This document shows, in pieces, positions 1 to 64,000 of a DNA stretch of 64,000 nt; position 1 is the first letter of the stretch, and the number at the start of each line of letters is the position of its first letter. Source of the DNA: a virus (taxonomy: Duplodnaviria; Caudoviricetes); IMG/VR virus record IMGVR_UViG_3300031555_002371, positions 64,001-128,000 of that record; one strand, written 5' to 3'. The translations under genes and the position numbers were made by a program. The notes under the pieces were generated by a model. The model saw only the letters and a list, made by a program, of their open reading frames with translations. It searched no databases and was not told the origin of the DNA.

Positions 1-1358
1 ACCATTCCACTGATGTCAAGGTTCAATCTTTCCTCAGTGATTGCCCGATTAGCCATAGAAGCGGTTGCTTCATCCAATGTATCAATGATAGCGGAATATT
101 CTTTTCTATTTTTGACGAGCTTATTATAAACAGCGTTATCATAATGATTAAAGTTGGCATCCGACTCCATTGCTTCGATACATTTTGTTAGTATATCGTA
201 ATATTCTTGAGCAGTACCAGTATCAAATTCTATGCTGGTTAAAGTTGTTACGAAATTAGAATCCCATTCAGCACTCGCGCCTTCAATAGAATTAATTATT
301 TTAGCCGCTTCTTCATCCCAGCCATCAACGGTTAACTCTATTCCTCCCCAACTTGAAGCCCATGATGCCCAACCAGAATCTTCGACGTCTCTTACATATG
401 CATTGTTATAACTTTTTTTAGCCTCTGAATATGCAGCAACAAAGTCTGATTGTTGAGTTTTAACTTCTTCAAGTTGAAGTTGTTTTAATTTAAGTATTTG
501 GTCATCAAGTTTACCATTTACCAAATCTAAGCCATCAACTTCTCCGCTAACAAGACTATTGATTTCTTTCTGAATATCTCGAATTTCAATTCTTGTATCA
601 GCATCAATAAATTCTTGACTTGCTAACTCTTGATATTTTTTAATTAACTGGTCAATTTGTTCTTGTTCTGCTTCATGTTCTTTTGTTATTTCTATTGCCG
701 CTTCAGCTGCTTCTTTGGATTTTTCGGAAGCATCTACTGCGGCGGTTGATAACTTATTAAATGCTGCGACAACACCAATTATTGCCGCTATTGCTAATAG
801 CCAAGGATTTGCTGCAAGCGCTGCGGTAAGCCCTTTGACTGCACCCTTGGCAACTACGGTCGCAGATGTAAAGAGTCCAGTTGCGGCAGTAGCACTGGTT
901 GTTGCTGCGGTAGAGGCAGCTTTTGCCACGGCTTCTTCTGCTTGGGCTTTGGATAACCCTTTATGCATAAGTATCTCGATTTGCTGTTCTTTAGCAAGCG
1001 AAGTTGTTGCTAAAAGCTGCGCCAAAACTGACGCTGACAGGTTGGAGGTTGCAACAGCGGCGGCGATTTGTTCAGCAGTCAGTCCACTGGTTGCAAGAGA
1101 TTCAGCCGTAATCGAATTTGCAAGATTAGTTTTTGTAAGTGCCGCATACAAATCCGCACTCGACATAGTATTCGTTGAAGCGATTAATGTAGCTCTATCT
1201 ACGGATAAACCTTTTTCTTTTAAAATCTGTATCTGTTCGGCGGCAGTTAATTTTGTTTTGGCAAGTGCGGCAACTGTATCTGCAGTAGACATTTTGGCAG
1301 TTGCCACACGAACTGCATCAATGCTTGTAGCTCCTTGTAACCCCAAAATACGTATTTG
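1..1358 (-). CDS. Tape measure protein, exon 3 (runs off window start)
   Basis: Manually translated open frame QIRILGLQGATSIDAVRVATAK...LTAALAANPWLLAIAAIIG...; Ala-rich and helical; no stop down to position 1; absent from the ORF track because it has no stop in the window. Confidence 0.85.
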
Positions 1359-1402
1359 CATAAATATATTACAAGGAATTAAGAATAAATCAGAAAAACC
1401 GC

Positions 1403-1431
1403 TTGAAAAACCTCTCGTTTTATGTTATAAT
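1403..1431 (+). promoter_or_regulatory. sigmaA promoter of intron cargo gene
   Basis: TTGAAA-17nt-TATAAT with extended TG; preceded by TAAATCAGAAAAACC, the upstream motif of the phage early promoters. Confidence 0.8.
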
Positions 1432-1461
1432 AATATCACCATATGAAAGGTGGTGTCATTA

Positions 1462-1782
1462 ATGAGTGAATATTCAAAGATAATTGGCGAAAGGGAAATG
1501 GTTTGCCCTTATTGCGGACATAATAAATCGAATATACACCAATGTGTAGAAGATAACAATATTTTTGGAGAATGCCAAGGGTGCGGAAGAATGACATTTA
1601 ACGAATTTAATACTTCATCGAATGTAAATAAACCAATTGTTAGATGCCCTTATTGTAATTCTGGAAATACGAGAAAAATTACAAAAGCATCAAAAATCGG
1701 TGGTATTGCACTATTTGGTATTTTTGCTGTTGGCAAATCTACAAAAGAGTGGCATTGTAATGATTGTAAAAGTGATTTCTGA
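1462..1782 (+). CDS. Zn-ribbon protein with a hydrophobic segment (intron cargo, antisense to tape measure gene)
   Basis: RBS GAAAGGTGG then ATG 1462; four CxxC pairs (CPYC, CQGC, CPYC, CNDC) and IGGIALFGIFAVG segment. Confidence 0.85.
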   Translation: MSEYSKIIGEREMVCPYCGHNKSNIHQCVEDNNIFGECQGCGRMTFNEFNTSSNVNKPIVRCPYCNSGNTRKITKASKIGGIALFGIFAVGKSTKEWHCNDCKSDF

Positions 1783-1789
1783 TTATTGT

Positions 1790-1821
1790 GCGCATTGTCT
1801 TTTTAGGCAGTGCGCTTTTTT
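1790..1821 (+). terminator. Intrinsic terminator of cargo gene
   Basis: GCGCAUUGUCU-UUUU-AGGCAGUGCGC followed by U6; fully paired (with G.U) only on the + strand. Confidence 0.85.
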
Positions 1822-2248
1822 GTACATTGGAACATACATTAATAGTAAATAAAATATGGCTTTCATTTACTACAAGGAATGGTGTTCTCTGAACGTTCTT
1901 ATCATAAAAATTCTTATCCCGACATTGCTTGCACAATTGCTACTATCGGATTATACAATTAAACCTTTCGGCTGATAAGTGCGCTGCTCGTTACCAATTG
2001 TATATCTGTCCGGCATTATTTTTTAGCCGTAGAAAACTTACTCCCATGTACTAATGGTTTGACTTATTTACCTTGTTTTTCGGCTACTTCAAATAGAGAA
2101 GTGTAGTAAGTATTATGGTTTCAAGCAATTTCTCCTTTTGTTATTTTAGAACTTTCATCCTATGGAATTATTTTTATCGCCATTATGATAAATCTTCTCC
2201 CATAGTAGACCAAACACATTTTGGGATGTGTTATAACTTTTTAGGTTA

Positions 2249-2821
2249 ATCGAGGTTCTTTACAAACGCATAAATTCCAACGCCTGCGATTGCTATGTTC
2301 AACATCCCAAACGTATCAATAATCCAATTCAATACGTTTAACAATGTTGTCCCAGTATCAATTAAACCGCCAAGCATATCATCGTCAAGAATTGTTTGAG
2401 ATAAATCTTGCCATGCAGCTTTAAATTGATTGACTTTTGCTTCAAGACTTTCAAGCCATTTCTCATGCTCTGATAAGGCTGAGCCTTTGGAGTTTTCAGA
2501 AGTATCTAATACACTTCTTGCTACATCAAAGTTGGTCATCAAAGACGAGAACACGTTGCCCTGTCTTTTACCAGCCAGTAATTCTTGAATACTTGCTCGC
2601 TGAATATCAGATAAGTTTTCCCATTTTTCTGAAAGCTCATCTAAAATATCATATGTTGATTTGAATGTGTTTTCATCAAGCATGATATCAACACCGGACA
2701 AGGCGAGAATTTCTTCTCTTAATATAGCCGTTGATTCAGCCATACCGTCTATTTCGAGTCCTGCGGCTTCAAGTTCTGTTTTAGCCGCACGAATTCTCAT
2801 GCTTATGGTTTTAAACGCTGT
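2249..2821 (-). CDS. Tape measure protein, exon 2
   Basis: TAFKTISMRIRAAKTELE...LAGKRQGN...AFVKNLD, TP901-type TMP core; no RBS of its own. Confidence 0.88.
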
Positions 2822-4088
2822 CAGTCTGTTACTTTCGGTTTTCACCTACTGACCATACAATAATATATGGCGGTTAGTCATTTCTGGCTAACTCTGCAAT
2901 TTCATTTTCAGATTATAGTTGCAGCTCGGACTGTATCTTCTCACAATAACGAAACTCATTATGTTGCCATAAAGAGTATTACAGTCTCTAAGGATTCTTT
3001 ATAGATGTTGATTTATAGATATGTCAAATGATTAGGCATTAACTCTATCTATCTTGATATGGTAAAATGATATTTTCATTTAATTCTAATTTGTTATGTT
3101 TTATATGATAATTAAAGGAATGATAATTGGGAAGTATTCCTTTTGATTTGATGTATCGTTTTATCAATCTCTTACATAAATATGGGCGGTTATATATATC
3201 ATCTTCCCACAAATATAATATCTCGACATTATAATTATTTTTTATGTAAGTATGTTTTGCTTTGTCTTTTGGAATTCTTTTCTGTTGGATTGAATTAATA
3301 TTGCCAGTATATTTTAGTGGATTGCTATGCCAAAAATCTCCCATAACTTCAATAATTAAATTAGACTCAAATAAATAATTATCTACACAGTAATATTTAT
3401 AAGACTTCTCATTAATATATCCAACATTCATTTTTTCCAACATATCATTAACACTTTTTTGCGGTTTGGTGTTTGTACTAATAGAACCGATTTCTAAAAT
3501 TTTTGTTGCACGAATTCTCGATTTTTCTTTCCATGAATCTTGTTGAGACCAAACATTTGAATACCAATCTCTACGACATTTATCCGAGCAAAATAAACGT
3601 TGACCATTTTTAGTTTTATACTTTTTAACGATAATTTCTTTCCCACAACATTCACAACTGGCTTTTTCTCTCGTATATCTCGAATTCTTTTCTCCTGTTT
3701 GAAGTTTTTGCCACTCCTTTTGACAATAGGTAGAGCATAAGGTTTGTGTTGAACGTTTGCTAACCTCAAACTCCTTGTTACAAATTAAACATTTTCTTGT
3801 TTCGTGCGTTTCTTTATGTTGAAATTCTTTTTGACACTTGCCACTACAATAATGATGTTTTGCGCGATTATATTGTGTCCTTGTTTGCGTTATTATTTTC
3901 CCACAATTCTCGCACTCAACAAATAATAAATGTGTACATTCTTTTGCTATATAAACATCTCCTTTTTCTTATAAAAAACACGTCCTTCCTAATTGACGTG
4001 TTACAACATCTATAAAGTCTTTCCTCGGTCTTGACCATCTCTGGCTTTTAACCGATATAGTTATTTTTAAAGTCGGCAGTATTCGTTT
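2822..4088 (-). mobile_element. Group I intron 1 in the tape measure gene, with homing endonuclease ORF
   Basis: P1 GUCGGU/GCCGAC(4072-77) with U.G at the splice site; P UAUCGGU, Q AAGACCGAG, R CCUUAGAGACUG(2982-93), S AAGAUACAGUCC(2928-39); terminal G at 2822; splicing gives QDADSVG|TAFKTISMRIR. Confidence 0.92.
3045..3950 (-). CDS. Intron-encoded putative homing endonuclease (N-terminal CxxC/CxxxC Zn repeats, C-terminal Vsr/DUF559-like PD-(D/E)xK domain)
   Basis: Frame open from ATA 3950 (AGGAG 8 nt upstream): CENCG..YCSGKC..CLICNK..LCSTYC..CECCG..FCSDKC then IIEVMGDFWHSNP..KDKAK..ILYLWE; ORF track shows only the 132-aa tail. Confidence 0.8.
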   Translation of the reverse strand: MAKECTHLLFVECENCGKIITQTRTQYNRAKHHYCSGKCQKEFQHKETHETRKCLICNKEFEVSKRSTQTLCSTYCQKEWQKLQTGEKNSRYTREKASCECCGKEIIVKKYKTKNGQRLFCSDKCRRDWYSNVWSQQDSWKEKSRIRATKILEIGSISTNTKPQKSVNDMLEKMNVGYINEKSYKYYCVDNYLFESNLIIEVMGDFWHSNPLKYTGNINSIQQKRIPKDKAKHTYIKNNYNVEILYLWEDDIYNRPYLCKRLIKRYIKSKGILPNYHSFNYHIKHNKLELNENIILPYQDR

Positions 4089-5693
4089 ACCGACTGAATC
4101 TGCATCTTGCACTACGGTATTTGCCGCAGTAATAAGAGCAATAGATTCATCAAGCGTATTATTTGCAGCGGCTAATGAAGAAGCAGACCTTTGGAGTGCT
4201 TCACCAATACTGCCTGACGAAATAGCAAAGTTATTACCTACTGCATTAAACTTATCAACAATTGTTATTGCATCATCAGCTTCAATCTTAAACGCAGCCA
4301 TTGTGGATATAATGCTTTGTGTTGCGGCATCAATATTTTCTATTTCATCACCAACAACAGAATAAATGTTGGCGACCTCTGCCAGCGATTCAGATTCCGA
4401 AAAACTAAAACCTAAACGAGCAAAATCTGCTGTTGACTTAACCAATTCAGAAATAGTTGTTCCAAGTTTTTGAGCTTTTTTCCCGGCATTATCAAGAAAT
4501 TTATCATATGTTTCATCAGTTTCGTCCGTAACCTTTTTTAATTCGGTCATGGCAGTATTAACATTATAAACATTTTGAAACATCTGTTTAAAAGCATTTA
4601 CAATTTGATAAATTGCGGTTGAAACACCAACATATCTCCAAATACTCTTAAATGCTGCGGTTAATTGAGTACCAAATGACTTACCAGTCTTTCCCGCAAG
4701 CTGAGCCTGAACTTTAATGTCTCTAAATTCTTGCTCAATAGTATCTAATTTGATTTTTGAATCTTCACACGAACCATCAAGCTCTGATAACCTTTTGCGA
4801 AGTTTTTCAATGTCCGCACCAAAATCATTTGTAGCCTTTGTGTTTTTTTGCAACCAAGATGAAATCTGGTTATCTAATGAGTTGATTTGGGATAGACTTA
4901 CAAAACTTTTTGTTTCAGATGTAATGGTCGCAAGTGTATTTCTAACCCTTTGCAAAACATTATTGTATTCAGTATAACTCGTAACCAACGAGGTAGGGTC
5001 TGTTGCGCCTTTCATAGCGGTTTGTAATTTTTCAAGCTTCGCTAAATCATCTTTTACAAGAGATAACTTCTTGTGTTCTCCTGCTCCAAGTTTTTCGTAT
5101 TGCGCGGCGACTTTTGCAATCGAAGCCTCGATGCCACCATTTTTAAGTTGTGCTTTAATTTGATTTACTAACGCTTGTGAATCTGTTGCAACTGTAGAAA
5201 GAGAGTTTTTTACTCTTGCTAAAACATCGTTATACTTTGTATAACTTGTAACCAAGGTTGTTGAATCTGTGGCGTTGCTCATGGCGGCTTGTAATCTTCC
5301 AAGCTCCGCTAAATCTTTCTCTATAAGAGATAACTTACCGTGTCCTGTTGTGCCAAGTTTTTCGTATTGCGCAGTAACTTTGGCAATTGATGATTCAATA
5401 CCACCATTATTAAGCTGCGTATTAATTCGATTTACTAACGCTTGTGAAAAAGACTGCCCAGCAGTTTTTCCTGCGTTTTGCATCTGACTATCAACATTAG
5501 CCATCTTTATACCATCAAGACTGATAGTAAATCTATGGTTATCTAATGATGCCTGAATTTGAGACGGGAGACCACTCGTATCGAGTCTAATCTTTCTCAA
5601 AACAAGCGTGTTATCTCTTGATATTTTTTGAAGTTGGGAGGGTATTTTGGAAGCATCTAATTCCGCTAATATTCTTGCTCTAAAATCAGACAT
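4089..5693 (-). CDS. Tape measure protein, exon 1
   Basis: Coiled-coil with TMP motifs AMTELKKVTD, STADFARLG, VDKFNAVGNNFAISS, ESIALITAAN; RBS GGAGG. Confidence 0.9.
4912..5445 (-). repeat. Two tandem ~267-nt (89-aa) repeats in TMP exon 1
   Basis: QALVN..L.NGGIE.SIAKV.AQYEKLG..KLSL..DLA.L..LQ.AM..ATD.T.LVTSYT.YN.VL.RV.N.L repeated; tttactaacgcttgtga at 5164 and 5431. Confidence 0.85.
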
Positions 5694-5750
5694 TATTTTT
5701 TAACCTCCATATATTATTTAAGTGCATAAAACACATCGATTTAATAAAAC

Positions 5751-5775
5751 AGCACCGCACAGTTAAGGCGGTGCT
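5751..5775. terminator. Hairpin terminator after recombinase gene
   Basis: AGCACCGC-9nt-GCGGTGCT with short A/T runs on both sides. Confidence 0.65.
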
Positions 5776-5786
5776 TTTCGTTATTC

Positions 5787-6845
5787 TTATAAATCTTCGA
5801 GAGTTGTGGATTCAACCTTTTTAATTCCATCTGCTCCAAAATATTTCTCTAACTGCGAATCACCGGAACGGTCATCATAGATTCTTAACATATCACTCGA
5901 TGTCCAACCTTGAATTGTTTGTACAAGATTCTCAGGCAAGTTCTGTTCAAGTAAGTATGTGGTATATGCATGACGCAAGCTATGGAAATAAAAAGGTCTT
6001 CCAAGCAAATTGGTAAATGTTCTCGCCATTGAATTCATCAATGGAACTTCGATATGTTCATCAACCCATTTGCCATCTTTAAATTTAGGGAATAACCAAT
6101 CACTTGTAATCCCAAGTCGCTCCCTTTCTTTTAACCAGTAGTCAAGATAGGGTTTAAACGGTTTTGCAAGTGTATAAACATCAAGCAATTTTCCGCGTTG
6201 ACCGCGACCTTTTGTTACCATTTTTTCAGGTGTCTTATATAAAGCACCATCACAAATTAAATTTTCATCGTCGAAATAAGACGCTTTAAATCTTGTCAAT
6301 TCAGTTTTTCTTTTGCCACTATACATGGCAAGTGCAAGCACACAGGCTTTCATATAATCCTTATCTTCAATGAGCTTGTCCAACAAAGGCTGTAAATCTT
6401 CCATTTGGAACACGGTTTTTACTCTCACCGCTTCATCTGCAGGAGATTCGATTTTGCGAACAATCGGCTTATATCCATCATATTCATCATCTAAAATATT
6501 CTCAATGTAGTTACTTAAAGACGAGATAGTAGCCTTAACCGTTCTAATTCGTTTTGGACTCCATTGCCAAACATTAATAGCATGGCTTTGAAACTTAGTG
6601 ATTTCACGCTTAGTTAAATCGACAAAAAACTTATTCTTATTGAACTCCAAATTCCAGCACCAAAAGATATGTAAATTGGCACGGTATTGTTTAATTGTTC
6701 CTTTCGACCTATCAATAGATTCAAGATATTCAATAAAATCATTTTCTAATTGAATATTATCTTGATTGACTTCTTTCATCTTTTCTGTGGAAGTAATTTC
6801 ATTGTAGACAGTCGTTCTACCATCTTTAATGTTACCCAAAATCAT
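5787..6845 (-). CDS. Tyrosine recombinase (XerC/integrase family) in tail module
   Basis: YSGKRKTEL, HSLRH, QGW..DMLRIY catalytic residues. Confidence 0.88.
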   Translation of the reverse strand: MILGNIKDGRTTVYNEITSTEKMKEVNQDNIQLENDFIEYLESIDRSKGTIKQYRANLHIFWCWNLEFNKNKFFVDLTKREITKFQSHAINVWQWSPKRIRTVKATISSLSNYIENILDDEYDGYKPIVRKIESPADEAVRVKTVFQMEDLQPLLDKLIEDKDYMKACVLALAMYSGKRKTELTRFKASYFDDENLICDGALYKTPEKMVTKGRGQRGKLLDVYTLAKPFKPYLDYWLKERERLGITSDWLFPKFKDGKWVDEHIEVPLMNSMARTFTNLLGRPFYFHSLRHAYTTYLLEQNLPENLVQTIQGWTSSDMLRIYDDRSGDSQLEKYFGADGIKKVESTTLEDL

Positions 6846-6853
6846 TACCTCCT

Positions 6854-7285
6854 TTATATTTTTTTGAAGAATTTTCTAAAAGTACGATTTAGAGTTTTCT
6901 CCATTTTCTTCTCTGATGCTTCCCAAAAACCTTTTTTACCAAGCGTAGGTCTTAAATATCCAACGCTACTTTTTGTTATACCTGAATTTGCGAGCTTCAA
7001 AACATCTAACATATTTGGGTTTTTGCCAGTTGTATACTGATGAGATGTATCAAGATATGCTTCAAAAGACACAGTATTGGCTGTAACTATTGGTGCAGTG
7101 GTACTCGGAGTATCACCAAGCGCACCGGTACGCTCATACGATTTTGGTTTGCCTTTAGTGTAGAATTTATATGTTTCTCCATACATATCTGCCAACATTT
7201 GTTCGGATGCCACGTTCATAGACTTCTGTATTTCCTTCATAAGCATGGCATTTAATTCGTCCATGTTTTTTGCTACTTTTTTCAT
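6854..7285 (-). CDS. Putative neck/tail completion protein (HK97 gp10-like)
   Basis: YERTGAL motif, size, position in tail module. Confidence 0.5.
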   Translation of the reverse strand: MKKVAKNMDELNAMLMKEIQKSMNVASEQMLADMYGETYKFYTKGKPKSYERTGALGDTPSTTAPIVTANTVSFEAYLDTSHQYTTGKNPNMLDVLKLANSGITKSSVGYLRPTLGKKGFWEASEKKMEKTLNRTFRKFFKKI

Positions 7286-7299
7286 GGCATCCACACCTA

Positions 7300-7836
7300 T
7301 TAAGCATTGGTCACATTCGCATTAGCCTGACCAAACAATTTCATAATTGTTCCCATATCTAAATTCGCACCATTCATTTTTCCAAAAAGAGAAGTAATTT
7401 TCTCAATGTTTTCCGGAGTAAGTGCGCTATTCATATTATCGACTACCTGCATAATAACCTTTTTGATAAGTTCGACTGCTCCAAATACCGAGGTTTTCTT
7501 CTGCTCAACAATCTTCATTGCTTCGCCATACGCTGTTGCAAATGTAAGAGAGTATTCGTTGGTTTTCAAAGATTCATTAAAGCAATGAATAAACTGTTTA
7601 TCGGCAACAATACTTTCCATTTCAAGAGCATCAACTACATTATGGGGAATGTCTGCATCAAACTTACTCTCTTTTACGCACTCATTATAAAAAACTCTCA
7701 TTGCATTGAGCAAACCGATATGTGGGGTATATTCTCCGTTAGTGTCAAAATATTCGAGTGCAATATCGTTTACGGCAGATACGAAACCCACAATGCTCAA
7801 ATTGGTGTCAATAACCATTGTATTATTCTGTTCCAT
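7300..7836 (-). CDS. Hypothetical protein (possible tail assembly chaperone)
   Basis: 178 aa with RBS AAGGAG; synteny only. Confidence 0.6.
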   Translation of the reverse strand: MEQNNTMVIDTNLSIVGFVSAVNDIALEYFDTNGEYTPHIGLLNAMRVFYNECVKESKFDADIPHNVVDALEMESIVADKQFIHCFNESLKTNEYSLTFATAYGEAMKIVEQKKTSVFGAVELIKKVIMQVVDNMNSALTPENIEKITSLFGKMNGANLDMGTIMKLFGQANANVTNA

Positions 7837-7864
7837 TCTTGTATTAACTCCTTTAAGTTCTTGT

Positions 7865-8386
7865 TTATTTAATTAAATTATTTCTGGACAAAAAACAATC
7901 CAAATCATATGTATATCTTGTCCTCTTTTTCTTTTGTGGTATTGTAAAAAAAGGAATCTTATGTTCCTCAAGGTCTTTTAGTGTAAAACTCTTTTTTGGC
8001 AAAAGAGTCATCACCTTGTTCATATCTTTTATATTAAGAAAAATTGTTTTTTCTAATTCTCTAAATTCAATGAGCAACCCACACGTTATCCCGTCGTATT
8101 TATCCCATTCATTTAGGCTGGTTATTTGATGTGTGTGTATTACTCCTTTATCATCCTTGTTTCGTTCAAAAGATATGGATTTACCGGCAACAGTTTTAGC
8201 TTCTATCGCATATAAGATATGTCTTTTAGAATCCCATAATAAAAAATCAAAAGGATTCTTTGCGGAAAAACGAAGGTTGTTGCTTCCACCAAATGATTGT
8301 GCTGGGTCAGATAACCTATGTAATAGTGCATAATCTGGGACAGACTTTGATAACTGTGATTCAAAAATCTTGCCTATTCCTTGTAT
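7865..8386 (-). CDS. recU: RecU-family Holliday junction resolvase (probable ATA start)
   Basis: GKIFE, NPFDFLL, AIEAKT, IHTHQI..L motifs; GGTGGT RBS before ATA 8386. Confidence 0.8.
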   Translation of the reverse strand: MQGIGKIFESQLSKSVPDYALLHRLSDPAQSFGGSNNLRFSAKNPFDFLLWDSKRHILYAIEAKTVAGKSISFERNKDDKGVIHTHQITSLNEWDKYDGITCGLLIEFRELEKTIFLNIKDMNKVMTLLPKKSFTLKDLEEHKIPFFTIPQKKKRTRYTYDLDCFLSRNNLIK

Positions 8387-8402
8387 AACAACCACCACCG
8401 TT

Positions 8403-8630
8403 TTATTTTGGTCTATTCTCAATCCATTTCTTATACACAAAATTTGTTTCGCTTTTTAGATACCAGCAAGTTAATTTGCCTGGCTCTCCTTCTTTTTCCC
8501 AAATAAACTTTGGCTGGCAGCCGTGTTTTGCATAGAAAATCTGTTGTTTAATGAAATCAATAGGGACAAGATTTTCTCTGCCGTAGCACTCAAATGCCTC
8601 CTCTAACGATTCAAAATCAATAGTTTTCAT
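8403..8630 (-). CDS. Hypothetical protein
   Basis: MKTIDFESLEEA..; RBS GGAG. Confidence 0.6.
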   Translation of the reverse strand: MKTIDFESLEEAFECYGRENLVPIDFIKQQIFYAKHGCQPKFIWEKEGEPGKLTCWYLKSETNFVYKKWIENRPK

Positions 8631-8745
8631 TTCTTTTTTCTCCATTCTTGCGAAAAAAATAGGAGACGAACACTTGATTGCATAGTATATTTGCTTCAAG
8701 AGAACGCCTCCTCGTCTATTTCTCATAACTACTATACAAGCTGTA

Positions 8746-9009
8746 TTATTCTGCGTCTTTAACAGTTTCGTCCGTTTCTTCTACGGGGTTTTCGTCAACA
8801 GTTGTTTTCTTAAAATTTCTCTTTTTATGAGAAATAACTACTTCTTCTTCAATTTCAATATTCTCAACAATTGTGTATTTGCCATCTTCATGCTTTACAA
8901 ATACAGTTTTCGCATCTTTATTAATAGATGGAAATTGGATTTCAATATTATCAAATCTTACAACCGTTACAGCCTTATTGTTGAGAATAACAGGACACTC
9001 TTTTGTCAT
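8746..9009 (-). CDS. Hypothetical protein
   Basis: 87 aa, RBS AAGGAG. Confidence 0.65.
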   Translation of the reverse strand: MTKECPVILNNKAVTVVRFDNIEIQFPSINKDAKTVFVKHEDGKYTIVENIEIEEEVVISHKKRNFKKTTVDENPVEETDETVKDAE

Positions 9010-9034
9010 AGCAATTCTCCTTTAATAAGAATCA

Positions 9035-9055
9035 GCGGGAGTTTCTTACTCCCGC
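9035..9055. terminator. Hairpin after major tail gene
   Basis: GCGGGAGT-TTCTT-ACTCCCGC. Confidence 0.55.
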
Positions 9056-9072
9056 CAATTAACAGCTATAAA

Positions 9073-9822
9073 TTACTCTGCAGCTTCGGTATCTTCCATG
9101 ATATCCATAACGTCGCCATTCTTATCTGCAAGCAGATTGAATGTAAGAGTTACAGAAGTAGGGTCGCCCTCAGAGCTGAAAGAAAGCTCAAAGTTTCTCT
9201 CAACAGAAGCCTTGTACGCAGTGATGATGTAAGGGGTCAAAACGCCTTCCTCATCCTTTTCAACAGTGTTCATAGTAATGAAATAATCCTTGGGAACTCT
9301 CTTGTTGTTGAAAGAAACACGCTTAACACCAGCAGTACGGTTAACAATATAACCAATTTCATACTCTGCTCCGGAAGTAATGGCGGAAGTCTCAGTAGGT
9401 GTGAACACACCACTTGCAAAAGTACCCGCAATCAATGCAGTTTCATCACCGAAAGAACCAGCAGGATAAACGAAAACAGTACCGGTCTTAACGTTTCCGG
9501 AAGTTGTTTCAATCTTGATAGTAGAATCGTCAGCAGTTACCTTCTTATGTACTGCCTGGATACCAGTGGACTCAATAGTACCATCAGAGAACAAAGAATA
9601 GAACTTGAACGGAATAACCTGTGCCTCGATAGTCATAGTGCCTTCAAGGGGGTTATGGAAAGCGATAGCTCTCTGACCTTTTGCCATGGCATAAACACTA
9701 TCGCCACTCAATCCAGCAGTTGTAGTATTAGCTGTATCGAAAAACAGGAAAGGTGCGAGTGTTTTCAAAACACGAATATCAACGTCGCAAACCTGTCTAT
9801 TAGCCTTATTTAATTCTGGCAT
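9073..9822 (-). CDS. Major tail tube protein
   Basis: Beta-rich 249 aa; C-terminal NFELSFSSEGDPTSVTLTFNLL; high-expression codon usage; position. Confidence 0.75.
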   Translation of the reverse strand: MPELNKANRQVCDVDIRVLKTLAPFLFFDTANTTTAGLSGDSVYAMAKGQRAIAFHNPLEGTMTIEAQVIPFKFYSLFSDGTIESTGIQAVHKKVTADDSTIKIETTSGNVKTGTVFVYPAGSFGDETALIAGTFASGVFTPTETSAITSGAEYEIGYIVNRTAGVKRVSFNNKRVPKDYFITMNTVEKDEEGVLTPYIITAYKASVERNFELSFSSEGDPTSVTLTFNLLADKNGDVMDIMEDTEAAE

Positions 9823-9854
9823 AATTATTTCCTCCTAAATTATTTATAATTGAT

Positions 9855-10655
9855 TTATTTTTTATCATAAGTATTTTTATACCATAGGGCGGCATCGAAA
9901 GTTTTCTTTTCATCGCCCCAAGCAGAAACACGAGCGGCATCAATGTCGTAAAATGCATTTGCTTGCAAACGATTAAAAGAGTCAAGCAACTGAAAAACAG
10001 TATAATCCCATATGTTAATCAAATTAATTGATGGATGTCTGCTTGCAACAGAAGATATAATATTTGGTATCGACAAATTTATATCATTCTTTGCGGCTGC
10101 TCGTTTTTCTTTTTGCCCTTTAAGTATCTTTAAATAATTCTTTTTTGCTTTTTCATTCTTGAATTTTAAGTTATCGAGCGGCTCATCTTCTGGTTCGTTT
10201 ATACCTAAAATCTGCTGAATAATATTAAGAATTTGCAAAAAAGAATTTTCTTTGACTACCCCACAAATATCTTTGGGATTAATCTTTTCGATATCCTCAA
10301 CATCGTTTTTTAACAAAACAAAAAAGCCTTCCGTGAAAATCACTTTTTCAAGGAAGAAGAAATTAAATATATCAAGATAGATATTTCTGGCTTTTTCATC
10401 TTGTAAAATGACCGAATACATTGTCATCTCGTCTTTGGTATCTTCATCAAGCGACTCCCACATAGTGTTGTCGGTTGATATACTACCATAATATTTATCG
10501 GGTGTCATTTTCAAAAACACCTGAAAGAAATTAAATTTTTCAAATGACATATCTGCCAATGTATTCGCAATCTCTCGCAATGTTGGCTTCCTTAATGTCC
10601 CGACAGACAGCTTAATCGGGGAAGGACTTAGTTGCGTTCCGTAGTCTAAACGCAT
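9855..10655 (-). CDS. Hypothetical tail-module protein
   Basis: 266 aa, coupled to upstream gene. Confidence 0.7.
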   Translation of the reverse strand: MRLDYGTQLSPSPIKLSVGTLRKPTLREIANTLADMSFEKFNFFQVFLKMTPDKYYGSISTDNTMWESLDEDTKDEMTMYSVILQDEKARNIYLDIFNFFFLEKVIFTEGFFVLLKNDVEDIEKINPKDICGVVKENSFLQILNIIQQILGINEPEDEPLDNLKFKNEKAKKNYLKILKGQKEKRAAAKNDINLSIPNIISSVASRHPSINLINIWDYTVFQLLDSFNRLQANAFYDIDAARVSAWGDEKKTFDAALWYKNTYDKK

Positions 10656-11143
10656 TATCTAAAAGAGGGTACATCAAAGTAAAGAATGCACCCATAGAAT
10701 CTATTGGCATTATAAATATCAACGCTGTCTAATTTCAATTTACCAATGCCGAAGCTATTCGCCACTTCTTCATCGTTGATTAATGTATCTTCTACCATTT
10801 GAGAAAGAATATCAATTCTGTCTCCGTAATAACCCTCTTTGAAATAGTTCTCTAAAATATCTCTGGAACAAATTAAATACATTACTACTCGGCAACTTTT
10901 AATTTGCTCCTGCAAAGAGGGAATTGCTACATCATAAAAGATGAATGTTTTGGCTTCTGTAATCGTGTCATCTATAAATAAATGTGATTTCACATATTGT
11001 TTAAAATTCGTCCGAATTTCTGAATTACTCATTCCGGTTGTATCACCCAAAAGCATTTCTCGTATGTTTTCATTTTTGTAAAGGGCTGTGGTGATTTCAC
11101 TTTTGAATTTTCCACGCTCAATTAAAGTCTTTTTTCTTGCCAT
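10655..11143 (-). CDS. Putative tail terminator/neck protein
   Basis: 162 aa; synteny before tail tube. Confidence 0.55.
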   Translation of the reverse strand: MARKKTLIERGKFKSEITTALYKNENIREMLLGDTTGMSNSEIRTNFKQYVKSHLFIDDTITEAKTFIFYDVAIPSLQEQIKSCRVVMYLICSRDILENYFKEGYYGDRIDILSQMVEDTLINDEEVANSFGIGKLKLDSVDIYNANRFYGCILYFDVPSFR

Positions 11144-11154
11144 AATTTACCCCT

Positions 11155-12234
11155 TTATATAAATGCTTTTATTGTGATGGTAATAGACTTGGTTTCATAG
11201 CCGTCACCACTTAACAATAGCTCAAATGAATTATTGACCAATTTGGCATTATCGACAGAAATCATGATTGAGTTGTCAACATACTCAACAATCAACTGGT
11301 CTGCAAAATCACAATTGATTTCCCATGTTGGAGCAATTGTATTAATTTTGTTCCCGCTATCATCATAAAAACACGCTGTAAATACACTGGCTTCTATTCC
11401 GTCAAAGATTTCAAGGCTTTCATACTCAATATCTGATGATAAAAGAACGCTTTTATCTTGTGTTTCCTCTGCAATAATTCCATCACATAACCAATATCCA
11501 TGTCCATCTATTAAGTAATATCCATCACCAGAATGTTGTTCATCCTGGGAAGCTATAAACTCAAAAAACCCATTGCCTTGATAATCGTATAGCACCGAGT
11601 CGGCTCGTGTTAATTCATATGTAGCTACAGGCTTTGATGTATCTTTAACAACATTTTCATCAAAACTCTTTTCATAAACACCACATCTCTTATCAATAAT
11701 AAAACGCTTGCCACTATCGAGCGACAAACATTCTATATCGTCTGGCGTATATACCATGAGTTGGTCACTCCTTAAAGAGTAATTTGTATTACTTGTTTCG
11801 CCATTATTATATTGAGAAGCGGATTGCAGCCTGCACCATCTTTGAATAATCTTTCCTGCTTCATTTACCCATGTTAATTGATAATTGCATAAATATAAGA
11901 TGGCTTTTTCGTACATATGGTTATCATCTACAAAGCCGACAATTAACCAATATCTATTTTTGTATTTAACATACATTCCTGCGCGGCAAGTGCCAATAGG
12001 TACTAACATACGACGTTGAGTTGAATTCAACTGTGTGTCCTGTACGCTACCTTGAATAATTGCTCTGGTTGGAACGCATTGTGATAGGTCATAATTGCAT
12101 AATTCTACATCACATCCCAAACTTGAATACAAGGCTTCGAGAAATGCGTCAGAAGCACAATTGTTAAAATCTTCGCTTTCAAAACCGCTAACATAATCGT
12201 GATTTGAATTCAAAAGATACCATTCTTTTGCCAT
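11155..12234 (-). CDS. Putative head closure/head-tail joining protein
   Basis: GMYVKYKNRYWLIV..LCNYQLTW pattern; C-terminal Ig-like beta region; synteny. Confidence 0.55.
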   Translation of the reverse strand: MAKEWYLLNSNHDYVSGFESEDFNNCASDAFLEALYSSLGCDVELCNYDLSQCVPTRAIIQGSVQDTQLNSTQRRMLVPIGTCRAGMYVKYKNRYWLIVGFVDDNHMYEKAILYLCNYQLTWVNEAGKIIQRWCRLQSASQYNNGETSNTNYSLRSDQLMVYTPDDIECLSLDSGKRFIIDKRCGVYEKSFDENVVKDTSKPVATYELTRADSVLYDYQGNGFFEFIASQDEQHSGDGYYLIDGHGYWLCDGIIAEETQDKSVLLSSDIEYESLEIFDGIEASVFTACFYDDSGNKINTIAPTWEINCDFADQLIVEYVDNSIMISVDNAKLVNNSFELLLSGDGYETKSITITIKAFI

Positions 12235-12248
12235 ACCAAATCACCACC

Positions 12249-12638
12249 TTATGAATATGCCGTAGGTTTTTGATTGTCGGTCATTCCAGAAGATTTTTCT
12301 ACATAATAATCCAACTCGGTTTTTGCCGCTGTCTTTGTATGACCAGCTCCATCTATCGAAATATCTTTACCAACAATAGAAACCTGTTTATTTACCTTTG
12401 ACAACTCCCGTTCTTGATATGATTGTCTCATGTACGATGCAAGAGTATCAATTACGTACATATCAAGAACACAGTCAAATTCCAATGTTATAACATCAAA
12501 AGTTAATGGGTCAAGCTCTATTGAATATCTCGCAATAGCTCTTTTTAACCAAATCAATTCGAGTTCTTCTGGGAGAACTACGCGGTCACGGAATGATGAT
12601 TCAAAACACTCGAACACTTCTTTTGCTGTTGTGTTCAT
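12249..12638 (-). CDS. Putative head-tail adaptor
   Basis: 129 aa helical protein after capsid genes. Confidence 0.55.
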   Translation of the reverse strand: MNTTAKEVFECFESSFRDRVVLPEELELIWLKRAIARYSIELDPLTFDVITLEFDCVLDMYVIDTLASYMRQSYQERELSKVNKQVSIVGKDISIDGAGHTKTAAKTELDYYVEKSSGMTDNQKPTAYS

Positions 12639-12653
12639 TGCTTTTTACCGCCT

Positions 12654-13148
12654 TTATTGCACTCTATACCCAGTATATTCTTCCACAAATCGAATCTTGG
12701 AATAGTCATTGATTTTAAGACGTTTAATCGCCTGAATCAATGCATATTTCTCGGCTCTTGTATAGAAGTTTTCCTTGCAAGCCTTTTCAAAGGACGCCTG
12801 TGTCTTTGAGTCAAAAACCTCTTTTACCTTTGCATCTGAGAAAATATTCTGCTTGATCTCTCCATTCTCACTCTCAAAATCAAGATAAACACGTGTTGCG
12901 GTGTCATCAATGTAGAGAGTCGCATGGCTACCATCACCATTTAATCCGCAAAATAATTTGTTTCCATTTTGCACTTGTGAAATAATCTCGTTACGAGACA
13001 ATCTTGTTGTTCCTTCGGGGGTGATGGTAACGTCTCCTACGGATTCAATTCTTGTAAAACCCGTACTCCAACCAGCAATGCTTCGAACCGTTACCTTTGC
13101 GTCAAGATTCAATTCCTGCACATCCTGTGCTGTGTTTTTTTCTGCCAT
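12654..13148 (-). CDS. Hypothetical head-module protein
   Basis: RBS GAGG; downstream of capsid. Confidence 0.65.
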   Translation of the reverse strand: MAEKNTAQDVQELNLDAKVTVRSIAGWSTGFTRIESVGDVTITPEGTTRLSRNEIISQVQNGNKLFCGLNGDGSHATLYIDDTATRVYLDFESENGEIKQNIFSDAKVKEVFDSKTQASFEKACKENFYTRAEKYALIQAIKRLKINDYSKIRFVEEYTGYRVQ

Positions 13149-13184
13149 TTTCAATACCTCATTTCAACTATTTTTAATATGATA

Positions 13185-13373
13185 TCAACTAAAATCATGT
13201 TTTACTTTGTTATATGAAACGATAATTTCGTCTAATTTCTCTGACTTCTTAAATACCCAATATCTTTTGCCACTCAATGAGTTAATTCTTGATGCATAAC
13301 ATTTAATACCAAAAGCCGAGATATAATGGAACAGCTTTAATGAATAGCAATAGAAATTATCTTTTCCTTCCAT
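13185..13373 (-). CDS. Small hypothetical protein (DUF5659-like)
   Basis: FYCYSLKL..YWVFKKSEKL; RBS GGGAG. Confidence 0.55.
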   Translation of the reverse strand: MEGKDNFYCYSLKLFHYISAFGIKCYASRINSLSGKRYWVFKKSEKLDEIIVSYNKVKHDFS

Positions 13374-13399
13374 AATTATCTCCCTATGTTATATAGAAA

Positions 13400-13432
13400 A
13401 AGTAGGGTATAGCAAGATACCATACCCTACTT
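13400..13432 (-). terminator. Terminator after major capsid gene
   Basis: AAGTAGGGTAT..ATACCCTACTT followed by T run on minus strand. Confidence 0.7.
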
Positions 13433-13447
13433 AAATCTATTTATGTA

Positions 13448-14551
13448 TTACTCCAAGCCACCAACATTGGTATCGTAAAGAATACCAATCTTGTGTTCCT
13501 GACCCTTTGCAACGTCGCAACCGATTTCGATGTCGAAACGAGTAAGAATCTTACCAGTCTTAACATCGTTACCAGTCATAGAGGTAAGACCACCACGACT
13601 GTAAGTAGCGATAGGAGACTTCACGCCAGCAGGGATAACAAAACCAAGACCAGCGGGAAGCAGAGTCTTGAAGTTAGAACCATCTGCATTAGTCTCGTAG
13701 AGGTTATAGGGGTTCTCCATTTCAGCAAGGATTGCACCATTGTACATAGACAATGCGCCAGTCTGTGCAATCTCATTCATAGCCTTCTCGGAAATACCGG
13801 TAATAGTGTTGCCGTTTACAGAACCAACATAACCAGCCCAAGGGGTGAACTGTGAAATCAATGCATAGTCACCGATAACAGTGGGGCGACCATTTCTACG
13901 AACATTAGTAAGCACAGCATCAACGCCAGCCTTTGTCAAGCCACCACCCTCGAATGTGTACTTAACACCAGTAGCAGCTTGAATAGCCTTGTAAACACGG
14001 TTTACAATAGCGAGTTTTGCACGATTGAGGATGTCAGTCTTAACATGAGCAATACCCTCATTTTCCTTGCTCATATCACCAAGGGCAACTCTACGGTAGT
14101 CAACTGCATAACCACCAGAAACGGTGAATGTAGAAACAGGGTAGGTTTCCTTAACAATAGCAGGGAATACAACGTCGCCGCCAGCAGCCTGTTCACGAGA
14201 ACGCTCGCCAACTTCATTGTAAATCTCACGCTCGATAGTTTCATCGTAACCAACGTGCTGGTAAGAACCGAAGATACCAAGCAACTTCAATTCCTCCATA
14301 ACGGGTGCTTCAAGAACGAAACGTCTTAAAGTGTTAAGCTCGGTAATAGCAACAACATCACCATTCTCTGCACGTGCGCCGAGGTTAGTGATATATTTAA
14401 CCGCTTCGTCAGCTTTCTTACCGAATCTGGAAAGTTCCTCGCCGTTTACCATAGCGGCGAAAATTTCAACAACAGGGGAAGTTCTTGTGAACTTGCCGTT
14501 GAATACATCAGCATCTTTACGAATGTTATTTAATTCAAAACTTGTATTCAT
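13448..14551 (-). CDS. Major capsid protein
   Basis: 367 aa, strongly biased codon usage, follows scaffold/decoration genes, followed by terminator. Confidence 0.8.
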   Translation of the reverse strand: MNTSFELNNIRKDADVFNGKFTRTSPVVEIFAAMVNGEELSRFGKKADEAVKYITNLGARAENGDVVAITELNTLRRFVLEAPVMEELKLLGIFGSYQHVGYDETIEREIYNEVGERSREQAAGGDVVFPAIVKETYPVSTFTVSGGYAVDYRRVALGDMSKENEGIAHVKTDILNRAKLAIVNRVYKAIQAATGVKYTFEGGGLTKAGVDAVLTNVRRNGRPTVIGDYALISQFTPWAGYVGSVNGNTITGISEKAMNEIAQTGALSMYNGAILAEMENPYNLYETNADGSNFKTLLPAGLGFVIPAGVKSPIATYSRGGLTSMTGNDVKTGKILTRFDIEIGCDVAKGQEHKIGILYDTNVGGLE

Positions 14552-14576
14552 AATTCTTATTCTTCCTTTCTAAAAA

Positions 14577-14981
14577 TTAGGCTACAACAACTTTAGCCTT
14601 GATTGCCTTTTCGGTGAGACGGGTGTCAACGTCTGTAACAACGAGATGAACACCAGCAGCCTCGCCGGTTGTCAACGCGCCATCCTCTGCGGGAACAAGA
14701 ACTGTGCCAACAGTAGCAGCCTCAATGCCACCGGTAATGTGCTTGCCATCAATAACGAGCTTCTGTCCTTCCCAAGCCTTAAGCGCATAACCATTAAGAT
14801 ACTCGCCAGCGGGAATTACAACATCTTCTCTATATGCGTTGTCACCTGTAACGGTGTTAGCAACGAGATAAACAATATCATCAACTGTGATGAAGGAATA
14901 ATTCTTTACATCCTTCTCAGCCTTTAAAACGGGATTAACCTTTGCAACTTCAATCATCCCTAAACTTTCGATTTTGATCAT
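14577..14981 (-). CDS. Capsid decoration/cement protein
   Basis: 134 aa beta-rich, directly before MCP. Confidence 0.6.
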   Translation of the reverse strand: MIKIESLGMIEVAKVNPVLKAEKDVKNYSFITVDDIVYLVANTVTGDNAYREDVVIPAGEYLNGYALKAWEGQKLVIDGKHITGGIEAATVGTVLVPAEDGALTTGEAAGVHLVVTDVDTRLTEKAIKAKVVVA

Positions 14982-15005
14982 AATTTAAATCTTCCTTTCT
15001 ATAAA

Positions 15006-16211
15006 TTAAAAAATATTTGTATCTTCTGCTTCGGGAGCATCAACGCTTACCTCTGCGAAAATATCTTCAACGCTTGCATTTGCTGCGTTCTGTTCTGAAA
15101 CAACCGCATCTGCCTCGCTCTTTGCCTTCTTGCCGATGCCCTCATAAATTTTGCTTACAATAGAATTAATCTCGGAAGCAATGGGGTCAGCATTGAATGC
15201 ATCAATTTCAGCCTGCGCATATGCCTTTTCCTCATCAGAGAAATCAGCGATAGCCGCATTAAGCTCGCCTACACGTTTTTCAGCCTGTGCTTTACCAAGT
15301 TCCACACGGAGAACTTTCATTTCCTCGTAGAGAGCATCAAGCTTCTGATAAGCCTCGTCTCTCTCTTTTTGACAAGCATCGAGAGCTGCCTGAATCTTTT
15401 CGACATCTGCGATAGCTTCATTCTTTTCGGCTTCAATAGCCTCTACCTTTGCATTAGCCTCGCTTACTTTCTTATCACACTCATCTTTGCACTGATTGAT
15501 TTCTGCTGTTCGAGCGGAAACTTCCTCAACAGTCTTTTCGATGAGATTCTTAATTTCAAGTTCGTTCATTGAGACTGTTTCCTCCTTATTATCATTATTT
15601 TTTTCATTTAATTCGAGAATTGTCGCCATAGGGTCAGCGGGTTTTACGCCGATAAGGGCGAATCCTGAATGTTCAAATACTGTGGGAATTCTGCCGATAT
15701 CTTTGTAACCATATTTATACACAATGCCATCATTGTCGTTTGTTTTTAAAATCTCTATACTGCCACTTGGCAACATCCCGTTTGCTATGTCATTTTCGAG
15801 CTTTTCGCAGAAATTATGGTAGCAACAACCATCAATTGTTCCAACGCCGATACAAGCCGTAATTGTAGTTCCATCGGGCAAAGTCACATCGTCGATGTAA
15901 CCACTATCAAATGTGCCGATTACGACTGCGTTTTCAAAAATAGGAAGCCCATCAACAATTCCTGTTTCGCCGTGACCGCATAACTCTGTTCTTTCTTCGT
16001 CAAGAAACTCACATCTCAAACTCATACCTTTGATACTCGGTAATGCGTTTTCACAATATTCTCGTATCCATGTAATACCGTTTTCGTTGTATTGAGTTCC
16101 TACTTCATTTTCTTCGTCTATACAATCATCCGGAAAAATCTGATACAATAACATTTTGAATTTCCGTCTGCCGTTTTTGGTTTTCTTTTTAGAAAGTTCA
16201 AATATTTTCAC
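15006..16211 (-). CDS. Prohead protease/scaffold protein
   Basis: N-terminal globular domain (GHG, GSIEI) and acidic coiled-coil C-terminus. Confidence 0.7.
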   Translation of the reverse strand: MKIFELSKKKTKNGRRKFKMLLYQIFPDDCIDEENEVGTQYNENGITWIREYCENALPSIKGMSLRCEFLDEERTELCGHGETGIVDGLPIFENAVVIGTFDSGYIDDVTLPDGTTITACIGVGTIDGCCYHNFCEKLENDIANGMLPSGSIEILKTNDNDGIVYKYGYKDIGRIPTVFEHSGFALIGVKPADPMATILELNEKNNDNKEETVSMNELEIKNLIEKTVEEVSARTAEINQCKDECDKKVSEANAKVEAIEAEKNEAIADVEKIQAALDACQKERDEAYQKLDALYEEMKVLRVELGKAQAEKRVGELNAAIADFSDEEKAYAQAEIDAFNADPIASEINSIVSKIYEGIGKKAKSEADAVVSEQNAANASVEDIFAEVSVDAPEAEDTNIF

Positions 16212-16251
16212 TTCATATTCACCGCCTTTCCTTATAGCGTTTGTATATTAA

Positions 16252-16274
16252 AAAGGCTACGAAAGCGTAGCCTT
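16252..16274. terminator. Terminator after lysin
   Basis: AAGGCTACG-AAAG-CGTAGCCTT with T run on minus strand. Confidence 0.7.
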
Positions 16275-16290
16275 AATAACCATATAAGTA

Positions 16291-17337
16291 TTAAACTTTC
16301 GTCAAATACTTCTTATCAACATTGCCTGTTACCGCTCCAACTTTTAGTGTTGAAACTGTAATTTTATTTCCGTCAACTCCACGAACATACAACGTCGAAT
16401 TATACACCCAAGACTGAAATTTAATTGTTTTTCCATACATAGGTGCATCCTTTTGTATTTTAACTTTATCGCCTTTTTCAAAAATGATTTCGGTTACAAC
16501 GGGTGTTTTCGTTGGAATTTTAATCTTTTGACCGACATTAATAATGTTCGGGTTGGCAATATTGTTATACTTTGCAAGTTCTTGATAGGTTGTTCCAAAT
16601 TTCTTTGCAATAATAGAGAGAGTATCTCCATTCCTAACAATATAAATAGTGTCTGTTGTGGGTTCTTTCTTTTCTTCGGCTAATAATGCCGCGACATCAT
16701 TTCTAACATTATCCATTGTGTATCCGTACTTCTTAAACCAGGAATAAATATCTCCATGATTTCCGCCGAGCTTCAATTTATAACTATCTGCATGGCACAG
16801 AATTGTAGGTACACTAACTCCGTTATACAATACCGTACCCAATGGGTCGATATTGAACAACTTACAAATATATGCGGTAAATTCACAGGCTTCTTTATAT
16901 GCTTTTAAGAAATAATCTTTATCGTCATATCCGTCATCGCAAATTTCAAATTGAAGCCAAAAATCATTTGTCCGTATGGTTTGACCGTTCTTCTTAATAT
17001 AACCATTACAAGAACCGAGTGTGCCTGCGCCGCATCCCCAAGGTTGTCGTTCCCATTCTCCGGCTTGGATTGTAGCAATCGAACCATCCGCTAACTTGCC
17101 AATCCATGCATTTAATCCTGCCTCATGACTAATATGATTCCAGTCATTGCCGTACTTATTTTTTCCGATTAAGGATATTAATTTATCATAATCTTCATCG
17201 CCATCATAAGGTTGTACATATCTTTTGAGATTGGGGTTTCCAGCGCCGGTATCATGCCAAAGAATTCCAATAGGTTTACCCATACGTGCGCCTTTATACC
17301 ATGTACTATGTGTTTGGAAGCATTTAATTAAATTCAT
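16291..17337 (-). CDS. Endolysin-like amidase_2 with LysM and SH3-like cell-wall-binding domains
   Basis: GILWHDTG, QFEICDD, ILCHAD, NHGD; YIVRNGDTLSIIAKKFG..NNIANPNIINVGQKIKIP. Confidence 0.88.
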   Translation of the reverse strand: MNLIKCFQTHSTWYKGARMGKPIGILWHDTGAGNPNLKRYVQPYDGDEDYDKLISLIGKNKYGNDWNHISHEAGLNAWIGKLADGSIATIQAGEWERQPWGCGAGTLGSCNGYIKKNGQTIRTNDFWLQFEICDDGYDDKDYFLKAYKEACEFTAYICKLFNIDPLGTVLYNGVSVPTILCHADSYKLKLGGNHGDIYSWFKKYGYTMDNVRNDVAALLAEEKKEPTTDTIYIVRNGDTLSIIAKKFGTTYQELAKYNNIANPNIINVGQKIKIPTKTPVVTEIIFEKGDKVKIQKDAPMYGKTIKFQSWVYNSTLYVRGVDGNKITVSTLKVGAVTGNVDKKYLTKV

Positions 17338-17405
17338 TTAATCACCCTATTCGTCAAAAAAAAGAGCTGTTTTATAACGACTCTTTGGTTTCTATATAAT
17401 ATCTA

Positions 17406-19058
17406 TTATTTTGTTGATGGTTTTGGATTGTTATTACTATTGTTCGATTTGCTTTGTAAGGTGTTTGGATTTTTACTATCATCATCTGTCGGTCTACCGG
17501 CTTTCTTCTTGTCGCCAGATGAGTTAAATGATGTAGCATGAATCGGATATTTATTTTCAATATCATCTTGAATTTCCTGGTCAAGCAATGCAAAAAATAC
17601 ATCTGGGGAAATACCACACGCACTCGCCCATAAAGATAAAGAACCTTTTCCTTGCAAATATAAATCTTTTGCAAAAGTAACCATTGAATCTCTATTTGCA
17701 TATGTAGTTTTAAGGTATTTACACTCAACCCAATTCTGCGTATCTTTGATGATATTAGCTCCGATACACTTATTTATCTCGGACTCAATCTGTTCGACCC
17801 ATTGAAAGAGTTGAGCGGAAACAAGTTCCAAGTTATTTGTTTGCGCAGAGTAACTTCCAGAGCCAGTTCCAGATAACAAACTCGAAGCAATACCCATGCC
17901 CATAGCAATCTTATCATCAAGATTTGATTCGTACTTTTCATCAAAAATATCAGTATTACTTGCATTGATAGTATCAAGTTTTGTTCCTGCGGCAACCGAG
18001 AAGAACGAAAGTCCGCCGCGATTATTTTTAGACATTACTGCACCCTTAACAGTGTCGTGCTGATGTTGCTGTTGAGCCTTTGTTAATGCACAACTACCCT
18101 TATCTTTCCCCTCTGGGAAAGTCTGATAAATAATTTTATTGTTGATTTCATCAAGTACATTTCTCTTGGTACTTGTGAAATAATCGCTATATAAAATATC
18201 GCTAATTGCAGCTAATACAAGAGGTCTACCATACTGCTCGCTACGAGAACTACGGATTTTATGTACAATAGTATTGTTATTATTAAGAACAATCCAATTG
18301 CCATTTTCGCTGGTTGCGTTGTTTTGCTGTTTGGTATATGCATCTCGAATTTCTTTGGGATATTTACGTAATTTCTTCTCGGCTGTTTCACCAGATGCAA
18401 CAGTAAAATAGTCGAGGTTAAAAGCGATAACATAAGAATTGTTTTTAATTCCAACAATTCTTGTGTAATCAGTGGGTAAAGAAATGATACTTGCATTGAT
18501 GCCTAATTCATTGATTTCAACAATACTATTGACATCATAATCACTCAAAATCTTTTGCAATGTTTGAGGTCTGCCGGTGCTTTCAAAATAATAAAAGGCA
18601 ACGCCCTCAATCATAGCTCTCCATAAAGCATCTCGAATAATTTCTTTGTCTTTAATCATTCGGAGAGTAGATGTAATCAACTCTTTATTGCGCTGTCTTT
18701 TCTTTTCACTTCTACCATGTGTAACAATAACCTTGTCAAGTGTTGGCATTGCTGCCATATAATCTACGGTATTTGTATATACACCGTTTGTTCCATATAA
18801 AATCAAAGAAATCTCACGAAGAATTGCATTATTACCAATGGGGTCTCTTACTAAATTGGCAAGTTCTTCGGGTTTATATAAATCAAAAATATTAAGTCCA
18901 AAGTAATAATTTGAATTGGCAACCATGCTATTCATGGAGCAAAATTCTCTGGCAACATCTTGATTTGATTGAGTTACACTATTCGTTTCCGCTACTTTAT
19001 TTTTAGGAGGACGCCCTCTTTTTTTTGGAGTAGTGGAAACAGATACTTCTTCTGCCAT
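17406..19058 (-). CDS. Portal protein
   Basis: 550 aa directly after terminase; YGRP motif; C-terminal GRP tail. Confidence 0.78.
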   Translation of the reverse strand: MAEEVSVSTTPKKRGRPPKNKVAETNSVTQSNQDVAREFCSMNSMVANSNYYFGLNIFDLYKPEELANLVRDPIGNNAILREISLILYGTNGVYTNTVDYMAAMPTLDKVIVTHGRSEKKRQRNKELITSTLRMIKDKEIIRDALWRAMIEGVAFYYFESTGRPQTLQKILSDYDVNSIVEINELGINASIISLPTDYTRIVGIKNNSYVIAFNLDYFTVASGETAEKKLRKYPKEIRDAYTKQQNNATSENGNWIVLNNNNTIVHKIRSSRSEQYGRPLVLAAISDILYSDYFTSTKRNVLDEINNKIIYQTFPEGKDKGSCALTKAQQQHQHDTVKGAVMSKNNRGGLSFFSVAAGTKLDTINASNTDIFDEKYESNLDDKIAMGMGIASSLLSGTGSGSYSAQTNNLELVSAQLFQWVEQIESEINKCIGANIIKDTQNWVECKYLKTTYANRDSMVTFAKDLYLQGKGSLSLWASACGISPDVFFALLDQEIQDDIENKYPIHATSFNSSGDKKKAGRPTDDDSKNPNTLQSKSNNSNNNPKPSTK

Positions 19059-19074
19059 ATCGCATCCTCCTTTC

Positions 19075-20919
19075 TTAGTTTATAAATGTTCCATATTCAT
19101 AATTTTCATTTTGTGATACTAAATCTTTTTCTAATTGAGAAGCAAACCAAGAACCATAAGAAATAGAAGTGTATCTATCCTTTCGGTTATTACCTTGTTC
19201 TGAAATAACGATAACTCCTGTTTGTGGTTTCTTTTCATAGAGAAGGGAAGTTGTCTCACTAATTAATGCCTGTGTTTCAAGGAAAGGTGATTCATAAAAG
19301 ATTTGTACTTCTGAATCAGGGGAAGAAATATACTCCTTGATATTCGGTAAAATTTCTTCTCTTGCTTGTTCAAAAGGAACAAGCAAATCAATCTTTTTAC
19401 CCTCTAACACGCGTCTGAAATCTAACGCGATGTCACTATTAAGTTTTTGTACCGCATTAATAGTGTAGATACAAGGCGTTGCTCCTTCAATTCTTATTCT
19501 ATTTGCAATAGCATCATCGTTCATACAAGTCAAAGGTGAGTATTCAATACCCCTTGTCTCATCATACATAACATTTGCAAGTAAATCGTAAATCGCAATA
19601 CCCGCATTTCGTGTATCCAAAACAATGAAATCTGCTCCAAAATCTTCAAACAATTGTCGAATACGAATTGCCTGTTTTGTGGTATCTCCACCTTGAACAG
19701 ATTCAATATAAGACACGATTCGTCTATATCCATTATCAATTTTGATATCCTCGGATGCCTCTCTACTATAAGTTGTGCATTCCGGCAACAACCTAATGCA
19801 AGAGAAAATAGAGTTGTCGTTTTTCTTGTTCTCAATAAACGCCATATCGCAAGAAACAATTCTTACTTCATTTTGCTGTTTATTAATATCATAAGGGTTC
19901 TTTTTGCCCATTTTAAAATCGATGATTGTTCGTGGATAAAAAGCTCGTTTTGTTCGCTGATTTTGCTGAAGCATACTATATGTAAAAAATGCGTGTTCAT
20001 TTTCTCGAACACGCTCATTTAAGAACTCTATTCTCCATGTTAATGGGTCTTGCTTTTTCTTCTCTGTTTGGAAGTACCTCATAGTTTTTATTTTGTGTTT
20101 GATGGCAATAGATTCATCAAACGCAAGCAAACAAGAGGCTTGACCTTTTAGCATTTCATCATATGCTTGGTCAACAATATCCCACATCCAATGTCCATTA
20201 TCAAGCCAGCTTGAAGAAATATAAATATCAACCGTTTCTTCTTCCAACTCGGAAATATTAGCATAATAGTCATCCTTCATATAGGGTGTTTGTCTAATAA
20301 TCTGGAAGGGGGAGAGAATACTATCATCGACAGATTTCTTAATCTGTCTAAATTCTTCTCTTACGATAACATTTGAACGGTATCCACGTCCATTCTCGCT
20401 GGCGGGAACAACTGTAATCGTGCTATGGTTTCTAAAATACACAATTACTTCGTTTTGGTTATCTTTTACTTTATGAATTTCTTTTCGTAGAGCAGGGGAG
20501 AGATTCATCAATTCTTTCTGAATTTTCTCAGATACCAAAAGTTTCGATTGCCCCTTGGTAGCGCTCGAAAGGACGATTAATGAATTGGGATATAAAATAC
20601 ATCTACAACACGCATATAGCGCAATGATAAATGATTTTGCAGAGGCACGACTTGCAATTACAACAATAAACTGATTAATGCCCATGAGGTACAACATAAT
20701 TATCTGATACCAATGCAATGTAATTCCCAGATAATCTATTGCAAATCGATGTAAGTTTCTGCGGAAAAAAGTGACCCACTGAATAAAGTGGTCTACATTT
20801 TTGGGTGTTCCTAAAAATGAGGTTGGCGAAAACTTTTTATGTAACTCGCTCTGCCTATCGTCGGCATTGCGGTTTTTGTAATATTTATGAGTAGTATTAC
20901 TCGTCGTCCGCAAAGCCAT
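19075..20919 (-). CDS. Terminase large subunit (alternative start 20934)
   Basis: Walker A-like ASRASAKS, RGYRSN, YISS, nuclease SCDMA..NDNS..KDRYTS. Confidence 0.9.
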   Translation of the reverse strand: MALRTTSNTTHKYYKNRNADDRQSELHKKFSPTSFLGTPKNVDHFIQWVTFFRRNLHRFAIDYLGITLHWYQIIMLYLMGINQFIVVIASRASAKSFIIALYACCRCILYPNSLIVLSSATKGQSKLLVSEKIQKELMNLSPALRKEIHKVKDNQNEVIVYFRNHSTITVVPASENGRGYRSNVIVREEFRQIKKSVDDSILSPFQIIRQTPYMKDDYYANISELEEETVDIYISSSWLDNGHWMWDIVDQAYDEMLKGQASCLLAFDESIAIKHKIKTMRYFQTEKKKQDPLTWRIEFLNERVRENEHAFFTYSMLQQNQRTKRAFYPRTIIDFKMGKKNPYDINKQQNEVRIVSCDMAFIENKKNDNSIFSCIRLLPECTTYSREASEDIKIDNGYRRIVSYIESVQGGDTTKQAIRIRQLFEDFGADFIVLDTRNAGIAIYDLLANVMYDETRGIEYSPLTCMNDDAIANRIRIEGATPCIYTINAVQKLNSDIALDFRRVLEGKKIDLLVPFEQAREEILPNIKEYISSPDSEVQIFYESPFLETQALISETTSLLYEKKPQTGVIVISEQGNNRKDRYTSISYGSWFASQLEKDLVSQNENYEYGTFIN

Positions 20920-21796
20920 CAGTTTCTTCCTCATCTTTTACAAAGAATTCCTCATCTCTGTCTTTTGTTCCCTGCATGAGGTTTCGTAAAGGTCTTAACA
21001 AGAATCTTGTGATATAATCTCCAATATTATCGTGATCTTTATATAAACTCCGATTCTTGTAATACTCAGCAGGAGTATATTTTTCTATGGTTTCTGCATT
21101 AACACCAATTGTAAAATCTTCCATTGTATTTGTATCTTTAACAGTTTTAAAACCTGCTTGCTTAAAAGATTTAATATATGATTCTGTTAACTTTTTGTAA
21201 TCATCCACTCGACTCTCACGAATAGCTTTTAATTGTTGCATTTTTGTGTAACAAAGGTCTGTAATAAATATCTCTGCGTTACTATCGCACTGAGGGTTAG
21301 AATTTGAAAGCAAACGATAGTGACTATTTAAAACATCATAATCCGCTGGATCAAGTCCGACACCCCACTTTTCAATATCTTTTGGGTCTATTGAATTAGA
21401 ATCATCATCTTCCTCTTTAACAACATGTTTTGGAGTTATTTTGTTATCAAAGAAATCAAATCCTTCTTTAATGGTTGTATCAAAAGTTTTTCCTTTGCAC
21501 TGCACCATATTAAGTTTTCTAAAATACTTACCAATCAATGTATTGTCATCATCACAAGAATTAAACATATCATCGTTATAATACAAGTCATAAGCCATAC
21601 ACAGACGTTTAAATGCTTTTTTGCTACTTTGATATTCGTCTCTATATATCTTGAATTCTTGCTCGAAACAGTTTTTACACGTTGGCAAATGTCCTGTTCC
21701 GGCATACAATCTGCTATAACTCTTGTAAAACTGAGACGAAAGTAATGCATCGCTACACTGATAGCAAATACACAAATCGTTATTATCTTTTGGCAT
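20897..21796 (-). CDS. Putative terminase small subunit/Zn-finger protein
   Basis: CxxC..CxxC N-terminus, KWG motif, directly upstream of terL. Confidence 0.55.
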   Translation of the reverse strand: MPKDNNDLCICYQCSDALLSSQFYKSYSRLYAGTGHLPTCKNCFEQEFKIYRDEYQSSKKAFKRLCMAYDLYYNDDMFNSCDDDNTLIGKYFRKLNMVQCKGKTFDTTIKEGFDFFDNKITPKHVVKEEDDDSNSIDPKDIEKWGVGLDPADYDVLNSHYRLLSNSNPQCDSNAEIFITDLCYTKMQQLKAIRESRVDDYKKLTESYIKSFKQAGFKTVKDTNTMEDFTIGVNAETIEKYTPAEYYKNRSLYKDHDNIGDYITRFLLRPLRNLMQGTKDRDEEFFVKDEEETDGFADDE

Positions 21797-21815
21797 ACTT
21801 GCCACCTTCTTTCAA

Positions 21816-22073
21816 CTAATTTATTTTGTAGCAACTATTGTAGAGCGCATCCTTAGATAATACGCTCTTTTTATAAGCTATCACATTCATCAAATTTATC
21901 CGGCTCAACAATGTGAGATAAATCATGTTTAAATGAAAAATCACAACATCATAAAAGATTACTCCTTTAGGAAAACGGCTTTTCAAAATGATAGCAAAAT
22001 AAAACCAATTCCCATTCAACCAATTAGAGTCGTTTGGGAATTTTCTTTTGATAAATTCAATTATATTGTTCAT
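21816..22073 (-). pseudogene. Degraded small phage gene
   Basis: Coding-like N-terminus, then a more protein-like continuation in another frame with two TAA stops (VEPDKFDECDSL*KERII*GC). Confidence 0.4.
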
Positions 22074-22085
22074 ATAACCCCTATG

Positions 22086-22161
22086 TGGTTGCGGAGGTGG
22101 GATTTGAACCCACGTCCTCCAGGCTTATGAGACCGGCAAGCTACCGCTGCTCTACTCCGCA
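22086..22161 (-). tRNA. tRNA-Met(CAT), initiator-like, atypical anticodon stem
   Basis: TGCGGAG/CTCCGCA acceptor, GAGC/GCTT D stem, CTCATAA loop, TTCAAAT, CCA. Confidence 0.9.
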
Positions 22162-22247
22162 ATATAAAAGCCCTGCCATAGCTAATCTACGACAGGGCGG
22201 ATTTTATTTAAAAATTCATCCAAAATAGTTTTGATGTTATATAAATA

Positions 22248-22727
22248 TTATAAAGTTTTATCATTTCTGATGCAAAAGCAACAATCGTTGCAACAGTCTC
22301 CACAACCGCTATTCTCAATGGTTACTTCATCAGAATCTACAAAATGTAATTCATAACATTTTTTATCTTGATACTGCATCATAACCGACGCATGAGCATC
22401 GCTATCAAATAAATATACATCCGCTTCGTTATATGCATAACCAGCAGAATGAGTTTCGTCGCCTTTATTCCATGCGGGAGCGATATCCAATACCATGTCA
22501 GAATCAATTGTTACATAATATTCGCGGTCATATCTATTATAATCTTTGTTCTGCAAATGAATGCTTCCAAGTTGGATATCATCATAAAACGAGAGTTTTC
22601 TGAATAGTTCAAATGCTTGCTCGTAAGATAAAACGCAGCAAACTACGCATCCAAGGTCGGCTATATCATACATCAAATCACCCAATTTTTCATAATCGGG
22701 CGTATTAATAATATTAATTGCTTTCAT
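22248..22727 (-). CDS. Hypothetical protein
   Basis: 159 aa, RBS GAGG, Cys-rich tail. Confidence 0.7.
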   Translation of the reverse strand: MKAINIINTPDYEKLGDLMYDIADLGCVVCCVLSYEQAFELFRKLSFYDDIQLGSIHLQNKDYNRYDREYYVTIDSDMVLDIAPAWNKGDETHSAGYAYNEADVYLFDSDAHASVMMQYQDKKCYELHFVDSDEVTIENSGCGDCCNDCCFCIRNDKTL

Positions 22728-22736
22728 TGAACTACC

Positions 22737-23030
22737 TCACTTTTCATTAACGGCGTCTCTAACCGCTTTGCTTACTCTACATTTAACAGATTTTACAGGT
22801 GGATAAGTTACGGTTTCACCAGTCTTTAAATCTTTTCCCTCTCGCTCGGCACGTTCAATAATCTCGAAACTCATAAAATTCTTCAATACGAGTTTGTCGC
22901 CTCGAACCAATAAATCAATAATTTCTTCGATACAAGCATCAACAACTTGTTCGCAAGTTTCAATGGAGATATTATTGGTTTTGGCGGATATGTTTCTTAC
23001 TAATTTGGTTTTCCCAATAGTTTCTCCCAT
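22737..23030 (-). CDS. HU/IHF-like DNA-binding protein
   Basis: GDKLVLKNFMSFEIIERAEREGKDLKTGE..PPVKSVKCRVSK pattern. Confidence 0.85.
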   Translation of the reverse strand: MGETIGKTKLVRNISAKTNNISIETCEQVVDACIEEIIDLLVRGDKLVLKNFMSFEIIERAEREGKDLKTGETVTYPPVKSVKCRVSKAVRDAVNEK

Positions 23031-23051
23031 TCTTTATCTCCTTTTCTTTCT

Positions 23052-24020
23052 TTAATTCAAGACAATAATTTTTGATTTATCTTGAATTAGGTTGCCATTA
23101 TCGTCTTGGCAAATAATCGCAAATCCAGACTTTTGAGGTTTGGAAAGGCGACCATCCATATAATCCATTTTCTTTACATCAGCAAAAGCACCTTGTTCAA
23201 AAAGGCGGATAAAACCTTTTGTTGTATCTCCAACGGCGTGTGTATGAGCCATGCACACACAATCAAATTCGTCATGAATAATGTCTTGTAAATAATCTTT
23301 GGCTTTCTCTGCGGTTGCTAACGTGCCAGAGCGATAAGCTAACGGATGAACAAAATATGTTTTTCCGATTTTGCATTTCCAATCATCGACATATTCAATC
23401 TCTACATCTTCAAAAACATTACACAAAGGTTCATACCAAACCTTGGATTTGCTACGCTTATCATAGTGATGAAAACCATCGACAAAGATCAATTCAAGGG
23501 ATGTGTCGGGCAATAATTCCAAGATATCGGAATCTAAATTTTTTGCAAAATATGTAGCAAATCGTTTATCATGATTTCCATAATTGCATACAACCTTTTT
23601 AGGATGTATATATTCTATGAGGTCAATTAAATATTGTCTTCCTTGAATCATTTCTTCCATTGGTGAGATTCTATACTGCTTGCTAAATTTAGAAAGAGCT
23701 TGACAATCTACAACGTCACCATTGATTTGTAATATGTCAATCTTATTTCTATATTCGCTTAAAATCTTATAATCAAGTTGAAAAGGAATATGTAAATCAG
23801 AAATCGATAAGATAGTCGTTGCTACTCCGTTTGATTTCTCGGATTCAATAATCTCGATTAGGCGTTTCATTCCATAAAGTCTTTTGCGAACTTCCGATTC
23901 ATTAAAGCAGTTGCCCTCACCAAAAAGATATTCACTTAATTCTTCATACGGAGTATTGTCAGTCTTGTAAATTAATTTGTTTTCAACTAACGCTTTGACG
24001 TCTCTATATGTAATTTCTAT
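23052..24020 (-). CDS. Calcineurin-like metallophosphoesterase (probable ATA start)
   Basis: SDLH, NGDVVD, GNHD, AHTH; frame open 50 codons upstream of 23870 to ATA 24020 with AGGAG RBS. Confidence 0.85.
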   Translation of the reverse strand: MEITYRDVKALVENKLIYKTDNTPYEELSEYLFGEGNCFNESEVRKRLYGMKRLIEIIESEKSNGVATTILSISDLHIPFQLDYKILSEYRNKIDILQINGDVVDCQALSKFSKQYRISPMEEMIQGRQYLIDLIEYIHPKKVVCNYGNHDKRFATYFAKNLDSDILELLPDTSLELIFVDGFHHYDKRSKSKVWYEPLCNVFEDVEIEYVDDWKCKIGKTYFVHPLAYRSGTLATAEKAKDYLQDIIHDEFDCVCMAHTHAVGDTTKGFIRLFEQGAFADVKKMDYMDGRLSKPQKSGFAIICQDDNGNLIQDKSKIIVLN

Positions 24021-24046
24021 CTTTCTCGCTCCTTTTCTTTTTGGCT

Positions 24047-24682
24047 TTATAAAATATCATCTAACGTACAGTCTTCACCGACAATATGAGTAGTTACGCC
24101 GAGCTTCTTTGCCTCTGCCGGGTAGAAGTACCATTCTTTTCTATAATTTTCGAGATACTGTTCTCTCGTGATATTGGTTCTTGAAATAATATACTGCTGA
24201 GTGTGCTGTTCCATCTGACCTGTTTCAAATTCAACTCTATCTTTAAGTTTGCTCATAGAGTCCCAAGCCATAGAATTACCGTCATGGCAAAGATATGTGG
24301 CACTTGGCATACTATATCTGCGCTCTCCGGCAATATAAATCAAAAATCCCATGCTATATGCAATTCCCAGATTCACGGTATATATAGGTGTCGTAGATGT
24401 AAGAATCGCATCAATAAGTCCATAACCATCAGTAACATTACCCCCTGGCGAGTTGATGTAAATAATAATCGGTTTTCGCTCATTAATGGGGATACCCTTA
24501 TCAAGACGGTTATATCTCAAAATGTGATATACAGCCCCATCGATAATACTCTCATCGATTTCTGTATTGATGTATAATCTTCTATTTTTAACATCTTCCA
24601 TTTCAAATTTGTCTTCATAACAATAAGAAAACACCTCTTTAATTTCAGATGTTCTTTTATTTTTAATTTTCTTGTCTTCCAT
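24047..24682 (-). CDS. clpP: ClpP-like protease
   Basis: YINSPGG, AYSMG (Ser), CHDG (His), EAKKLG. Confidence 0.85.
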   Translation of the reverse strand: MEDKKIKNKRTSEIKEVFSYCYEDKFEMEDVKNRRLYINTEIDESIIDGAVYHILRYNRLDKGIPINERKPIIIYINSPGGNVTDGYGLIDAILTSTTPIYTVNLGIAYSMGFLIYIAGERRYSMPSATYLCHDGNSMAWDSMSKLKDRVEFETGQMEQHTQQYIISRTNITREQYLENYRKEWYFYPAEAKKLGVTTHIVGEDCTLDDIL

Positions 24683-24694
24683 TTCTCTTTCTCC

Positions 24695-26137
24695 TTAAAG
24701 ATTGATAATTAAACCTCGATATGCGCTTACAACTTTATATGTTTTATCATTCTTTGAGATAGCATTAGAAAGTTGTTTAACAAGGCAATGTTTGCTCTTA
24801 TCAGAGCCGTGAACAAGAACAATTTTATTCGTGTTTAAAGAACTACCATATTTCACAAGGTCTGCATTACTTGCATGACTACTAAATGTAGATAAGGTAA
24901 TGCAATCCGCTCTATTTGAAATTTTCTCTTTGTTAATAGAGATAAATTTATGCTCTCGATAATTTTTGATTCGATAAGACAAATATGATGGGTTGTCTCC
25001 TGTATATCCAGAAAAAATAATTGTACTATTTACATCTTTGAGGTATCGTTTGAGATAACTTACAATTCGACCATTAGTACAGAATCCAGAAGATGAAATA
25101 ATAATCTTTGGGATAGGATTTGCAACGACCCCCGTAGATTCGGTTTTGTCGGATACAAACTTGACATTTTCCCACGAACATACTTCTTGCCATTTTTTCA
25201 AATCAGCTTTTGTGAGCAAACTTGAATAAAGATTGCTAATATCACAACTTAATTTAGAATCAACAAAAATAGGGGTGACAAAATCTTTATCACCACCAAA
25301 AATATCAAAAATAGTAGTCAGTAATTCTTGTGTTCTACTAAAACTAAAACAGGGTAAAATTACAGTTCCTTTTCTTTCAAGCGTTGTTTCAATAGCGCAT
25401 TTCAAACGAGAGATGTCAAACTCTCTGGTTTTCTTTGATATTCTTGATGAATCTCCATATGTTGACTCCATAATAACCACATCGTTAAACATCGATGGGA
25501 TTTCAGTATTAGGAACATAATGATTTTCGGTTTTTAACGAACCGATGTCTGATGTATAAAGAACACGCTTCTTTTGATTTCCGTCGGATAAGATTAATTG
25601 TATTTGTGCAGCTCCAACACAATGAGAGTTGTTAAGCAACTGAAAACTCAAATTGTTATTCAACTTAAAAACCTTGTTATATTCTCTATATGTATCAATT
25701 AGCCTAAAAGTTTCATACACATCATCTTCGTCGTATAATGGCTGATAATCACGTTTATAACGCTTTGATAAAACCCTTGCTTCATCTTGAACAATTGCGC
25801 ATGAATTCAACAATAGAGGCTTCATAATTTTTGCAGTATTTTCGGTTGCAATAATTCTACCTCTAAAGCCATGTTTTACAAGTCTTGGCAAAAGACCGCA
25901 ATGGTCAATATGTGGATGGGCAACAAATACATAATCGATTTCAGAAGGTTTGAACTTAAATTTCTCCGTGTTTATTTTATATGAGTCCAAATAATCATTA
26001 CTCTGCGATTGATGCAATCCACACTCTAATAAACACTGTGTGTCACCATATCTTATTAAATACTGTGAGCCGGTAACATCTTCCGATGCCTTTCCAATAA
26101 AATGAATTCCATTAGTTTTTAATTTTTTCTTCGCCAT
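24695..26137 (-). CDS. MBL-fold beta-CASP ribonuclease
   Basis: HPHIDH, SHCVG, TSDIG, MESTYG, RTQEL, FSSHA, LVHG. Confidence 0.9.
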   Translation of the reverse strand: MAKKKLKTNGIHFIGKASEDVTGSQYLIRYGDTQCLLECGLHQSQSNDYLDSYKINTEKFKFKPSEIDYVFVAHPHIDHCGLLPRLVKHGFRGRIIATENTAKIMKPLLLNSCAIVQDEARVLSKRYKRDYQPLYDEDDVYETFRLIDTYREYNKVFKLNNNLSFQLLNNSHCVGAAQIQLILSDGNQKKRVLYTSDIGSLKTENHYVPNTEIPSMFNDVVIMESTYGDSSRISKKTREFDISRLKCAIETTLERKGTVILPCFSFSRTQELLTTIFDIFGGDKDFVTPIFVDSKLSCDISNLYSSLLTKADLKKWQEVCSWENVKFVSDKTESTGVVANPIPKIIISSSGFCTNGRIVSYLKRYLKDVNSTIIFSGYTGDNPSYLSYRIKNYREHKFISINKEKISNRADCITLSTFSSHASNADLVKYGSSLNTNKIVLVHGSDKSKHCLVKQLSNAISKNDKTYKVVSAYRGLIINL

Positions 26138-26315
26138 ATGAACCTCGCACTAAATTATGAGCTATATCAGCATATTCATCCATGATGTATCTCCTGTGCT
26201 TGGTTTTGGTGTAACTGACAAGAGAACCATTTTTATCGATTACGCCTCTTTCAGTTGATGTCAAAATTTTTTCTTTAAGAAGTAAATCCATTTCTTCTCT
26301 TGTAATCTCTTTCAA
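26112..26315 (-). CDS. Hypothetical protein
   Basis: 67 aa, TTG start, RBS AAGGA. Confidence 0.55.
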   Translation of the reverse strand: MKEITREEMDLLLKEKILTSTERGVIDKNGSLVSYTKTKHRRYIMDEYADIAHNLVRGSYGEEKIKN

Positions 26316-26393
26316 ATGGTTTATACCATCCTTTGCTTTTAAATTAACGACCCGACTGGTTGTGCATCGTTGAGAGGCGTGTCGGGTTCTGTT

Positions 26394-26468
26394 TGGAGCT
26401 GGCGATAGGAGTCGAACCTACAACCTGCTGATTACAAGTCAGCTGCTCTGCCATTGAGCCACGCCAGC
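26394..26468 (-). tRNA. tRNA-Thr(TGT)
   Basis: Cloverleaf, loop CTTGTAA, TTCGA, CCA. Confidence 0.95.
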
Positions 26469-26529
26469 ATATAACATTCGCTATAACCCGAATGTTTACC
26501 TCGTGAGAGGGTTTGCTTTTCGCAATGAT

Positions 26530-26606
26530 TGGTGATGGCAACGGGAATTGAACCCATATTACGACCTTGAAAGGGTCGTGTCCTATACCGTTTAGACGAT
26601 GCCACC
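26530..26606 (-). tRNA. tRNA-Glu(TTC)
   Basis: CGACC-CTTTCAA-GGTCG, TTCAA, CCA. Confidence 0.93.
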
Positions 26607-26609
26607 ATT

Positions 26610-26685
26610 TGGCTCTCTGTGTAGGCATCGAACCTACTACCCACTGGTTAACAGCCAGTTGCTCTACCGATTGAGCTAACAGAGA
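26610..26685 (-). tRNA. tRNA-Asn(GTT)
   Basis: ACTGG-CTGTTAA-CCAGT, TTCGA, CCA. Confidence 0.95.
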
Positions 26686-26868
26686 ATATAGAGATATGCG
26701 AACATATCTTATAATGCTTTTCTTTCAGATTTCTCCTATTCGAGAATTGGTTCAACACTAACCATTTTTGCCAAACCCTACGCTATCACTTCCTCGACCA
26801 AGCAATAGTCATCATCGGTTGACAACATCTCATGTATGTTGTCTTGTCGGCATACCGACCCTGGCTGT

Positions 26869-26943
26869 TGGCGACTCATAAGGGAATCGAACCCATATCT
26901 TCGGAGAGACAGTCCGATGTAATAGCCTTTATACCAATGAGCC
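26869..26943 (-). tRNA. tRNA-Asp(GTC)
   Basis: TCGGA-CTGTCTC-TCCGA, TTCGA, CCA. Confidence 0.92.
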
Positions 26944-26952
26944 ATATATTTG

Positions 26953-27039
26953 TGGTGGGTAGGGTAGGATTTGAACCTACGAAGCCGTAAGGCAACGGTT
27001 TTACAGACCGCCCGCTTTGAACCACTTGCATACCTACCC
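26953..27039 (-). tRNA. tRNA-Tyr(GTA)
   Basis: GCGGT-CTGTAAA-ACCGT, long variable arm, TTCAA, CCA. Confidence 0.95.
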
Positions 27040-27043
27040 GTAA

Positions 27044-27498
27044 ATTAACCGCTATATAGAAAACTAAAACATCATATCAATCCAACCAATTTATCTGTTA
27101 AACGCATAAGCGTGTTATAAAAAGAAAATCATTGTTGAAAAAACTATTCTTTTTTTTCAAAATCATTAAAAATTTTAATTAAATCAGAAAACGATGGTTG
27201 CAACGATGGTTGATATAGAGAATTGATGTATTGTGGTAATAGTGGTTGTTGGATAGCTTGATGTTAGAAGAATGCACTTGCTTTTCGCTGAACGAACCTT
27301 TTTTTTGAATATTTGACACCCCATAATCAAATCATATCATCTAAACTTACTATTAGTAGAATTTATGTATCAGCATTAAATGTAAAACATTTACGAGAAG
27401 ATATTAAGCATACCTTTGGCTATGCAGCATTACACTTCATCTGCACACGAAGCGATTGAAATCAACAATCTGTTTCAGTTCTCTATATAGCGGTTAAT
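27044..27498 (-). ncRNA. Putative large structured ncRNA of unknown family
   Basis: 28-bp closing stem 27471-98/27044-71 whose two DNA mismatches are G.U pairs on the minus strand; no ORF inside; internal CAACCAUCGUU repeats. Confidence 0.65.
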
Positions 27499-27580
27499 CG
27501 TGGAAATTGAGGAATCAATGTTTATTTCTTCAAAACCAATTGAACGTAGAAGGATGATTCCTCATAGCCACATAATATTT

Positions 27581-28213
27581 TTAATTTTTAGATACTTTCC
27601 ATTTTTCAATCGCATCCTCAAGGTTGTCGCCAATGTCGAGTTCGGTTTCGTACTCAACCATTGTTTCAAGCTGCATAACATCAATCTTGGTCGATGTATC
27701 ATCAAGTTCTTTACGAAGGCGATTTGCGATTGCCTTAACTTTATTTCTGTCGAAATCAATTGTAGTTACTTCTTTGATGTCGTAACAATATACGGTCTGA
27801 TTACCCTCACCGTTAAACTTGGTAGCCTTACCAGTTGTAATGGTTTCGGACGCCTTAATGTTAGCCATAGCGACTAATCTATTAAGAAGCATTCTCTTAC
27901 GATTATTAACTGCAATCATGCCATCAAAATCATGACCATTTGCGGTTTTTGCCTTGTTGATAGCAATAGTCAACTTCTCGGACTCATCCTGAAGATAACA
28001 AGCAAAATCAATAAGCTCTCCAACATTGGATGCACAATCGGTCATCTTTGGCTTTACGATTGTTTCATCCTCTGCTTCGGCAAATGCTTTCTTACGCATA
28101 TGCTCCTGTGTAACAATGGTGATGTTAGCGGGATAGCCAAGAATCACAATGATTTCATCAGATAACTTTTTCAAATAATTCTGCACTTCAAAACTTTTCT
28201 TTAATGTAATCAC
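27581..28213 (-). CDS. Coiled-coil hypothetical protein upstream of the ncRNA
   Basis: 210 aa, GTG start, RBS AAGGAG; YCYDIKEVTTIDFDRNKVK. Confidence 0.8.
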   Translation of the reverse strand: MITLKKSFEVQNYLKKLSDEIIVILGYPANITIVTQEHMRKKAFAEAEDETIVKPKMTDCASNVGELIDFACYLQDESEKLTIAINKAKTANGHDFDGMIAVNNRKRMLLNRLVAMANIKASETITTGKATKFNGEGNQTVYCYDIKEVTTIDFDRNKVKAIANRLRKELDDTSTKIDVMQLETMVEYETELDIGDNLEDAIEKWKVSKN

Positions 28214-28449
28214 AACTATTTACTCCTTTTGTTTTAATTAAACTATTTATTTAAACTTTTCAATGAGATTTGCGGCTGGCACAGCAGTTGCCATGCCAGC
28301 GCACCACAAAGAAAAGAGAAAGATAAAGAAATGAAAGCAGAGGGTATATATCCCTCTATTATACGAAAAAACAGGTTTTTCAGATTCAGTTTTAAGCCTC
28401 GAAAGTTTCGGGGCTAAGAGGGGGTAAAATAAAATTCATCTAAAAATTG

Positions 28450-29322
28450 TTAAACGGAATTTTTATTTTTCTTTCGCTCTCTATCATATGCCTTTACAAA
28501 TTCTCGTTGACAACTCACACATCTACAAGTACGATTGTTCTTGGAGTCCACTTGAAATTCATAACCACAATCTACGCATTTGATGGTTTTTATTTCTTGC
28601 GGAGAATATTGTGTGCAGGAAGAACAGTATTTCTTCGTACCATTTTTGTTGCCCTTGGTTAAGATATCGCATTCGCTGCAACGAATATAATTTTCTCCTT
28701 TGTATTTTAGATACTCATATCCAAGCTCACGGAAGTCATAAACTTGAAATACTTTTTCGCTCTCGTCATCGACAAATGTAACTCGACAACTTAAATTATC
28801 ATTTCGTTTTGGCAATTCCAATAGACCCAGTTTGCGCAATTTTCCAATCTTAATGTCGCGGTCTTGTAAGTTGCAAGTAATGCGAGCCAAAGTGAAAATC
28901 TCTTTGTCGCCAACGTTAACCCATCCGTTGTTTTGTGCATTTTTAATATTTCCAAGTTTAGCAAGACACAAGAATGTGAAAATCAATCGTTCAAGAACTT
29001 TATTGTGGATACCCGTTATGGTATCAAGCTCAGATTGAGTAATCCATACACCGTCTATTTGGTATAATGTGTATTTCCCAGCGTTGCTCGCTATACGTTC
29101 AATATTGGCATCCCAATCGAGTTTATTGTTTTCGTAGTGTGGATAGTTTTTCTCCATAAAATCAATTAGCAGGGAAGTTATTTTCTTCTTTCGATATCCA
29201 AGGTGATGATAATAATATTTTGCCAGAATCGAAAGTGTGGAAAACGGCTTTCCTACAATCTGCCCATTGTTAATACAATTTTCGGCAAATTCTTTTTCGT
29301 TAAGAATAATCATCAATCTCAC
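28450..29322 (-). CDS. Hypothetical protein with C-terminal Zn ribbons (possible RNAP-associated factor)
   Basis: Four CxxC pairs; overlaps end of RNAP gene; RBS AGGAGG. Confidence 0.7.
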   Translation of the reverse strand: MRLMIILNEKEFAENCINNGQIVGKPFSTLSILAKYYYHHLGYRKKKITSLLIDFMEKNYPHYENNKLDWDANIERIASNAGKYTLYQIDGVWITQSELDTITGIHNKVLERLIFTFLCLAKLGNIKNAQNNGWVNVGDKEIFTLARITCNLQDRDIKIGKLRKLGLLELPKRNDNLSCRVTFVDDESEKVFQVYDFRELGYEYLKYKGENYIRCSECDILTKGNKNGTKKYCSSCTQYSPQEIKTIKCVDCGYEFQVDSKNNRTCRCVSCQREFVKAYDRERKKNKNSV

Positions 29323-32107
29323 CTCCTAATGTTTTGGTTTTCATAACGAAGTCGATTCCGCAATATTGGAAATCGCCAACATCGTCTGTCTGCTCCGGGA
29401 ACTGAATCTGCCCGCCAGAGTTCCTAAGTAAATTTTTTATAATAACATTCCCACTAACATCCCACGCAAACTGTTTGGAATTCTCAGTGTGATAAAGCAT
29501 ATCAATAACAATATTACATAATTCATCTTCGTTGGAACAAATTTTTTCGCATTCGCTTTTGAACCACTTGGAACAAACATCTCTTTCCATCCAGAGGTCA
29601 TAAATATCTACCTTTTGGTTCTCACTTTTCTTTTTGAATAGTTCTAACTTCTGAAGGTATTCCTTGTATATTGCATAAACCTTGTTAAAGTCGTGTTTAC
29701 TATATTCCGCGTCACTTTTCAATATAGAGCAATCAAAAGTAGGCTGCTCACACTTCTTTGACAAATACCCTTTAAATGTCTGCTCAAACAACCAGCATAT
29801 TCTATTGACGATACAGGCATTTGTTCCAACAGGTTTGAGTTTATAATAATAATCCAAATACTCAATCATTTCTTCGGTCTTATCCTGATATGCTTCAAGC
29901 TCTTGAATTGTGTAAATACCGTATTCCCAGAATCTTCTGGCTACACCTTGATTGTTGCTTTTTTGGTAGAGATTATTTTGAGTTTTAAGGCTTGGATACA
30001 CATAAGTCATAAAATACGGCTTATTAGCAGCCACAATAGACTTATTAAATTCTTTTCTTTTGATTGCATCCTCGTCATCGGTGTCCTTGATTTTATTGTC
30101 TCGATAACTATACCAATAGCTTGGCATTGATTTTGCGATAACGCCTTTCGCTCTATCAATTGTGTTTTGCTGATAAAGCTGTCCGCACATAATGCGATAA
30201 CCAAGTGTCTCATATTCTATTGTCCCAGGTTCAAATCCTGCTTGAACCTCAAACATTCCGGTGATATGATTTGTTACTGTTCCGATATCGTCGTTAAATG
30301 CAAGTTTGTTTGCTTGTATGATATCATCTTCGCTTGGAATTTTCTTATCCGCTTTTCGCTGTACACACATAATTGTTTTCAGGTTTTGTGTATTATGTAA
30401 AATAACGGGGTTGTCGGTACACATATTTGTATCACCGTCTTTATCAGCTCCGTTCATAGCGTCACAAGCAGTATCAAAAGCATTGAAAATAAGAGCGGTG
30501 GTGATATACTGATACCAATAGCGAGTGTCCTCGTTATTTGCAAGCCTCATTCTGCGGATATTGTTATGACACGTCATTGGCGCACGAAAACAAGCAATTT
30601 CTTCGGCGGATCGGTCAATCCAATATTTGTGATATACCTCTCCCGCTTTTAGCAATCCTGTGATTTCAAGTCCGAACATACTCTGTGCCAATGCATAAGG
30701 GTCTCCGCTAATCATTGCAAAATTTGCATTGATACGAATTGCGCCCCTCTCACCCATTTCAATACGCTTACGAATCATATTCCAGATTTTGTGACGAATG
30801 TGCGGGTCATTAATCATACGCTTATCTGCCATGAGAGCTTTTACGCAGTAATCTATATTATCGCCAAAGGCGTTTTTTTCGTTTAAGCCGAAACCAGCAA
30901 GAAACACAATACTCTTGCGGTAGTCCATACCCAGAATATCCTTAATCTCATCAATGGTCGGTTGGCAAAGTTCGTATAGTTCTTCGTCAGTAAAATGATA
31001 ACTCTGTAAAAATTGGTAATTGGTGTCTCTAACACCCTCTAATTTGTTAGGTGTAGTTTTGGGTGTGGAGAACTGATAATGATTTTCTTGGCAATTACGA
31101 TAAAAGTCCTCCCAGCTATCATAGCTATCCCAGAGCTTCAACATTGATACAGTAAGAATAACTTCAGCGTTTCTTATATCCCTCTTGTCGCCCCACGCAT
31201 CTGTTATCTCATAAGTCCCTGCGACCTTTTCCGCAAACTCCAAAAAGTCAAATGTATATACCATCCCCTTAGTCCATGCATATCGTGTATTCATACCGGC
31301 AATAGTATGTTCGCCATCACCAGTTAAATACTCATTAACCTTTCTGGAATAAGAGGGGAGCATTAAGCCGTAGCCATCAGAGTCATTGTGTTCGATTTCA
31401 AAATCGTTTTCATAACTCATAATCGGCTCATCACTATTTTCATCATTGAGAAGAATGATATCTTCTTTAAAGCGGGTAATGCAATCATTCACAACAATAA
31501 TACCGTTTGGCTCTGGTATAGGGACGGAACCAGAGCAGATAAGTGCTTGGTATGCTTCGAGTTTGGCTGGTACAAGCTCTTTTTCTATATTACGCCCATT
31601 ATCAAGTCGCTTTTTTAACTCAGGATATATTTCTTCGTTTACGTAAACAATCGTGGAGTTTTTAATGCCGCCATTTGTGCCGAGAAATCTACGATATCGG
31701 ATAATGCAACTCTTTCCATCAATTTGACCGAAGTTGATTGAGAACCCGTCATTTGCTCTATCATAATCGGCGTTGTTCTCCATGATTACACAAACATAAT
31801 CTTTTTGGAACTGCAGATTATACAAATTATCGTAATACTTGTTAATCAGCATTTTTGTTTCTCTTGTTTTTGGTTTTTTCTTTGTGTCTCTAATCTTTCT
31901 CTGAATACATCTTACAGCATCATTGATGTCGTTCTGGTTATTGATTTCATCAATGAAGCGTAAACATTGGCTGTCGTTCAATGCCACTATGCAATCCGGG
32001 CAATCGCGCATAGCAGTTTTCAGAGGGAGAGTAAGATTCCAATTGGCTATTTTAAGTTGTTTGCTCGAAAGTTTATAAATTAATTTGTGACAACTTTTTT
32101 GTTCCAT
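29300..32107 (-). CDS. YonO-like single-subunit RNA polymerase (RdRP-like double-psi barrel)
   Basis: 935 aa; SDGYG, RYAWTKG, FRAPM, catalytic GADKDGD, IGTVTN, QNTIDRAKG. Confidence 0.88.
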   Translation of the reverse strand: MEQKSCHKLIYKLSSKQLKIANWNLTLPLKTAMRDCPDCIVALNDSQCLRFIDEINNQNDINDAVRCIQRKIRDTKKKPKTRETKMLINKYYDNLYNLQFQKDYVCVIMENNADYDRANDGFSINFGQIDGKSCIIRYRRFLGTNGGIKNSTIVYVNEEIYPELKKRLDNGRNIEKELVPAKLEAYQALICSGSVPIPEPNGIIVVNDCITRFKEDIILLNDENSDEPIMSYENDFEIEHNDSDGYGLMLPSYSRKVNEYLTGDGEHTIAGMNTRYAWTKGMVYTFDFLEFAEKVAGTYEITDAWGDKRDIRNAEVILTVSMLKLWDSYDSWEDFYRNCQENHYQFSTPKTTPNKLEGVRDTNYQFLQSYHFTDEELYELCQPTIDEIKDILGMDYRKSIVFLAGFGLNEKNAFGDNIDYCVKALMADKRMINDPHIRHKIWNMIRKRIEMGERGAIRINANFAMISGDPYALAQSMFGLEITGLLKAGEVYHKYWIDRSAEEIACFRAPMTCHNNIRRMRLANNEDTRYWYQYITTALIFNAFDTACDAMNGADKDGDTNMCTDNPVILHNTQNLKTIMCVQRKADKKIPSEDDIIQANKLAFNDDIGTVTNHITGMFEVQAGFEPGTIEYETLGYRIMCGQLYQQNTIDRAKGVIAKSMPSYWYSYRDNKIKDTDDEDAIKRKEFNKSIVAANKPYFMTYVYPSLKTQNNLYQKSNNQGVARRFWEYGIYTIQELEAYQDKTEEMIEYLDYYYKLKPVGTNACIVNRICWLFEQTFKGYLSKKCEQPTFDCSILKSDAEYSKHDFNKVYAIYKEYLQKLELFKKKSENQKVDIYDLWMERDVCSKWFKSECEKICSNEDELCNIVIDMLYHTENSKQFAWDVSGNVIIKNLLRNSGGQIQFPEQTDDVGDFQYCGIDFVMKTKTLGGEIDDYS

Positions 32108-32191
32108 GCTCTACCTCCAATCTTGTAATATAAAATCTCTCGTTTTCTCTCTTGTTCAGATTTAGTTTTAAGTTTTTAAGTAAAAGGCTTT

Positions 32192-32512
32192 TTACAGCCA
32201 CACTCTAAATTGTTGTTCTTTTTCAAGCCATCGTGATTGTAGATTTTTCTCGTACTTCAATAAATCCACAATCTGATATATGTAATAACAGTAATCTATC
32301 TCACCATGTCTAATAAGATATAAAACACTATTAATAAAAGCTTCGTATGAAGTTTCCAAACCACAAGATAAATTTGGGTCGGGAAGTGCCGATTCTAATT
32401 GTGCCTGCTTTTTCAATTTCATGAAATCGCGCTGCCAATCATTATTCGTGTACCCCTTTGGTGGCTTTGATAATGTTCTATCTAAATTTGTATATGAGTT
32501 CTCGCCTTGCAT
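32192..32512 (-). CDS. Hypothetical protein
   Basis: RBS GAGGAGG before ATG 32512; first gene behind promoter at 32586-32614. Confidence 0.6.
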   Translation of the reverse strand: MQGENSYTNLDRTLSKPPKGYTNNDWQRDFMKLKKQAQLESALPDPNLSCGLETSYEAFINSVLYLIRHGEIDYCYYIYQIVDLLKYEKNLQSRWLEKEQQFRVWL

Positions 32513-32585
32513 ATGTGTATATATCCTCCTTTCTTCTATGATGTTTTTAGTCCGCCTGTTAATACAGTTTTCTAATCCTGCACAC

Positions 32586-32614
32586 ATTATATCACGGTTA
32601 AGAATATTTGTCAA
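32586..32614 (-). promoter_or_regulatory. sigmaA promoter for RNAP operon
   Basis: TTGACA-17-TATAAT with TG, preceded by TCTGAAAAACC. Confidence 0.85.
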
Positions 32615-33006
32615 GTGGTTTTTCAGAAATAGTTATATTTTTTTTGTTAAACCACGTAAAGCTCTTAGCAACAGAGCAAATACGGTTTATCACTATAGCA
32701 TATAATATATATATAATAATTAAGACTGTCTTACATATAGTCTTAATTTAAGACAGTCTTATATTAAGTATTAATTTATACGAACATCTTATAGTATTTT
32801 AGTCTTATAAGTATAAATTAATACCGATGAGCTTGGTGCAAGATATCATATCGGCAACAAGCTCATACGACCTATTATCGCGTTATTACAAATTTTCGGA
32901 ATGTACTTCCAAAATGTTTACCAGTGTTTATATTTCCGAAATTATAATATGCACAAACGTATTTTCTACATTTATTTACAATTAAAAAGGAAGTTATTTT
33001 GCGAAT

Positions 33007-33252
33007 ATCGAAACTTTCGTGATTTGAATTTTTCAAATTCTTTATTTTTGCGGACTATCAAACAAAGTTGTTCAACATTAAAGTTTTTACCGAAAAATCT
33101 AAATATAAATATCGAAACTTTCGTGATTTAATTTTGTTTTTGAGTTATTTCGGGAATAATTTTTTAACTTCGGTAAATTGCGAAACTTTCGGAGTTATAG
33201 GTTAGAATCGATAATTTTCGGCAAACATCGAAACTTTCGTGATTTAATTTTG
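33007..33252. repeat. Four iteron-like CGAAACTTTCG repeats (three extended to ATCGAAACTTTCGTGATTT)
   Basis: Cores at 33009, 33113, 33181, 33229. Confidence 0.8.
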
Positions 33253-33510
33253 GCATGGGATTTTTTTATTTATAGATTTTTGGCAGAAAAAATTTTTTTT
33301 GAGAGTGAAGGTGATCACATTCCGGCTTTTGTTCCGGTTCTCGAAAGTCTCGAAATGTAAATATATCCCCATATATGCCACAAGTCTATAAAAGTACAAA
33401 AAATAGAGTTATAAACGCCTATAATATAGGTATTTCCCTATTGTATATAATTATTATATATATAACATCATTGTTCCGCTTTTTGATTTTCGGCATGATT
33501 TTCGGTATGA

Positions 33511-33660
33511 GTTAGCCTATGCTAACTAAACGGTTATCAGTCTCCACATCATCGGATTTTATCGGATTTATAGAAAATATAATCATTCAGAACATACCAC
33601 ATCATATAGTTAGTCAATGCTAACCATGTATGCCCAGGTTATAAGTTAGCATATGCTAAC
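33511..33660. promoter_or_regulatory. Three GTTAG-N6-CTAAC palindromic boxes
   Basis: 33511 GTTAGCCTATGCTAAC, 33609 GTTAGTCAATGCTAAC, 33645 GTTAGCATATGCTAAC; fourth copy at 42649. Confidence 0.65.
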
Positions 33661-33800
33661 CATTTATGGCGATATTCCGCAAAATCCAGGTTTTTATACA
33701 CTATTCACAAAATACCCATATCCATCTACCATTTGCAAGGCTTGGTATTGTGCAAAAATCACAAATCACAAAAATTTCAAAAAAACTTTTGCAAAACCTC

Positions 33801-33829
33801 TTGACATACTCAGCAGAGTATGCTATAAT
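33801..33829 (+). promoter_or_regulatory. sigmaA promoter with CATACTC-N4-GAGTATG operator
   Basis: TTGACA-17-TATAAT. Confidence 0.85.
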
Positions 33830-33920
33830 GGTGTCACGATGAAGGGCGGATCAAAACAAAATCCGCCATCATTCAAAAGTCAATAACTAAATCTGAACAA
33901 CAAAAAGAGAGGTAAACGCA

Positions 33921-34277
33921 ATGATTAAAAATGCAAGACTTGAAAATTTATTTGTTCTTTCCCACAAAGTCACGGTATATGTGCCAGTGACAAAGAACGA
34001 CGAAAACGGCGCGCACGAAATCGATAATACAAAATATGTTGATGATATGGCGCACACATTGGCGAACCTTTTCGGGGGTGCAACATCTACCGATGCTATT
34101 GGTTATTGGGTATCCGATGAAAGAGGACTTGAAAAAGAGAATACAAAGATGGTATTTGCCTATGCCGAAAGCCTTGACGAAATCGATGTTGTAATTGACA
34201 AATGCGAAGCAATCAAAACCGAATTGAATCAAGATGCAATTGCTCTTGAAATCGATGGTCAAATGTATTTCATCTAA
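33921..34277 (+). CDS. Hypothetical protein
   Basis: 118 aa, RBS GAGAGG; LFGGATSTDAIGYW. Confidence 0.75.
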   Translation: MIKNARLENLFVLSHKVTVYVPVTKNDENGAHEIDNTKYVDDMAHTLANLFGGATSTDAIGYWVSDERGLEKENTKMVFAYAESLDEIDVVIDKCEAIKTELNQDAIALEIDGQMYFI

Positions 34278-34340
34278 TGCAGAGTAACGCCCGAAATGGG
34301 CGGTAATGCAACCGAAGGCGGTTACAAGTCCGCGACGATG
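34271..34340 (+). ncRNA. Twister ribozyme, permuted type P5
   Basis: P2 UGCA/UGCA, GA, T1 GUA/UAC, P1 CGCCC/GGGCG, UAA, T2 AC/GU, P4 GCGG/CCGC, P5 CAUC/GAUG. Confidence 0.85.
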
Positions 34341-34368
34341 CAAGCGAACAATGAAAAGAGGTTAAACC

Positions 34369-34677
34369 ATGAAACGAATTGACATTGATAAATGTATCAA
34401 GGCGAAAAGCATTGAAAAGGCATCAAGGATCTTTGCCGAACATCTTACCCGAAACGGTTATGAATGGGCAGCGGAGGAAGTTGTGGAATGCGTGGCGAAT
34501 GGGTACTATTGCCAAAGCAATGCAATGGAACACAACCTCCCGAAAGAAAAGGTCACACATCCCACATCATCCGATTGGTCATACTATTGGGCGATTGAGG
34601 AAATAGACGATGGCAAATATTATGCATGGTTTATCGAAAGAATGGAGGAAGATAAAAAAAATGACGGTTTGTATTGA
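34369..34677 (+). CDS. Hypothetical protein
   Basis: RBS GAGG. Confidence 0.7.
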   Translation: MKRIDIDKCIKAKSIEKASRIFAEHLTRNGYEWAAEEVVECVANGYYCQSNAMEHNLPKEKVTHPTSSDWSYYWAIEEIDDGKYYAWFIERMEEDKKNDGLY

Positions 34678-34900
34678 AAGTTATAAGGGAAACGGCAATT
34701 ATTGCGAAATCGAAATAGCGGAAGGATATTCTAATAATATCTATGTTGTTAGTGTTTGCCCGATTGTCAACGAGAAGGAAAGCCTTGTCGGATATCCTTT
34801 CAGAAAAGCGGTATATCCGATTAGCGAAAAGAAAAAAGCGATGGCAACATATAGAAGATATATTAGAACCTATTGCAAGGAAGCGAAGGAAAAGCAATGA
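34661..34900 (+). CDS. Hypothetical protein
   Basis: RBS GGAGG. Confidence 0.65.
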   Translation: MTVCIESYKGNGNYCEIEIAEGYSNNIYVVSVCPIVNEKESLVGYPFRKAVYPISEKKKAMATYRRYIRTYCKEAKEKQ

Positions 34901-35121
34901 AAAAGCAAATATCTTTTGAATTCATCCAGGAATGCGGAAAAAATTTCACGCCATCCCACAAAATCGCGGAATGGGCGAAACGAAACCGAATGGAAATCAG
35001 CAACCGATATTTCAGTACCTATATCAAGGTAAACGGAATTGAATACACATATCATCATTATCACATCGAAGCAACCGAAAACGGAAAAGAAAAAGTCACG
35101 ATTTATATGGAGGAAATTTGA
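34897..35121 (+). CDS. Hypothetical protein
   Basis: ATGA overlap, RBS AAGGA. Confidence 0.65.
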   Translation: MKKQISFEFIQECGKNFTPSHKIAEWAKRNRMEISNRYFSTYIKVNGIEYTYHHYHIEATENGKEKVTIYMEEI

Positions 35122-35122
35122 G

Positions 35123-35533
35123 ATGGCAAAGATTACAAGAGAACAATTCAACAAGTGGAACGCCCAGGCGAAAAACGGTTTTCAATTTGATTTGAAATGT
35201 TTCGCGGTATGGAACGAAAAGACCTTGACAAAGAAAATCAAGATGGAAAACGGCGATATCATCGAATTCAAAATCGAATACAATAAAGAATTTGAAACGA
35301 AAACCAACGAATGGGGATGCAAGTGGAATGTGGAAACGGGTCGATATATCCCGATGCTTTATATCACACATTGGAAACCTTCGACAAGCGGATGTTATCA
35401 TTCAAGCGGAAGGGAAAAATCAGAAGTCCTCGGAAGTCCGGAAAATTCCAAAAAGTACAATGTACTTTGTAAGCTCTCCGAAACGGTCAACACCGACGAA
35501 TACATGGAAGAATTCACAAAGAAAAGCGCATAA
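35123..35533 (+). CDS. Hypothetical protein
   Basis: RBS GGAGG. Confidence 0.7.
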   Translation: MAKITREQFNKWNAQAKNGFQFDLKCFAVWNEKTLTKKIKMENGDIIEFKIEYNKEFETKTNEWGCKWNVETGRYIPMLYITHWKPSTSGCYHSSGREKSEVLGSPENSKKYNVLCKLSETVNTDEYMEEFTKKSA

Positions 35534-35547
35534 TACACAAAATAAAA

Positions 35548-35624
35548 TGCAGACGGAATCCGCCGAAAGGGAGGCGAAACGAAAAGGCGGATTTAATGCA
35601 GCCGATGGAGCGTCCGAAGCCGCT
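35548..35624 (+). ncRNA. Twister ribozyme, permuted type P5-like
   Basis: UGCA-GA-CGG-AAUCCGCC..GGCGGAUU-UAA-UGCA-GC..AGCG-U-CCG-AA-GC-CGCU; T1 CGG/CCG, T2 GC/GC. Confidence 0.8.
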
Positions 35625-35649
35625 ATATAGATTAGGAAGGAAAAATGCA

Positions 35650-35889
35650 ATGACACGCCAGGAACGAATGGAAGATATCAAGAATAGATTTGATTTAGCA
35701 CTTGCCGAAAGGAATTTCACCGAACCAGGAACGGAAAATTACAAGACATTATCGGAATGCGCAAAGCTCATTTTGAATGAGTATCAACGGATGCAACGGT
35801 CAAAGCAACATCAACACATCCGATATGGCTTTAGGCTTTACGGAACAACATATCACATAGTAACATTGAATCAATATCAAAGAGTATGA
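35650..35889 (+). CDS. Hypothetical protein
   Basis: RBS AGGAAGG. Confidence 0.6.
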   Translation: MTRQERMEDIKNRFDLALAERNFTEPGTENYKTLSECAKLILNEYQRMQRSKQHQHIRYGFRLYGTTYHIVTLNQYQRV

Positions 35890-35904
35890 AAGGAAGATAT
35901 CAAA

Positions 35905-36357
35905 ATGAAGTTTGCGGAATTTAGAGCGGAAATCATCAAGGCATACATGAAACACTTCCCGAATGGGCATTGCGCGGTAGAGCTTTATAAATGCCTCGGA
36001 AATAGTATCACAATTGATTGTCACATCTCACCGAATGGAAGATGCGGAAACGATATGATGATGGTTTGCCTTCGTTTGGAATTGCCCGATAGATTTAATA
36101 TATCGGAAGATAACCTTCCCGAAAGCATGACGATGGAGGCATGGCGTAATTACTATTTGACTATTCCCGATAATAAATATATGGCGTATGGAAGCAATAA
36201 GGCAGCATTCCGGAAATCAAGCGGAACGGCGGAAAAGATGGTCAACGTGGCGGAAAAATTCTTTTCCAGGCTCTACGAATCCATCAAGGCGGATTATCTC
36301 GGCGGAAGAATTCATAAAGATCATGCGGAATATGTGAAGGCGAATGTTGAAAAATAA
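35905..36357 (+). CDS. Hypothetical protein
   Basis: 150 aa, RBS AAGGA. Confidence 0.7.
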   Translation: MKFAEFRAEIIKAYMKHFPNGHCAVELYKCLGNSITIDCHISPNGRCGNDMMMVCLRLELPDRFNISEDNLPESMTMEAWRNYYLTIPDNKYMAYGSNKAAFRKSSGTAEKMVNVAEKFFSRLYESIKADYLGGRIHKDHAEYVKANVEK

Positions 36358-36392
36358 TTCTGAAAATTTCAAAAAACTTTTACAAAACCACC

Positions 36393-36421
36393 TTGACATA
36401 CTCGGCAGAGTATGATATAAT
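36393..36421 (+). promoter_or_regulatory. sigmaA promoter with CATACTC-N4-GAGTATG operator
   Basis: TTGACA-17-TATAAT. Confidence 0.85.
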
Positions 36422-36457
36422 ATAGGTGTAATAAGGAAAGCAACGGAGGAACATCAC

Positions 36458-36706
36458 ATGGAAATCATTAAAATCGGAAGCGTTGAGTTAACCAAAGAGG
36501 AAGCGGAAAAGCTCTACGAAAGCGGAAAATACATCGTAACATTTAGCCGTATTTATCAATTGCATTATAGCAATGCACAAAAAAGAGTATACGGAACGGA
36601 AATTTATAGGCAGCAAGGCATGGCACGACGCGGAAGATTTTATGCTATGGATGCAAAGACGGTCAATCATCTTCTCGGTTTTGCATTGGTAAATGAGGAT
36701 ATATAA
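36458..36706 (+). CDS. Hypothetical protein
   Basis: RBS GGAGG. Confidence 0.7.
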   Translation: MEIIKIGSVELTKEEAEKLYESGKYIVTFSRIYQLHYSNAQKRVYGTEIYRQQGMARRGRFYAMDAKTVNHLLGFALVNEDI

Positions 36707-36781
36707 GATGAAAAGAAACGAAATCCGGTTACGACCCGATTATGCGGAAGATTGAAAAGTACATCAAGGAGGAAAAGTAAA

Positions 36782-37237
36782 ATGCAAAGATATGGGGCTT
36801 TTGAAAAGAGAATGAATATCGCAGGAAAATTTCATAAGGTTAGCGAAGATCCTATTGTGATTGGATTTATCGGAAACGTAAATGCGGAAGATTTGAATGC
36901 GGAAACCATCGAATATATAAAAACCTTTTATAATGTGAGAGGGAAGAATCATCACATGACAAAAGATTATAAAGTGAAAATCAATCAAAGCCTTTATAAT
37001 AGTTTTATGGTTATTGATGAAAACCATTTTGAATTTGAATATAGACTTTTGAGCCGATGCAAGCAGGATTGTGAATACTATCTCGGATACGGCGGAAGAT
37101 GTGATAAACACCTATGGGCAGGGAATCCGAAAGATCATATCGCAAAGATGCGCGAGCTTTACAACATCGTACCCGAAAAGCCGGAATGGTTGACCGAAGA
37201 ACAAATAAACGAATACGCCGAAAGGATGGGAGTATAA
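36782..37237 (+). CDS. LPD11-like domain protein
   Basis: YRLLSRCKQDCEYYLGYG..HLWAG..HIAKMRELY..KPEWLT. Confidence 0.7.
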   Translation: MQRYGAFEKRMNIAGKFHKVSEDPIVIGFIGNVNAEDLNAETIEYIKTFYNVRGKNHHMTKDYKVKINQSLYNSFMVIDENHFEFEYRLLSRCKQDCEYYLGYGGRCDKHLWAGNPKDHIAKMRELYNIVPEKPEWLTEEQINEYAERMGV

Positions 37238-37238
37238 G

Positions 37239-37640
37239 ATGGAAGTTTTGAACATGGAAAACGTCAACGAGATATGGGAATACGCTTGCAGCGGAGAGAT
37301 TGAAAATCTCAAAGCGTATTATGAGAACGGCGGACAAAAGGATGCGAGATATTACGGATGCGGAAAATATCATTCCTTGATTATGGGAGCATTAAGGAAT
37401 GAACAATATGAAACCGTTGAATACCTTTTGAGCGTTGGCGAAACGGTCAGAGCCGATGAAGTTATGGAGTTTAACAGCGCATACGGATTTGAAAAAAGCA
37501 TTGAACGCCTTGAGGAATTGTTCAGAGCCTCCCTTGATTGGATGCGCCAGCATATGCCCAAAGATGAATATATCAATGTGATGTATGATAAATTGAGCAT
37601 GACACCGGGCGAAATCGTAAAGTATAGCAAAGAGTATTAA
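37239..37640 (+). CDS. Hypothetical protein with ankyrin-like repeat
   Basis: YACSGEIENLK..SLIMGALRNEQYETVEYLLSVG. Confidence 0.55.
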   Translation: MEVLNMENVNEIWEYACSGEIENLKAYYENGGQKDARYYGCGKYHSLIMGALRNEQYETVEYLLSVGETVRADEVMEFNSAYGFEKSIERLEELFRASLDWMRQHMPKDEYINVMYDKLSMTPGEIVKYSKEY

Positions 37641-37654
37641 AAGGAGATGTAAAG

Positions 37655-37834
37655 ATGGAAATTATCGGTGGAATTATAGTCACATTCAATATCTTTTTGG
37701 TGTTGGGCATTGTCGGTGGAATAGAGCATAACACAATATCAATGTCAACCGGATTTTTGATTTGCATGGCGATTATCGGAATAACCGCATTGATATTCAA
37801 AGGAATGGAAGTTTTTCAAAAGATAAAAAAATAA
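37655..37834 (+). CDS. Small two-TM membrane protein (59 aa)
   Basis: Manually read; RBS AAGGAG; two hydrophobic stretches. Confidence 0.6.
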   Translation: MEIIGGIIVTFNIFLVLGIVGGIEHNTISMSTGFLICMAIIGITALIFKGMEVFQKIKK

Positions 37835-37848
37835 ATCTGAAAAACCTC

Positions 37849-37899
37849 TTGACAAATCAGAGCGAACGTGATATAATGTGTATAGTAAATGAGTTACAA
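37849..37899 (+). promoter_or_regulatory. sigmaA promoter with AGTAAATGAGTTACAA box
   Basis: TTGACA-17-TATAAT, box at 37884. Confidence 0.85.
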
Positions 37900-37921
37900 T
37901 AAACAACAAGAGGTATTAAAA

Positions 37922-38083
37922 ATGAAAACCATCGTAATGAACACACTTGCAAAGGTAAATAAGGATTCCACCCTTGATGAAATCAAGGCTGTTATGAAGG
38001 CTGAATGTGCAAAGGTCACATTCAAGATCACCGATAGTGATTGGAACAATATGCTCACCGAAGTGCTTTACGAGTTGATGTGA
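37922..38083 (+). CDS. Small hypothetical protein
   Basis: RBS GAGG. Confidence 0.55.
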   Translation: MKTIVMNTLAKVNKDSTLDEIKAVMKAECAKVTFKITDSDWNNMLTEVLYELM

Positions 38084-38139
38084 TTAATTTACATCGAAAG
38101 CTAAATCTAAACAACCACAAAGAAAAGGAGAATTTGAAA

Positions 38140-38652
38140 ATGGGATGCGCTAATTTTAGAAGAATGGAATTTGATATGCCGATGATTTGCGGTAGAACCT
38201 ACGGTCAGATGGCAGAAGAATATGAAAGAGAATTTGATGAGGAATTCAGCGACGAGCTTTATTACATCTATCAAAGCGAAGAATTTGACGATGCTGCGGA
38301 GCTTGCGGAAGAATTCACCAAAGGCTTGGCATTCCATGATGTTAGCGTAATTTCCGGTCATTATGACGGTTTTCAATTCTATGTTGAGGAAAGATACGGA
38401 AATACATTCGACCTTGATAAATCGTCGAGATATTGCATTGACAATGAGGATGCACATTATTATTTCGATATGTTCAGAAGCCAGGCGTTGAGAAAAGCCG
38501 ATGCGGAAAAGAACAAAATCCGCAAATGGTTGATGAGTCTTGAGGCAAGGGGGTATAACGTTGTGGTTTGTACAGGTAGATTTAGCAACGGAGAAGCAAC
38601 CTATTCAATCGCAACACCCAGAGCGCAAATGATAGCGGCAGCGAGATCATAA
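38140..38652 (+). CDS. Hypothetical protein
   Basis: RBS AAGGAG; GRFSNGEATY C-terminal motif. Confidence 0.7.
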   Translation: MGCANFRRMEFDMPMICGRTYGQMAEEYEREFDEEFSDELYYIYQSEEFDDAAELAEEFTKGLAFHDVSVISGHYDGFQFYVEERYGNTFDLDKSSRYCIDNEDAHYYFDMFRSQALRKADAEKNKIRKWLMSLEARGYNVVVCTGRFSNGEATYSIATPRAQMIAAARS

Positions 38653-38662
38653 GGAGGAAGTC

Positions 38663-38977
38663 ATGGAAATCAAAATCACCAAAAGACAAAACATCTTTGA
38701 ACAGCATAATGACAAGGTATCGAATTATTGCTATCTTGTGTATGGAAAGATTATCAACGACGAGAAAACCAAATACAAGAAATTCAGATTTGTAGTACAT
38801 TTTGATGGATACGATTTATACGAAGAAGGATGCAAAACCAAAGCGGACATGATGGATTATCTTGATATGCTCATCGATGGCTTTATTTCTTCAATTGAGA
38901 GCTACGATAATTGCGAAGCGTTTTATGAGGCTTGCCGGGAATCAATCAGAAGCTACAACGATAAATTTGCGGCATAA
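38663..38977 (+). CDS. Hypothetical protein
   Basis: RBS AGGAGG. Confidence 0.7.
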   Translation: MEIKITKRQNIFEQHNDKVSNYCYLVYGKIINDEKTKYKKFRFVVHFDGYDLYEEGCKTKADMMDYLDMLIDGFISSIESYDNCEAFYEACRESIRSYNDKFAA

Positions 38978-38987
38978 GGAGAACGAC

Positions 38988-39164
38988 ATGGCACGATATA
39001 GAAAAACATTCAAATTTTGCGAAACTGAAGATGAGGCAAAACGGTTTTGCGAATCGGAAAATAAAAACCGATATATCCGAAAACATCATCCAGCGCATTA
39101 CACGCTATGGAATAGTCAGGATGGCAAAGAACACAAATTTATTGCATGGTACGTTACAAAGTGA
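38988..39164 (+). CDS. Small hypothetical protein
   Basis: RBS AAGGAG. Confidence 0.6.
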   Translation: MARYRKTFKFCETEDEAKRFCESENKNRYIRKHHPAHYTLWNSQDGKEHKFIAWYVTK

Positions 39165-39220
39165 GGCGGAAAAGATGAAGAAAACAACCTATGAATTAGG
39201 AAAGAAAAACGGAGAAAAGC

Positions 39221-39577
39221 ATGAAAAATTTTGAATTATGGTTTGGCTGCCTGGGCAATGGCACAACGGTATGCAATAAAGCGGTAGAGGAAAACGGCGA
39301 TTATAAGGTGATTGCCCATATCTCAAACGCTGGAAACATCCGATGGAGAGTAAAAGAATCATATGTTCCTGCGGAAGATATGAAACGTATCAAAGAAATG
39401 GCGGCGAGAGATAAAACAAACTTCCAAAGGGAATTTGAAAAATTCCCGATGAGAACACAATATGCAAGAATCATCGATGCCGTACCGTTTGACAAATTCA
39501 TGGAGTTTGTAGACGATAAGAGACCGCTTGAGGAAAAGTTGCAGACTATGCGCGGATACTATTACACCATAGCATAA
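39221..39577 (+). CDS. Hypothetical protein
   Basis: RBS GGAG; GCLGNGTTVCN..GDYKVIAHIS. Confidence 0.7.
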   Translation: MKNFELWFGCLGNGTTVCNKAVEENGDYKVIAHISNAGNIRWRVKESYVPAEDMKRIKEMAARDKTNFQREFEKFPMRTQYARIIDAVPFDKFMEFVDDKRPLEEKLQTMRGYYYTIA

Positions 39578-39589
39578 AGGTAACGATAT

Positions 39590-40111
39590 ATGAAAAATAG
39601 AGTGATAAACTATAAGGGATATATTATTAGCACAGAAGAGGGAGAAGAGAAGGGAATCTTTTTTAGAAATCCTTTGCAGAATGTATCCTTTGATGCGTAT
39701 TATGACGAGCCGATTTTGTCCGCTTGGAAATATCTAAATGATATTAAGAATCCCATTAGAAGATTATATGAAATTCTAATTGGTAATGGAAATATCGTAA
39801 AGAATATTAAGAGTTGGTCGGAAGATATGGATTGGGGCGGTTTTAATGGGAATATCTTATGTTTCCCTATCTATTTCAAGAGAGAATACAGAAAACTAAC
39901 AGCTCATTGTTGTGCAAGTGGCAATATTGCCAAAATCGAATCTTATGGATATGAAAGCGAATTTAATTCTTGTAGTGGTGATTGCCATATAGAAAAAACT
40001 GTAATTCATTTGAGCAATGGTAAATCTATTAGAATTAAAAGAAAAGAACAGTATCATTTTACCTATGAACATATCGTGAAGGAAATTATTGATACTGACA
40101 TTAAAGAGTGA
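39590..40111 (+). CDS. Hypothetical protein
   Basis: 173 aa, RBS AAGG. Confidence 0.65.
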   Translation: MKNRVINYKGYIISTEEGEEKGIFFRNPLQNVSFDAYYDEPILSAWKYLNDIKNPIRRLYEILIGNGNIVKNIKSWSEDMDWGGFNGNILCFPIYFKREYRKLTAHCCASGNIAKIESYGYESEFNSCSGDCHIEKTVIHLSNGKSIRIKRKEQYHFTYEHIVKEIIDTDIKE

Positions 40112-40129
40112 TTTTAGACGGAGGATATT

Positions 40130-40399
40130 ATGATTTACGAACAGATGGAATTTTCTAAAATTAAAGAGCTTAAGGTTGGAGATAACATTTATATCGGAAT
40201 CATAAATGCCCATAACAAAATGAATTTTATTAAAGCAATAGTAACACGTCCTTTGTATTGGAATAGTGATGCAGACGAGCCGGACTGGGAAGTTGAAACG
40301 AATAATGGATTTGTAGATATTTATAGTATTTTTCAGATCAATGCTTTGAAAAATGTATTTTTGGCAGATTTAATGATGGAACAGAGGGAGCAGATGTAG
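40130..40399 (+). CDS. Hypothetical protein
   Basis: RBS GGAGG. Confidence 0.65.
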   Translation: MIYEQMEFSKIKELKVGDNIYIGIINAHNKMNFIKAIVTRPLYWNSDADEPDWEVETNNGFVDIYSIFQINALKNVFLADLMMEQREQM

Positions 40400-40401
40400 C
40401 A

Positions 40402-40770
40402 ATGGAAAATATCAAGTATATTAACAAGATCGTAGAGTATATCGCAAAGCCGGTCAATTTAAAGCCGATTGGAAATTGCATTTATATTGTACTTGCAAAC
40501 GGAAATAGAATCAAGAGTTATTGCGAACATGATGGAGTAATGCTTGAAGTTATCAATTTCAAAGAAGGAAAAGTTGACAGCGCATTTCTTCCTTTTTGCA
40601 ATTACTTCCAGGCGGTAAGATGTAGCGCAAATGCGCCTCTGTGGTATCAGAGTATCGATAGAGATGGATTGTGGCGTTTTGAAAAAATGTATACACACGT
40701 TCTTCCCAAAGATAGCGATTATGAAAGTTTGGCGGATGCTATCACCGATTATATCGAGCTGTTTTCATAA
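40402..40770 (+). CDS. Hypothetical protein
   Basis: 122 aa in operon. Confidence 0.65.
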   Translation: MENIKYINKIVEYIAKPVNLKPIGNCIYIVLANGNRIKSYCEHDGVMLEVINFKEGKVDSAFLPFCNYFQAVRCSANAPLWYQSIDRDGLWRFEKMYTHVLPKDSDYESLADAITDYIELFS

Positions 40771-40952
40771 TGACACGTAAAGAATTAAAGCGAAAAATTC
40801 AATCTCATAGATACTCATGGACTCATGGAGAGATGGAGCATAGAGATAGAATAGAAAAAGAACTTGAATCAGAAAATTATCATCACTTGTTGCTTTTGAT
40901 AAGAAACCATAATTACTCGGCAGCATTTGATTGGATAGAGAAAGGAATCTAA
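40770..40952 (+). CDS. Small hypothetical protein
   Basis: TAATG coupling. Confidence 0.55.
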   Translation: MTRKELKRKIQSHRYSWTHGEMEHRDRIEKELESENYHHLLLLIRNHNYSAAFDWIEKGI

Positions 40953-40953
40953 T

Positions 40954-41234
40954 ATGTCATATCTGGATGAGGTTAAAAAGGCGTAAATCCGCATGGTGTT
41001 GCATATGCGGATATGACAAAGGGCAAACACGTTGTTGTTGATATCCCGATAAAACACGGCGAGGATGTTGTCGAGGTAGAAGGCACTATTTCAAGTGAGT
41101 TATGGTATGATAAACCTTGCCACTCGGTCAATAGTAGAATCGACTTGACAAAGCAAAATACAAAGCAGGATATCATTTCGTTTAGTCGTGGTTTATATGC
41201 GGTATATGCGGAACGTATCAAGCGGATATATTAA
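40954..41234 (+). pseudogene. Gene with a -1 frameshift (pseudogene or programmed frameshift)
   Basis: RBS+ATG 40954 reads MSYLDEVKK(A*); -1 frame continues GVNPHGVAYADMTKGK into ORF 41013-41234. Confidence 0.5.
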
Positions 41235-41278
41235 CGATAATAAAAACGGCATTTCATTATCAAAGCAAGGAGTTAAAA

Positions 41279-41410
41279 ATGAAGTTGACAAAATTTTCAT
41301 TCAAGTTTAAGGGCGGAGTTATTTCCGTTATGGCATTCAACAAATCAGAAGGCAAGATATTAGCGCAAGCGGAAGCGATTAAGAGAGGATGGGATTATGA
41401 GCTACTTTGA
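41279..41410 (+). CDS. Small hypothetical protein (43 aa)
   Basis: Manually read; RBS AAGGAG. Confidence 0.5.
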   Translation: MKLTKFSFKFKGGVISVMAFNKSEGKILAQAEAIKRGWDYELL

Positions 41411-41451
41411 AGTTGCAGGCTTTACGGAGCATATCGAGGAGGTAAAATAAT

Positions 41452-41610
41452 ATGACCAAAACCGGATGGTGGGTAGTTGATTTTGATATCACCCTGGACG
41501 GTAAAACCGTTAGGTTTGAAGATTTAGATGAGTGTTCCCAGGAACATATTTTGGAAAGAATCAAAGAAGGATATAAACAAGGTGAAATTGTTGAAGAAAC
41601 CAACGATTAA
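41452..41610 (+). CDS. Small hypothetical protein (52 aa)
   Basis: Manually read; RBS GGAGG. Confidence 0.55.
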   Translation: MTKTGWWVVDFDITLDGKTVRFEDLDECSQEHILERIKEGYKQGEIVEETND

Positions 41611-41626
41611 CAAAAGGGAGATAGCG

Positions 41627-42163
41627 ATGAGTTATTCAATTATTTTTGAAACAAAGATTGTAAAACTTTCCGATGGGAGAATTATTCATTTTGATTTGAG
41701 CGGATGTAATAACGATAATTCCGGGCGAGATCGCCATGAATTCCATGCAAAGATTTATACCGTTGAGGACTTCATCAAATATGCGGAGCATTTCAAAGAG
41801 AATTCAAAGCCGCATAAAGAGTCTAATGGATTTGATTTGAAGATTGGCAGCCGATATGCAACGATGTATGATTATGGCGAGCATCTTTTGAGAATGTTGA
41901 AGCGAGCAGAAACATATGCGGATTTTCTCTCTAAACGCTATTCGTCGGCGGAGTATTGCATCGGTATTGAGTTGTACAAACCGGAGCGTAAAACCATGAC
42001 ACTTGAAGAATTTGACAAAGTGTTTTATAAATTGCTTTATGGTGAGGGCGGTTTGTCTTATTCAAGAGTTATGGAGTATCCCGATATGCGTAATGAGGCG
42101 GAGATTGTAAGGCTCATTGAGGATAAAAAGCCGATTCAATTCTATATCGGTAAAGTAAGATAA
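41627..42163 (+). CDS. Hypothetical protein
   Basis: RBS GGGAG before ATG 41627. Confidence 0.7.
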   Translation: MSYSIIFETKIVKLSDGRIIHFDLSGCNNDNSGRDRHEFHAKIYTVEDFIKYAEHFKENSKPHKESNGFDLKIGSRYATMYDYGEHLLRMLKRAETYADFLSKRYSSAEYCIGIELYKPERKTMTLEEFDKVFYKLLYGEGGLSYSRVMEYPDMRNEAEIVRLIEDKKPIQFYIGKVR

Positions 42164-42168
42164 AGCAC

Positions 42169-42197
42169 TTGAAAAATTCACAATTCTATGATATAAT
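42169..42197 (+). promoter_or_regulatory. sigmaA promoter
   Basis: TTGAAA-17-TATAAT with TG. Confidence 0.7.
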
Positions 42198-42262
42198 ATT
42201 ATAGAGTACATATAGGCTAAAATAAAGCCGTTTGAGAGCGTTTCACAAGGAGAGATATATAA

Positions 42263-42436
42263 ATGCCCATTCTGATTATTCTCGGCATATGCACCGTTTA
42301 CGCCGTTTATGGAGTATATAACAAGCTAACCACATCAAACACGGTTCACGACAAAGAGACACGTGACAAAATCGGCAGAGAAATGACCGGTAAATCTCCT
42401 TCAGAATGTAGGAAGATTTTAAAGAAGTATAGATAA
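42263..42436 (+). CDS. Small membrane-anchored protein (57 aa)
   Basis: RBS AAGGAG; MPILIILGICTVYAVYGVY hydrophobic N-terminus. Confidence 0.6.
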   Translation: MPILIILGICTVYAVYGVYNKLTTSNTVHDKETRDKIGREMTGKSPSECRKILKKYR

Positions 42437-42445
42437 GGAACGACA

Positions 42446-42643
42446 ATGATGGATAACAAGCCAAATAGAAAAACGCATACAAGCAGCGTGGTAAAGCGCA
42501 AATACAACGATAAAACATATGAGACGGTCAGAGCCATGCTTCCCATTGATTTGGTACAGCAATTCAAAGCAAAATGCGAGAGGGAAGGTAAATCCCAGGC
42601 AAGTATCATCAAAGCCGCCATCGAAGCATATTTACAGTCATAA
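42446..42643 (+). CDS. Ribbon-helix-helix DNA-binding protein
   Basis: KYNDKTYETVRAML..FKAKCEREGKSQASIIKAAIEAY. Confidence 0.75.
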   Translation: MMDNKPNRKTHTSSVVKRKYNDKTYETVRAMLPIDLVQQFKAKCEREGKSQASIIKAAIEAYLQS

Positions 42644-42704
42644 AGTTGGTTAGCCTATGCTAACTGACTTTTTTGAAATTTTTCAACTTTTTTCAAAAAA
42701 CCTC

Positions 42705-42733
42705 TTGACATACTCGGCGGAGTATGATATAAT
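42705..42733 (+). promoter_or_regulatory. sigmaA promoter with CATACTC-N4-GAGTATG operator
   Basis: TTGACA-17-TATAAT. Confidence 0.85.
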
Positions 42734-42772
42734 ATAGGTGTAAGATAAATAAACACAAAAGGAGAACCCATC

Positions 42773-43045
42773 ATGAGCAAAACAATGTTTGAGTATTTAA
42801 AAGAGAGAACCTTTGATGGATTAAATATCAAATCCGTAAAGGAAACCAACACGAAGTACACCATCGTCTTTGAGTTTGAGGGAGATGAGGCAAAGGCTGA
42901 TTTGCCCAAATCCTGCGCACCTGGCTGCCACTATGATGTATGCGACAATTCCATCATTACGGCAATGTCAACCATCTATTTCAATAGAGGCGATTTTAAG
43001 AACGCCAAAATGTGGCTTGACAAAATCACCGATAAGAAAGACTAA
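42773..43045 (+). CDS. Hypothetical protein
   Basis: RBS AAGGAG. Confidence 0.7.
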   Translation: MSKTMFEYLKERTFDGLNIKSVKETNTKYTIVFEFEGDEAKADLPKSCAPGCHYDVCDNSIITAMSTIYFNRGDFKNAKMWLDKITDKKD

Positions 43046-43064
43046 TAGGAGGATGGCAAAAAAA

Positions 43065-43247
43065 ATGATTACGATAAGAGATTTATTGAATAACGTTGAA
43101 CTTCAATCTACGGCAAAATACTTCTACTATGACTATGATAAAGAGCAAAGAATTGAGTTGACCGAGGAAGAAGCAAGAGATTATGACATTAAGTACATCT
43201 ATGAAGAAGATGGCATTATTTGTTTTGAAGTTGATAAGGAGAGCTAA
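43065..43247 (+). CDS. Small hypothetical protein
   Basis: RBS AGGAGG. Confidence 0.6.
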   Translation: MITIRDLLNNVELQSTAKYFYYDYDKEQRIELTEEEARDYDIKYIYEEDGIICFEVDKES

Positions 43248-43249
43248 AA

Positions 43250-43666
43250 ATGAAAGTATATAGTTATAGATTGAGCCACAAGAACACAGATAGAATAATT
43301 GTCGTACAAGGTCATAGCATGGAAGAAGCCTGTTTGAATTTCGGCGCAAACGTAAATCATTATGATTTTCTATCCAAAGAGTTTGTAAAAGATGATGGCA
43401 AAACCAGTCTTGAAGAAGCGATTGGATACGCCGGAGCAAAAGCGATTGTAGATGGTTTTGAGCGTAGCGGCGATTGGAATAGAGACCATATTCGACTTTC
43501 GAATAAACTTCAAAAGTATTACTATGATGATGTTGGAATCTATAATCGGAACATTGAAGAAGCTATTGAGGTTATGGTACACCTGGCGATTGCAAAACGA
43601 TATCCCGACAATGATTTTATTGTTGACCATAATAATATGATGTATGAGATTGATAGCTCGCTTTAA
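43250..43666 (+). CDS. Hypothetical protein
   Basis: RBS AAGGAG. Confidence 0.7.
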   Translation: MKVYSYRLSHKNTDRIIVVQGHSMEEACLNFGANVNHYDFLSKEFVKDDGKTSLEEAIGYAGAKAIVDGFERSGDWNRDHIRLSNKLQKYYYDDVGIYNRNIEEAIEVMVHLAIAKRYPDNDFIVDHNNMMYEIDSSL

Positions 43667-43760
43667 AATGTTTGTCAACCAACAAATAATTTATTTGCAA
43701 AAATCAAACGATAGGCAAATAAATTTTTTCAAAAAACCATAAATAAATCTGAAAAACCAC

Positions 43761-43811
43761 TTGACAAAACAAGAAAAGTATGCTATAATATATACAGTAA
43801 ATGAGTTACAA
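43761..43811 (+). promoter_or_regulatory. sigmaA promoter with AGTAAATGAGTTACAA box
   Basis: TTGACA-17-TATAAT, box at 43796. Confidence 0.85.
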
Positions 43812-43885
43812 CAATAACCGATGTTCCGCATCGTTTATTTAAAATCTTGGAAACTAAATCTGAACAACCACAAAGGAGGATGAAC

Positions 43886-44173
43886 ATGGTAGATAATTAT
43901 GGTAGATGGACGTATGAGCAAAACACACCCGAAGAAAAGAAATGTGATTGTGACCGCATTGCAGATTGGATTTGCAAAAAGGGATATACGCCGAAAACCT
44001 CTATTGAACATCTGGTACACATGATTATTCTTATGTTCGATTGCTGCGACAATTACGGAGAGTATGACGAAGAATCGGGATGTGGCGGTTATGGTGATGA
44101 ATTCACTATTGAGGGATGCAAACGGTATGTTGAAGATTCCGGCGGATTTAAAGAATTTGATTATGAGGCATAA
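43886..44173 (+). CDS. Hypothetical protein
   Basis: RBS AGGAGG. Confidence 0.65.
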   Translation: MVDNYGRWTYEQNTPEEKKCDCDRIADWICKKGYTPKTSIEHLVHMIILMFDCCDNYGEYDEESGCGGYGDEFTIEGCKRYVEDSGGFKEFDYEA

Positions 44174-44188
44174 ATGGAGGAAGCAACG

Positions 44189-44599
44189 ATGATTAAGATT
44201 TTAGAGTTGAAGAATTACACGATTCCGTATTGTGGGAATAAAAGGATTCAGCCTTATGGCGATTTAGTTGTTACCGATGGAACACATAAAAAGACCGCAA
44301 AGATTATGGATGATGGCATAAAGCAATATATCACATTTAACCGAAAGAGATATTACGTCCGCAATGCCGGCAAGCTGTACAGCCCGAAATATGTTATTGT
44401 GGGTAGTATGGAAGATGCGATTGCATGGTTAAAAGAAGCCAATTTTAAAATCGAAATTCAGAGCGACAATGCGGTAAAGGTATATTACAAAGATTGCACC
44501 GGCGAGTTTACACAGATTACCCCATGTGATGAGTCGAGAGATGGATATTACATGATTGAGGGTAGAGTACAAAATCTTATGGATTGGATAAGGAGATAA
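44189..44599 (+). CDS. Hypothetical protein
   Basis: RBS GGAGG. Confidence 0.7.
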   Translation: MIKILELKNYTIPYCGNKRIQPYGDLVVTDGTHKKTAKIMDDGIKQYITFNRKRYYVRNAGKLYSPKYVIVGSMEDAIAWLKEANFKIEIQSDNAVKVYYKDCTGEFTQITPCDESRDGYYMIEGRVQNLMDWIRR

Positions 44600-44603
44600 G
44601 GAA

Positions 44604-45401
44604 ATGAAAATCAGAACATGGATTAAATATGAGGAATCTTTTCTTCCCACACCGAGATGCCGCAAGTTAAGATACCGTGAGTGCGAGGATTATGTGGAAG
44701 CCAATCTCAAAGAGGTTGACAAGGGCGAATTAAAACTTGCATTTGAAGATGATAGCTACGGCGGAGCAGGAGATATTTATTTCTACAAGGGCAAATTGTG
44801 GACGAAAGATAAAACAAATGTAAGTATTATTTCTGATTTGCAGGAGCGAGGCAAAAAGGTAAGCACCGCATTAGATTACTTGATTTATTGCCATGAAAAT
44901 TGTAGCACTTATTTCTTCTTTTCGTGGGATAGAGAACAAGGCAAGGACACATCGAGAGATGCTGTAATTAAGAAGTTGAGAGCGGATATGAGCAATTATA
45001 TCCTGGTCGATGGTGAGCTTTATAGAACCACTGCAGAGCCGAGATATTGCATTTATACTTTTGGATTAGGTCATAATCACGGCGGTACTTCACTATCGGT
45101 TGATTATCATTATAATATCAACATTAGCAAAGAGCGTTATTTCTCCGCCCTTGACGGAGAAAAGGCGGTTGAGGAAGCAAATCGAATTGCCGCAAGACGT
45201 GGAGATACAAACTATGTCGGAAAGTTTGTTGCAAGAATTACCGTTCATATGCCGGAACTTGTGAAGATTAAACCGAAGAAGCAGCAGCATGGAAACGGAA
45301 ATGAGATTATCAATTCGATGGAAAGTATCATCAATAATTCCAATAGCGCAAACGAAGCAGGATTGATGTGTATGATTGCATCGACAATGGTTGGAAGATA
45401 A
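44604..45401 (+). CDS. Hypothetical protein
   Basis: 265 aa; TFGLGHNHGGT motif. Confidence 0.75.
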   Translation: MKIRTWIKYEESFLPTPRCRKLRYRECEDYVEANLKEVDKGELKLAFEDDSYGGAGDIYFYKGKLWTKDKTNVSIISDLQERGKKVSTALDYLIYCHENCSTYFFFSWDREQGKDTSRDAVIKKLRADMSNYILVDGELYRTTAEPRYCIYTFGLGHNHGGTSLSVDYHYNINISKERYFSALDGEKAVEEANRIAARRGDTNYVGKFVARITVHMPELVKIKPKKQQHGNGNEIINSMESIINNSNSANEAGLMCMIASTMVGR

Positions 45402-45411
45402 GGAGGTAAAT

Positions 45412-45918
45412 ATGTTTGGTGGTAGCGTATGTCTTGTTAAAGATAACGGAGATTGCGAATATCTCTATGAGTATATAAACGATATCAACGATGCGGAACT
45501 TCTCGCACAGTTGGCAATGGAAAATAGATATCGAGAAGGGTTGATAATTATTTTTCCTGGTCATAACCGAGGCATCCGAAGCAAGGGCGGAGAGGAATAT
45601 GAAAGAGCTTTGAACCTTGCAAAGAAATATAAAGCAGAGGTAAAGAAGATGGGAACTTTGAAAAAGAATAGTTTGGAAAATGCGAGAAGATGGCTAATCA
45701 AAAACATCGAGGAAAACACGAACCGATTTGATTTTCAGATTCTCAAAGAAACCGAGAACGACGGCTGCTATTATTTTGATTGCAAATACAAATGGTCGTT
45801 GAACGGCTGGGTAAAAAATGTTCATTCGGAAATCATTGTTATTTATCATGAGCAAACCGGGCAGTTTGTAAGCCCTGAACTTATTGCGACTTATCCACCT
45901 TCAAAAGCAACTAAATAA
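45412..45918 (+). CDS. Hypothetical protein
   Basis: RBS AGGAGG. Confidence 0.65.
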   Translation: MFGGSVCLVKDNGDCEYLYEYINDINDAELLAQLAMENRYREGLIIIFPGHNRGIRSKGGEEYERALNLAKKYKAEVKKMGTLKKNSLENARRWLIKNIEENTNRFDFQILKETENDGCYYFDCKYKWSLNGWVKNVHSEIIVIYHEQTGQFVSPELIATYPPSKATK

Positions 45919-45975
45919 GGTTGCAAATCAAAAAAGCAATCAAATAAAGTTGCGAAAAGAGGTTGTGAGGTTGTA

Positions 45976-46281
45976 ATGTTAAAAGAATTTAGAAAATACG
46001 ATAGAGATAGCATCCGTAAGGCAATAATTCCAGTCCGGAAAATCAACGAAATTCTTTCCGACAATGATATTCCAATCAAGATACTTTATAAGTATGAGGA
46101 CAAAAGCAATTTTTGCAAGTTGTCTATTGAAAATAACAGCCACACCACTTTAGTATCTTCGGTAGTTGTCGGAAATCTTTTAGGAATTACCATTGAAGAT
46201 TGGTATTGGGTGAACAACGGATATGATATTTGCATTGAATATCAAGTTAAAAAGGAGATAAAAAATGGCAAGAAGAATTGA
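45976..46281 (+). CDS. Hypothetical protein
   Basis: RBS GAGG. Confidence 0.65.
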   Translation: MLKEFRKYDRDSIRKAIIPVRKINEILSDNDIPIKILYKYEDKSNFCKLSIENNSHTTLVSSVVVGNLLGITIEDWYWVNNGYDICIEYQVKKEIKNGKKN

Positions 46282-46513
46282 AGGAACTATTTACAGATTG
46301 ACCTATGCCGCCACTTGGCACGATTATGTTGAGTGTAGCAGCAAGGAAGATTTGTTCAAGTATGTTGCACAAGAAGTTGTCAATGGTCAGATTGTTACCT
46401 CTGTCAATGAAATGTGTAAGGATGGCAGTACACCGAAAGTCAGAGTCCACACCGACAAGGAGTTCAATCGGATTTTGAAACAGTATCAGAACCCGCCGGA
46501 AGTCCGAATGTAA
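46265..46513 (+). CDS. Hypothetical protein (frame continues past TAA to 46738)
   Basis: RBS AAGGAG. Confidence 0.6.
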   Translation: MARRIEGTIYRLTYAATWHDYVECSSKEDLFKYVAQEVVNGQIVTSVNEMCKDGSTPKVRVHTDKEFNRILKQYQNPPEVRM

Positions 46514-46694
46514 GAGAGTTACTGGACGAATAGCGACGGCTGTCACTACTATCTCTCACCGATTGACGAAAAGGATTTTTCTGTCGGTCAGTTTAGTGTT
46601 GATGCTCGTTCTTTGACACAGGCACGAAAAGAAGCAAAGGTTTGGATTAAGGAAAAATCCAGCGAATACAAAATCATTATTGCGGGGGTTAATT

Positions 46695-46919
46695 ATGGCA
46701 AGGGTTTTAACGACACTGCTCAAAGCAAAAGGATATAACAAGGTCGAAGTCTTTCAGGAGAAAACAAAGGTAAGAGGAAATGGAAATTTCTCTTTGCCCA
46801 ATGTCCTTAAAGAGTTCAAAACACCGGAAGAAGCAAAGGCGTATATTGAGGGCATCGTGTGGGCGGCAAATTACTACGGCATCGACGTTTCCCACTATAT
46901 GAAGGATGTGGATTTGTAG
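46695..46919 (+). CDS. Hypothetical protein
   Basis: GGGGG RBS before ATG. Confidence 0.55.
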   Translation: MARVLTTLLKAKGYNKVEVFQEKTKVRGNGNFSLPNVLKEFKTPEEAKAYIEGIVWAANYYGIDVSHYMKDVDL

Positions 46920-47003
46920 TATGCGAAAAGTAGTATTTACCATTTACCGACAAGGAATTTCAGAAGATTTTGAAAGAGAGAAAAGAAAGGAAAAATATTA
47001 AAA

Positions 47004-47603
47004 ATGAAAATAGTATATAACGGCAAAGAATACGATATTACATCGGAGCAGGAACATAGCATAAATAAAATATTGGGAGTGGATAAACTTCCTTTTAAGG
47101 TAAAAGATTTTGACATATTTACAATAGCGGATATTGAATTTATCAAATTCCCTTCGGAAAATGGGAAAACGCCTGTATTGGCTAAAAACATTCTTTTCGA
47201 TAGCGAATTTGGAGAAACAAACAATCTGTCTGAAGCAACCGAACTTCTTGACAGGTTAAACAATGAGATTCTTTTAAAGATGGAAAATAGTATCGGAAAA
47301 GAAAACATTCTTGAATTTGAAACAGACTTAACTGCATTAGATGGAATGAAAGATTATGGAAAATTCAAGTCAAAAATTAGCTTGCCGACATTAGACTTTA
47401 TCCGTCGTAATGCGGAAATTTTGGATAAGTATAATCCTGGTGCGCGGTATTATACTGCCACACCTTTCAGCACTCCTAAACGCGATTATTCTCGTTGCGT
47501 TTGCTGTGTCAACTCCGGCGGTATTCTGGATTGGCGTGGCTGTGGCTATCGCGGCGGTATTCGTCCGTTTTGTATCTTGAATTCTTCCATCTTTGAATCT
47601 TGA
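47004..47603 (+). CDS. DUF6273-like protein, probable DGR target (CLec-like C-terminus)
   Basis: DLTALDGMKDYG..KISLPT..TATP..VCCV..GGIRPFCIL; adenine-poor C-terminal segment. Confidence 0.6.
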   Translation: MKIVYNGKEYDITSEQEHSINKILGVDKLPFKVKDFDIFTIADIEFIKFPSENGKTPVLAKNILFDSEFGETNNLSEATELLDRLNNEILLKMENSIGKENILEFETDLTALDGMKDYGKFKSKISLPTLDFIRRNAEILDKYNPGARYYTATPFSTPKRDYSRCVCCVNSGGILDWRGCGYRGGIRPFCILNSSIFES

Positions 47604-47613
47604 GGAAAATAAA

Positions 47614-48240
47614 ATGCAAAAGAAAAGAATTATAAGAATGATAAACAAGAATTCCAATAAGATAGCCATTGCGCTACTCTTGACAGTGATTGCGATTATC
47701 ACTTGCACAATTATTGTGTTTGCAACGAACATGGAAAGCAATGCTATAGATGATATAGAGAATTACACATCTGCGGAATCCCTCGCGGATTCCGTGAGTG
47801 GAGCAGTGGAATCTCTTGTTTCAAGCGAAGAACCCAAAACATCAATCGAATCGAATGATGTGCCGATGTCGGAAACGCCCATCACAGAGCCTCAAGAAAT
47901 GTTTGTAAGCATCGGAGAATTTAAGTTGACTGCATATTGTCCTTGCACTAAATGTTGCGGAAAATGGGGAGAAAATCGCCCCACAGATGCCAACGGAAAT
48001 ATGATTGTTGTAACAGCATCCGGAAGATATGCAAAGGAAAATTGGACGGTTGCAGCGGATACAAATATACTTCCTTTTGGAACAGGAATTTACATAAACG
48101 GATATGAATACGAAGTACAGGACAGAGGCGAAGCGGTCAAGGGTAATAAGATTGATATTTACTTTGATGACCACCAGGAAGCATTGAATTTTGGCGTACA
48201 GTATGCAGAAGTTATGATTAAAGTTGTTGAGGTAGAATGA
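47614..48240 (+). CDS. Membrane-anchored 3D-domain protein (peptidoglycan-related)
   Basis: N-terminal TM; TAYC, TASG, VAAD..LPFGT, VQDRG, IDIYF. Confidence 0.85.
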   Translation: MQKKRIIRMINKNSNKIAIALLLTVIAIITCTIIVFATNMESNAIDDIENYTSAESLADSVSGAVESLVSSEEPKTSIESNDVPMSETPITEPQEMFVSIGEFKLTAYCPCTKCCGKWGENRPTDANGNMIVVTASGRYAKENWTVAADTNILPFGTGIYINGYEYEVQDRGEAVKGNKIDIYFDDHQEALNFGVQYAEVMIKVVEVE

Positions 48241-48244
48241 GAAA

Positions 48245-49432
48245 ATGAGATTCAGTATTGAAGCGAGTGAATTAAAGAATATAATCAATCGAGTATCGGC
48301 GGTAACGGTCAAGAAGCCATTTCTATCATTTATGTCCGCTCTTGAATTTTCTGTAAAACCAAACGGAATCCTTCACGTTGTTGCAACGGATTTGGAGCAA
48401 TTCGCATCGGTTAGCGCATCAACGACGGATTATGAGACCGGCACGATATATGCCTATGTGGAAAGTATCACAAAGGCAATTGCGAACATGAGCGGAATGA
48501 TTTCCGTCGAGTTGGCAAGCGAAGATATTATCTCTATCAGAACGCCAAAGAAGAAAACGGAAATTAAAGCGTTGGATTGCAAGAATATATACCCGAAATT
48601 TTCGTCGCTGGATATGCCACTCGCATTTAGCGCAAATGAGGGGGATTTAATAAACACCTTTATTGCGCTTAAACCTATGTTGGCTTCGCTTGATACAAAC
48701 ACACCTATCTTTTCTGGTTTTAATGTGGATGCAATGCATAGTAGATGTATTTCGTGCGACACATATAGATACGGAATTAAAAAGCTCGGATGGAAATTCC
48801 ATAACCAAGAATTGAATATCACGATTCCTGGAAAGATTGCGGACAGTTTGAAGAAGATTGGAAATGCAAAGGGAAAAGATGATATCTCTGTTTTTGTCGG
48901 AAAACCGAATAAGGAAAAAGAAAACACACAAATCGCATTCATCGGAAAAGATTATGTATATGCGGTAAAGTTGCTTGCAGGACAGTATGTTGATATCGAT
49001 AGGGTTACACCTTCTCTTGTTGATTACGAACTTTCCGTTGATACAAAGGAATTTGCGGCAGTTGCAAAAGAGTATATAAGCATAACTGATGCAAAACAAG
49101 ATGCGCTCATGTATTTCATGTGTGAGAATAATAGAGTATCCGCAGCAACCATTACTTCCAAGTTTAGAACGACAGACATATTGGAAAATTCCGTTGTAAA
49201 TAAACTTTATAACCCTTTCATTTCATGTTTTGATGCAAAGTTTATTCGTGAGGCAATGGAGCTTTTCAATGGAGAAGTGGTCAATGCACATGGCGCACAG
49301 AAAACTGCCACAAATGGATACAATTTGCATGGTATCATTTTTGAGAACGATAATTATACTGCATATGTTCTTCCCATTGGCGGACATAGAAAGCCGATAG
49401 ATGAAATCCGAGAGTTTATGACAGAATCTTGA
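48245..49432 (+). CDS. dnaN: DNA polymerase III beta-clamp-like protein
   Basis: 395 aa; ATDLE, SCDTYR, GQYVDIDRV, FDAKFIREA, YVLPI. Confidence 0.75.
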   Translation: MRFSIEASELKNIINRVSAVTVKKPFLSFMSALEFSVKPNGILHVVATDLEQFASVSASTTDYETGTIYAYVESITKAIANMSGMISVELASEDIISIRTPKKKTEIKALDCKNIYPKFSSLDMPLAFSANEGDLINTFIALKPMLASLDTNTPIFSGFNVDAMHSRCISCDTYRYGIKKLGWKFHNQELNITIPGKIADSLKKIGNAKGKDDISVFVGKPNKEKENTQIAFIGKDYVYAVKLLAGQYVDIDRVTPSLVDYELSVDTKEFAAVAKEYISITDAKQDALMYFMCENNRVSAATITSKFRTTDILENSVVNKLYNPFISCFDAKFIREAMELFNGEVVNAHGAQKTATNGYNLHGIIFENDNYTAYVLPIGGHRKPIDEIREFMTES

Positions 49433-49476
49433 CAAATTACATAGGCTATGCTATAATATATGTAAGTGAGTTACAA
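49429..49476 (+). promoter_or_regulatory. sigmaA promoter with GTAA-N5-TTAC box
   Basis: TTGACA-17-TATAAT; TGTAAGTGAGTTACAA. Confidence 0.8.
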
Positions 49477-49508
49477 CGATTATGGCACAGCCAATTGGAG
49501 GATATAAA

Positions 49509-49817
49509 TTGAATAACAAATTAAACGCTAACATTGTTCTTGAACTTCAAGAGAAATGGGAGCATACAGATAAAAACACAATCATGGATAATTTGGAACG
49601 TTTCTTGATTGCGAAGTATCCGGAGTGTCGGGTGTTTGATACCAAGTTAGAGAAACTTATGGATATATCAGGAGCAAAGAAGCATACAGTTTATGCATGG
49701 GTAAATAGAAGTAGAGAGAATGTCAAAGTACCGTTCTTGAAACTTTGCGAAATTGCAAAAGCACTCGATGTAGATGTGGATATCTTATTGAGTCATGCGG
49801 AGAAAGTAGGAGAGTAA
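49509..49817 (+). CDS. XRE-family HTH regulator
   Basis: KLMDISGAKKHTVYAW..PFLKLCEIAKALDV. Confidence 0.75.
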   Translation: MNNKLNANIVLELQEKWEHTDKNTIMDNLERFLIAKYPECRVFDTKLEKLMDISGAKKHTVYAWVNRSRENVKVPFLKLCEIAKALDVDVDILLSHAEKVGE

Positions 49818-49826
49818 TTTATAATT

Positions 49827-50078
49827 ATGTTTGCAAATGACGAAACAATGAGAGGGAAAATCAGAAACGATATTATCGCTAATGCCGATGATACACAGGT
49901 CTCTGTTGTAGATAAAAGATTCTTTGGGGCAATAACCGTTATCGGAGAAAACCACAAGGAAGCTGCGGAATATCTCAAAGAGCATTTAACCGAGTGTAAG
50001 ACGAGAGGCGCAGAGATTAAATTGCATTTTGAAGTAGAGGAAAAATTCAAGGTGGCATTAGATGTGGGCAAGAATTAA
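49827..50078 (+). CDS. Hypothetical protein
   Basis: RBS AGGAG. Confidence 0.6.
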   Translation: MFANDETMRGKIRNDIIANADDTQVSVVDKRFFGAITVIGENHKEAAEYLKEHLTECKTRGAEIKLHFEVEEKFKVALDVGKN

Positions 50079-50244
50079 AGCGTTTATATGTAGACCGTTC
50101 TGCCAACATGATTATGAAAAAATTGCATGGCGAGAAGAATATGATAGAGTGCGAGAAGTGCGCTATTCTGTTCGTAGATATAAATGTACCAAGTGCAATA
50201 AAAAGATATGGGTAGATGGAAGATGCGACCCATATAGTAAATAA
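50062..50244 (+). CDS. Small Zn-binding protein
   Basis: FCQHDY..YKCTKC. Confidence 0.55.
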   Translation: MWARIKAFICRPFCQHDYEKIAWREEYDRVREVRYSVRRYKCTKCNKKIWVDGRCDPYSK

Positions 50245-50292
50245 AAGACGGATTTTATCATCAAAAGATGGCATAAATAGAGGTAAAACAAT

Positions 50293-50526
50293 ATGAATAA
50301 TAATACCAGAACCAGAATCAAAACAGTCATAACCGCCGAGAGCCAAACATTAAAAAATATAGTTGATGAATTAAACATTCGACATCCCGGTAAATCTAAA
50401 ACAGCACAAAACCTATCAAACAAATTTTCCAGAAAAACCATTCGATTTGATGAGGTTGCGGAAATTATGGATATATTGGGTTATGATATTGTTTTGCGCA
50501 ATCGGAAAACAGGAAAAGAATTTTGA
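50293..50526 (+). CDS. HTH DNA-binding protein
   Basis: TAQNLSNKFSRKTIRFDEVAEIMDILGYDI. Confidence 0.7.
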   Translation: MNNNTRTRIKTVITAESQTLKNIVDELNIRHPGKSKTAQNLSNKFSRKTIRFDEVAEIMDILGYDIVLRNRKTGKEF

Positions 50527-50546
50527 TTTTGAAAGAGCTTTGTAAT

Positions 50547-50801
50547 ATGAATTATAAAAAATTTCAAGGCAAAAACATTGCAGAGGTTGCCAAGTATCGA
50601 GAGGATTTAAGTAGTTATTGTAATAATTATTATGAGGATGAAGAAGGTAATATTATTTTTGCAAATTCCGATGATGATAATTACACGGACTATTGTTTGG
50701 TAACTTTCGATGGAAGATTAAAACATTTTCACAAAACATTTGCAGAGAGCTGGACGAGTAGTGGGAATGTTATGGAAGTATTTACAGAGTTTTTAAATTA
50801 G
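50547..50801 (+). CDS. Hypothetical protein
   Basis: In operon. Confidence 0.55.
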   Translation: MNYKKFQGKNIAEVAKYREDLSSYCNNYYEDEEGNIIFANSDDDNYTDYCLVTFDGRLKHFHKTFAESWTSSGNVMEVFTEFLN

Positions 50802-50815
50802 AAAGGCGATAGTGT

Positions 50816-51325
50816 ATGAAATTTAAAGATATACCCAGGTTTACACGTGCCGGTTCTTATCAAGTAAATATGCCTCTTAATTATTTTGTAAAATGGGTTA
50901 GAGAAAACCAAGAGGAATGTGGACTTGAAATGAATCCTGATTTTCAGAGAGGTCATGTTTGGACGGAAAAACAGCAAATAGCATATATTGAATTTCTTCT
51001 CCGAGGCGGAAAGTCTGGAAAGGTTGTTTACTTCAATTGCCCTCTTTGGAGTTTAGGCAGCCGAGATTGTGATTTTGTATGTGTTGATGGTTTGCAAAGA
51101 ACAACGGCGATAATGAGATTCATTGACAATGAGATTCCTGCATTCGGTGTTTATTATAAAGACTTTGAAGATAATTTGCCGATGGAAATTGATATTATCG
51201 TTAATATCAACGAACTTAAAACCAGAAAAGAGGTTTTAAAGTGGTACATTGAAATGAATGAGGGTGGCACACCGCACACCGAGGAAGAAATTGAAAGAGT
51301 AAAAAGACTGTTGGAGAGCGAGTAA
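50816..51325 (+). CDS. DUF262 (ParB-like/GmrS N-terminal) domain protein
   Basis: PDFQRGHVW, VDGLQR, MNEGG motifs. Confidence 0.85.
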   Translation: MKFKDIPRFTRAGSYQVNMPLNYFVKWVRENQEECGLEMNPDFQRGHVWTEKQQIAYIEFLLRGGKSGKVVYFNCPLWSLGSRDCDFVCVDGLQRTTAIMRFIDNEIPAFGVYYKDFEDNLPMEIDIIVNINELKTRKEVLKWYIEMNEGGTPHTEEEIERVKRLLESE

Positions 51326-51765
51326 TGGGATATAGACGATTATTCATCATGCGTAAGGATTTGAATATGTCTCCTGGTAAGCTCTCCGCACAGGTGGCAC
51401 ATTACGCCGAGGCATATTGGACTCATCTGATGAGAGTCAATGTAGAATTTATTGAAGGTGTCAATTGTGAAGATTGTTATTATTCAAAAGTGATTATTCC
51501 GATTGACGTTTTCAACCAATATATAAATGGTTCTTTTATAAAGACCATATGTGCAGCACGAAACAAAAACCATCTTATGAAAGCCAAAGCTATGGCGGAA
51601 GAAATTGGCTTACAAGAGGGAATAGATTTCGGATTGATATGGGATAACTGTTACACAGAACTAACGCCAGAAGAAGAAAATGGCACTACTCTAACGGGTA
51701 TTTGGTTCAAGCCGTTGCCCGATGAGATTGCGCATAGCATAAGTAAAAAATATCATTTGTATTAA
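51325..51765 (+). CDS. Peptidyl-tRNA hydrolase, Pth2 family
   Basis: MRKDLNMSPGKLSAQVAH, D.C.TEL, TLTGI. Confidence 0.8.
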   Translation: MGYRRLFIMRKDLNMSPGKLSAQVAHYAEAYWTHLMRVNVEFIEGVNCEDCYYSKVIIPIDVFNQYINGSFIKTICAARNKNHLMKAKAMAEEIGLQEGIDFGLIWDNCYTELTPEEENGTTLTGIWFKPLPDEIAHSISKKYHLY

Positions 51766-51777
51766 GGAGGTATTCCC

Positions 51778-52014
51778 ATGAGGGGGATTAAGGAAAACGG
51801 TATGCAGATATTTGCTATAATCTTCATTTCGATTATGGCTATTATTTGTATTACACAAAATAATTGGATTGGTTTCGTAATTGATATTCTTTTGATTTTG
51901 TCAAATGTGGCATTGATAATCCATAATAGATGGGAAAAGAAAATGATGGAAACGTTTTCAAATTACAAATTCAATTTTGATAATTATGAAAGAAAAAAAA
52001 TTTTTAAAAAATAA
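51778..52014 (+). CDS. Small membrane protein
   Basis: Two hydrophobic segments; RBS AGGAGG. Confidence 0.65.
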   Translation: MRGIKENGMQIFAIIFISIMAIICITQNNWIGFVIDILLILSNVALIIHNRWEKKMMETFSNYKFNFDNYERKKIFKK

Positions 52015-52035
52015 AAAATAATTCTGAAAAACTAC

Positions 52036-52086
52036 TTGACAAACGGATTTGTTTGTGCTATAATATATACAGTAAATGAGTTACAA
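52036..52086 (+). promoter_or_regulatory. sigmaA promoter with AGTAAATGAGTTACAA box
   Basis: TTGACA-17-TATAAT, box at 52071. Confidence 0.85.
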
Positions 52087-52107
52087 CAAATCAAAGGAGA
52101 TTGTATT

Positions 52108-53952
52108 ATGGTAAACGTAGTAATTAATGATGAGAAAAATGGTGTTGAGGTAAGATTTGATAGCAAGCCCGATGAAGCAGTTCTCGATGTACTCCGCAGC
52201 AATGGATTTCATTGGAGCAACAAGCAGAAGATGTGGTATGCAAAGCAAACGCCGGAGCGTATGGCGATTGTAAGCGACTTGTTTTCGGGGGATTGTAAAA
52301 ACCATCCTTGTGGCGGTTCTTCTGTTACCGTTAAAAATAAATCTGAAAAACCGCAAAATTACGACCTTTGGGAAGTGACCAGAACCGATGAAATCGGAAA
52401 TAATTTTGCGAAATATAAGATTTATGATACGAAAGAAATCGCAACCATTGTTCGCAAGCATATCAAGCCGAGATTCCCAATGTGCAAGTTCTCCGTCAAG
52501 AGCGACCACAATAGCATCGATGTTGACCTATTGGCAAGTCCTTTTGCAAAAGATAGCGACGAGCTGAAGGCAATCGTTCACTATGTTTATATGTTTGTTG
52601 AGAGTTATAATTACGACAATAGCGACTCGATGACCGATTATTTCGATGTCAACTTCTATTTTTCCAGCGAAAGAAACATTATCTCTTACTCTTACGAACA
52701 GACCGAAGCAACTGTATCGGATGCAAATATTTCAGCAGCGTTTCAGGAAAAGAAAGCGGAGTACGAAACCGCAGAGCGTGAGAGAGCAGAACGTGAATAC
52801 CAGGAACGCAAAAAGCAGATAGAGATTGATAGAGCGGAATCCGCAAAGAGAGAAGTAATCCGTAAAGAAAACCATGCGAAAATCGAAGCGAATGCTGTTG
52901 TTAAAAACCTTTCTTTCTTCGTCATGAACTGCTATGATAAAGTAGAAGAAAATGACGGCTCTTTTTCCAAGAATAGTAGATGTAATTGCAAGGTTCAAAA
53001 AGCGGTTTATCTTACCAAAGAACTTTATGATATGCTCCTAACCATGATGGTGTCCGACTTCTCCTTTTATGAGAATATGGGTGGAAGTTATACCGATGAC
53101 CAGCGTATCGTATCATTCCTTGACTTTGAAAAGATGAGCGAGGAAGAACGCAAAACTGTTGAATGGTACAATACAAGTTGCGTTGCTATCTATTGTGATG
53201 GCGAGTTAATGATGGTTGTTGACCCGCAGGGACACGGATATGCGAAATACGTTTATTATATAGATGATGAAAGTAGCATTATCGACAAATATGTAACCTA
53301 TCTTGGCGGACTCTCGGCGGAAGAACATAGAGAGAATAGGGAGCTTGCAAGAATTATTACAGATATTAGCACACAAATCATTGAAGAAAACGGATGGCAC
53401 GACACTTGGAATAACACCAACTTCAAAGAGTACAAAACCATTATCAAAGCGTGGATTTACGAACACAACTTTAAACTTTCTGTCGGTGTAGCAAGAGCTA
53501 TTCAGGACGGATATATTAAAGAAGCAGTGTATAGACTTCTGACCGAAGTTGATGGAATTCGTGAACAGTTTGACCGAGCAGGATTTGAAGAAGGTCAGAA
53601 AGTAACCATTATTCAGATTAATGATTTCGGTGGAATGAGCGTTGGTCATGTGTTGTTCAAGTCCTATATGTTCGGAGAATATGCACAGTATAGAGATGCT
53701 GTAAAGATGGTATTCAGACCCGAAAGAAAAAGAAATGATTATTATAAATGGTTCTACAACGAAGTAATCATTGTTGATGGTTGGGTTGACTTGCCGGAAA
53801 GCCTACTCTGGGAAACCAGCGTATCGAATGGCATGGTTTGCAAGAAAACAAAATTCTTGTCTTGTGATAGAAAGCAGTACGACGTTATTCTTGAATATCT
53901 CAAAGAGCAGAATGCAAATGTTTTGGTAAACACCTATAAACCACAGTTTTAA
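52108..53952 (+). CDS. Polyvalent-type protein with LPD29-like domain
   Basis: KEIATIVRKHIK.RFP.CKFSV..YNYDNSDSMTDYFDVNFY; N-terminal F..KP..L..NGFHWS..WY domain; RBS AAGGAG. Confidence 0.7.
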   Translation: MVNVVINDEKNGVEVRFDSKPDEAVLDVLRSNGFHWSNKQKMWYAKQTPERMAIVSDLFSGDCKNHPCGGSSVTVKNKSEKPQNYDLWEVTRTDEIGNNFAKYKIYDTKEIATIVRKHIKPRFPMCKFSVKSDHNSIDVDLLASPFAKDSDELKAIVHYVYMFVESYNYDNSDSMTDYFDVNFYFSSERNIISYSYEQTEATVSDANISAAFQEKKAEYETAERERAEREYQERKKQIEIDRAESAKREVIRKENHAKIEANAVVKNLSFFVMNCYDKVEENDGSFSKNSRCNCKVQKAVYLTKELYDMLLTMMVSDFSFYENMGGSYTDDQRIVSFLDFEKMSEEERKTVEWYNTSCVAIYCDGELMMVVDPQGHGYAKYVYYIDDESSIIDKYVTYLGGLSAEEHRENRELARIITDISTQIIEENGWHDTWNNTNFKEYKTIIKAWIYEHNFKLSVGVARAIQDGYIKEAVYRLLTEVDGIREQFDRAGFEEGQKVTIIQINDFGGMSVGHVLFKSYMFGEYAQYRDAVKMVFRPERKRNDYYKWFYNEVIIVDGWVDLPESLLWETSVSNGMVCKKTKFLSCDRKQYDVILEYLKEQNANVLVNTYKPQF

Positions 53953-54034
53953 ATATCACGGTACACCGTTATAATCCTTGTTCCCACATCTAAATGGTGT
54001 GGGAACAGGGGGAATTAAAGAGGAGGAAAATATT

Positions 54035-54316
54035 GTGAGTAAACACGCAAACAAAATGCCAGACATGAGAGTGTGGAGAGAAAACAGATATAGAGTTTTT
54101 AATGAGAAAATCAACCATTTTAAAGAGCATCCCAAATACGAATGGTTGCGAAAATATGCTGATGATGCAATGAGATATAACGAGGGTGCAGGATATTATA
54201 TGATAAAAGCTGCGGATTTCATCGAAAGAATTGAGAACGCAAGCATTGAATATATTGCTGATTGGCTTGACGGAAAAAATCAATTGGAATGGTCTGGAAT
54301 CAAAAAGGAGGATTGA
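54035..54316 (+). CDS. Hypothetical protein
   Basis: GTG start, RBS GGAGG. Confidence 0.65.
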   Translation: MSKHANKMPDMRVWRENRYRVFNEKINHFKEHPKYEWLRKYADDAMRYNEGAGYYMIKAADFIERIENASIEYIADWLDGKNQLEWSGIKKED

Positions 54317-54318
54317 AT

Positions 54319-54504
54319 ATGAGAGTTAGAACTATGACTATACAAGAGGGTCATATGCACAACATTGACCGCTATCCTAATTTTCACAAGAGCGGAAGCA
54401 TTTCTGGAATGAAGCAAAAAGTCTATGGGATGAATGCTTTGCTTGTAAGATGCGGAAGTTATATTTATAATGTTCCATCGGAGGTCTATTATGCTGCCCA
54501 CTAA
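54319..54504 (+). CDS. Small hypothetical protein
   Basis: RBS AGGAGG. Confidence 0.6.
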   Translation: MRVRTMTIQEGHMHNIDRYPNFHKSGSISGMKQKVYGMNALLVRCGSYIYNVPSEVYYAAH

Positions 54505-55213
54505 AATAGGTATTACGGAAGCAGGAGATGCAGGATTAGATTTTTCGTGGGTTGATAAATTGCATGATGTAAATATTATCATAACAAAACACCTTACCAT
54601 TGAAAATAAACCGCTTATAAATGCTCTCCTGGAAAACTCACATAAAATCATCTTGCATTGCACTTGCACAGGATATGGTGGAACGAAGATGGAAAAGAAT
54701 GTGCCTACGCCGTTTGAAGTTTACGATGGTGTTCGTAGTTTGATTCAAAAAGGATTCCCGGTATCTAATATCGTTTTAAGAACAGACCCGATTATTCCGA
54801 CAATTAAAGGAATACATAGGGTTGAAAAGGTGTGGGATTTGTTTTCCGATACGGAAATTAAAAGATGTCGTTATTCTGTTATTGATATGTACCCACATAC
54901 CAGAGAAAGAATTATTTCTGTGTATGGAGAATTACCATTTGAAACATTCAAAGCTCCGGCAAGAATGATGGATATGGTAAGAAGTGCGGTTGAAAAATAT
55001 GGTAGATATGAATTTGAATCATGCGCCGAAAATCTTCCGCAGCAAGTAGGGTGCGTTAGTCAAAAGGATTTTGATATTCTTGGCGTTTCATTTGAAAACA
55101 ACGTGGGCGGATTTCAGCGAAAAGGTTGCCTATGTGTGGCAGGTAAAACAGAATTATTAAATAACAAAACAAGATGTCCTTCTGGATGTTTGTATTGTTA
55201 TTGGAAAGATTGA
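54491..55213 (+). CDS. DUF1848-like radical-SAM-related protein
   Basis: LRTDPII, SCAE, C-terminal CPSGCLYCYW. Confidence 0.65.
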   Translation: MLPTKIGITEAGDAGLDFSWVDKLHDVNIIITKHLTIENKPLINALLENSHKIILHCTCTGYGGTKMEKNVPTPFEVYDGVRSLIQKGFPVSNIVLRTDPIIPTIKGIHRVEKVWDLFSDTEIKRCRYSVIDMYPHTRERIISVYGELPFETFKAPARMMDMVRSAVEKYGRYEFESCAENLPQQVGCVSQKDFDILGVSFENNVGGFQRKGCLCVAGKTELLNNKTRCPSGCLYCYWKD

Positions 55214-55263
55214 TAATATGTATGCAAGGTGAAAAATATTTATAAATAAATCTGAAAAACCTC

Positions 55264-55316
55264 TTGACAAAACTAAAAGAATGTGATATACTATAGATAC
55301 AGTAAATGAGTTACAA
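55264..55316 (+). promoter_or_regulatory. sigmaA promoter with AGTAAATGAGTTACAA box
   Basis: TTGACA-17-TATACT, box at 55301. Confidence 0.8.
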
Positions 55317-55329
55317 AAGGAGGCACACA

Positions 55330-56268
55330 ATGTCAACTAATACCGCAATTATTTCTTCTCCGTTCACGGATAAGGTATTCATCGTCGATTTGCCGGAAAC
55401 CAAACTGAAAAAGGATGGCACTCCGAAAAAGACGGTATGTAACAAGAAAAAGGGAAGAAAGTCCGAAGTATATCCGTTCTCAATTGAGGATGCAAAGAAA
55501 ATGGTGAACTACTTCAAAGAAAATGAGATGTGGCATCATTACCTTATCTTCGTTATGTCCTGCAATATGGCAAGACGAATTGGCGATACCCTCTCGTTGA
55601 CATGGGAACACATTTTCAATCCAAGAAACGGCGCAATTCGTGAGAACCTTTTGGAAATCCAAGAGGATAAGACCGACAAGCTCGCCAATCCGAGAATTAA
55701 TCCTGCTTGTGTTGCAGCAATCAAGTTGTTTATCGAAAAGACCAAATGCGAGCCAAGCAAAGATAACTACTCTGGTTATGTGTTTATGCAACTCACTGGC
55801 ACTCACAAGGGCAATGTAATGACCGCTGATGGCTACCGTAAAGCCTTGAAAAAGGCGGCTGTGGCGGTTGGAATCGAGTACAATATTGGAACTCATAGCC
55901 CACGCAAATCGTTTGGTATGTGGTCAAGAATGCTTCATCCTGGCGACTATGACAGCATGGAACTCCTTCAGACTATTTACAATCATTCCGACACCAAGAC
56001 CACGAAGCACTATATCGGCTTGACCAAGCAGAAGATTGATAAGTATTATGACGATATGGGCGCATTCTTCGATGAGTATGTAACTGGTGATAAAGAGTAT
56101 ATGAGCGTTTCGGAAACCCCAATCGTAAGTCTTGATACAAACGATTTGAGAGACATTATCCGAGCAGCATATGAGGCTGGCGGAAATAATTTCGGCAACG
56201 CTGACCCGATGGTTCATGTAGATGCCATCAATGAGATTATGAGTATGATTGAAAGTTTAGCAAAGTGA
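55330..56268 (+). CDS. Tyrosine recombinase/integrase
   Basis: ARRIGD, EDKT, THSPRK, YNHS..TKHYIG. Confidence 0.88.
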   Translation: MSTNTAIISSPFTDKVFIVDLPETKLKKDGTPKKTVCNKKKGRKSEVYPFSIEDAKKMVNYFKENEMWHHYLIFVMSCNMARRIGDTLSLTWEHIFNPRNGAIRENLLEIQEDKTDKLANPRINPACVAAIKLFIEKTKCEPSKDNYSGYVFMQLTGTHKGNVMTADGYRKALKKAAVAVGIEYNIGTHSPRKSFGMWSRMLHPGDYDSMELLQTIYNHSDTKTTKHYIGLTKQKIDKYYDDMGAFFDEYVTGDKEYMSVSETPIVSLDTNDLRDIIRAAYEAGGNNFGNADPMVHVDAINEIMSMIESLAK

Positions 56269-56277
56269 GGGCAGAGA

Positions 56278-56940
56278 ATGATTACAGCGTATTTTGTAAA
56301 AAAGATTGCGGAAGATAATCCGGATAAATATTGGTATCGTATCGACGGTGATAATGTTATCAACAAGGAAAGCAATCAGGTTGTGGGTAGTTTGGATACC
56401 CTTGTTTCCATTTTGCGCAAGAAAATGCATTGTGATTTCGATGTGATTTTCTATTGTCATGTTTCGCTTGTCACCATTTATCAATGCAAAGAGTGTGGAA
56501 CGGTTATTTTTTCAAGAGATGACGAAGAATATGACCCCAATTTACGATGTCCGACGTGTGGAGAATATAAAACACATTTTGAATATTGGACTGCTGAAGA
56601 TATTGCAAATGATGAGAATAAGAAGAATACCATTGAAACATACAAACAAATGCAGCAAGATAGAATTGAGGAGGATAAACGTTATGTGAAACGTGGAAAT
56701 AAATATGATTGGCAAATTTGGCGCGGGAGAATTAAGCTCCCAAAAAGAGCAATCATTCTTGACCTCGAATGCGACAATTTGTTTAGAACCAGGCTCAAAG
56801 GTTTACGATTGAATGTTCATTGGGCGCACAAAGACGGAATATCTTATATTTATCAAAAGCATTTTACAATTCCGCTCTCCTGGTCGGCATTAAAAATACA
56901 AATAAGAATCAGGAGAAAGCGAAAAAACACAGAAGAATAA
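56278..56940 (+). CDS. Zn-finger hypothetical protein
   Basis: CKECG..CPTCG. Confidence 0.65.
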   Translation: MITAYFVKKIAEDNPDKYWYRIDGDNVINKESNQVVGSLDTLVSILRKKMHCDFDVIFYCHVSLVTIYQCKECGTVIFSRDDEEYDPNLRCPTCGEYKTHFEYWTAEDIANDENKKNTIETYKQMQQDRIEEDKRYVKRGNKYDWQIWRGRIKLPKRAIILDLECDNLFRTRLKGLRLNVHWAHKDGISYIYQKHFTIPLSWSALKIQIRIRRKRKNTEE

Positions 56941-56977
56941 ATTTTTCGACTTTTTAACACTAAATCTGAAAAACCTC

Positions 56978-57030
56978 TTGACAAATCCGTGTGAATGTGA
57001 TATAATAGGAATACAGTAAACGAGTTACAA
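56978..57030 (+). promoter_or_regulatory. sigmaA promoter with AGTAAACGAGTTACAA box
   Basis: TTGACA-17-TATAAT, box at 57015. Confidence 0.85.
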
Positions 57031-57152
57031 CTTTTTACTGTTAACGCTATGGGCTGGGAGTATAAATAAAAGCCCAACATGATATACAAGTGAAAGCAGA
57101 ATCCAGCCGTAGCGGTTACATAAGCATTATTAGTCACAAGGAGGCGTGGATT

Positions 57153-57545
57153 ATGCAGAGTACCACATATAACATTAATATTCGCCCTAAGTGTGGCGAA
57201 ATTTGGATGTGTAACTTGAGTGTTAAAGGAGGGAGTGTACAAGGCGGATACCGCCCGGTATTTATACTATCAAACGATAAGAATAATACATATAGCACAA
57301 CTCTTAATATTATTCCTATCACTTCAAAAATGAACAAGAAACGACTACCTGTTCACGTTGAACTGTGGTTGTATCAGGAATACGGTCTTAAATCTCCAAG
57401 TACGATGCTCGTAGAACAAATAATGACTGTTCCGGTTGATTCTTTCGATAAGTGTGTTGGAAAAGTGTCAGACAATAAAGTTTTATCGGATATTAGCAAT
57501 GCCATTGCCATTCAGTTTCCGATTATGCAAATGGTTAGTGACTAA
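57153..57545 (+). CDS. MazF/PemK-family endoribonuclease (no adjacent protein antitoxin)
   Basis: GEIW..GSVQGGYRPVFILSND..NIIPITSK..LPVHV..EQIMTV. Confidence 0.88.
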   Translation: MQSTTYNINIRPKCGEIWMCNLSVKGGSVQGGYRPVFILSNDKNNTYSTTLNIIPITSKMNKKRLPVHVELWLYQEYGLKSPSTMLVEQIMTVPVDSFDKCVGKVSDNKVLSDISNAIAIQFPIMQMVSD

Positions 57546-57569
57546 TTTATAAATAATTCTGAAAAGGTC

Positions 57570-57598
57570 TTGACAAAAGAATGGGTTTGCTGTATAAT
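57570..57598 (+). promoter_or_regulatory. sigmaA promoter
   Basis: TTGACA-17-TATAAT. Confidence 0.8.
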
Positions 57599-57629
57599 AT
57601 TAACATGGGTATCGTGGAGGTAGTATATC

Positions 57630-58631
57630 ATGGCAAAAAAAACTACAAAAGAACTGATGGACGAATTCTTTGATAGCCACAGTGGTGACACTATCATAAG
57701 AATGCGCTCTCAGGTTGATAGACCGGAACTTTATGAATATGAAGAAAAAATTGGCAAGCAGCTTGTTGACATGAATGTTGACGAATTGTTTGAAATGATA
57801 ATGTCATTTAAAGCGAACAACCGTAAAAACGCTAAGTTTATGGTGTCTCATTCTTCTTATGCACAAATTTCCTATTTGTATCGCGCAATTTTCAATTATT
57901 ACATTGACAATATCGAGATTATTCGTAATCCGTTTAATGACCCTCGCATGAGAGGTAGAGAAGCAAATAAGCGTCTGGCTCAAAACAGAGATACATTAAC
58001 ATGGAATTCCGTTCAGGAAATCCTCAACAATGTCCATCGTGATTTTGAGCATGATAAAGCAGACTACATTGAGTGTATTATACAGTTATTCTATAACGGC
58101 TTTGCAAATGTAGATGAGATTGTCAATCTGACGAAAGATGATGTAAACACTAAAAACAAAACAGTTCGTCTTAACGGTAGAACAAGAACGTTGTCAGATA
58201 GATGTTACGAACTTCTTATTAAAGTGCATAACATGGATAAACTGGATGGTTGGCGTGGCGATTTTCTTATGGCAAGTTGGCATGGAAACTATTTCAAATA
58301 CCCCATTCGTCCGAAGAATGAGTTTGATTTTGCAGACAAGACTCTTGTTGAAGTTGGAAGTATTTTGAATCGTTATTTATCGGAAAACATTAATAAGAAG
58401 TACGATACAAAGTTTAATTATCATAATCTGTTTTATCTTGGCTTCTTTGACCACATAGTTTCTAAAGTTGGTAGACAAAGAGCGAATGAGTTGGTTACAT
58501 CTTATCGTAGCTCAGAGGATGCAGCCGAACTTATGAATTTTGCAAATAATTACGGTGTGGTAATCGACAATGTATCTCATCTCAAGAGAGCGTTGCAGCC
58601 GTATATCGATGTGGAAGAAATTGAGGAATAA
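57630..58631 (+). CDS. Integrase-fold protein lacking catalytic motif (SPbeta MrpR/YopR-like repressor candidate)
   Basis: YEEKIGKQL, RNPF, IQLFYNG..EIVNLTKDDV; no HxxR. Confidence 0.55.
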   Translation: MAKKTTKELMDEFFDSHSGDTIIRMRSQVDRPELYEYEEKIGKQLVDMNVDELFEMIMSFKANNRKNAKFMVSHSSYAQISYLYRAIFNYYIDNIEIIRNPFNDPRMRGREANKRLAQNRDTLTWNSVQEILNNVHRDFEHDKADYIECIIQLFYNGFANVDEIVNLTKDDVNTKNKTVRLNGRTRTLSDRCYELLIKVHNMDKLDGWRGDFLMASWHGNYFKYPIRPKNEFDFADKTLVEVGSILNRYLSENINKKYDTKFNYHNLFYLGFFDHIVSKVGRQRANELVTSYRSSEDAAELMNFANNYGVVIDNVSHLKRALQPYIDVEEIEE

Positions 58632-58635
58632 AATA

Positions 58636-58660
58636 ATAGGCTGCCTCCGGGCAGCCTATA
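58636..58660 (+). terminator. Hairpin terminator
   Basis: ATAGGCTGCC-TCCG-GGCAGCCTAT. Confidence 0.6.
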
Positions 58661-58722
58661 TCAAAACTTTTACAAATAAATCTGAACAACCATAATAAAC
58701 GGAAAGGAAGAAAAAAAAACAA

Positions 58723-59343
58723 ATGGTTGCTTATGTATTATCCGATGGAACAGGCAGATATATAAGAAAAGATAATGGTTCTGGAAAATATGTCTCAGTC
58801 AAAGGAGAAAAATATGCGTTGCAATTCCAGACATCAGAATCCGCATTGAAAATCCTATACAATAGTATACCCAAAACAATCCGAGATAACTTCGGAGTAG
58901 AAGAAATCGTCATTGAAGATGTTAAGACCACAAAGAATATGGATGTAGTCAAAGGTATCATCAATAAGAATATTGTCGATAATGAAATTTCGTCGTGGCT
59001 AACCAAAGTCGATGCATTTATCGAACTTACAGAAAATGTAGAGGCACGAATTGTTGAACTTGTTGAGCTGTTAAGTACGACGGATAAAGAGATTTGTGAT
59101 ATCCAGCATTACATTGAATTCAGCAGCTTAAATGCTTATCAAGGATGGTTAGCAACAAGTATGCTTCAGAACCGGCTTCGTCAGCGAAGAAAATATAAAG
59201 ATGAGCTTGCAGCACTTAACTTAATTAAATCTTGTAAGATTGATTCAAAGTCAATTGAGAATTTACATAGATCAGTTGATGGACTCGGAGGGCGAAAGTA
59301 TTCTCCCAGAGTGCTATCAGAATTGTTTCTGGATACAAAATGA
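58723..59343 (+). CDS. Hypothetical coiled-coil protein
   Basis: DKEICDIQHYIEF..LNAYQGW..RRKYKDEL..KYSPRVL. Confidence 0.75.
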   Translation: MVAYVLSDGTGRYIRKDNGSGKYVSVKGEKYALQFQTSESALKILYNSIPKTIRDNFGVEEIVIEDVKTTKNMDVVKGIINKNIVDNEISSWLTKVDAFIELTENVEARIVELVELLSTTDKEICDIQHYIEFSSLNAYQGWLATSMLQNRLRQRRKYKDELAALNLIKSCKIDSKSIENLHRSVDGLGGRKYSPRVLSELFLDTK

Positions 59344-59579
59344 ATCGAAGATATACACTTGCAGACCTTTACGTAGACCCAAATTTACATATTGAAAAAT
59401 GCAACAAATGCGGAGCAGAACCGAGATGGGAGAGTTTGGAAAGACACCGATTGTATTGCGAAAAATGCCATCAAATAGGACACCCTAAAACAACTCATTG
59501 TTGGTATAAAAGAAATGATACCATTGATGAATGGAACAGATTGAACCACCCAACCGATAAAAGCGGTGAGAAGGAGTGA
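59340..59579 (+). CDS. Small Zn-ribbon protein (Lar-like)
   Basis: CNKCG..CEKC..IDEWNR. Confidence 0.55.
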   Translation: MNRRYTLADLYVDPNLHIEKCNKCGAEPRWESLERHRLYCEKCHQIGHPKTTHCWYKRNDTIDEWNRLNHPTDKSGEKE

Positions 59580-59791
59580 GAATTGAAATAGACAGAAGTA
59601 AATGCGGAAGTGAATATTCTTTATGTCCACGATGCAAGTTTGAAAACGAAAATGATTATGACAAGTGTGGTTATTGCACAATGGTAGTCGATGTCGCTTA
59701 TAGTTTCTTAATTTGCGGTATTCCTATTGGTTCGGGAATTACGCATTTACACAAGAATTTTGAGCCGAAAGAGAAAGGCGGTACGGAGTGA
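59576..59791 (+). CDS. Small Cys-rich protein
   Basis: GTGA overlap, CPRC..CGYC. Confidence 0.5.
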   Translation: MRIEIDRSKCGSEYSLCPRCKFENENDYDKCGYCTMVVDVAYSFLICGIPIGSGITHLHKNFEPKEKGGTE

Positions 59792-59960
59792 TGAATGAAT
59801 TGTTGAAGAAATTGCTTGATGAAGCAGATGTAAAATTCGGTTGCTTTAATGCGTTTTGCACAGAAAGAGCAACAGAAGAAGCGAAGAAAAACTTATGCGA
59901 TTTTCTTGTTTCAAATGGCGTAATTGTATCACGCACACCACGGAAAGAGGGGGCGAGGGT

Positions 59961-60374
59961 GTGAACAAAGAATTGATGTTTTCAAGCAAAACGGATTTGT
60001 GGTCAACGCCGCAGGATTTATTTGATAAATACAACGAGATATATCATTTTGAAACAGATGTGTGTGCTTTGCCCGAAAATGCAAAATGCGAAAAATTCTT
60101 TACTCCTGAAATGGACGGATTAAAGCAAGAATGGACAGGTGTTTGTTGGTGTAATCCTCTGTATGGCAGGCAGATCGGGAAATGGGTCGAAAAGGCTTGT
60201 AAATCGTTTGCAACGGTTGTAATGCTCATTCCTGCAAGAACAGACACAAAATGGTTTCACGATTATTGTTTGCCTTATGGAAAAATTGAGTTTTTGCGTG
60301 GTAGATTGAAATTTGGCGGATGCGAAAATCATGCTCCATTTCCGAGTATGATCGTAGTATTCAAAGCAGATTAA
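59961..60374 (+). CDS. Phage Dam-like N6-adenine methyltransferase
   Basis: WSTPQ, DVCA, DGLKQEW, WCNPLY, LIPARTDT.WFH, GRLKF, APFPS. Confidence 0.85.
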   Translation: MNKELMFSSKTDLWSTPQDLFDKYNEIYHFETDVCALPENAKCEKFFTPEMDGLKQEWTGVCWCNPLYGRQIGKWVEKACKSFATVVMLIPARTDTKWFHDYCLPYGKIEFLRGRLKFGGCENHAPFPSMIVVFKAD

Positions 60375-60645
60375 GCCGGTGATACATTGGATTTATCCTC
60401 TGACATATTATTGTGGTTTGGGGGAAACTCAAAGGAAGATAGAGATGTGAAAGATAAAGTTTTAAAATACTTTGTAAAAGTAAAAGAATCCACAAACCTC
60501 TTTCTATGGTCTATCACGCCGAGGACATACAATCTTCAGCAATGTATTTATATTGTACAGAGAAGGAAATAGTATTTCTTACATAAACAAAACTGGTAAT
60601 GAAACCGTTATTTTATTATCAAAAATACGAAAGGTAGATAAGAAA

Positions 60646-60876
60646 ATGGGAAAGAAAAGATTGGAACTCGTCTTTGAGGTGGACGAAGTAAATGAAAGAC
60701 TGAACATTTCCGGAACGAATGAAGGATTTAGCGGATATGAATTGGTCGGAATTCTTGAATGCAAAAAGCAAGACATTATCGACCAAATAACAGGTCGAGC
60801 AAAATTTAATCGTATATATAAGAATCCGGACGGAAGTACAATCGAGATTGAAAAAGTAGAAAGCGAGAAAAATTGA
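60646..60876 (+). CDS. Hypothetical protein
   Basis: RBS AAAGG. Confidence 0.55.
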   Translation: MGKKRLELVFEVDEVNERLNISGTNEGFSGYELVGILECKKQDIIDQITGRAKFNRIYKNPDGSTIEIEKVESEKN

Positions 60877-60877
60877 T

Positions 60878-61417
60878 ATGAAGAAACTTTTAGTAATCGT
60901 AGACGTTCAGAATGATTTTGTTGATGGTGCGCTCGGCACAAAGGAAGCACAGGCGATTATCCCGAAGGTCATTGACAAGATTGCCGAGTGGGATGGTGAT
61001 ATTATCTGCACGTTAGATACCCACAAATATAATTATCTTGAAACAAGAGAGGGGAAGATGCTGCCCGTTCCTCATTGTATCGAGGGAACGGAAGGACACA
61101 ACATCAACATGGATGTATATGATGCACTGATTGATAAGTCATGCACAAAGTTCTCTACATTGAGTACGCTTTGCAAGTATACATTTGGTAGCACCGCACT
61201 TCCCGAAATCATCCGAGGCGCAGATGTTGACTATGTGGAGCTTGTAGGACTTTGCACCGATATTTGTGTAGTATCAAACGCTATGCTTTTAAAGGCGCAT
61301 TATCCCGAAATGGAAATTGCGGTTGATGCAAGTTGCTGTGCAGGTGTTACACCAGAAAGCCATAAGGCAGCACTTACTACAATGAAAATGTGTCAGATTA
61401 CGGTGATTGGAGAGTAA
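60878..61417 (+). CDS. pncA: Nicotinamidase/isochorismatase-family hydrolase
   Basis: VDVQNDF, DTH, PHC, K.TFGS, GLCTDICV. Confidence 0.88.
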   Translation: MKKLLVIVDVQNDFVDGALGTKEAQAIIPKVIDKIAEWDGDIICTLDTHKYNYLETREGKMLPVPHCIEGTEGHNINMDVYDALIDKSCTKFSTLSTLCKYTFGSTALPEIIRGADVDYVELVGLCTDICVVSNAMLLKAHYPEMEIAVDASCCAGVTPESHKAALTTMKMCQITVIGE

Positions 61418-61421
61418 GAAG

Positions 61422-62285
61422 ATGATTACGCTTGATGGAAACAAAGTAGAAGTAGGTAAATTCCCGGATGGAACAATTCTTATGAAGCGTGATGGAAGCC
61501 CTCTCGATTTTATGAGATATGGATTTTTTACACCGCATTCTAAAATTGTATGGCAGTTTGAAAATAACGAAGAAATGATTGTGCTTATGTATCTGGTAAA
61601 GCATTTGAACAGTTGTGGCATTAAAGATATTATGCTTATCATGCCTTATATCCCGAATGCTCGTCAGGATAGAGTTAAGAGCGAAGAAGATGTATTTACT
61701 CTAAAATACTTTGCGGAGTTCATCAATAGCCTTGGATTTTCAAGTGTAACCGTGTTAGACCCTCATTCCTATGTGAGCGAGGCATTGATTGATAATATTA
61801 GAGTACAGACTCCCAAGTATTACATCAATAATACAATCGACATGATTAACGCTATTGAGCCGATTAACTCCGAAAATCGTTTGATGGCTTTCTATCCCGA
61901 CGAGGGAGCAATGAAAAGATATTCTGGATTGCTTGATATGCCATATGCATTCGGAATTAAACAGAGAGATTGGGCAACCGGTCAGATTCAAGGACTTGAT
62001 GTATCCGGCATGACCGATATTATTTGTGATAGTAATGTGCTTATCATTGATGATATTTGTAGTAAAGGCGGAACATTCTATCATAGCGCAAAGAAGCTCA
62101 AGGAGCTTGGCGCAAAGAATATTTATCTATATGTTTCACATTGCGAAAACACCATTCTTCAGGGCGACTTGCTTACCAGTGGGTTGATTGAAAGAGTATT
62201 TACAACCGATAGCATTTTTACAAAAACACATGAAAAGATTGAGGTAATGAATTATGATGCGTACAAATCCTATGCTTTTAATTGA
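61422..62285 (+). CDS. prs: Ribose-phosphate pyrophosphokinase-like protein (possible Adps)
   Basis: FPDG, PYIPNARQDR, LDPHS, PDEGA, IIDDICSKGGT, VSH. Confidence 0.85.
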   Translation: MITLDGNKVEVGKFPDGTILMKRDGSPLDFMRYGFFTPHSKIVWQFENNEEMIVLMYLVKHLNSCGIKDIMLIMPYIPNARQDRVKSEEDVFTLKYFAEFINSLGFSSVTVLDPHSYVSEALIDNIRVQTPKYYINNTIDMINAIEPINSENRLMAFYPDEGAMKRYSGLLDMPYAFGIKQRDWATGQIQGLDVSGMTDIICDSNVLIIDDICSKGGTFYHSAKKLKELGAKNIYLYVSHCENTILQGDLLTSGLIERVFTTDSIFTKTHEKIEVMNYDAYKSYAFN

Positions 62286-63732
62286 TTTCTACAAGGCGGT
62301 TCACGCCGAGATGCTGCCGAATGGGATTAACAAATCAGTCTCTTATGAGACAGCAAGAATGAGCAGAATCAAAAGATGGAATGAAATTGTAAGTTTCATT
62401 TGGCAACCCATTTGCAAGACTTATCTTGTGGATTACTTTAATGAAAACTTCTTTAATAGACCTTTTGATGAAGTGATTTCTGAGTACAAGAGAGTCATGG
62501 ATGCTGCACTCGGAGCGGATAATTATAAGATTGATAAGATTGCAAAGCTGCATGAGCTTGGCTGTCTTCCTATTGAAGTAAGAGCATTGCCGGAAGGCAC
62601 ACGTGTTCCTCTCCACGTACCGATTATGGAGATTTCTAACACACATCCTGACTTTGCATGGCTTCCGCAGTCACTTGAAAGCCTCATCTCTGCGGAGAGT
62701 TGGCATCCTATGATTGCCGCAACCGTTGGTTATACTTACCGTCAGATTGTCAACAAGTATTATGATCTTACTTGTGATAACAATATTCCGAGAGCAAAAG
62801 CATTGGGAGCATTTGACTTCCGAGGCGAGGAATGCACCGAGTCTGCTATCAAGGCTGGTGCAGGTTGGTGCTTGTCTTTCTTGAACACCGCAACCGTACC
62901 CGTAGTTCCTTATCTTGAAGCAATGTATAATTGTGATTGTGCCAAAGAGCCTGTCGCATTCGGTTCTCCCAGCACAGAACATTCTGTCATGTGTAGTAAT
63001 TATGCGGTTGACGGAGACGAAGAAACGTTTATTAGACGATTGCTGACTGAGATTTATCCTAATTCAAGTTTCTCTGCAGTTCTTGATTCTTATGATTATT
63101 GGAATGTTGTTGAAAATATTCTTCCCAAGTTGAAGAAGGAAATTCTCGCCCATAACGGATGTATGCTTGTACGTGGAGATTCCGGCGATTGCGTTGAAGT
63201 AGTAACCAAAACGGTATTTAAGTTGTGGGAGATTTTCGGAGGCACAATCAATAGCAAAGGATATAAGGTTCTTGACCCTCATATCAAGGCAATTTATGGC
63301 GATAGCATTACCGTACAGCGTTGCGAGGAAATCTATAAAATTCTCATGGAAAATGGTTTTGCTTGCTCCAACGTTGCCCTTGGCGTAGGTTCATTCTCTA
63401 TGCAGTGTATTGAGGAAGATGGGAAACTGATGCCATTTACTCGTGATACTTTTGGCATTGCAATTAAGGCGACTTATTGTGAAATTAACGGTGTTCCCAC
63501 TCCTATCTTTAAGAATCCCAAAGAGGGCGGATTTAAGAAATCTCAAAAGGGTTGTTGTGTCGTACACAGAAACCACGAAACAGGCGAGATTACTTTTGAG
63601 GATGGCAAGACGTGGGAAGAATCGAAGAATGATAAGGATAATATGCTTGAAACCATTTTCCGTGATGGTAAGATGATTAAGGAGTACACCCTTGCTGAAG
63701 TAAGAAATAGATTGCATGGAGGGAACTTTTAA
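62254..63732 (+). CDS. nadV: Nicotinamide phosphoribosyltransferase-like protein (possible Namat)
   Basis: DFYK..H, DFRG, STEHSV, DSYD, VRGDSGD, IYGDSI, GVGS, KKSQKG. Confidence 0.88.
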   Translation: MMRTNPMLLIDFYKAVHAEMLPNGINKSVSYETARMSRIKRWNEIVSFIWQPICKTYLVDYFNENFFNRPFDEVISEYKRVMDAALGADNYKIDKIAKLHELGCLPIEVRALPEGTRVPLHVPIMEISNTHPDFAWLPQSLESLISAESWHPMIAATVGYTYRQIVNKYYDLTCDNNIPRAKALGAFDFRGEECTESAIKAGAGWCLSFLNTATVPVVPYLEAMYNCDCAKEPVAFGSPSTEHSVMCSNYAVDGDEETFIRRLLTEIYPNSSFSAVLDSYDYWNVVENILPKLKKEILAHNGCMLVRGDSGDCVEVVTKTVFKLWEIFGGTINSKGYKVLDPHIKAIYGDSITVQRCEEIYKILMENGFACSNVALGVGSFSMQCIEEDGKLMPFTRDTFGIAIKATYCEINGVPTPIFKNPKEGGFKKSQKGCCVVHRNHETGEITFEDGKTWEESKNDKDNMLETIFRDGKMIKEYTLAEVRNRLHGGNF

Positions 63733-64000
63733 TGATTGATAGTTTTGTAAGAGAATATGAATTTTTGAGCAATTTCTATCCTGCCGAAGTTATATATCAT
63801 GGTATTAAGTATAAGAACAACGAGGCAGCATTCCAGGCACAAAAAACCAAAGATATTAAAGATAGATTTCAGTTTTCTTCTTTGAATCCTTCCGAAGCTA
63901 AAAAGCTCGGCAGAAGAATTGAGCTTCGTAGTGATTGGGAACAAGTGAAAACCAATGTAATGTACGAAATCTGTCTTGCAAAGTTTACACAGAATGCAGA
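63732..64000 (+). CDS. NADAR (YbiA-like) family protein, truncated by window end
   Basis: Manually read MIDSF..FLSNFYP..EAAFQAQK..AKKLGR..DWEQVK.NVM..AKFTQN. Confidence 0.85.
   Translation, partial: MIDSFVREYEFLSNFYPAEVIYHGIKYKNNEAAFQAQKTKDIKDRFQFSSLNPSEAKKLGRRIELRSDWEQVKTNVMYEICLAKFTQNA

What the first reader, a model, noticed from the sequence alone, without database searches (positions are those of the whole stretch)
27044..28213. Coiled-coil protein gene followed by a ~455-nt closed-stem RNA with internal short repeats: candidate new protein-RNA system
Seen: after the 210-aa gene comes a hairpin (UGAGGAAUCA/UGAUUCCUCA, 27508-64). Next is a domain closed by a 28-bp stem (27471-98 with 27044-71) that extends further through wobble pairs. 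Both DNA-level mismatches in the stem are G.U on the transcribed strand, which favours an RNA structure over transposon ends. The interior has no ORF and has a C/A-rich tract with tandem CAACCAUCGUU (27190-27212) and related ACCAC/ACAUC units. The stem ends 4 nt before tRNA-Tyr, so RNase P cleavage would define its 3' end. I cannot assign it to tmRNA, RNase P, SRP, 6S or an intron. Inference: a ribonucleoprotein, with the repeats acting as protein-binding sites, a decoy or a template.
Basis: partly seen in the sequence, partly recalled or inferred. Interest (0 to 1): 0.8.

Follow-up and report, generated by a model that had tools for sequence, protein, structure and literature searches.

The report
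New phage RNA with partner protein
A large, intricately folded non-coding RNA of a kind not found in the RNA family database follows the same small phage protein gene in nearly every relative examined, so the two probably work as a unit whose job is still unknown.

Summary
At 27043-27499 (minus strand) lies a 457-nt RNA closed by a 28-bp stem, between a 210-aa gene and tRNA-Tyr.

About 25 related metagenomic phage loci carry the same element, 392-530 nt long. Across 21 aligned members, 96.6% of the proposed pairs form, against 35-42% when partners are slid. 34 of 44 pairs show changes on both sides, and G.U outnumbers A.C 85 to 14. This points to an RNA fold on the gene strand, not transposon ends.

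The conserved parts are the closing stem P1, a second long-range helix P2, an H-type pseudoknot with near-invariant bases, and a 3' AAUUGG motif. The interior varies.

Rfam 15 has no match for the window or for 15 relatives.

The protein family has 956 clusters at 50% identity, no Pfam domain and no name. In 14 of 15 loci found through the protein, the RNA follows it. Every locus found through the RNA that has upstream sequence carries the protein.

The tandem repeat and C/A-rich tract are peculiar to this phage.

The function is unknown. The most likely reading is a processed stable RNA working with the protein. Direct binding was not tested.

The parts
28271..28363 (-). Conserved 5' leader of the protein gene. 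It has a TATAAT-like box (28358-28363), a pyrimidine tract UUUCUUUAUCUUUCUCUUUUCUU (about 28308-28336) and a leader hairpin (about 28271-28304).
   Evidence: The leader alignment of clades A and B shows the CU tract nearly identical and the hairpin keeping its pairing through changes on both arms (GCTGGCA/TGCCAGC, TCTGGTA/TACCAGG, CTCGGTATA/TGTATCGAG, TCCGATAT/GTGTCGGG). The tract occurs once in the 156-kb genome. No formal pair count was made.
27581..28213 (-). Gene for the 210-aa partner protein (GTG start), of unknown function.
   Evidence: ORF. No Pfam family. 176 clusters at 90% identity and 956 at 50% identity, all about 200-220 aa and unnamed. AF2 pLDDT 91.6. Best fold match is 3kdq_A, Z 10.5, function unknown.
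27508..27564 (-). Spacer hairpin between the stop codon and the RNA. Its loop carries AUCAUCCUUCU, which is conserved in clade A.
   Evidence: I16. Sequences of window, L004, L006 and L068.
27043..27499 (-). The whole 457-nt structured RNA.
27471..27498 (-). P1, 5' arm of the closing stem.
   Evidence: I1. 24 of 28 pairs change on both sides among 21 members.
27044..27071 (-). P1, 3' arm of the closing stem.
27453..27458 (-). P2, 5' strand (CAAUCG).
   Evidence: Pairs with 27083-27088. 100% of cells are paired and 3 of 6 pairs change on both sides. Further compensations are CAAAACC/GGUUUUG, CAGGCC/GGUCUG and CGGGC/GUUCG.
27083..27091 (-). Invariant 3' motif AAUUGGUUG. Its last six bases are the P2 3' strand.
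   Evidence: A409-G413 are invariant in 21 sequences. Pair counts.
27422..27452 (-). H-type pseudoknot core. S1 is CUUC (27449-52) with GAAG (27435-38). S2 is GUGCAG (27441-46) with CUGCAU (27422-27).
   Evidence: All 6 pairs of S2 change on both sides, for example GUGUGA/UCACAC, CACAA/UUGUG and CCGGA/UCCGG. S1 is nearly invariant, with CG to UA in clade B and GUUC/GAAC in L077.
27190..27212 (-). Tandem CAACCAUCGUU, two copies. This is a window-specific duplication of a CAAYCA motif that is single in clades A and B and complementary to the 3' UGRUUG.
   Evidence: (D4).
26953..27039 (-). tRNA-Tyr, first of five tRNAs, 4 nt after P1.

Best explanation
This is a member of an undescribed family of large (392-530 nt) structured non-coding RNAs of uncultured tailed phages. 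The protein atlas clusters that carry taxa point to Bacillota.

The RNA is made as the 3' part of the transcript of a conserved gene for a protein of about 205-215 aa.

Architecture, shown by comparison:
- A 24-32 bp closing stem, P1, joins the two ends.
- A second long-range helix, P2, pairs the 5' CARYCG with the invariant 3' AAUUGRYUG.
- Next to P2 lies a compact H-type pseudoknot with near-invariant bases (CGCUUC ... GAYGAAGURUA).
- The interior is variable and holds many hairpins.

Biogenesis, inferred:
- The long perfect duplex P1 acts like the processing stalks of rRNA operons. A double-strand-specific nuclease (RNase III type) would release the RNA from the mRNA.
- The 3' end is set 2-10 nt after P1, either by RNase P at an abutting tRNA or by an intrinsic terminator.
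- In most members the upstream mRNA can refold into a small hairpin that reuses the first 5-12 nt of the P1 5' arm. This would cap the mRNA 3' end after cleavage.

Function, inferred and least certain: the released RNA is a stable RNA that acts together with the co-encoded protein. The invariant pseudoknot/P2 junction is the likeliest recognition site. The RNA probably acts late in infection, alongside the phage's tRNA and RNA-processing genes.

My odds:
- Real structured RNA family linked to this protein: about 0.9.
- Excision at P1: about 0.5.
- Direct RNA-protein complex: about 0.45.
For: Structure:
- On 21 distinct members, 96.6% of cells pair, against 34.5-42.0% with partners slid by 1-3 columns.
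- 34 of 44 pairs change on both sides, and 0 of 500 shuffles reach any measure.
- G.U outnumbers A.C 85 to 14, so the fold is read on the gene strand.
- RNAalifold, run without my structure, recovers P1, P2 and S2.
- A GC-rich member (L070) keeps P1 and the core with almost wholly different letters.

Linkage:
- 14 of 15 distinct loci found through the protein carry the RNA directly downstream.
- All 18 loci with the RNA core and upstream sequence, 10 of them found through the RNA alone, carry the protein gene directly upstream on the same strand, at 36-63% identity.
- Other neighbouring genes differ between loci.

One transcript:
- The gap from the stop codon to P1 is as short as 8 nt (L054).
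- Terminators follow P1 in L009-14, L042, L070 and L076.
- tRNAs start 2-10 nt after P1 in nine members.

Alternative upstream hairpin: in 17 of 22 members it involves 5 or more bases of the P1 arm.

Not known: no Rfam 15 match for the window at E <= 10 or for 15 relatives at gathering score.
Against: - There is no expression data.
- No cultured phage in 50,697 GenBank records carries the protein.
- The protein is acidic (pI 5.3) and has no recognised RNA-binding domain. Binding therefore rests on synteny alone.
- One protein homologue (L074) has no room for the RNA downstream.
- RNase III cleavage of P1 is an analogy, not a result.
- The sequences are related, so shuffle controls overstate significance. 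The slid-partner control is the fairer one.
Confidence: 0.6

Rival explanations
1. The RNA is a purely cis-acting 3' untranslated region. It controls the stability, translation or termination of the protein's own mRNA, is never released, and has no function of its own.
For: It is always on the same transcript as the gene, sometimes 8 nt after the stop codon. The gene also has a conserved 5' leader with a pyrimidine tract that could pair with its own ribosome-binding site. The upstream hairpin competes with P1, as in regulatory switches.
Against: About 450 nt with a near-invariant pseudoknot and two long-range helices, kept from 30% to about 60% G+C, is far more than known stabilisers or terminators need. 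The interior keeps many hairpins with different sequences.
Confidence: 0.2
2. It is an RNA-only assembly like ROOL or GOLLD, for example a homo-oligomeric cage. The upstream protein gene is only a conserved neighbour that supplies the promoter.
For: It shares the setting of ROOL and GOLLD: phage, beside tRNA arrays, large and with pseudoknots. The protein is acidic and has no RNA-binding domain. The interior CAAYCA motif and the 5' CARYCG are both complementary to one 3' motif, which would suit pairing between molecules.
Against: The linkage to one protein family is far tighter than to tRNAs. Several members have no tRNA nearby but all have the protein. ROOL is reported to have no identified protein partner (PMC12286853).
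Confidence: 0.13
3. It is a small non-autonomous mobile element (MITE) or another DNA-level palindrome, such as an origin, packaging site or recombination site, whose inverted ends are read by a protein.
For: It has 28-nt inverted terminal repeats with TTAA at both outer ends. Both DNA strands fold about equally well in silico.
Against: It is a single copy in the 156-kb genome. It sits in the same position after the same gene in all relatives. There is no flanking target duplication (cacg and ttac). G.U to A.C is 85 to 14. The pseudoknot and P2 covary, which a DNA end has no reason to do.
Confidence: 0.03

Closest known systems
ROOL RNA (Rumen-Originating, Ornate, Large; Weinberg et al. 2017, PMC5737381)
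   Same: Several hundred nt with multi-helix junctions and pseudoknots. Encoded by phages and prophages, often beside tRNA arrays. Function unknown.
   Different: No match to the Rfam model in the window or in 15 relatives. Different conserved motifs. This RNA is shorter (392-530 nt against a mean of 581). It always follows one protein gene, whereas ROOL has no known protein partner.
GOLLD RNA
   Same: Phage or prophage RNA near tRNA islands, sometimes joined to tRNAs. One part is conserved and another variable.
   Different: GOLLD often exceeds 800 nt, and its conserved part is the 3' region. Here both ends are conserved and the middle varies. No Rfam match.
OLE RNA with its Oap proteins
   Same: A large ornate RNA of Bacillota that works with dedicated proteins (references in PMC12286853). 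From my own knowledge, unchecked here: the Oap genes lie beside the RNA.
   Different: OLE is chromosomal, in extremophiles, and not in phages. Its partners are unrelated. No Rfam match here.
RNase III processing stalks of rRNA operons and phage T7 early transcripts (textbook knowledge, not tested here)
   Same: A long duplex formed by the sequences flanking a stable RNA inside a polycistronic transcript that also holds tRNAs. Its sequence is free to vary while the pairing is kept.
   Different: Cleavage has not been shown here, and the RNA enclosed is not rRNA.
phi29 packaging RNA (pRNA)
   Same: A phage-encoded structured RNA that acts with phage proteins.
   Different: From my own knowledge, unchecked here: pRNA is about 170 nt. 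No Rfam family of any kind matches this RNA, and the genomic setting differs.
PDB 3kdq, an uncharacterised protein of Corynebacterium diphtheriae (closest fold to the protein)
   Same: Z 10.5, with 146 of 152 residues aligned. Foldseek probability 0.93.
   Different: 12% identity, rmsd 4.3 A, and no known function, so it explains nothing yet.

Membership tests
Structured non-coding RNA (generic) | Base pairs kept through compensatory changes, beyond controls | tested here: met
   96.6% paired against 35-42% with partners slid. 34 of 44 pairs change on both sides.
Structured non-coding RNA (generic) | Strand-specific wobble pairs (G.U in excess over A.C) | tested here: met
   85 G.U against 14 A.C cells.
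Structured non-coding RNA (generic) | Transcribed as a discrete RNA | not testable with these tools
ROOL RNA | Match to the Rfam covariance model | tested here: not met
   No match at E <= 10 in 27030-27590. None at gathering score in 15 relatives.
ROOL RNA | Phage setting next to tRNA genes | tested here: met
   This is context only and does not define membership.
GOLLD RNA | Match to the Rfam covariance model | tested here: not met
tmRNA, RNase P RNA, 6S RNA, SRP RNA, OLE, pRNA, group I and II introns | Match to the Rfam model (and ARAGORN for tmRNA) | tested here: not met
MITE or transposon ends | Several copies at unrelated sites | tested here: not met
   Only the locus itself matches in the 156-kb genome. 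Relatives have it at the same position.
MITE or transposon ends | Target-site duplication flanking the inverted repeats | tested here: not met
   The flanks are cacg and ttac.
RNase III processing stalk | A nearly uninterrupted duplex of about 20 bp or more formed by the flanks of the RNA | tested here: met
   24-32 bp in every full-length member.
RNase III processing stalk | Staggered cleavage within the duplex | not testable with these tools
   Needs end mapping or an in vitro assay.
Ribonucleoprotein (protein binds this RNA) | Conserved co-occurrence of the two genes | tested here: met
   14 of 15 protein-ascertained loci carry the RNA. All 18 loci with the RNA core and upstream sequence carry the protein.
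Ribonucleoprotein (protein binds this RNA) | Physical binding | not testable with these tools
   The complex predictor takes no RNA chain. The protein has pI 5.3 and no RNA-binding domain.
Contractile-tail tube protein (Goslar gp217-like), for the 210-aa protein | Significant sequence or fold match to a tail tube protein | tested here: inconclusive
   The profile hits gp217 at E 0.009 over residues 71-177. No tube protein appears among the fold matches.

The most novel reading that the evidence does not exclude
The RNA and its protein form a new kind of phage ribonucleoprotein. A processed RNA of about 450 nt has an invariant pseudoknot junction that the protein recognises. The complex would act on translation, tRNAs or host defence during late infection. 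It would be the first large ornate phage RNA with an identified dedicated protein partner.
Probability: 0.35. Interest if true: 0.85.

Novelty: new variant of a known kind. Interest (0 to 1): 0.78.

Why it matters
Bacterial and phage non-coding RNAs longer than 400 nt with complex conserved folds are very few. Each one found so far (RNase P RNA, group I and II introns, OLE, GOLLD, ROOL, raiA) has turned out to be a catalyst or an unexpected assembly.

ROOL and GOLLD share this RNA's setting beside phage tRNA arrays, yet their function is still unknown, partly because no partner is known. This family comes with a fixed partner gene, a defined core and clear ends. That gives a direct experimental handle: co-expression, pull-down and cryo-EM. 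It may also help explain why large RNAs gather at phage tRNA arrays.

The protein family is large (956 clusters at 50% identity) and entirely unannotated, so the finding also gives a first context for it.

Tried and rejected
- **Known RNA families.** Rfam 15 was run at permissive thresholds on the window and at gathering score on 15 relatives. Only tRNAs matched the region.
- **MITE or transposon.** Rejected: single copy, fixed position, no target duplication, G.U bias.
- **C/A-rich, G-free tract as a family feature.** Rejected. Only the window has a 40-nt stretch without G (17 of 300 shuffles reach it). In the other 21 members the most G-poor stretch is no more G-poor than in shuffled copies.
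- **Tandem CAACCAUCGUU as a repeated binding site or template.** Rejected. The relatives that have the motif carry one copy.
- **Extension of P1 through wobble pairs.** Relatives support the P2 register instead.
- **Protein annotation.** Pfam gave nothing. PHROGs gave one unnamed family at E 1.6e-4. Searches of PDB sequences, Foldseek PDB and BFVD, VIA-align and the ESM atlas gave only uncharacterised relatives (3kdq, a share of DUF6847) and a borderline hit to a tail tube protein.
- **Literature.** The large phage RNA catalogue of 2023 (PMC10690425) names nothing like it in its main text, though one of its 10,006 unnamed candidates could overlap. One 2026 preprint could not be opened.
- **Cultured phages.** A tblastn search of 50,697 records found no homologue.
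- **Structure-aware alignment.** MAFFT Q-INS-i was not installed.

Full report
**Setting**

The window is bases 64001-128000 of a complete 156-kb IMG/VR virus record, with 36.9% G+C. All of the following lie on the minus strand, in this order:
- a 935-aa YonO/RdRP-like RNA polymerase, 29300-32107 (Pfam RdRP);
- a 290-aa gene;
- the 210-aa gene, 27581-28213;
- the region in question;
- five tRNAs: Tyr, Asp, Asn, Glu, Thr;
- a beta-CASP RNase J-like nuclease, ClpP and a metallophosphatase;
- terminase, portal, endolysin and tape measure genes.

**Checking the observation**

- the 10-bp hairpin at 27508-64;
- the 28-nt arms at 27044-71 and 27471-98, whose two mismatches are both G.U on the gene strand;
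- the tandem 11-mer at 27190-27212;
- the 4-nt gap to tRNA-Tyr.

The RNA folds much better than shuffles (z = -5.7), but so does the opposite strand (z = -5.3). Energy therefore cannot decide between an RNA and a DNA palindrome. The element is single-copy in the genome. No Rfam 15 family matches it, even at E <= 10.

**Relatives**

- A search for homologues of the protein in viral contigs gave 11 loci. BLAST and reading of the sequences showed that the closing stem and two blocks of sequence recur downstream of the gene in all of them, while the middle diverges.
- A degenerate pattern for the 5' block found further members in viral contigs, metagenomes and one binned MAG.
- Contigs fetched for seven more distant protein homologues added more. 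One of these is a GC-rich version, L070. Its closing stem (CCGGACGGGCCCCUGGCAGGAG... with ...CUCCUGCCAGGCGCCCGUCCGG) and core (CCGCUUCCGCCGGACGAAGUAUGGCUCCGG) keep the design with almost none of the letters.
- Full-length members are 392-530 nt, and each is closed by 24-32 bp.

**Structure**

I named four helices on the window sequence:
- P1: RNA positions 2-29 with 429-456;
- P2: 42-47 with 412-417;
- S1: 48-51 with 62-65;
- S2: 54-59 with 73-78. S1 and S2 interleave to form an H-type pseudoknot.

On a MAFFT alignment of 21 distinct members:
- 96.6% of 903 cells form standard pairs, against 34.5-42.0% when each 3' partner is slid by 1-3 columns.
- 34 of 44 pairs change on both sides.
- No shuffle out of 500 reaches any measure.
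- Per helix, the pairs that change on both sides are 24 of 28 in P1, 3 of 6 in P2, 6 of 6 in S2 and 1 of 4 in S1. S1 is otherwise invariant.

Members outside that alignment add further compensations:
- S1 as GUUC/GAAC in L077;
- P2 as CGGGC/GUUCG in L076, CAAAACC/GGUUUUG in L012 and CAGGCC/GGUCUG in L014;
- S2 as CACAA/UUGUG in L072.

Non-Watson-Crick cells are 85 G.U against 14 A.C. A DNA-level inverted repeat read by a protein would show no such bias, so the fold belongs to the RNA of the gene strand.

RNAalifold, run without my structure, recovers P1, P2 and S2 on the whole set and on each clade. It also finds further hairpins in the interior that keep their place with different sequences. 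The interior alignment is too poor to give a full consensus.

Bases invariant in all 21 aligned members include C46, G47, U49, U50, C51, A60, G62, A63, A64, U66, U68 and A409-G413.

**Linkage to the protein**

- Of 15 distinct loci reached through the protein alone, 14 have the RNA directly downstream. These 14 are L004, L006, L007, L008, L009, L012, L013, L014, L068, L070, L072/73, L075, L076 and L077.
- The exception is L074. There a flavoprotein gene starts 61 nt after the stop codon, and two tRNAs with a 190-nt spacer lie upstream instead.
- All 18 loci with the RNA core and upstream sequence, 10 of them reached through the RNA pattern alone, carry the protein gene directly upstream on the same strand, at 36-63% identity.
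- Other neighbours change between loci. The polymerase and the 290-aa gene are upstream in some. Elsewhere there are YunG-like and YonJ-like genes, and in L070 there are FtsH, a glycosyltransferase and YfhO.
- The tRNA link is looser. A tRNA, mostly Tyr, starts 2-10 nt after P1 in nine members. L009-14, L042, L070 and L076 have an intrinsic terminator there and no tRNA.

The constant unit is therefore gene plus RNA on one transcript. The gap between them can be as small as 8 nt (L054), which leaves no room for a separate promoter.

**The protein**

- The family is large and unnamed: 176 clusters at 90% identity, and 956 at 50% identity with E <= 0.001, of which 428 have E <= 1e-30. Nearly all are 200-220 aa.
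- No Pfam family matches. One unnamed PHROG matches weakly.
- The AlphaFold2 model is confident (pLDDT 91.6). It has an N-terminal helix, a short beta-hairpin, a long helical hairpin, a long beta-hairpin, a long helix and a C-terminal helix.
- The only whole-domain fold match is 3kdq, an uncharacterised Corynebacterium protein (Z 10.5; Foldseek probability 0.93). Atlas neighbours are unnamed clusters from Bacillota and viruses.
- A profile search of PDB sequences hits the tail tube protein gp217 of phage Goslar at E 0.009 over residues 71-177. I treat this as inconclusive.
- The protein is acidic, pI 5.3.
- Invariant residues include H38, K42, E50, K89, D97, N103, K132, F133, N134, Q139, Y142, Y144, S174 and D178. 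Several sit on the long beta-hairpin.

**How it probably works**

Shown:
- the fold;
- its strand;
- its fixed place behind the gene;
- its ends, next to a tRNA or a terminator.

Inferred:
1. P1 is a processing stalk. A nearly perfect duplex of 24-32 bp, whose outer half varies freely in sequence and which brackets a structured RNA inside an mRNA-RNA-tRNA transcript, is the arrangement used for RNase III release of rRNAs.
2. In 17 of 22 members, the 30 nt before P1 form a hairpin with at least 5 of the first bases of the P1 5' arm, often with a UUCG loop and -8 to -23 kcal/mol. This hairpin and P1 exclude each other. After a cut in P1 it would become the 3'-terminal hairpin of the protein's mRNA.
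3. The released RNA acts with the protein. This is the weakest step, because it rests only on co-inheritance.

What the pair does is unknown. Its company suggests a late-infection role connected with RNA metabolism or translation. That company is the phage's own polymerase, tRNAs, an RNase J-like nuclease, and two other small RNA motifs in the same array.

- The tandem CAACCAUCGUU is a duplication found only in this phage. Clades A and B carry one CAAYCA motif at that place. It is complementary to the same 3' UGRUUG that forms P2, and it tends to follow its G/A change. It may therefore be an alternative or intermolecular partner, but clade C lacks it.
- The G-free tract is not conserved.

**Comparison with known systems**

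In kind it is closest to ROOL and GOLLD, which are large, pseudoknotted, phage-borne and beside tRNA arrays (PMC5737381; PMC12286853). It matches neither model, however, and it has a dedicated protein gene, as OLE RNA does. It is not a member of any Rfam 15 family.

I could not exclude that part of it is among the 10,006 unnamed candidates of PMC10690425.

Another first-reader note of this scan (e1-5760911) describes a 206-aa helical protein flanked by structured RNA in a different genome. It shares only 3 of 180 short words with the protein here, so I did not establish that it is a family member. Its mention of a leader hairpin led me to look upstream. There I found a conserved leader with a pyrimidine tract, unique in the genome, and a hairpin that keeps its pairing through changes on both arms.

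**Verdict**

This is a real, well-supported new class of large phage RNA with a fixed protein partner. Its function is open.

Noticed in passing
window 26710-26820 (-): A full-length match to the drum RNA motif (RF02958) lies between tRNA-Asp and tRNA-Asn. It scores 39 bits with E 4e-5, just under the gathering score of 43. The tRNA array therefore holds at least one more structured RNA of unknown function.
   Followed up: no
window 26350-26386 (-): A match to the abiF RNA motif (RF03085) lies directly after tRNA-Thr. It scores 42.4 bits, above the gathering score of 37.
   Followed up: no
window 28271-28363 (-): The 5' leader of the 210-aa gene is more conserved than the gene itself in clades A and B. 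It has a TATAAT-like box and a tract UUUCUUUAUCUUUCUCUUUUCUU that occurs once in the 156-kb genome. It also has a hairpin that keeps its pairing through changes on both arms. The tract could pair with the gene's AAAAGGAG ribosome-binding site.
   Followed up: partly
window 27530-27550 (-); L004, L006, L068 at the same place: The loop of the spacer hairpin carries AUCAUCCUUCU, which is conserved in clade A and resembles the 3' end of 16S rRNA.
   Followed up: no
relatives, 30 nt before P1 (e.g. L009:4630-4662, L042, L012, L054): A small hairpin, often with a UUCG loop, reuses the first 5-12 nt of the P1 5' arm, so it and P1 exclude each other. In 17 of 22 members it involves at least 5 arm bases. 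The window itself lacks it.
   Followed up: partly
L074:2010-3200: This is the one protein homologue without the RNA downstream. A terminator hairpin and a flavoprotein gene follow at once. Upstream lie two tRNAs separated by 190 nt that contain CCGCUUCAUUGGAAG and UAAUUGAGAGG, faint echoes of the core motifs.
   Followed up: partly
L070:1-6639: A GC-rich member of the pair sits among FtsH-like, peptidase M50-like, glycosyltransferase and YfhO genes on a 78-kb contig. This does not look like a phage structural region.
   Followed up: no
window 24695-26137 (-) and 24047-24682 (-): A beta-CASP/RMMBL (RNase J-like) nuclease and ClpP follow the tRNA array here. The same pair lies close to the protein-RNA pair in L068 and L072.
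   Followed up: no
window 29300-32107 (-): A 935-aa protein matches Pfam RdRP (PF05183) at E 1e-6 and phrog_25339 at E 2e-187. It is a YonO-like single-subunit RNA polymerase.
   Followed up: no
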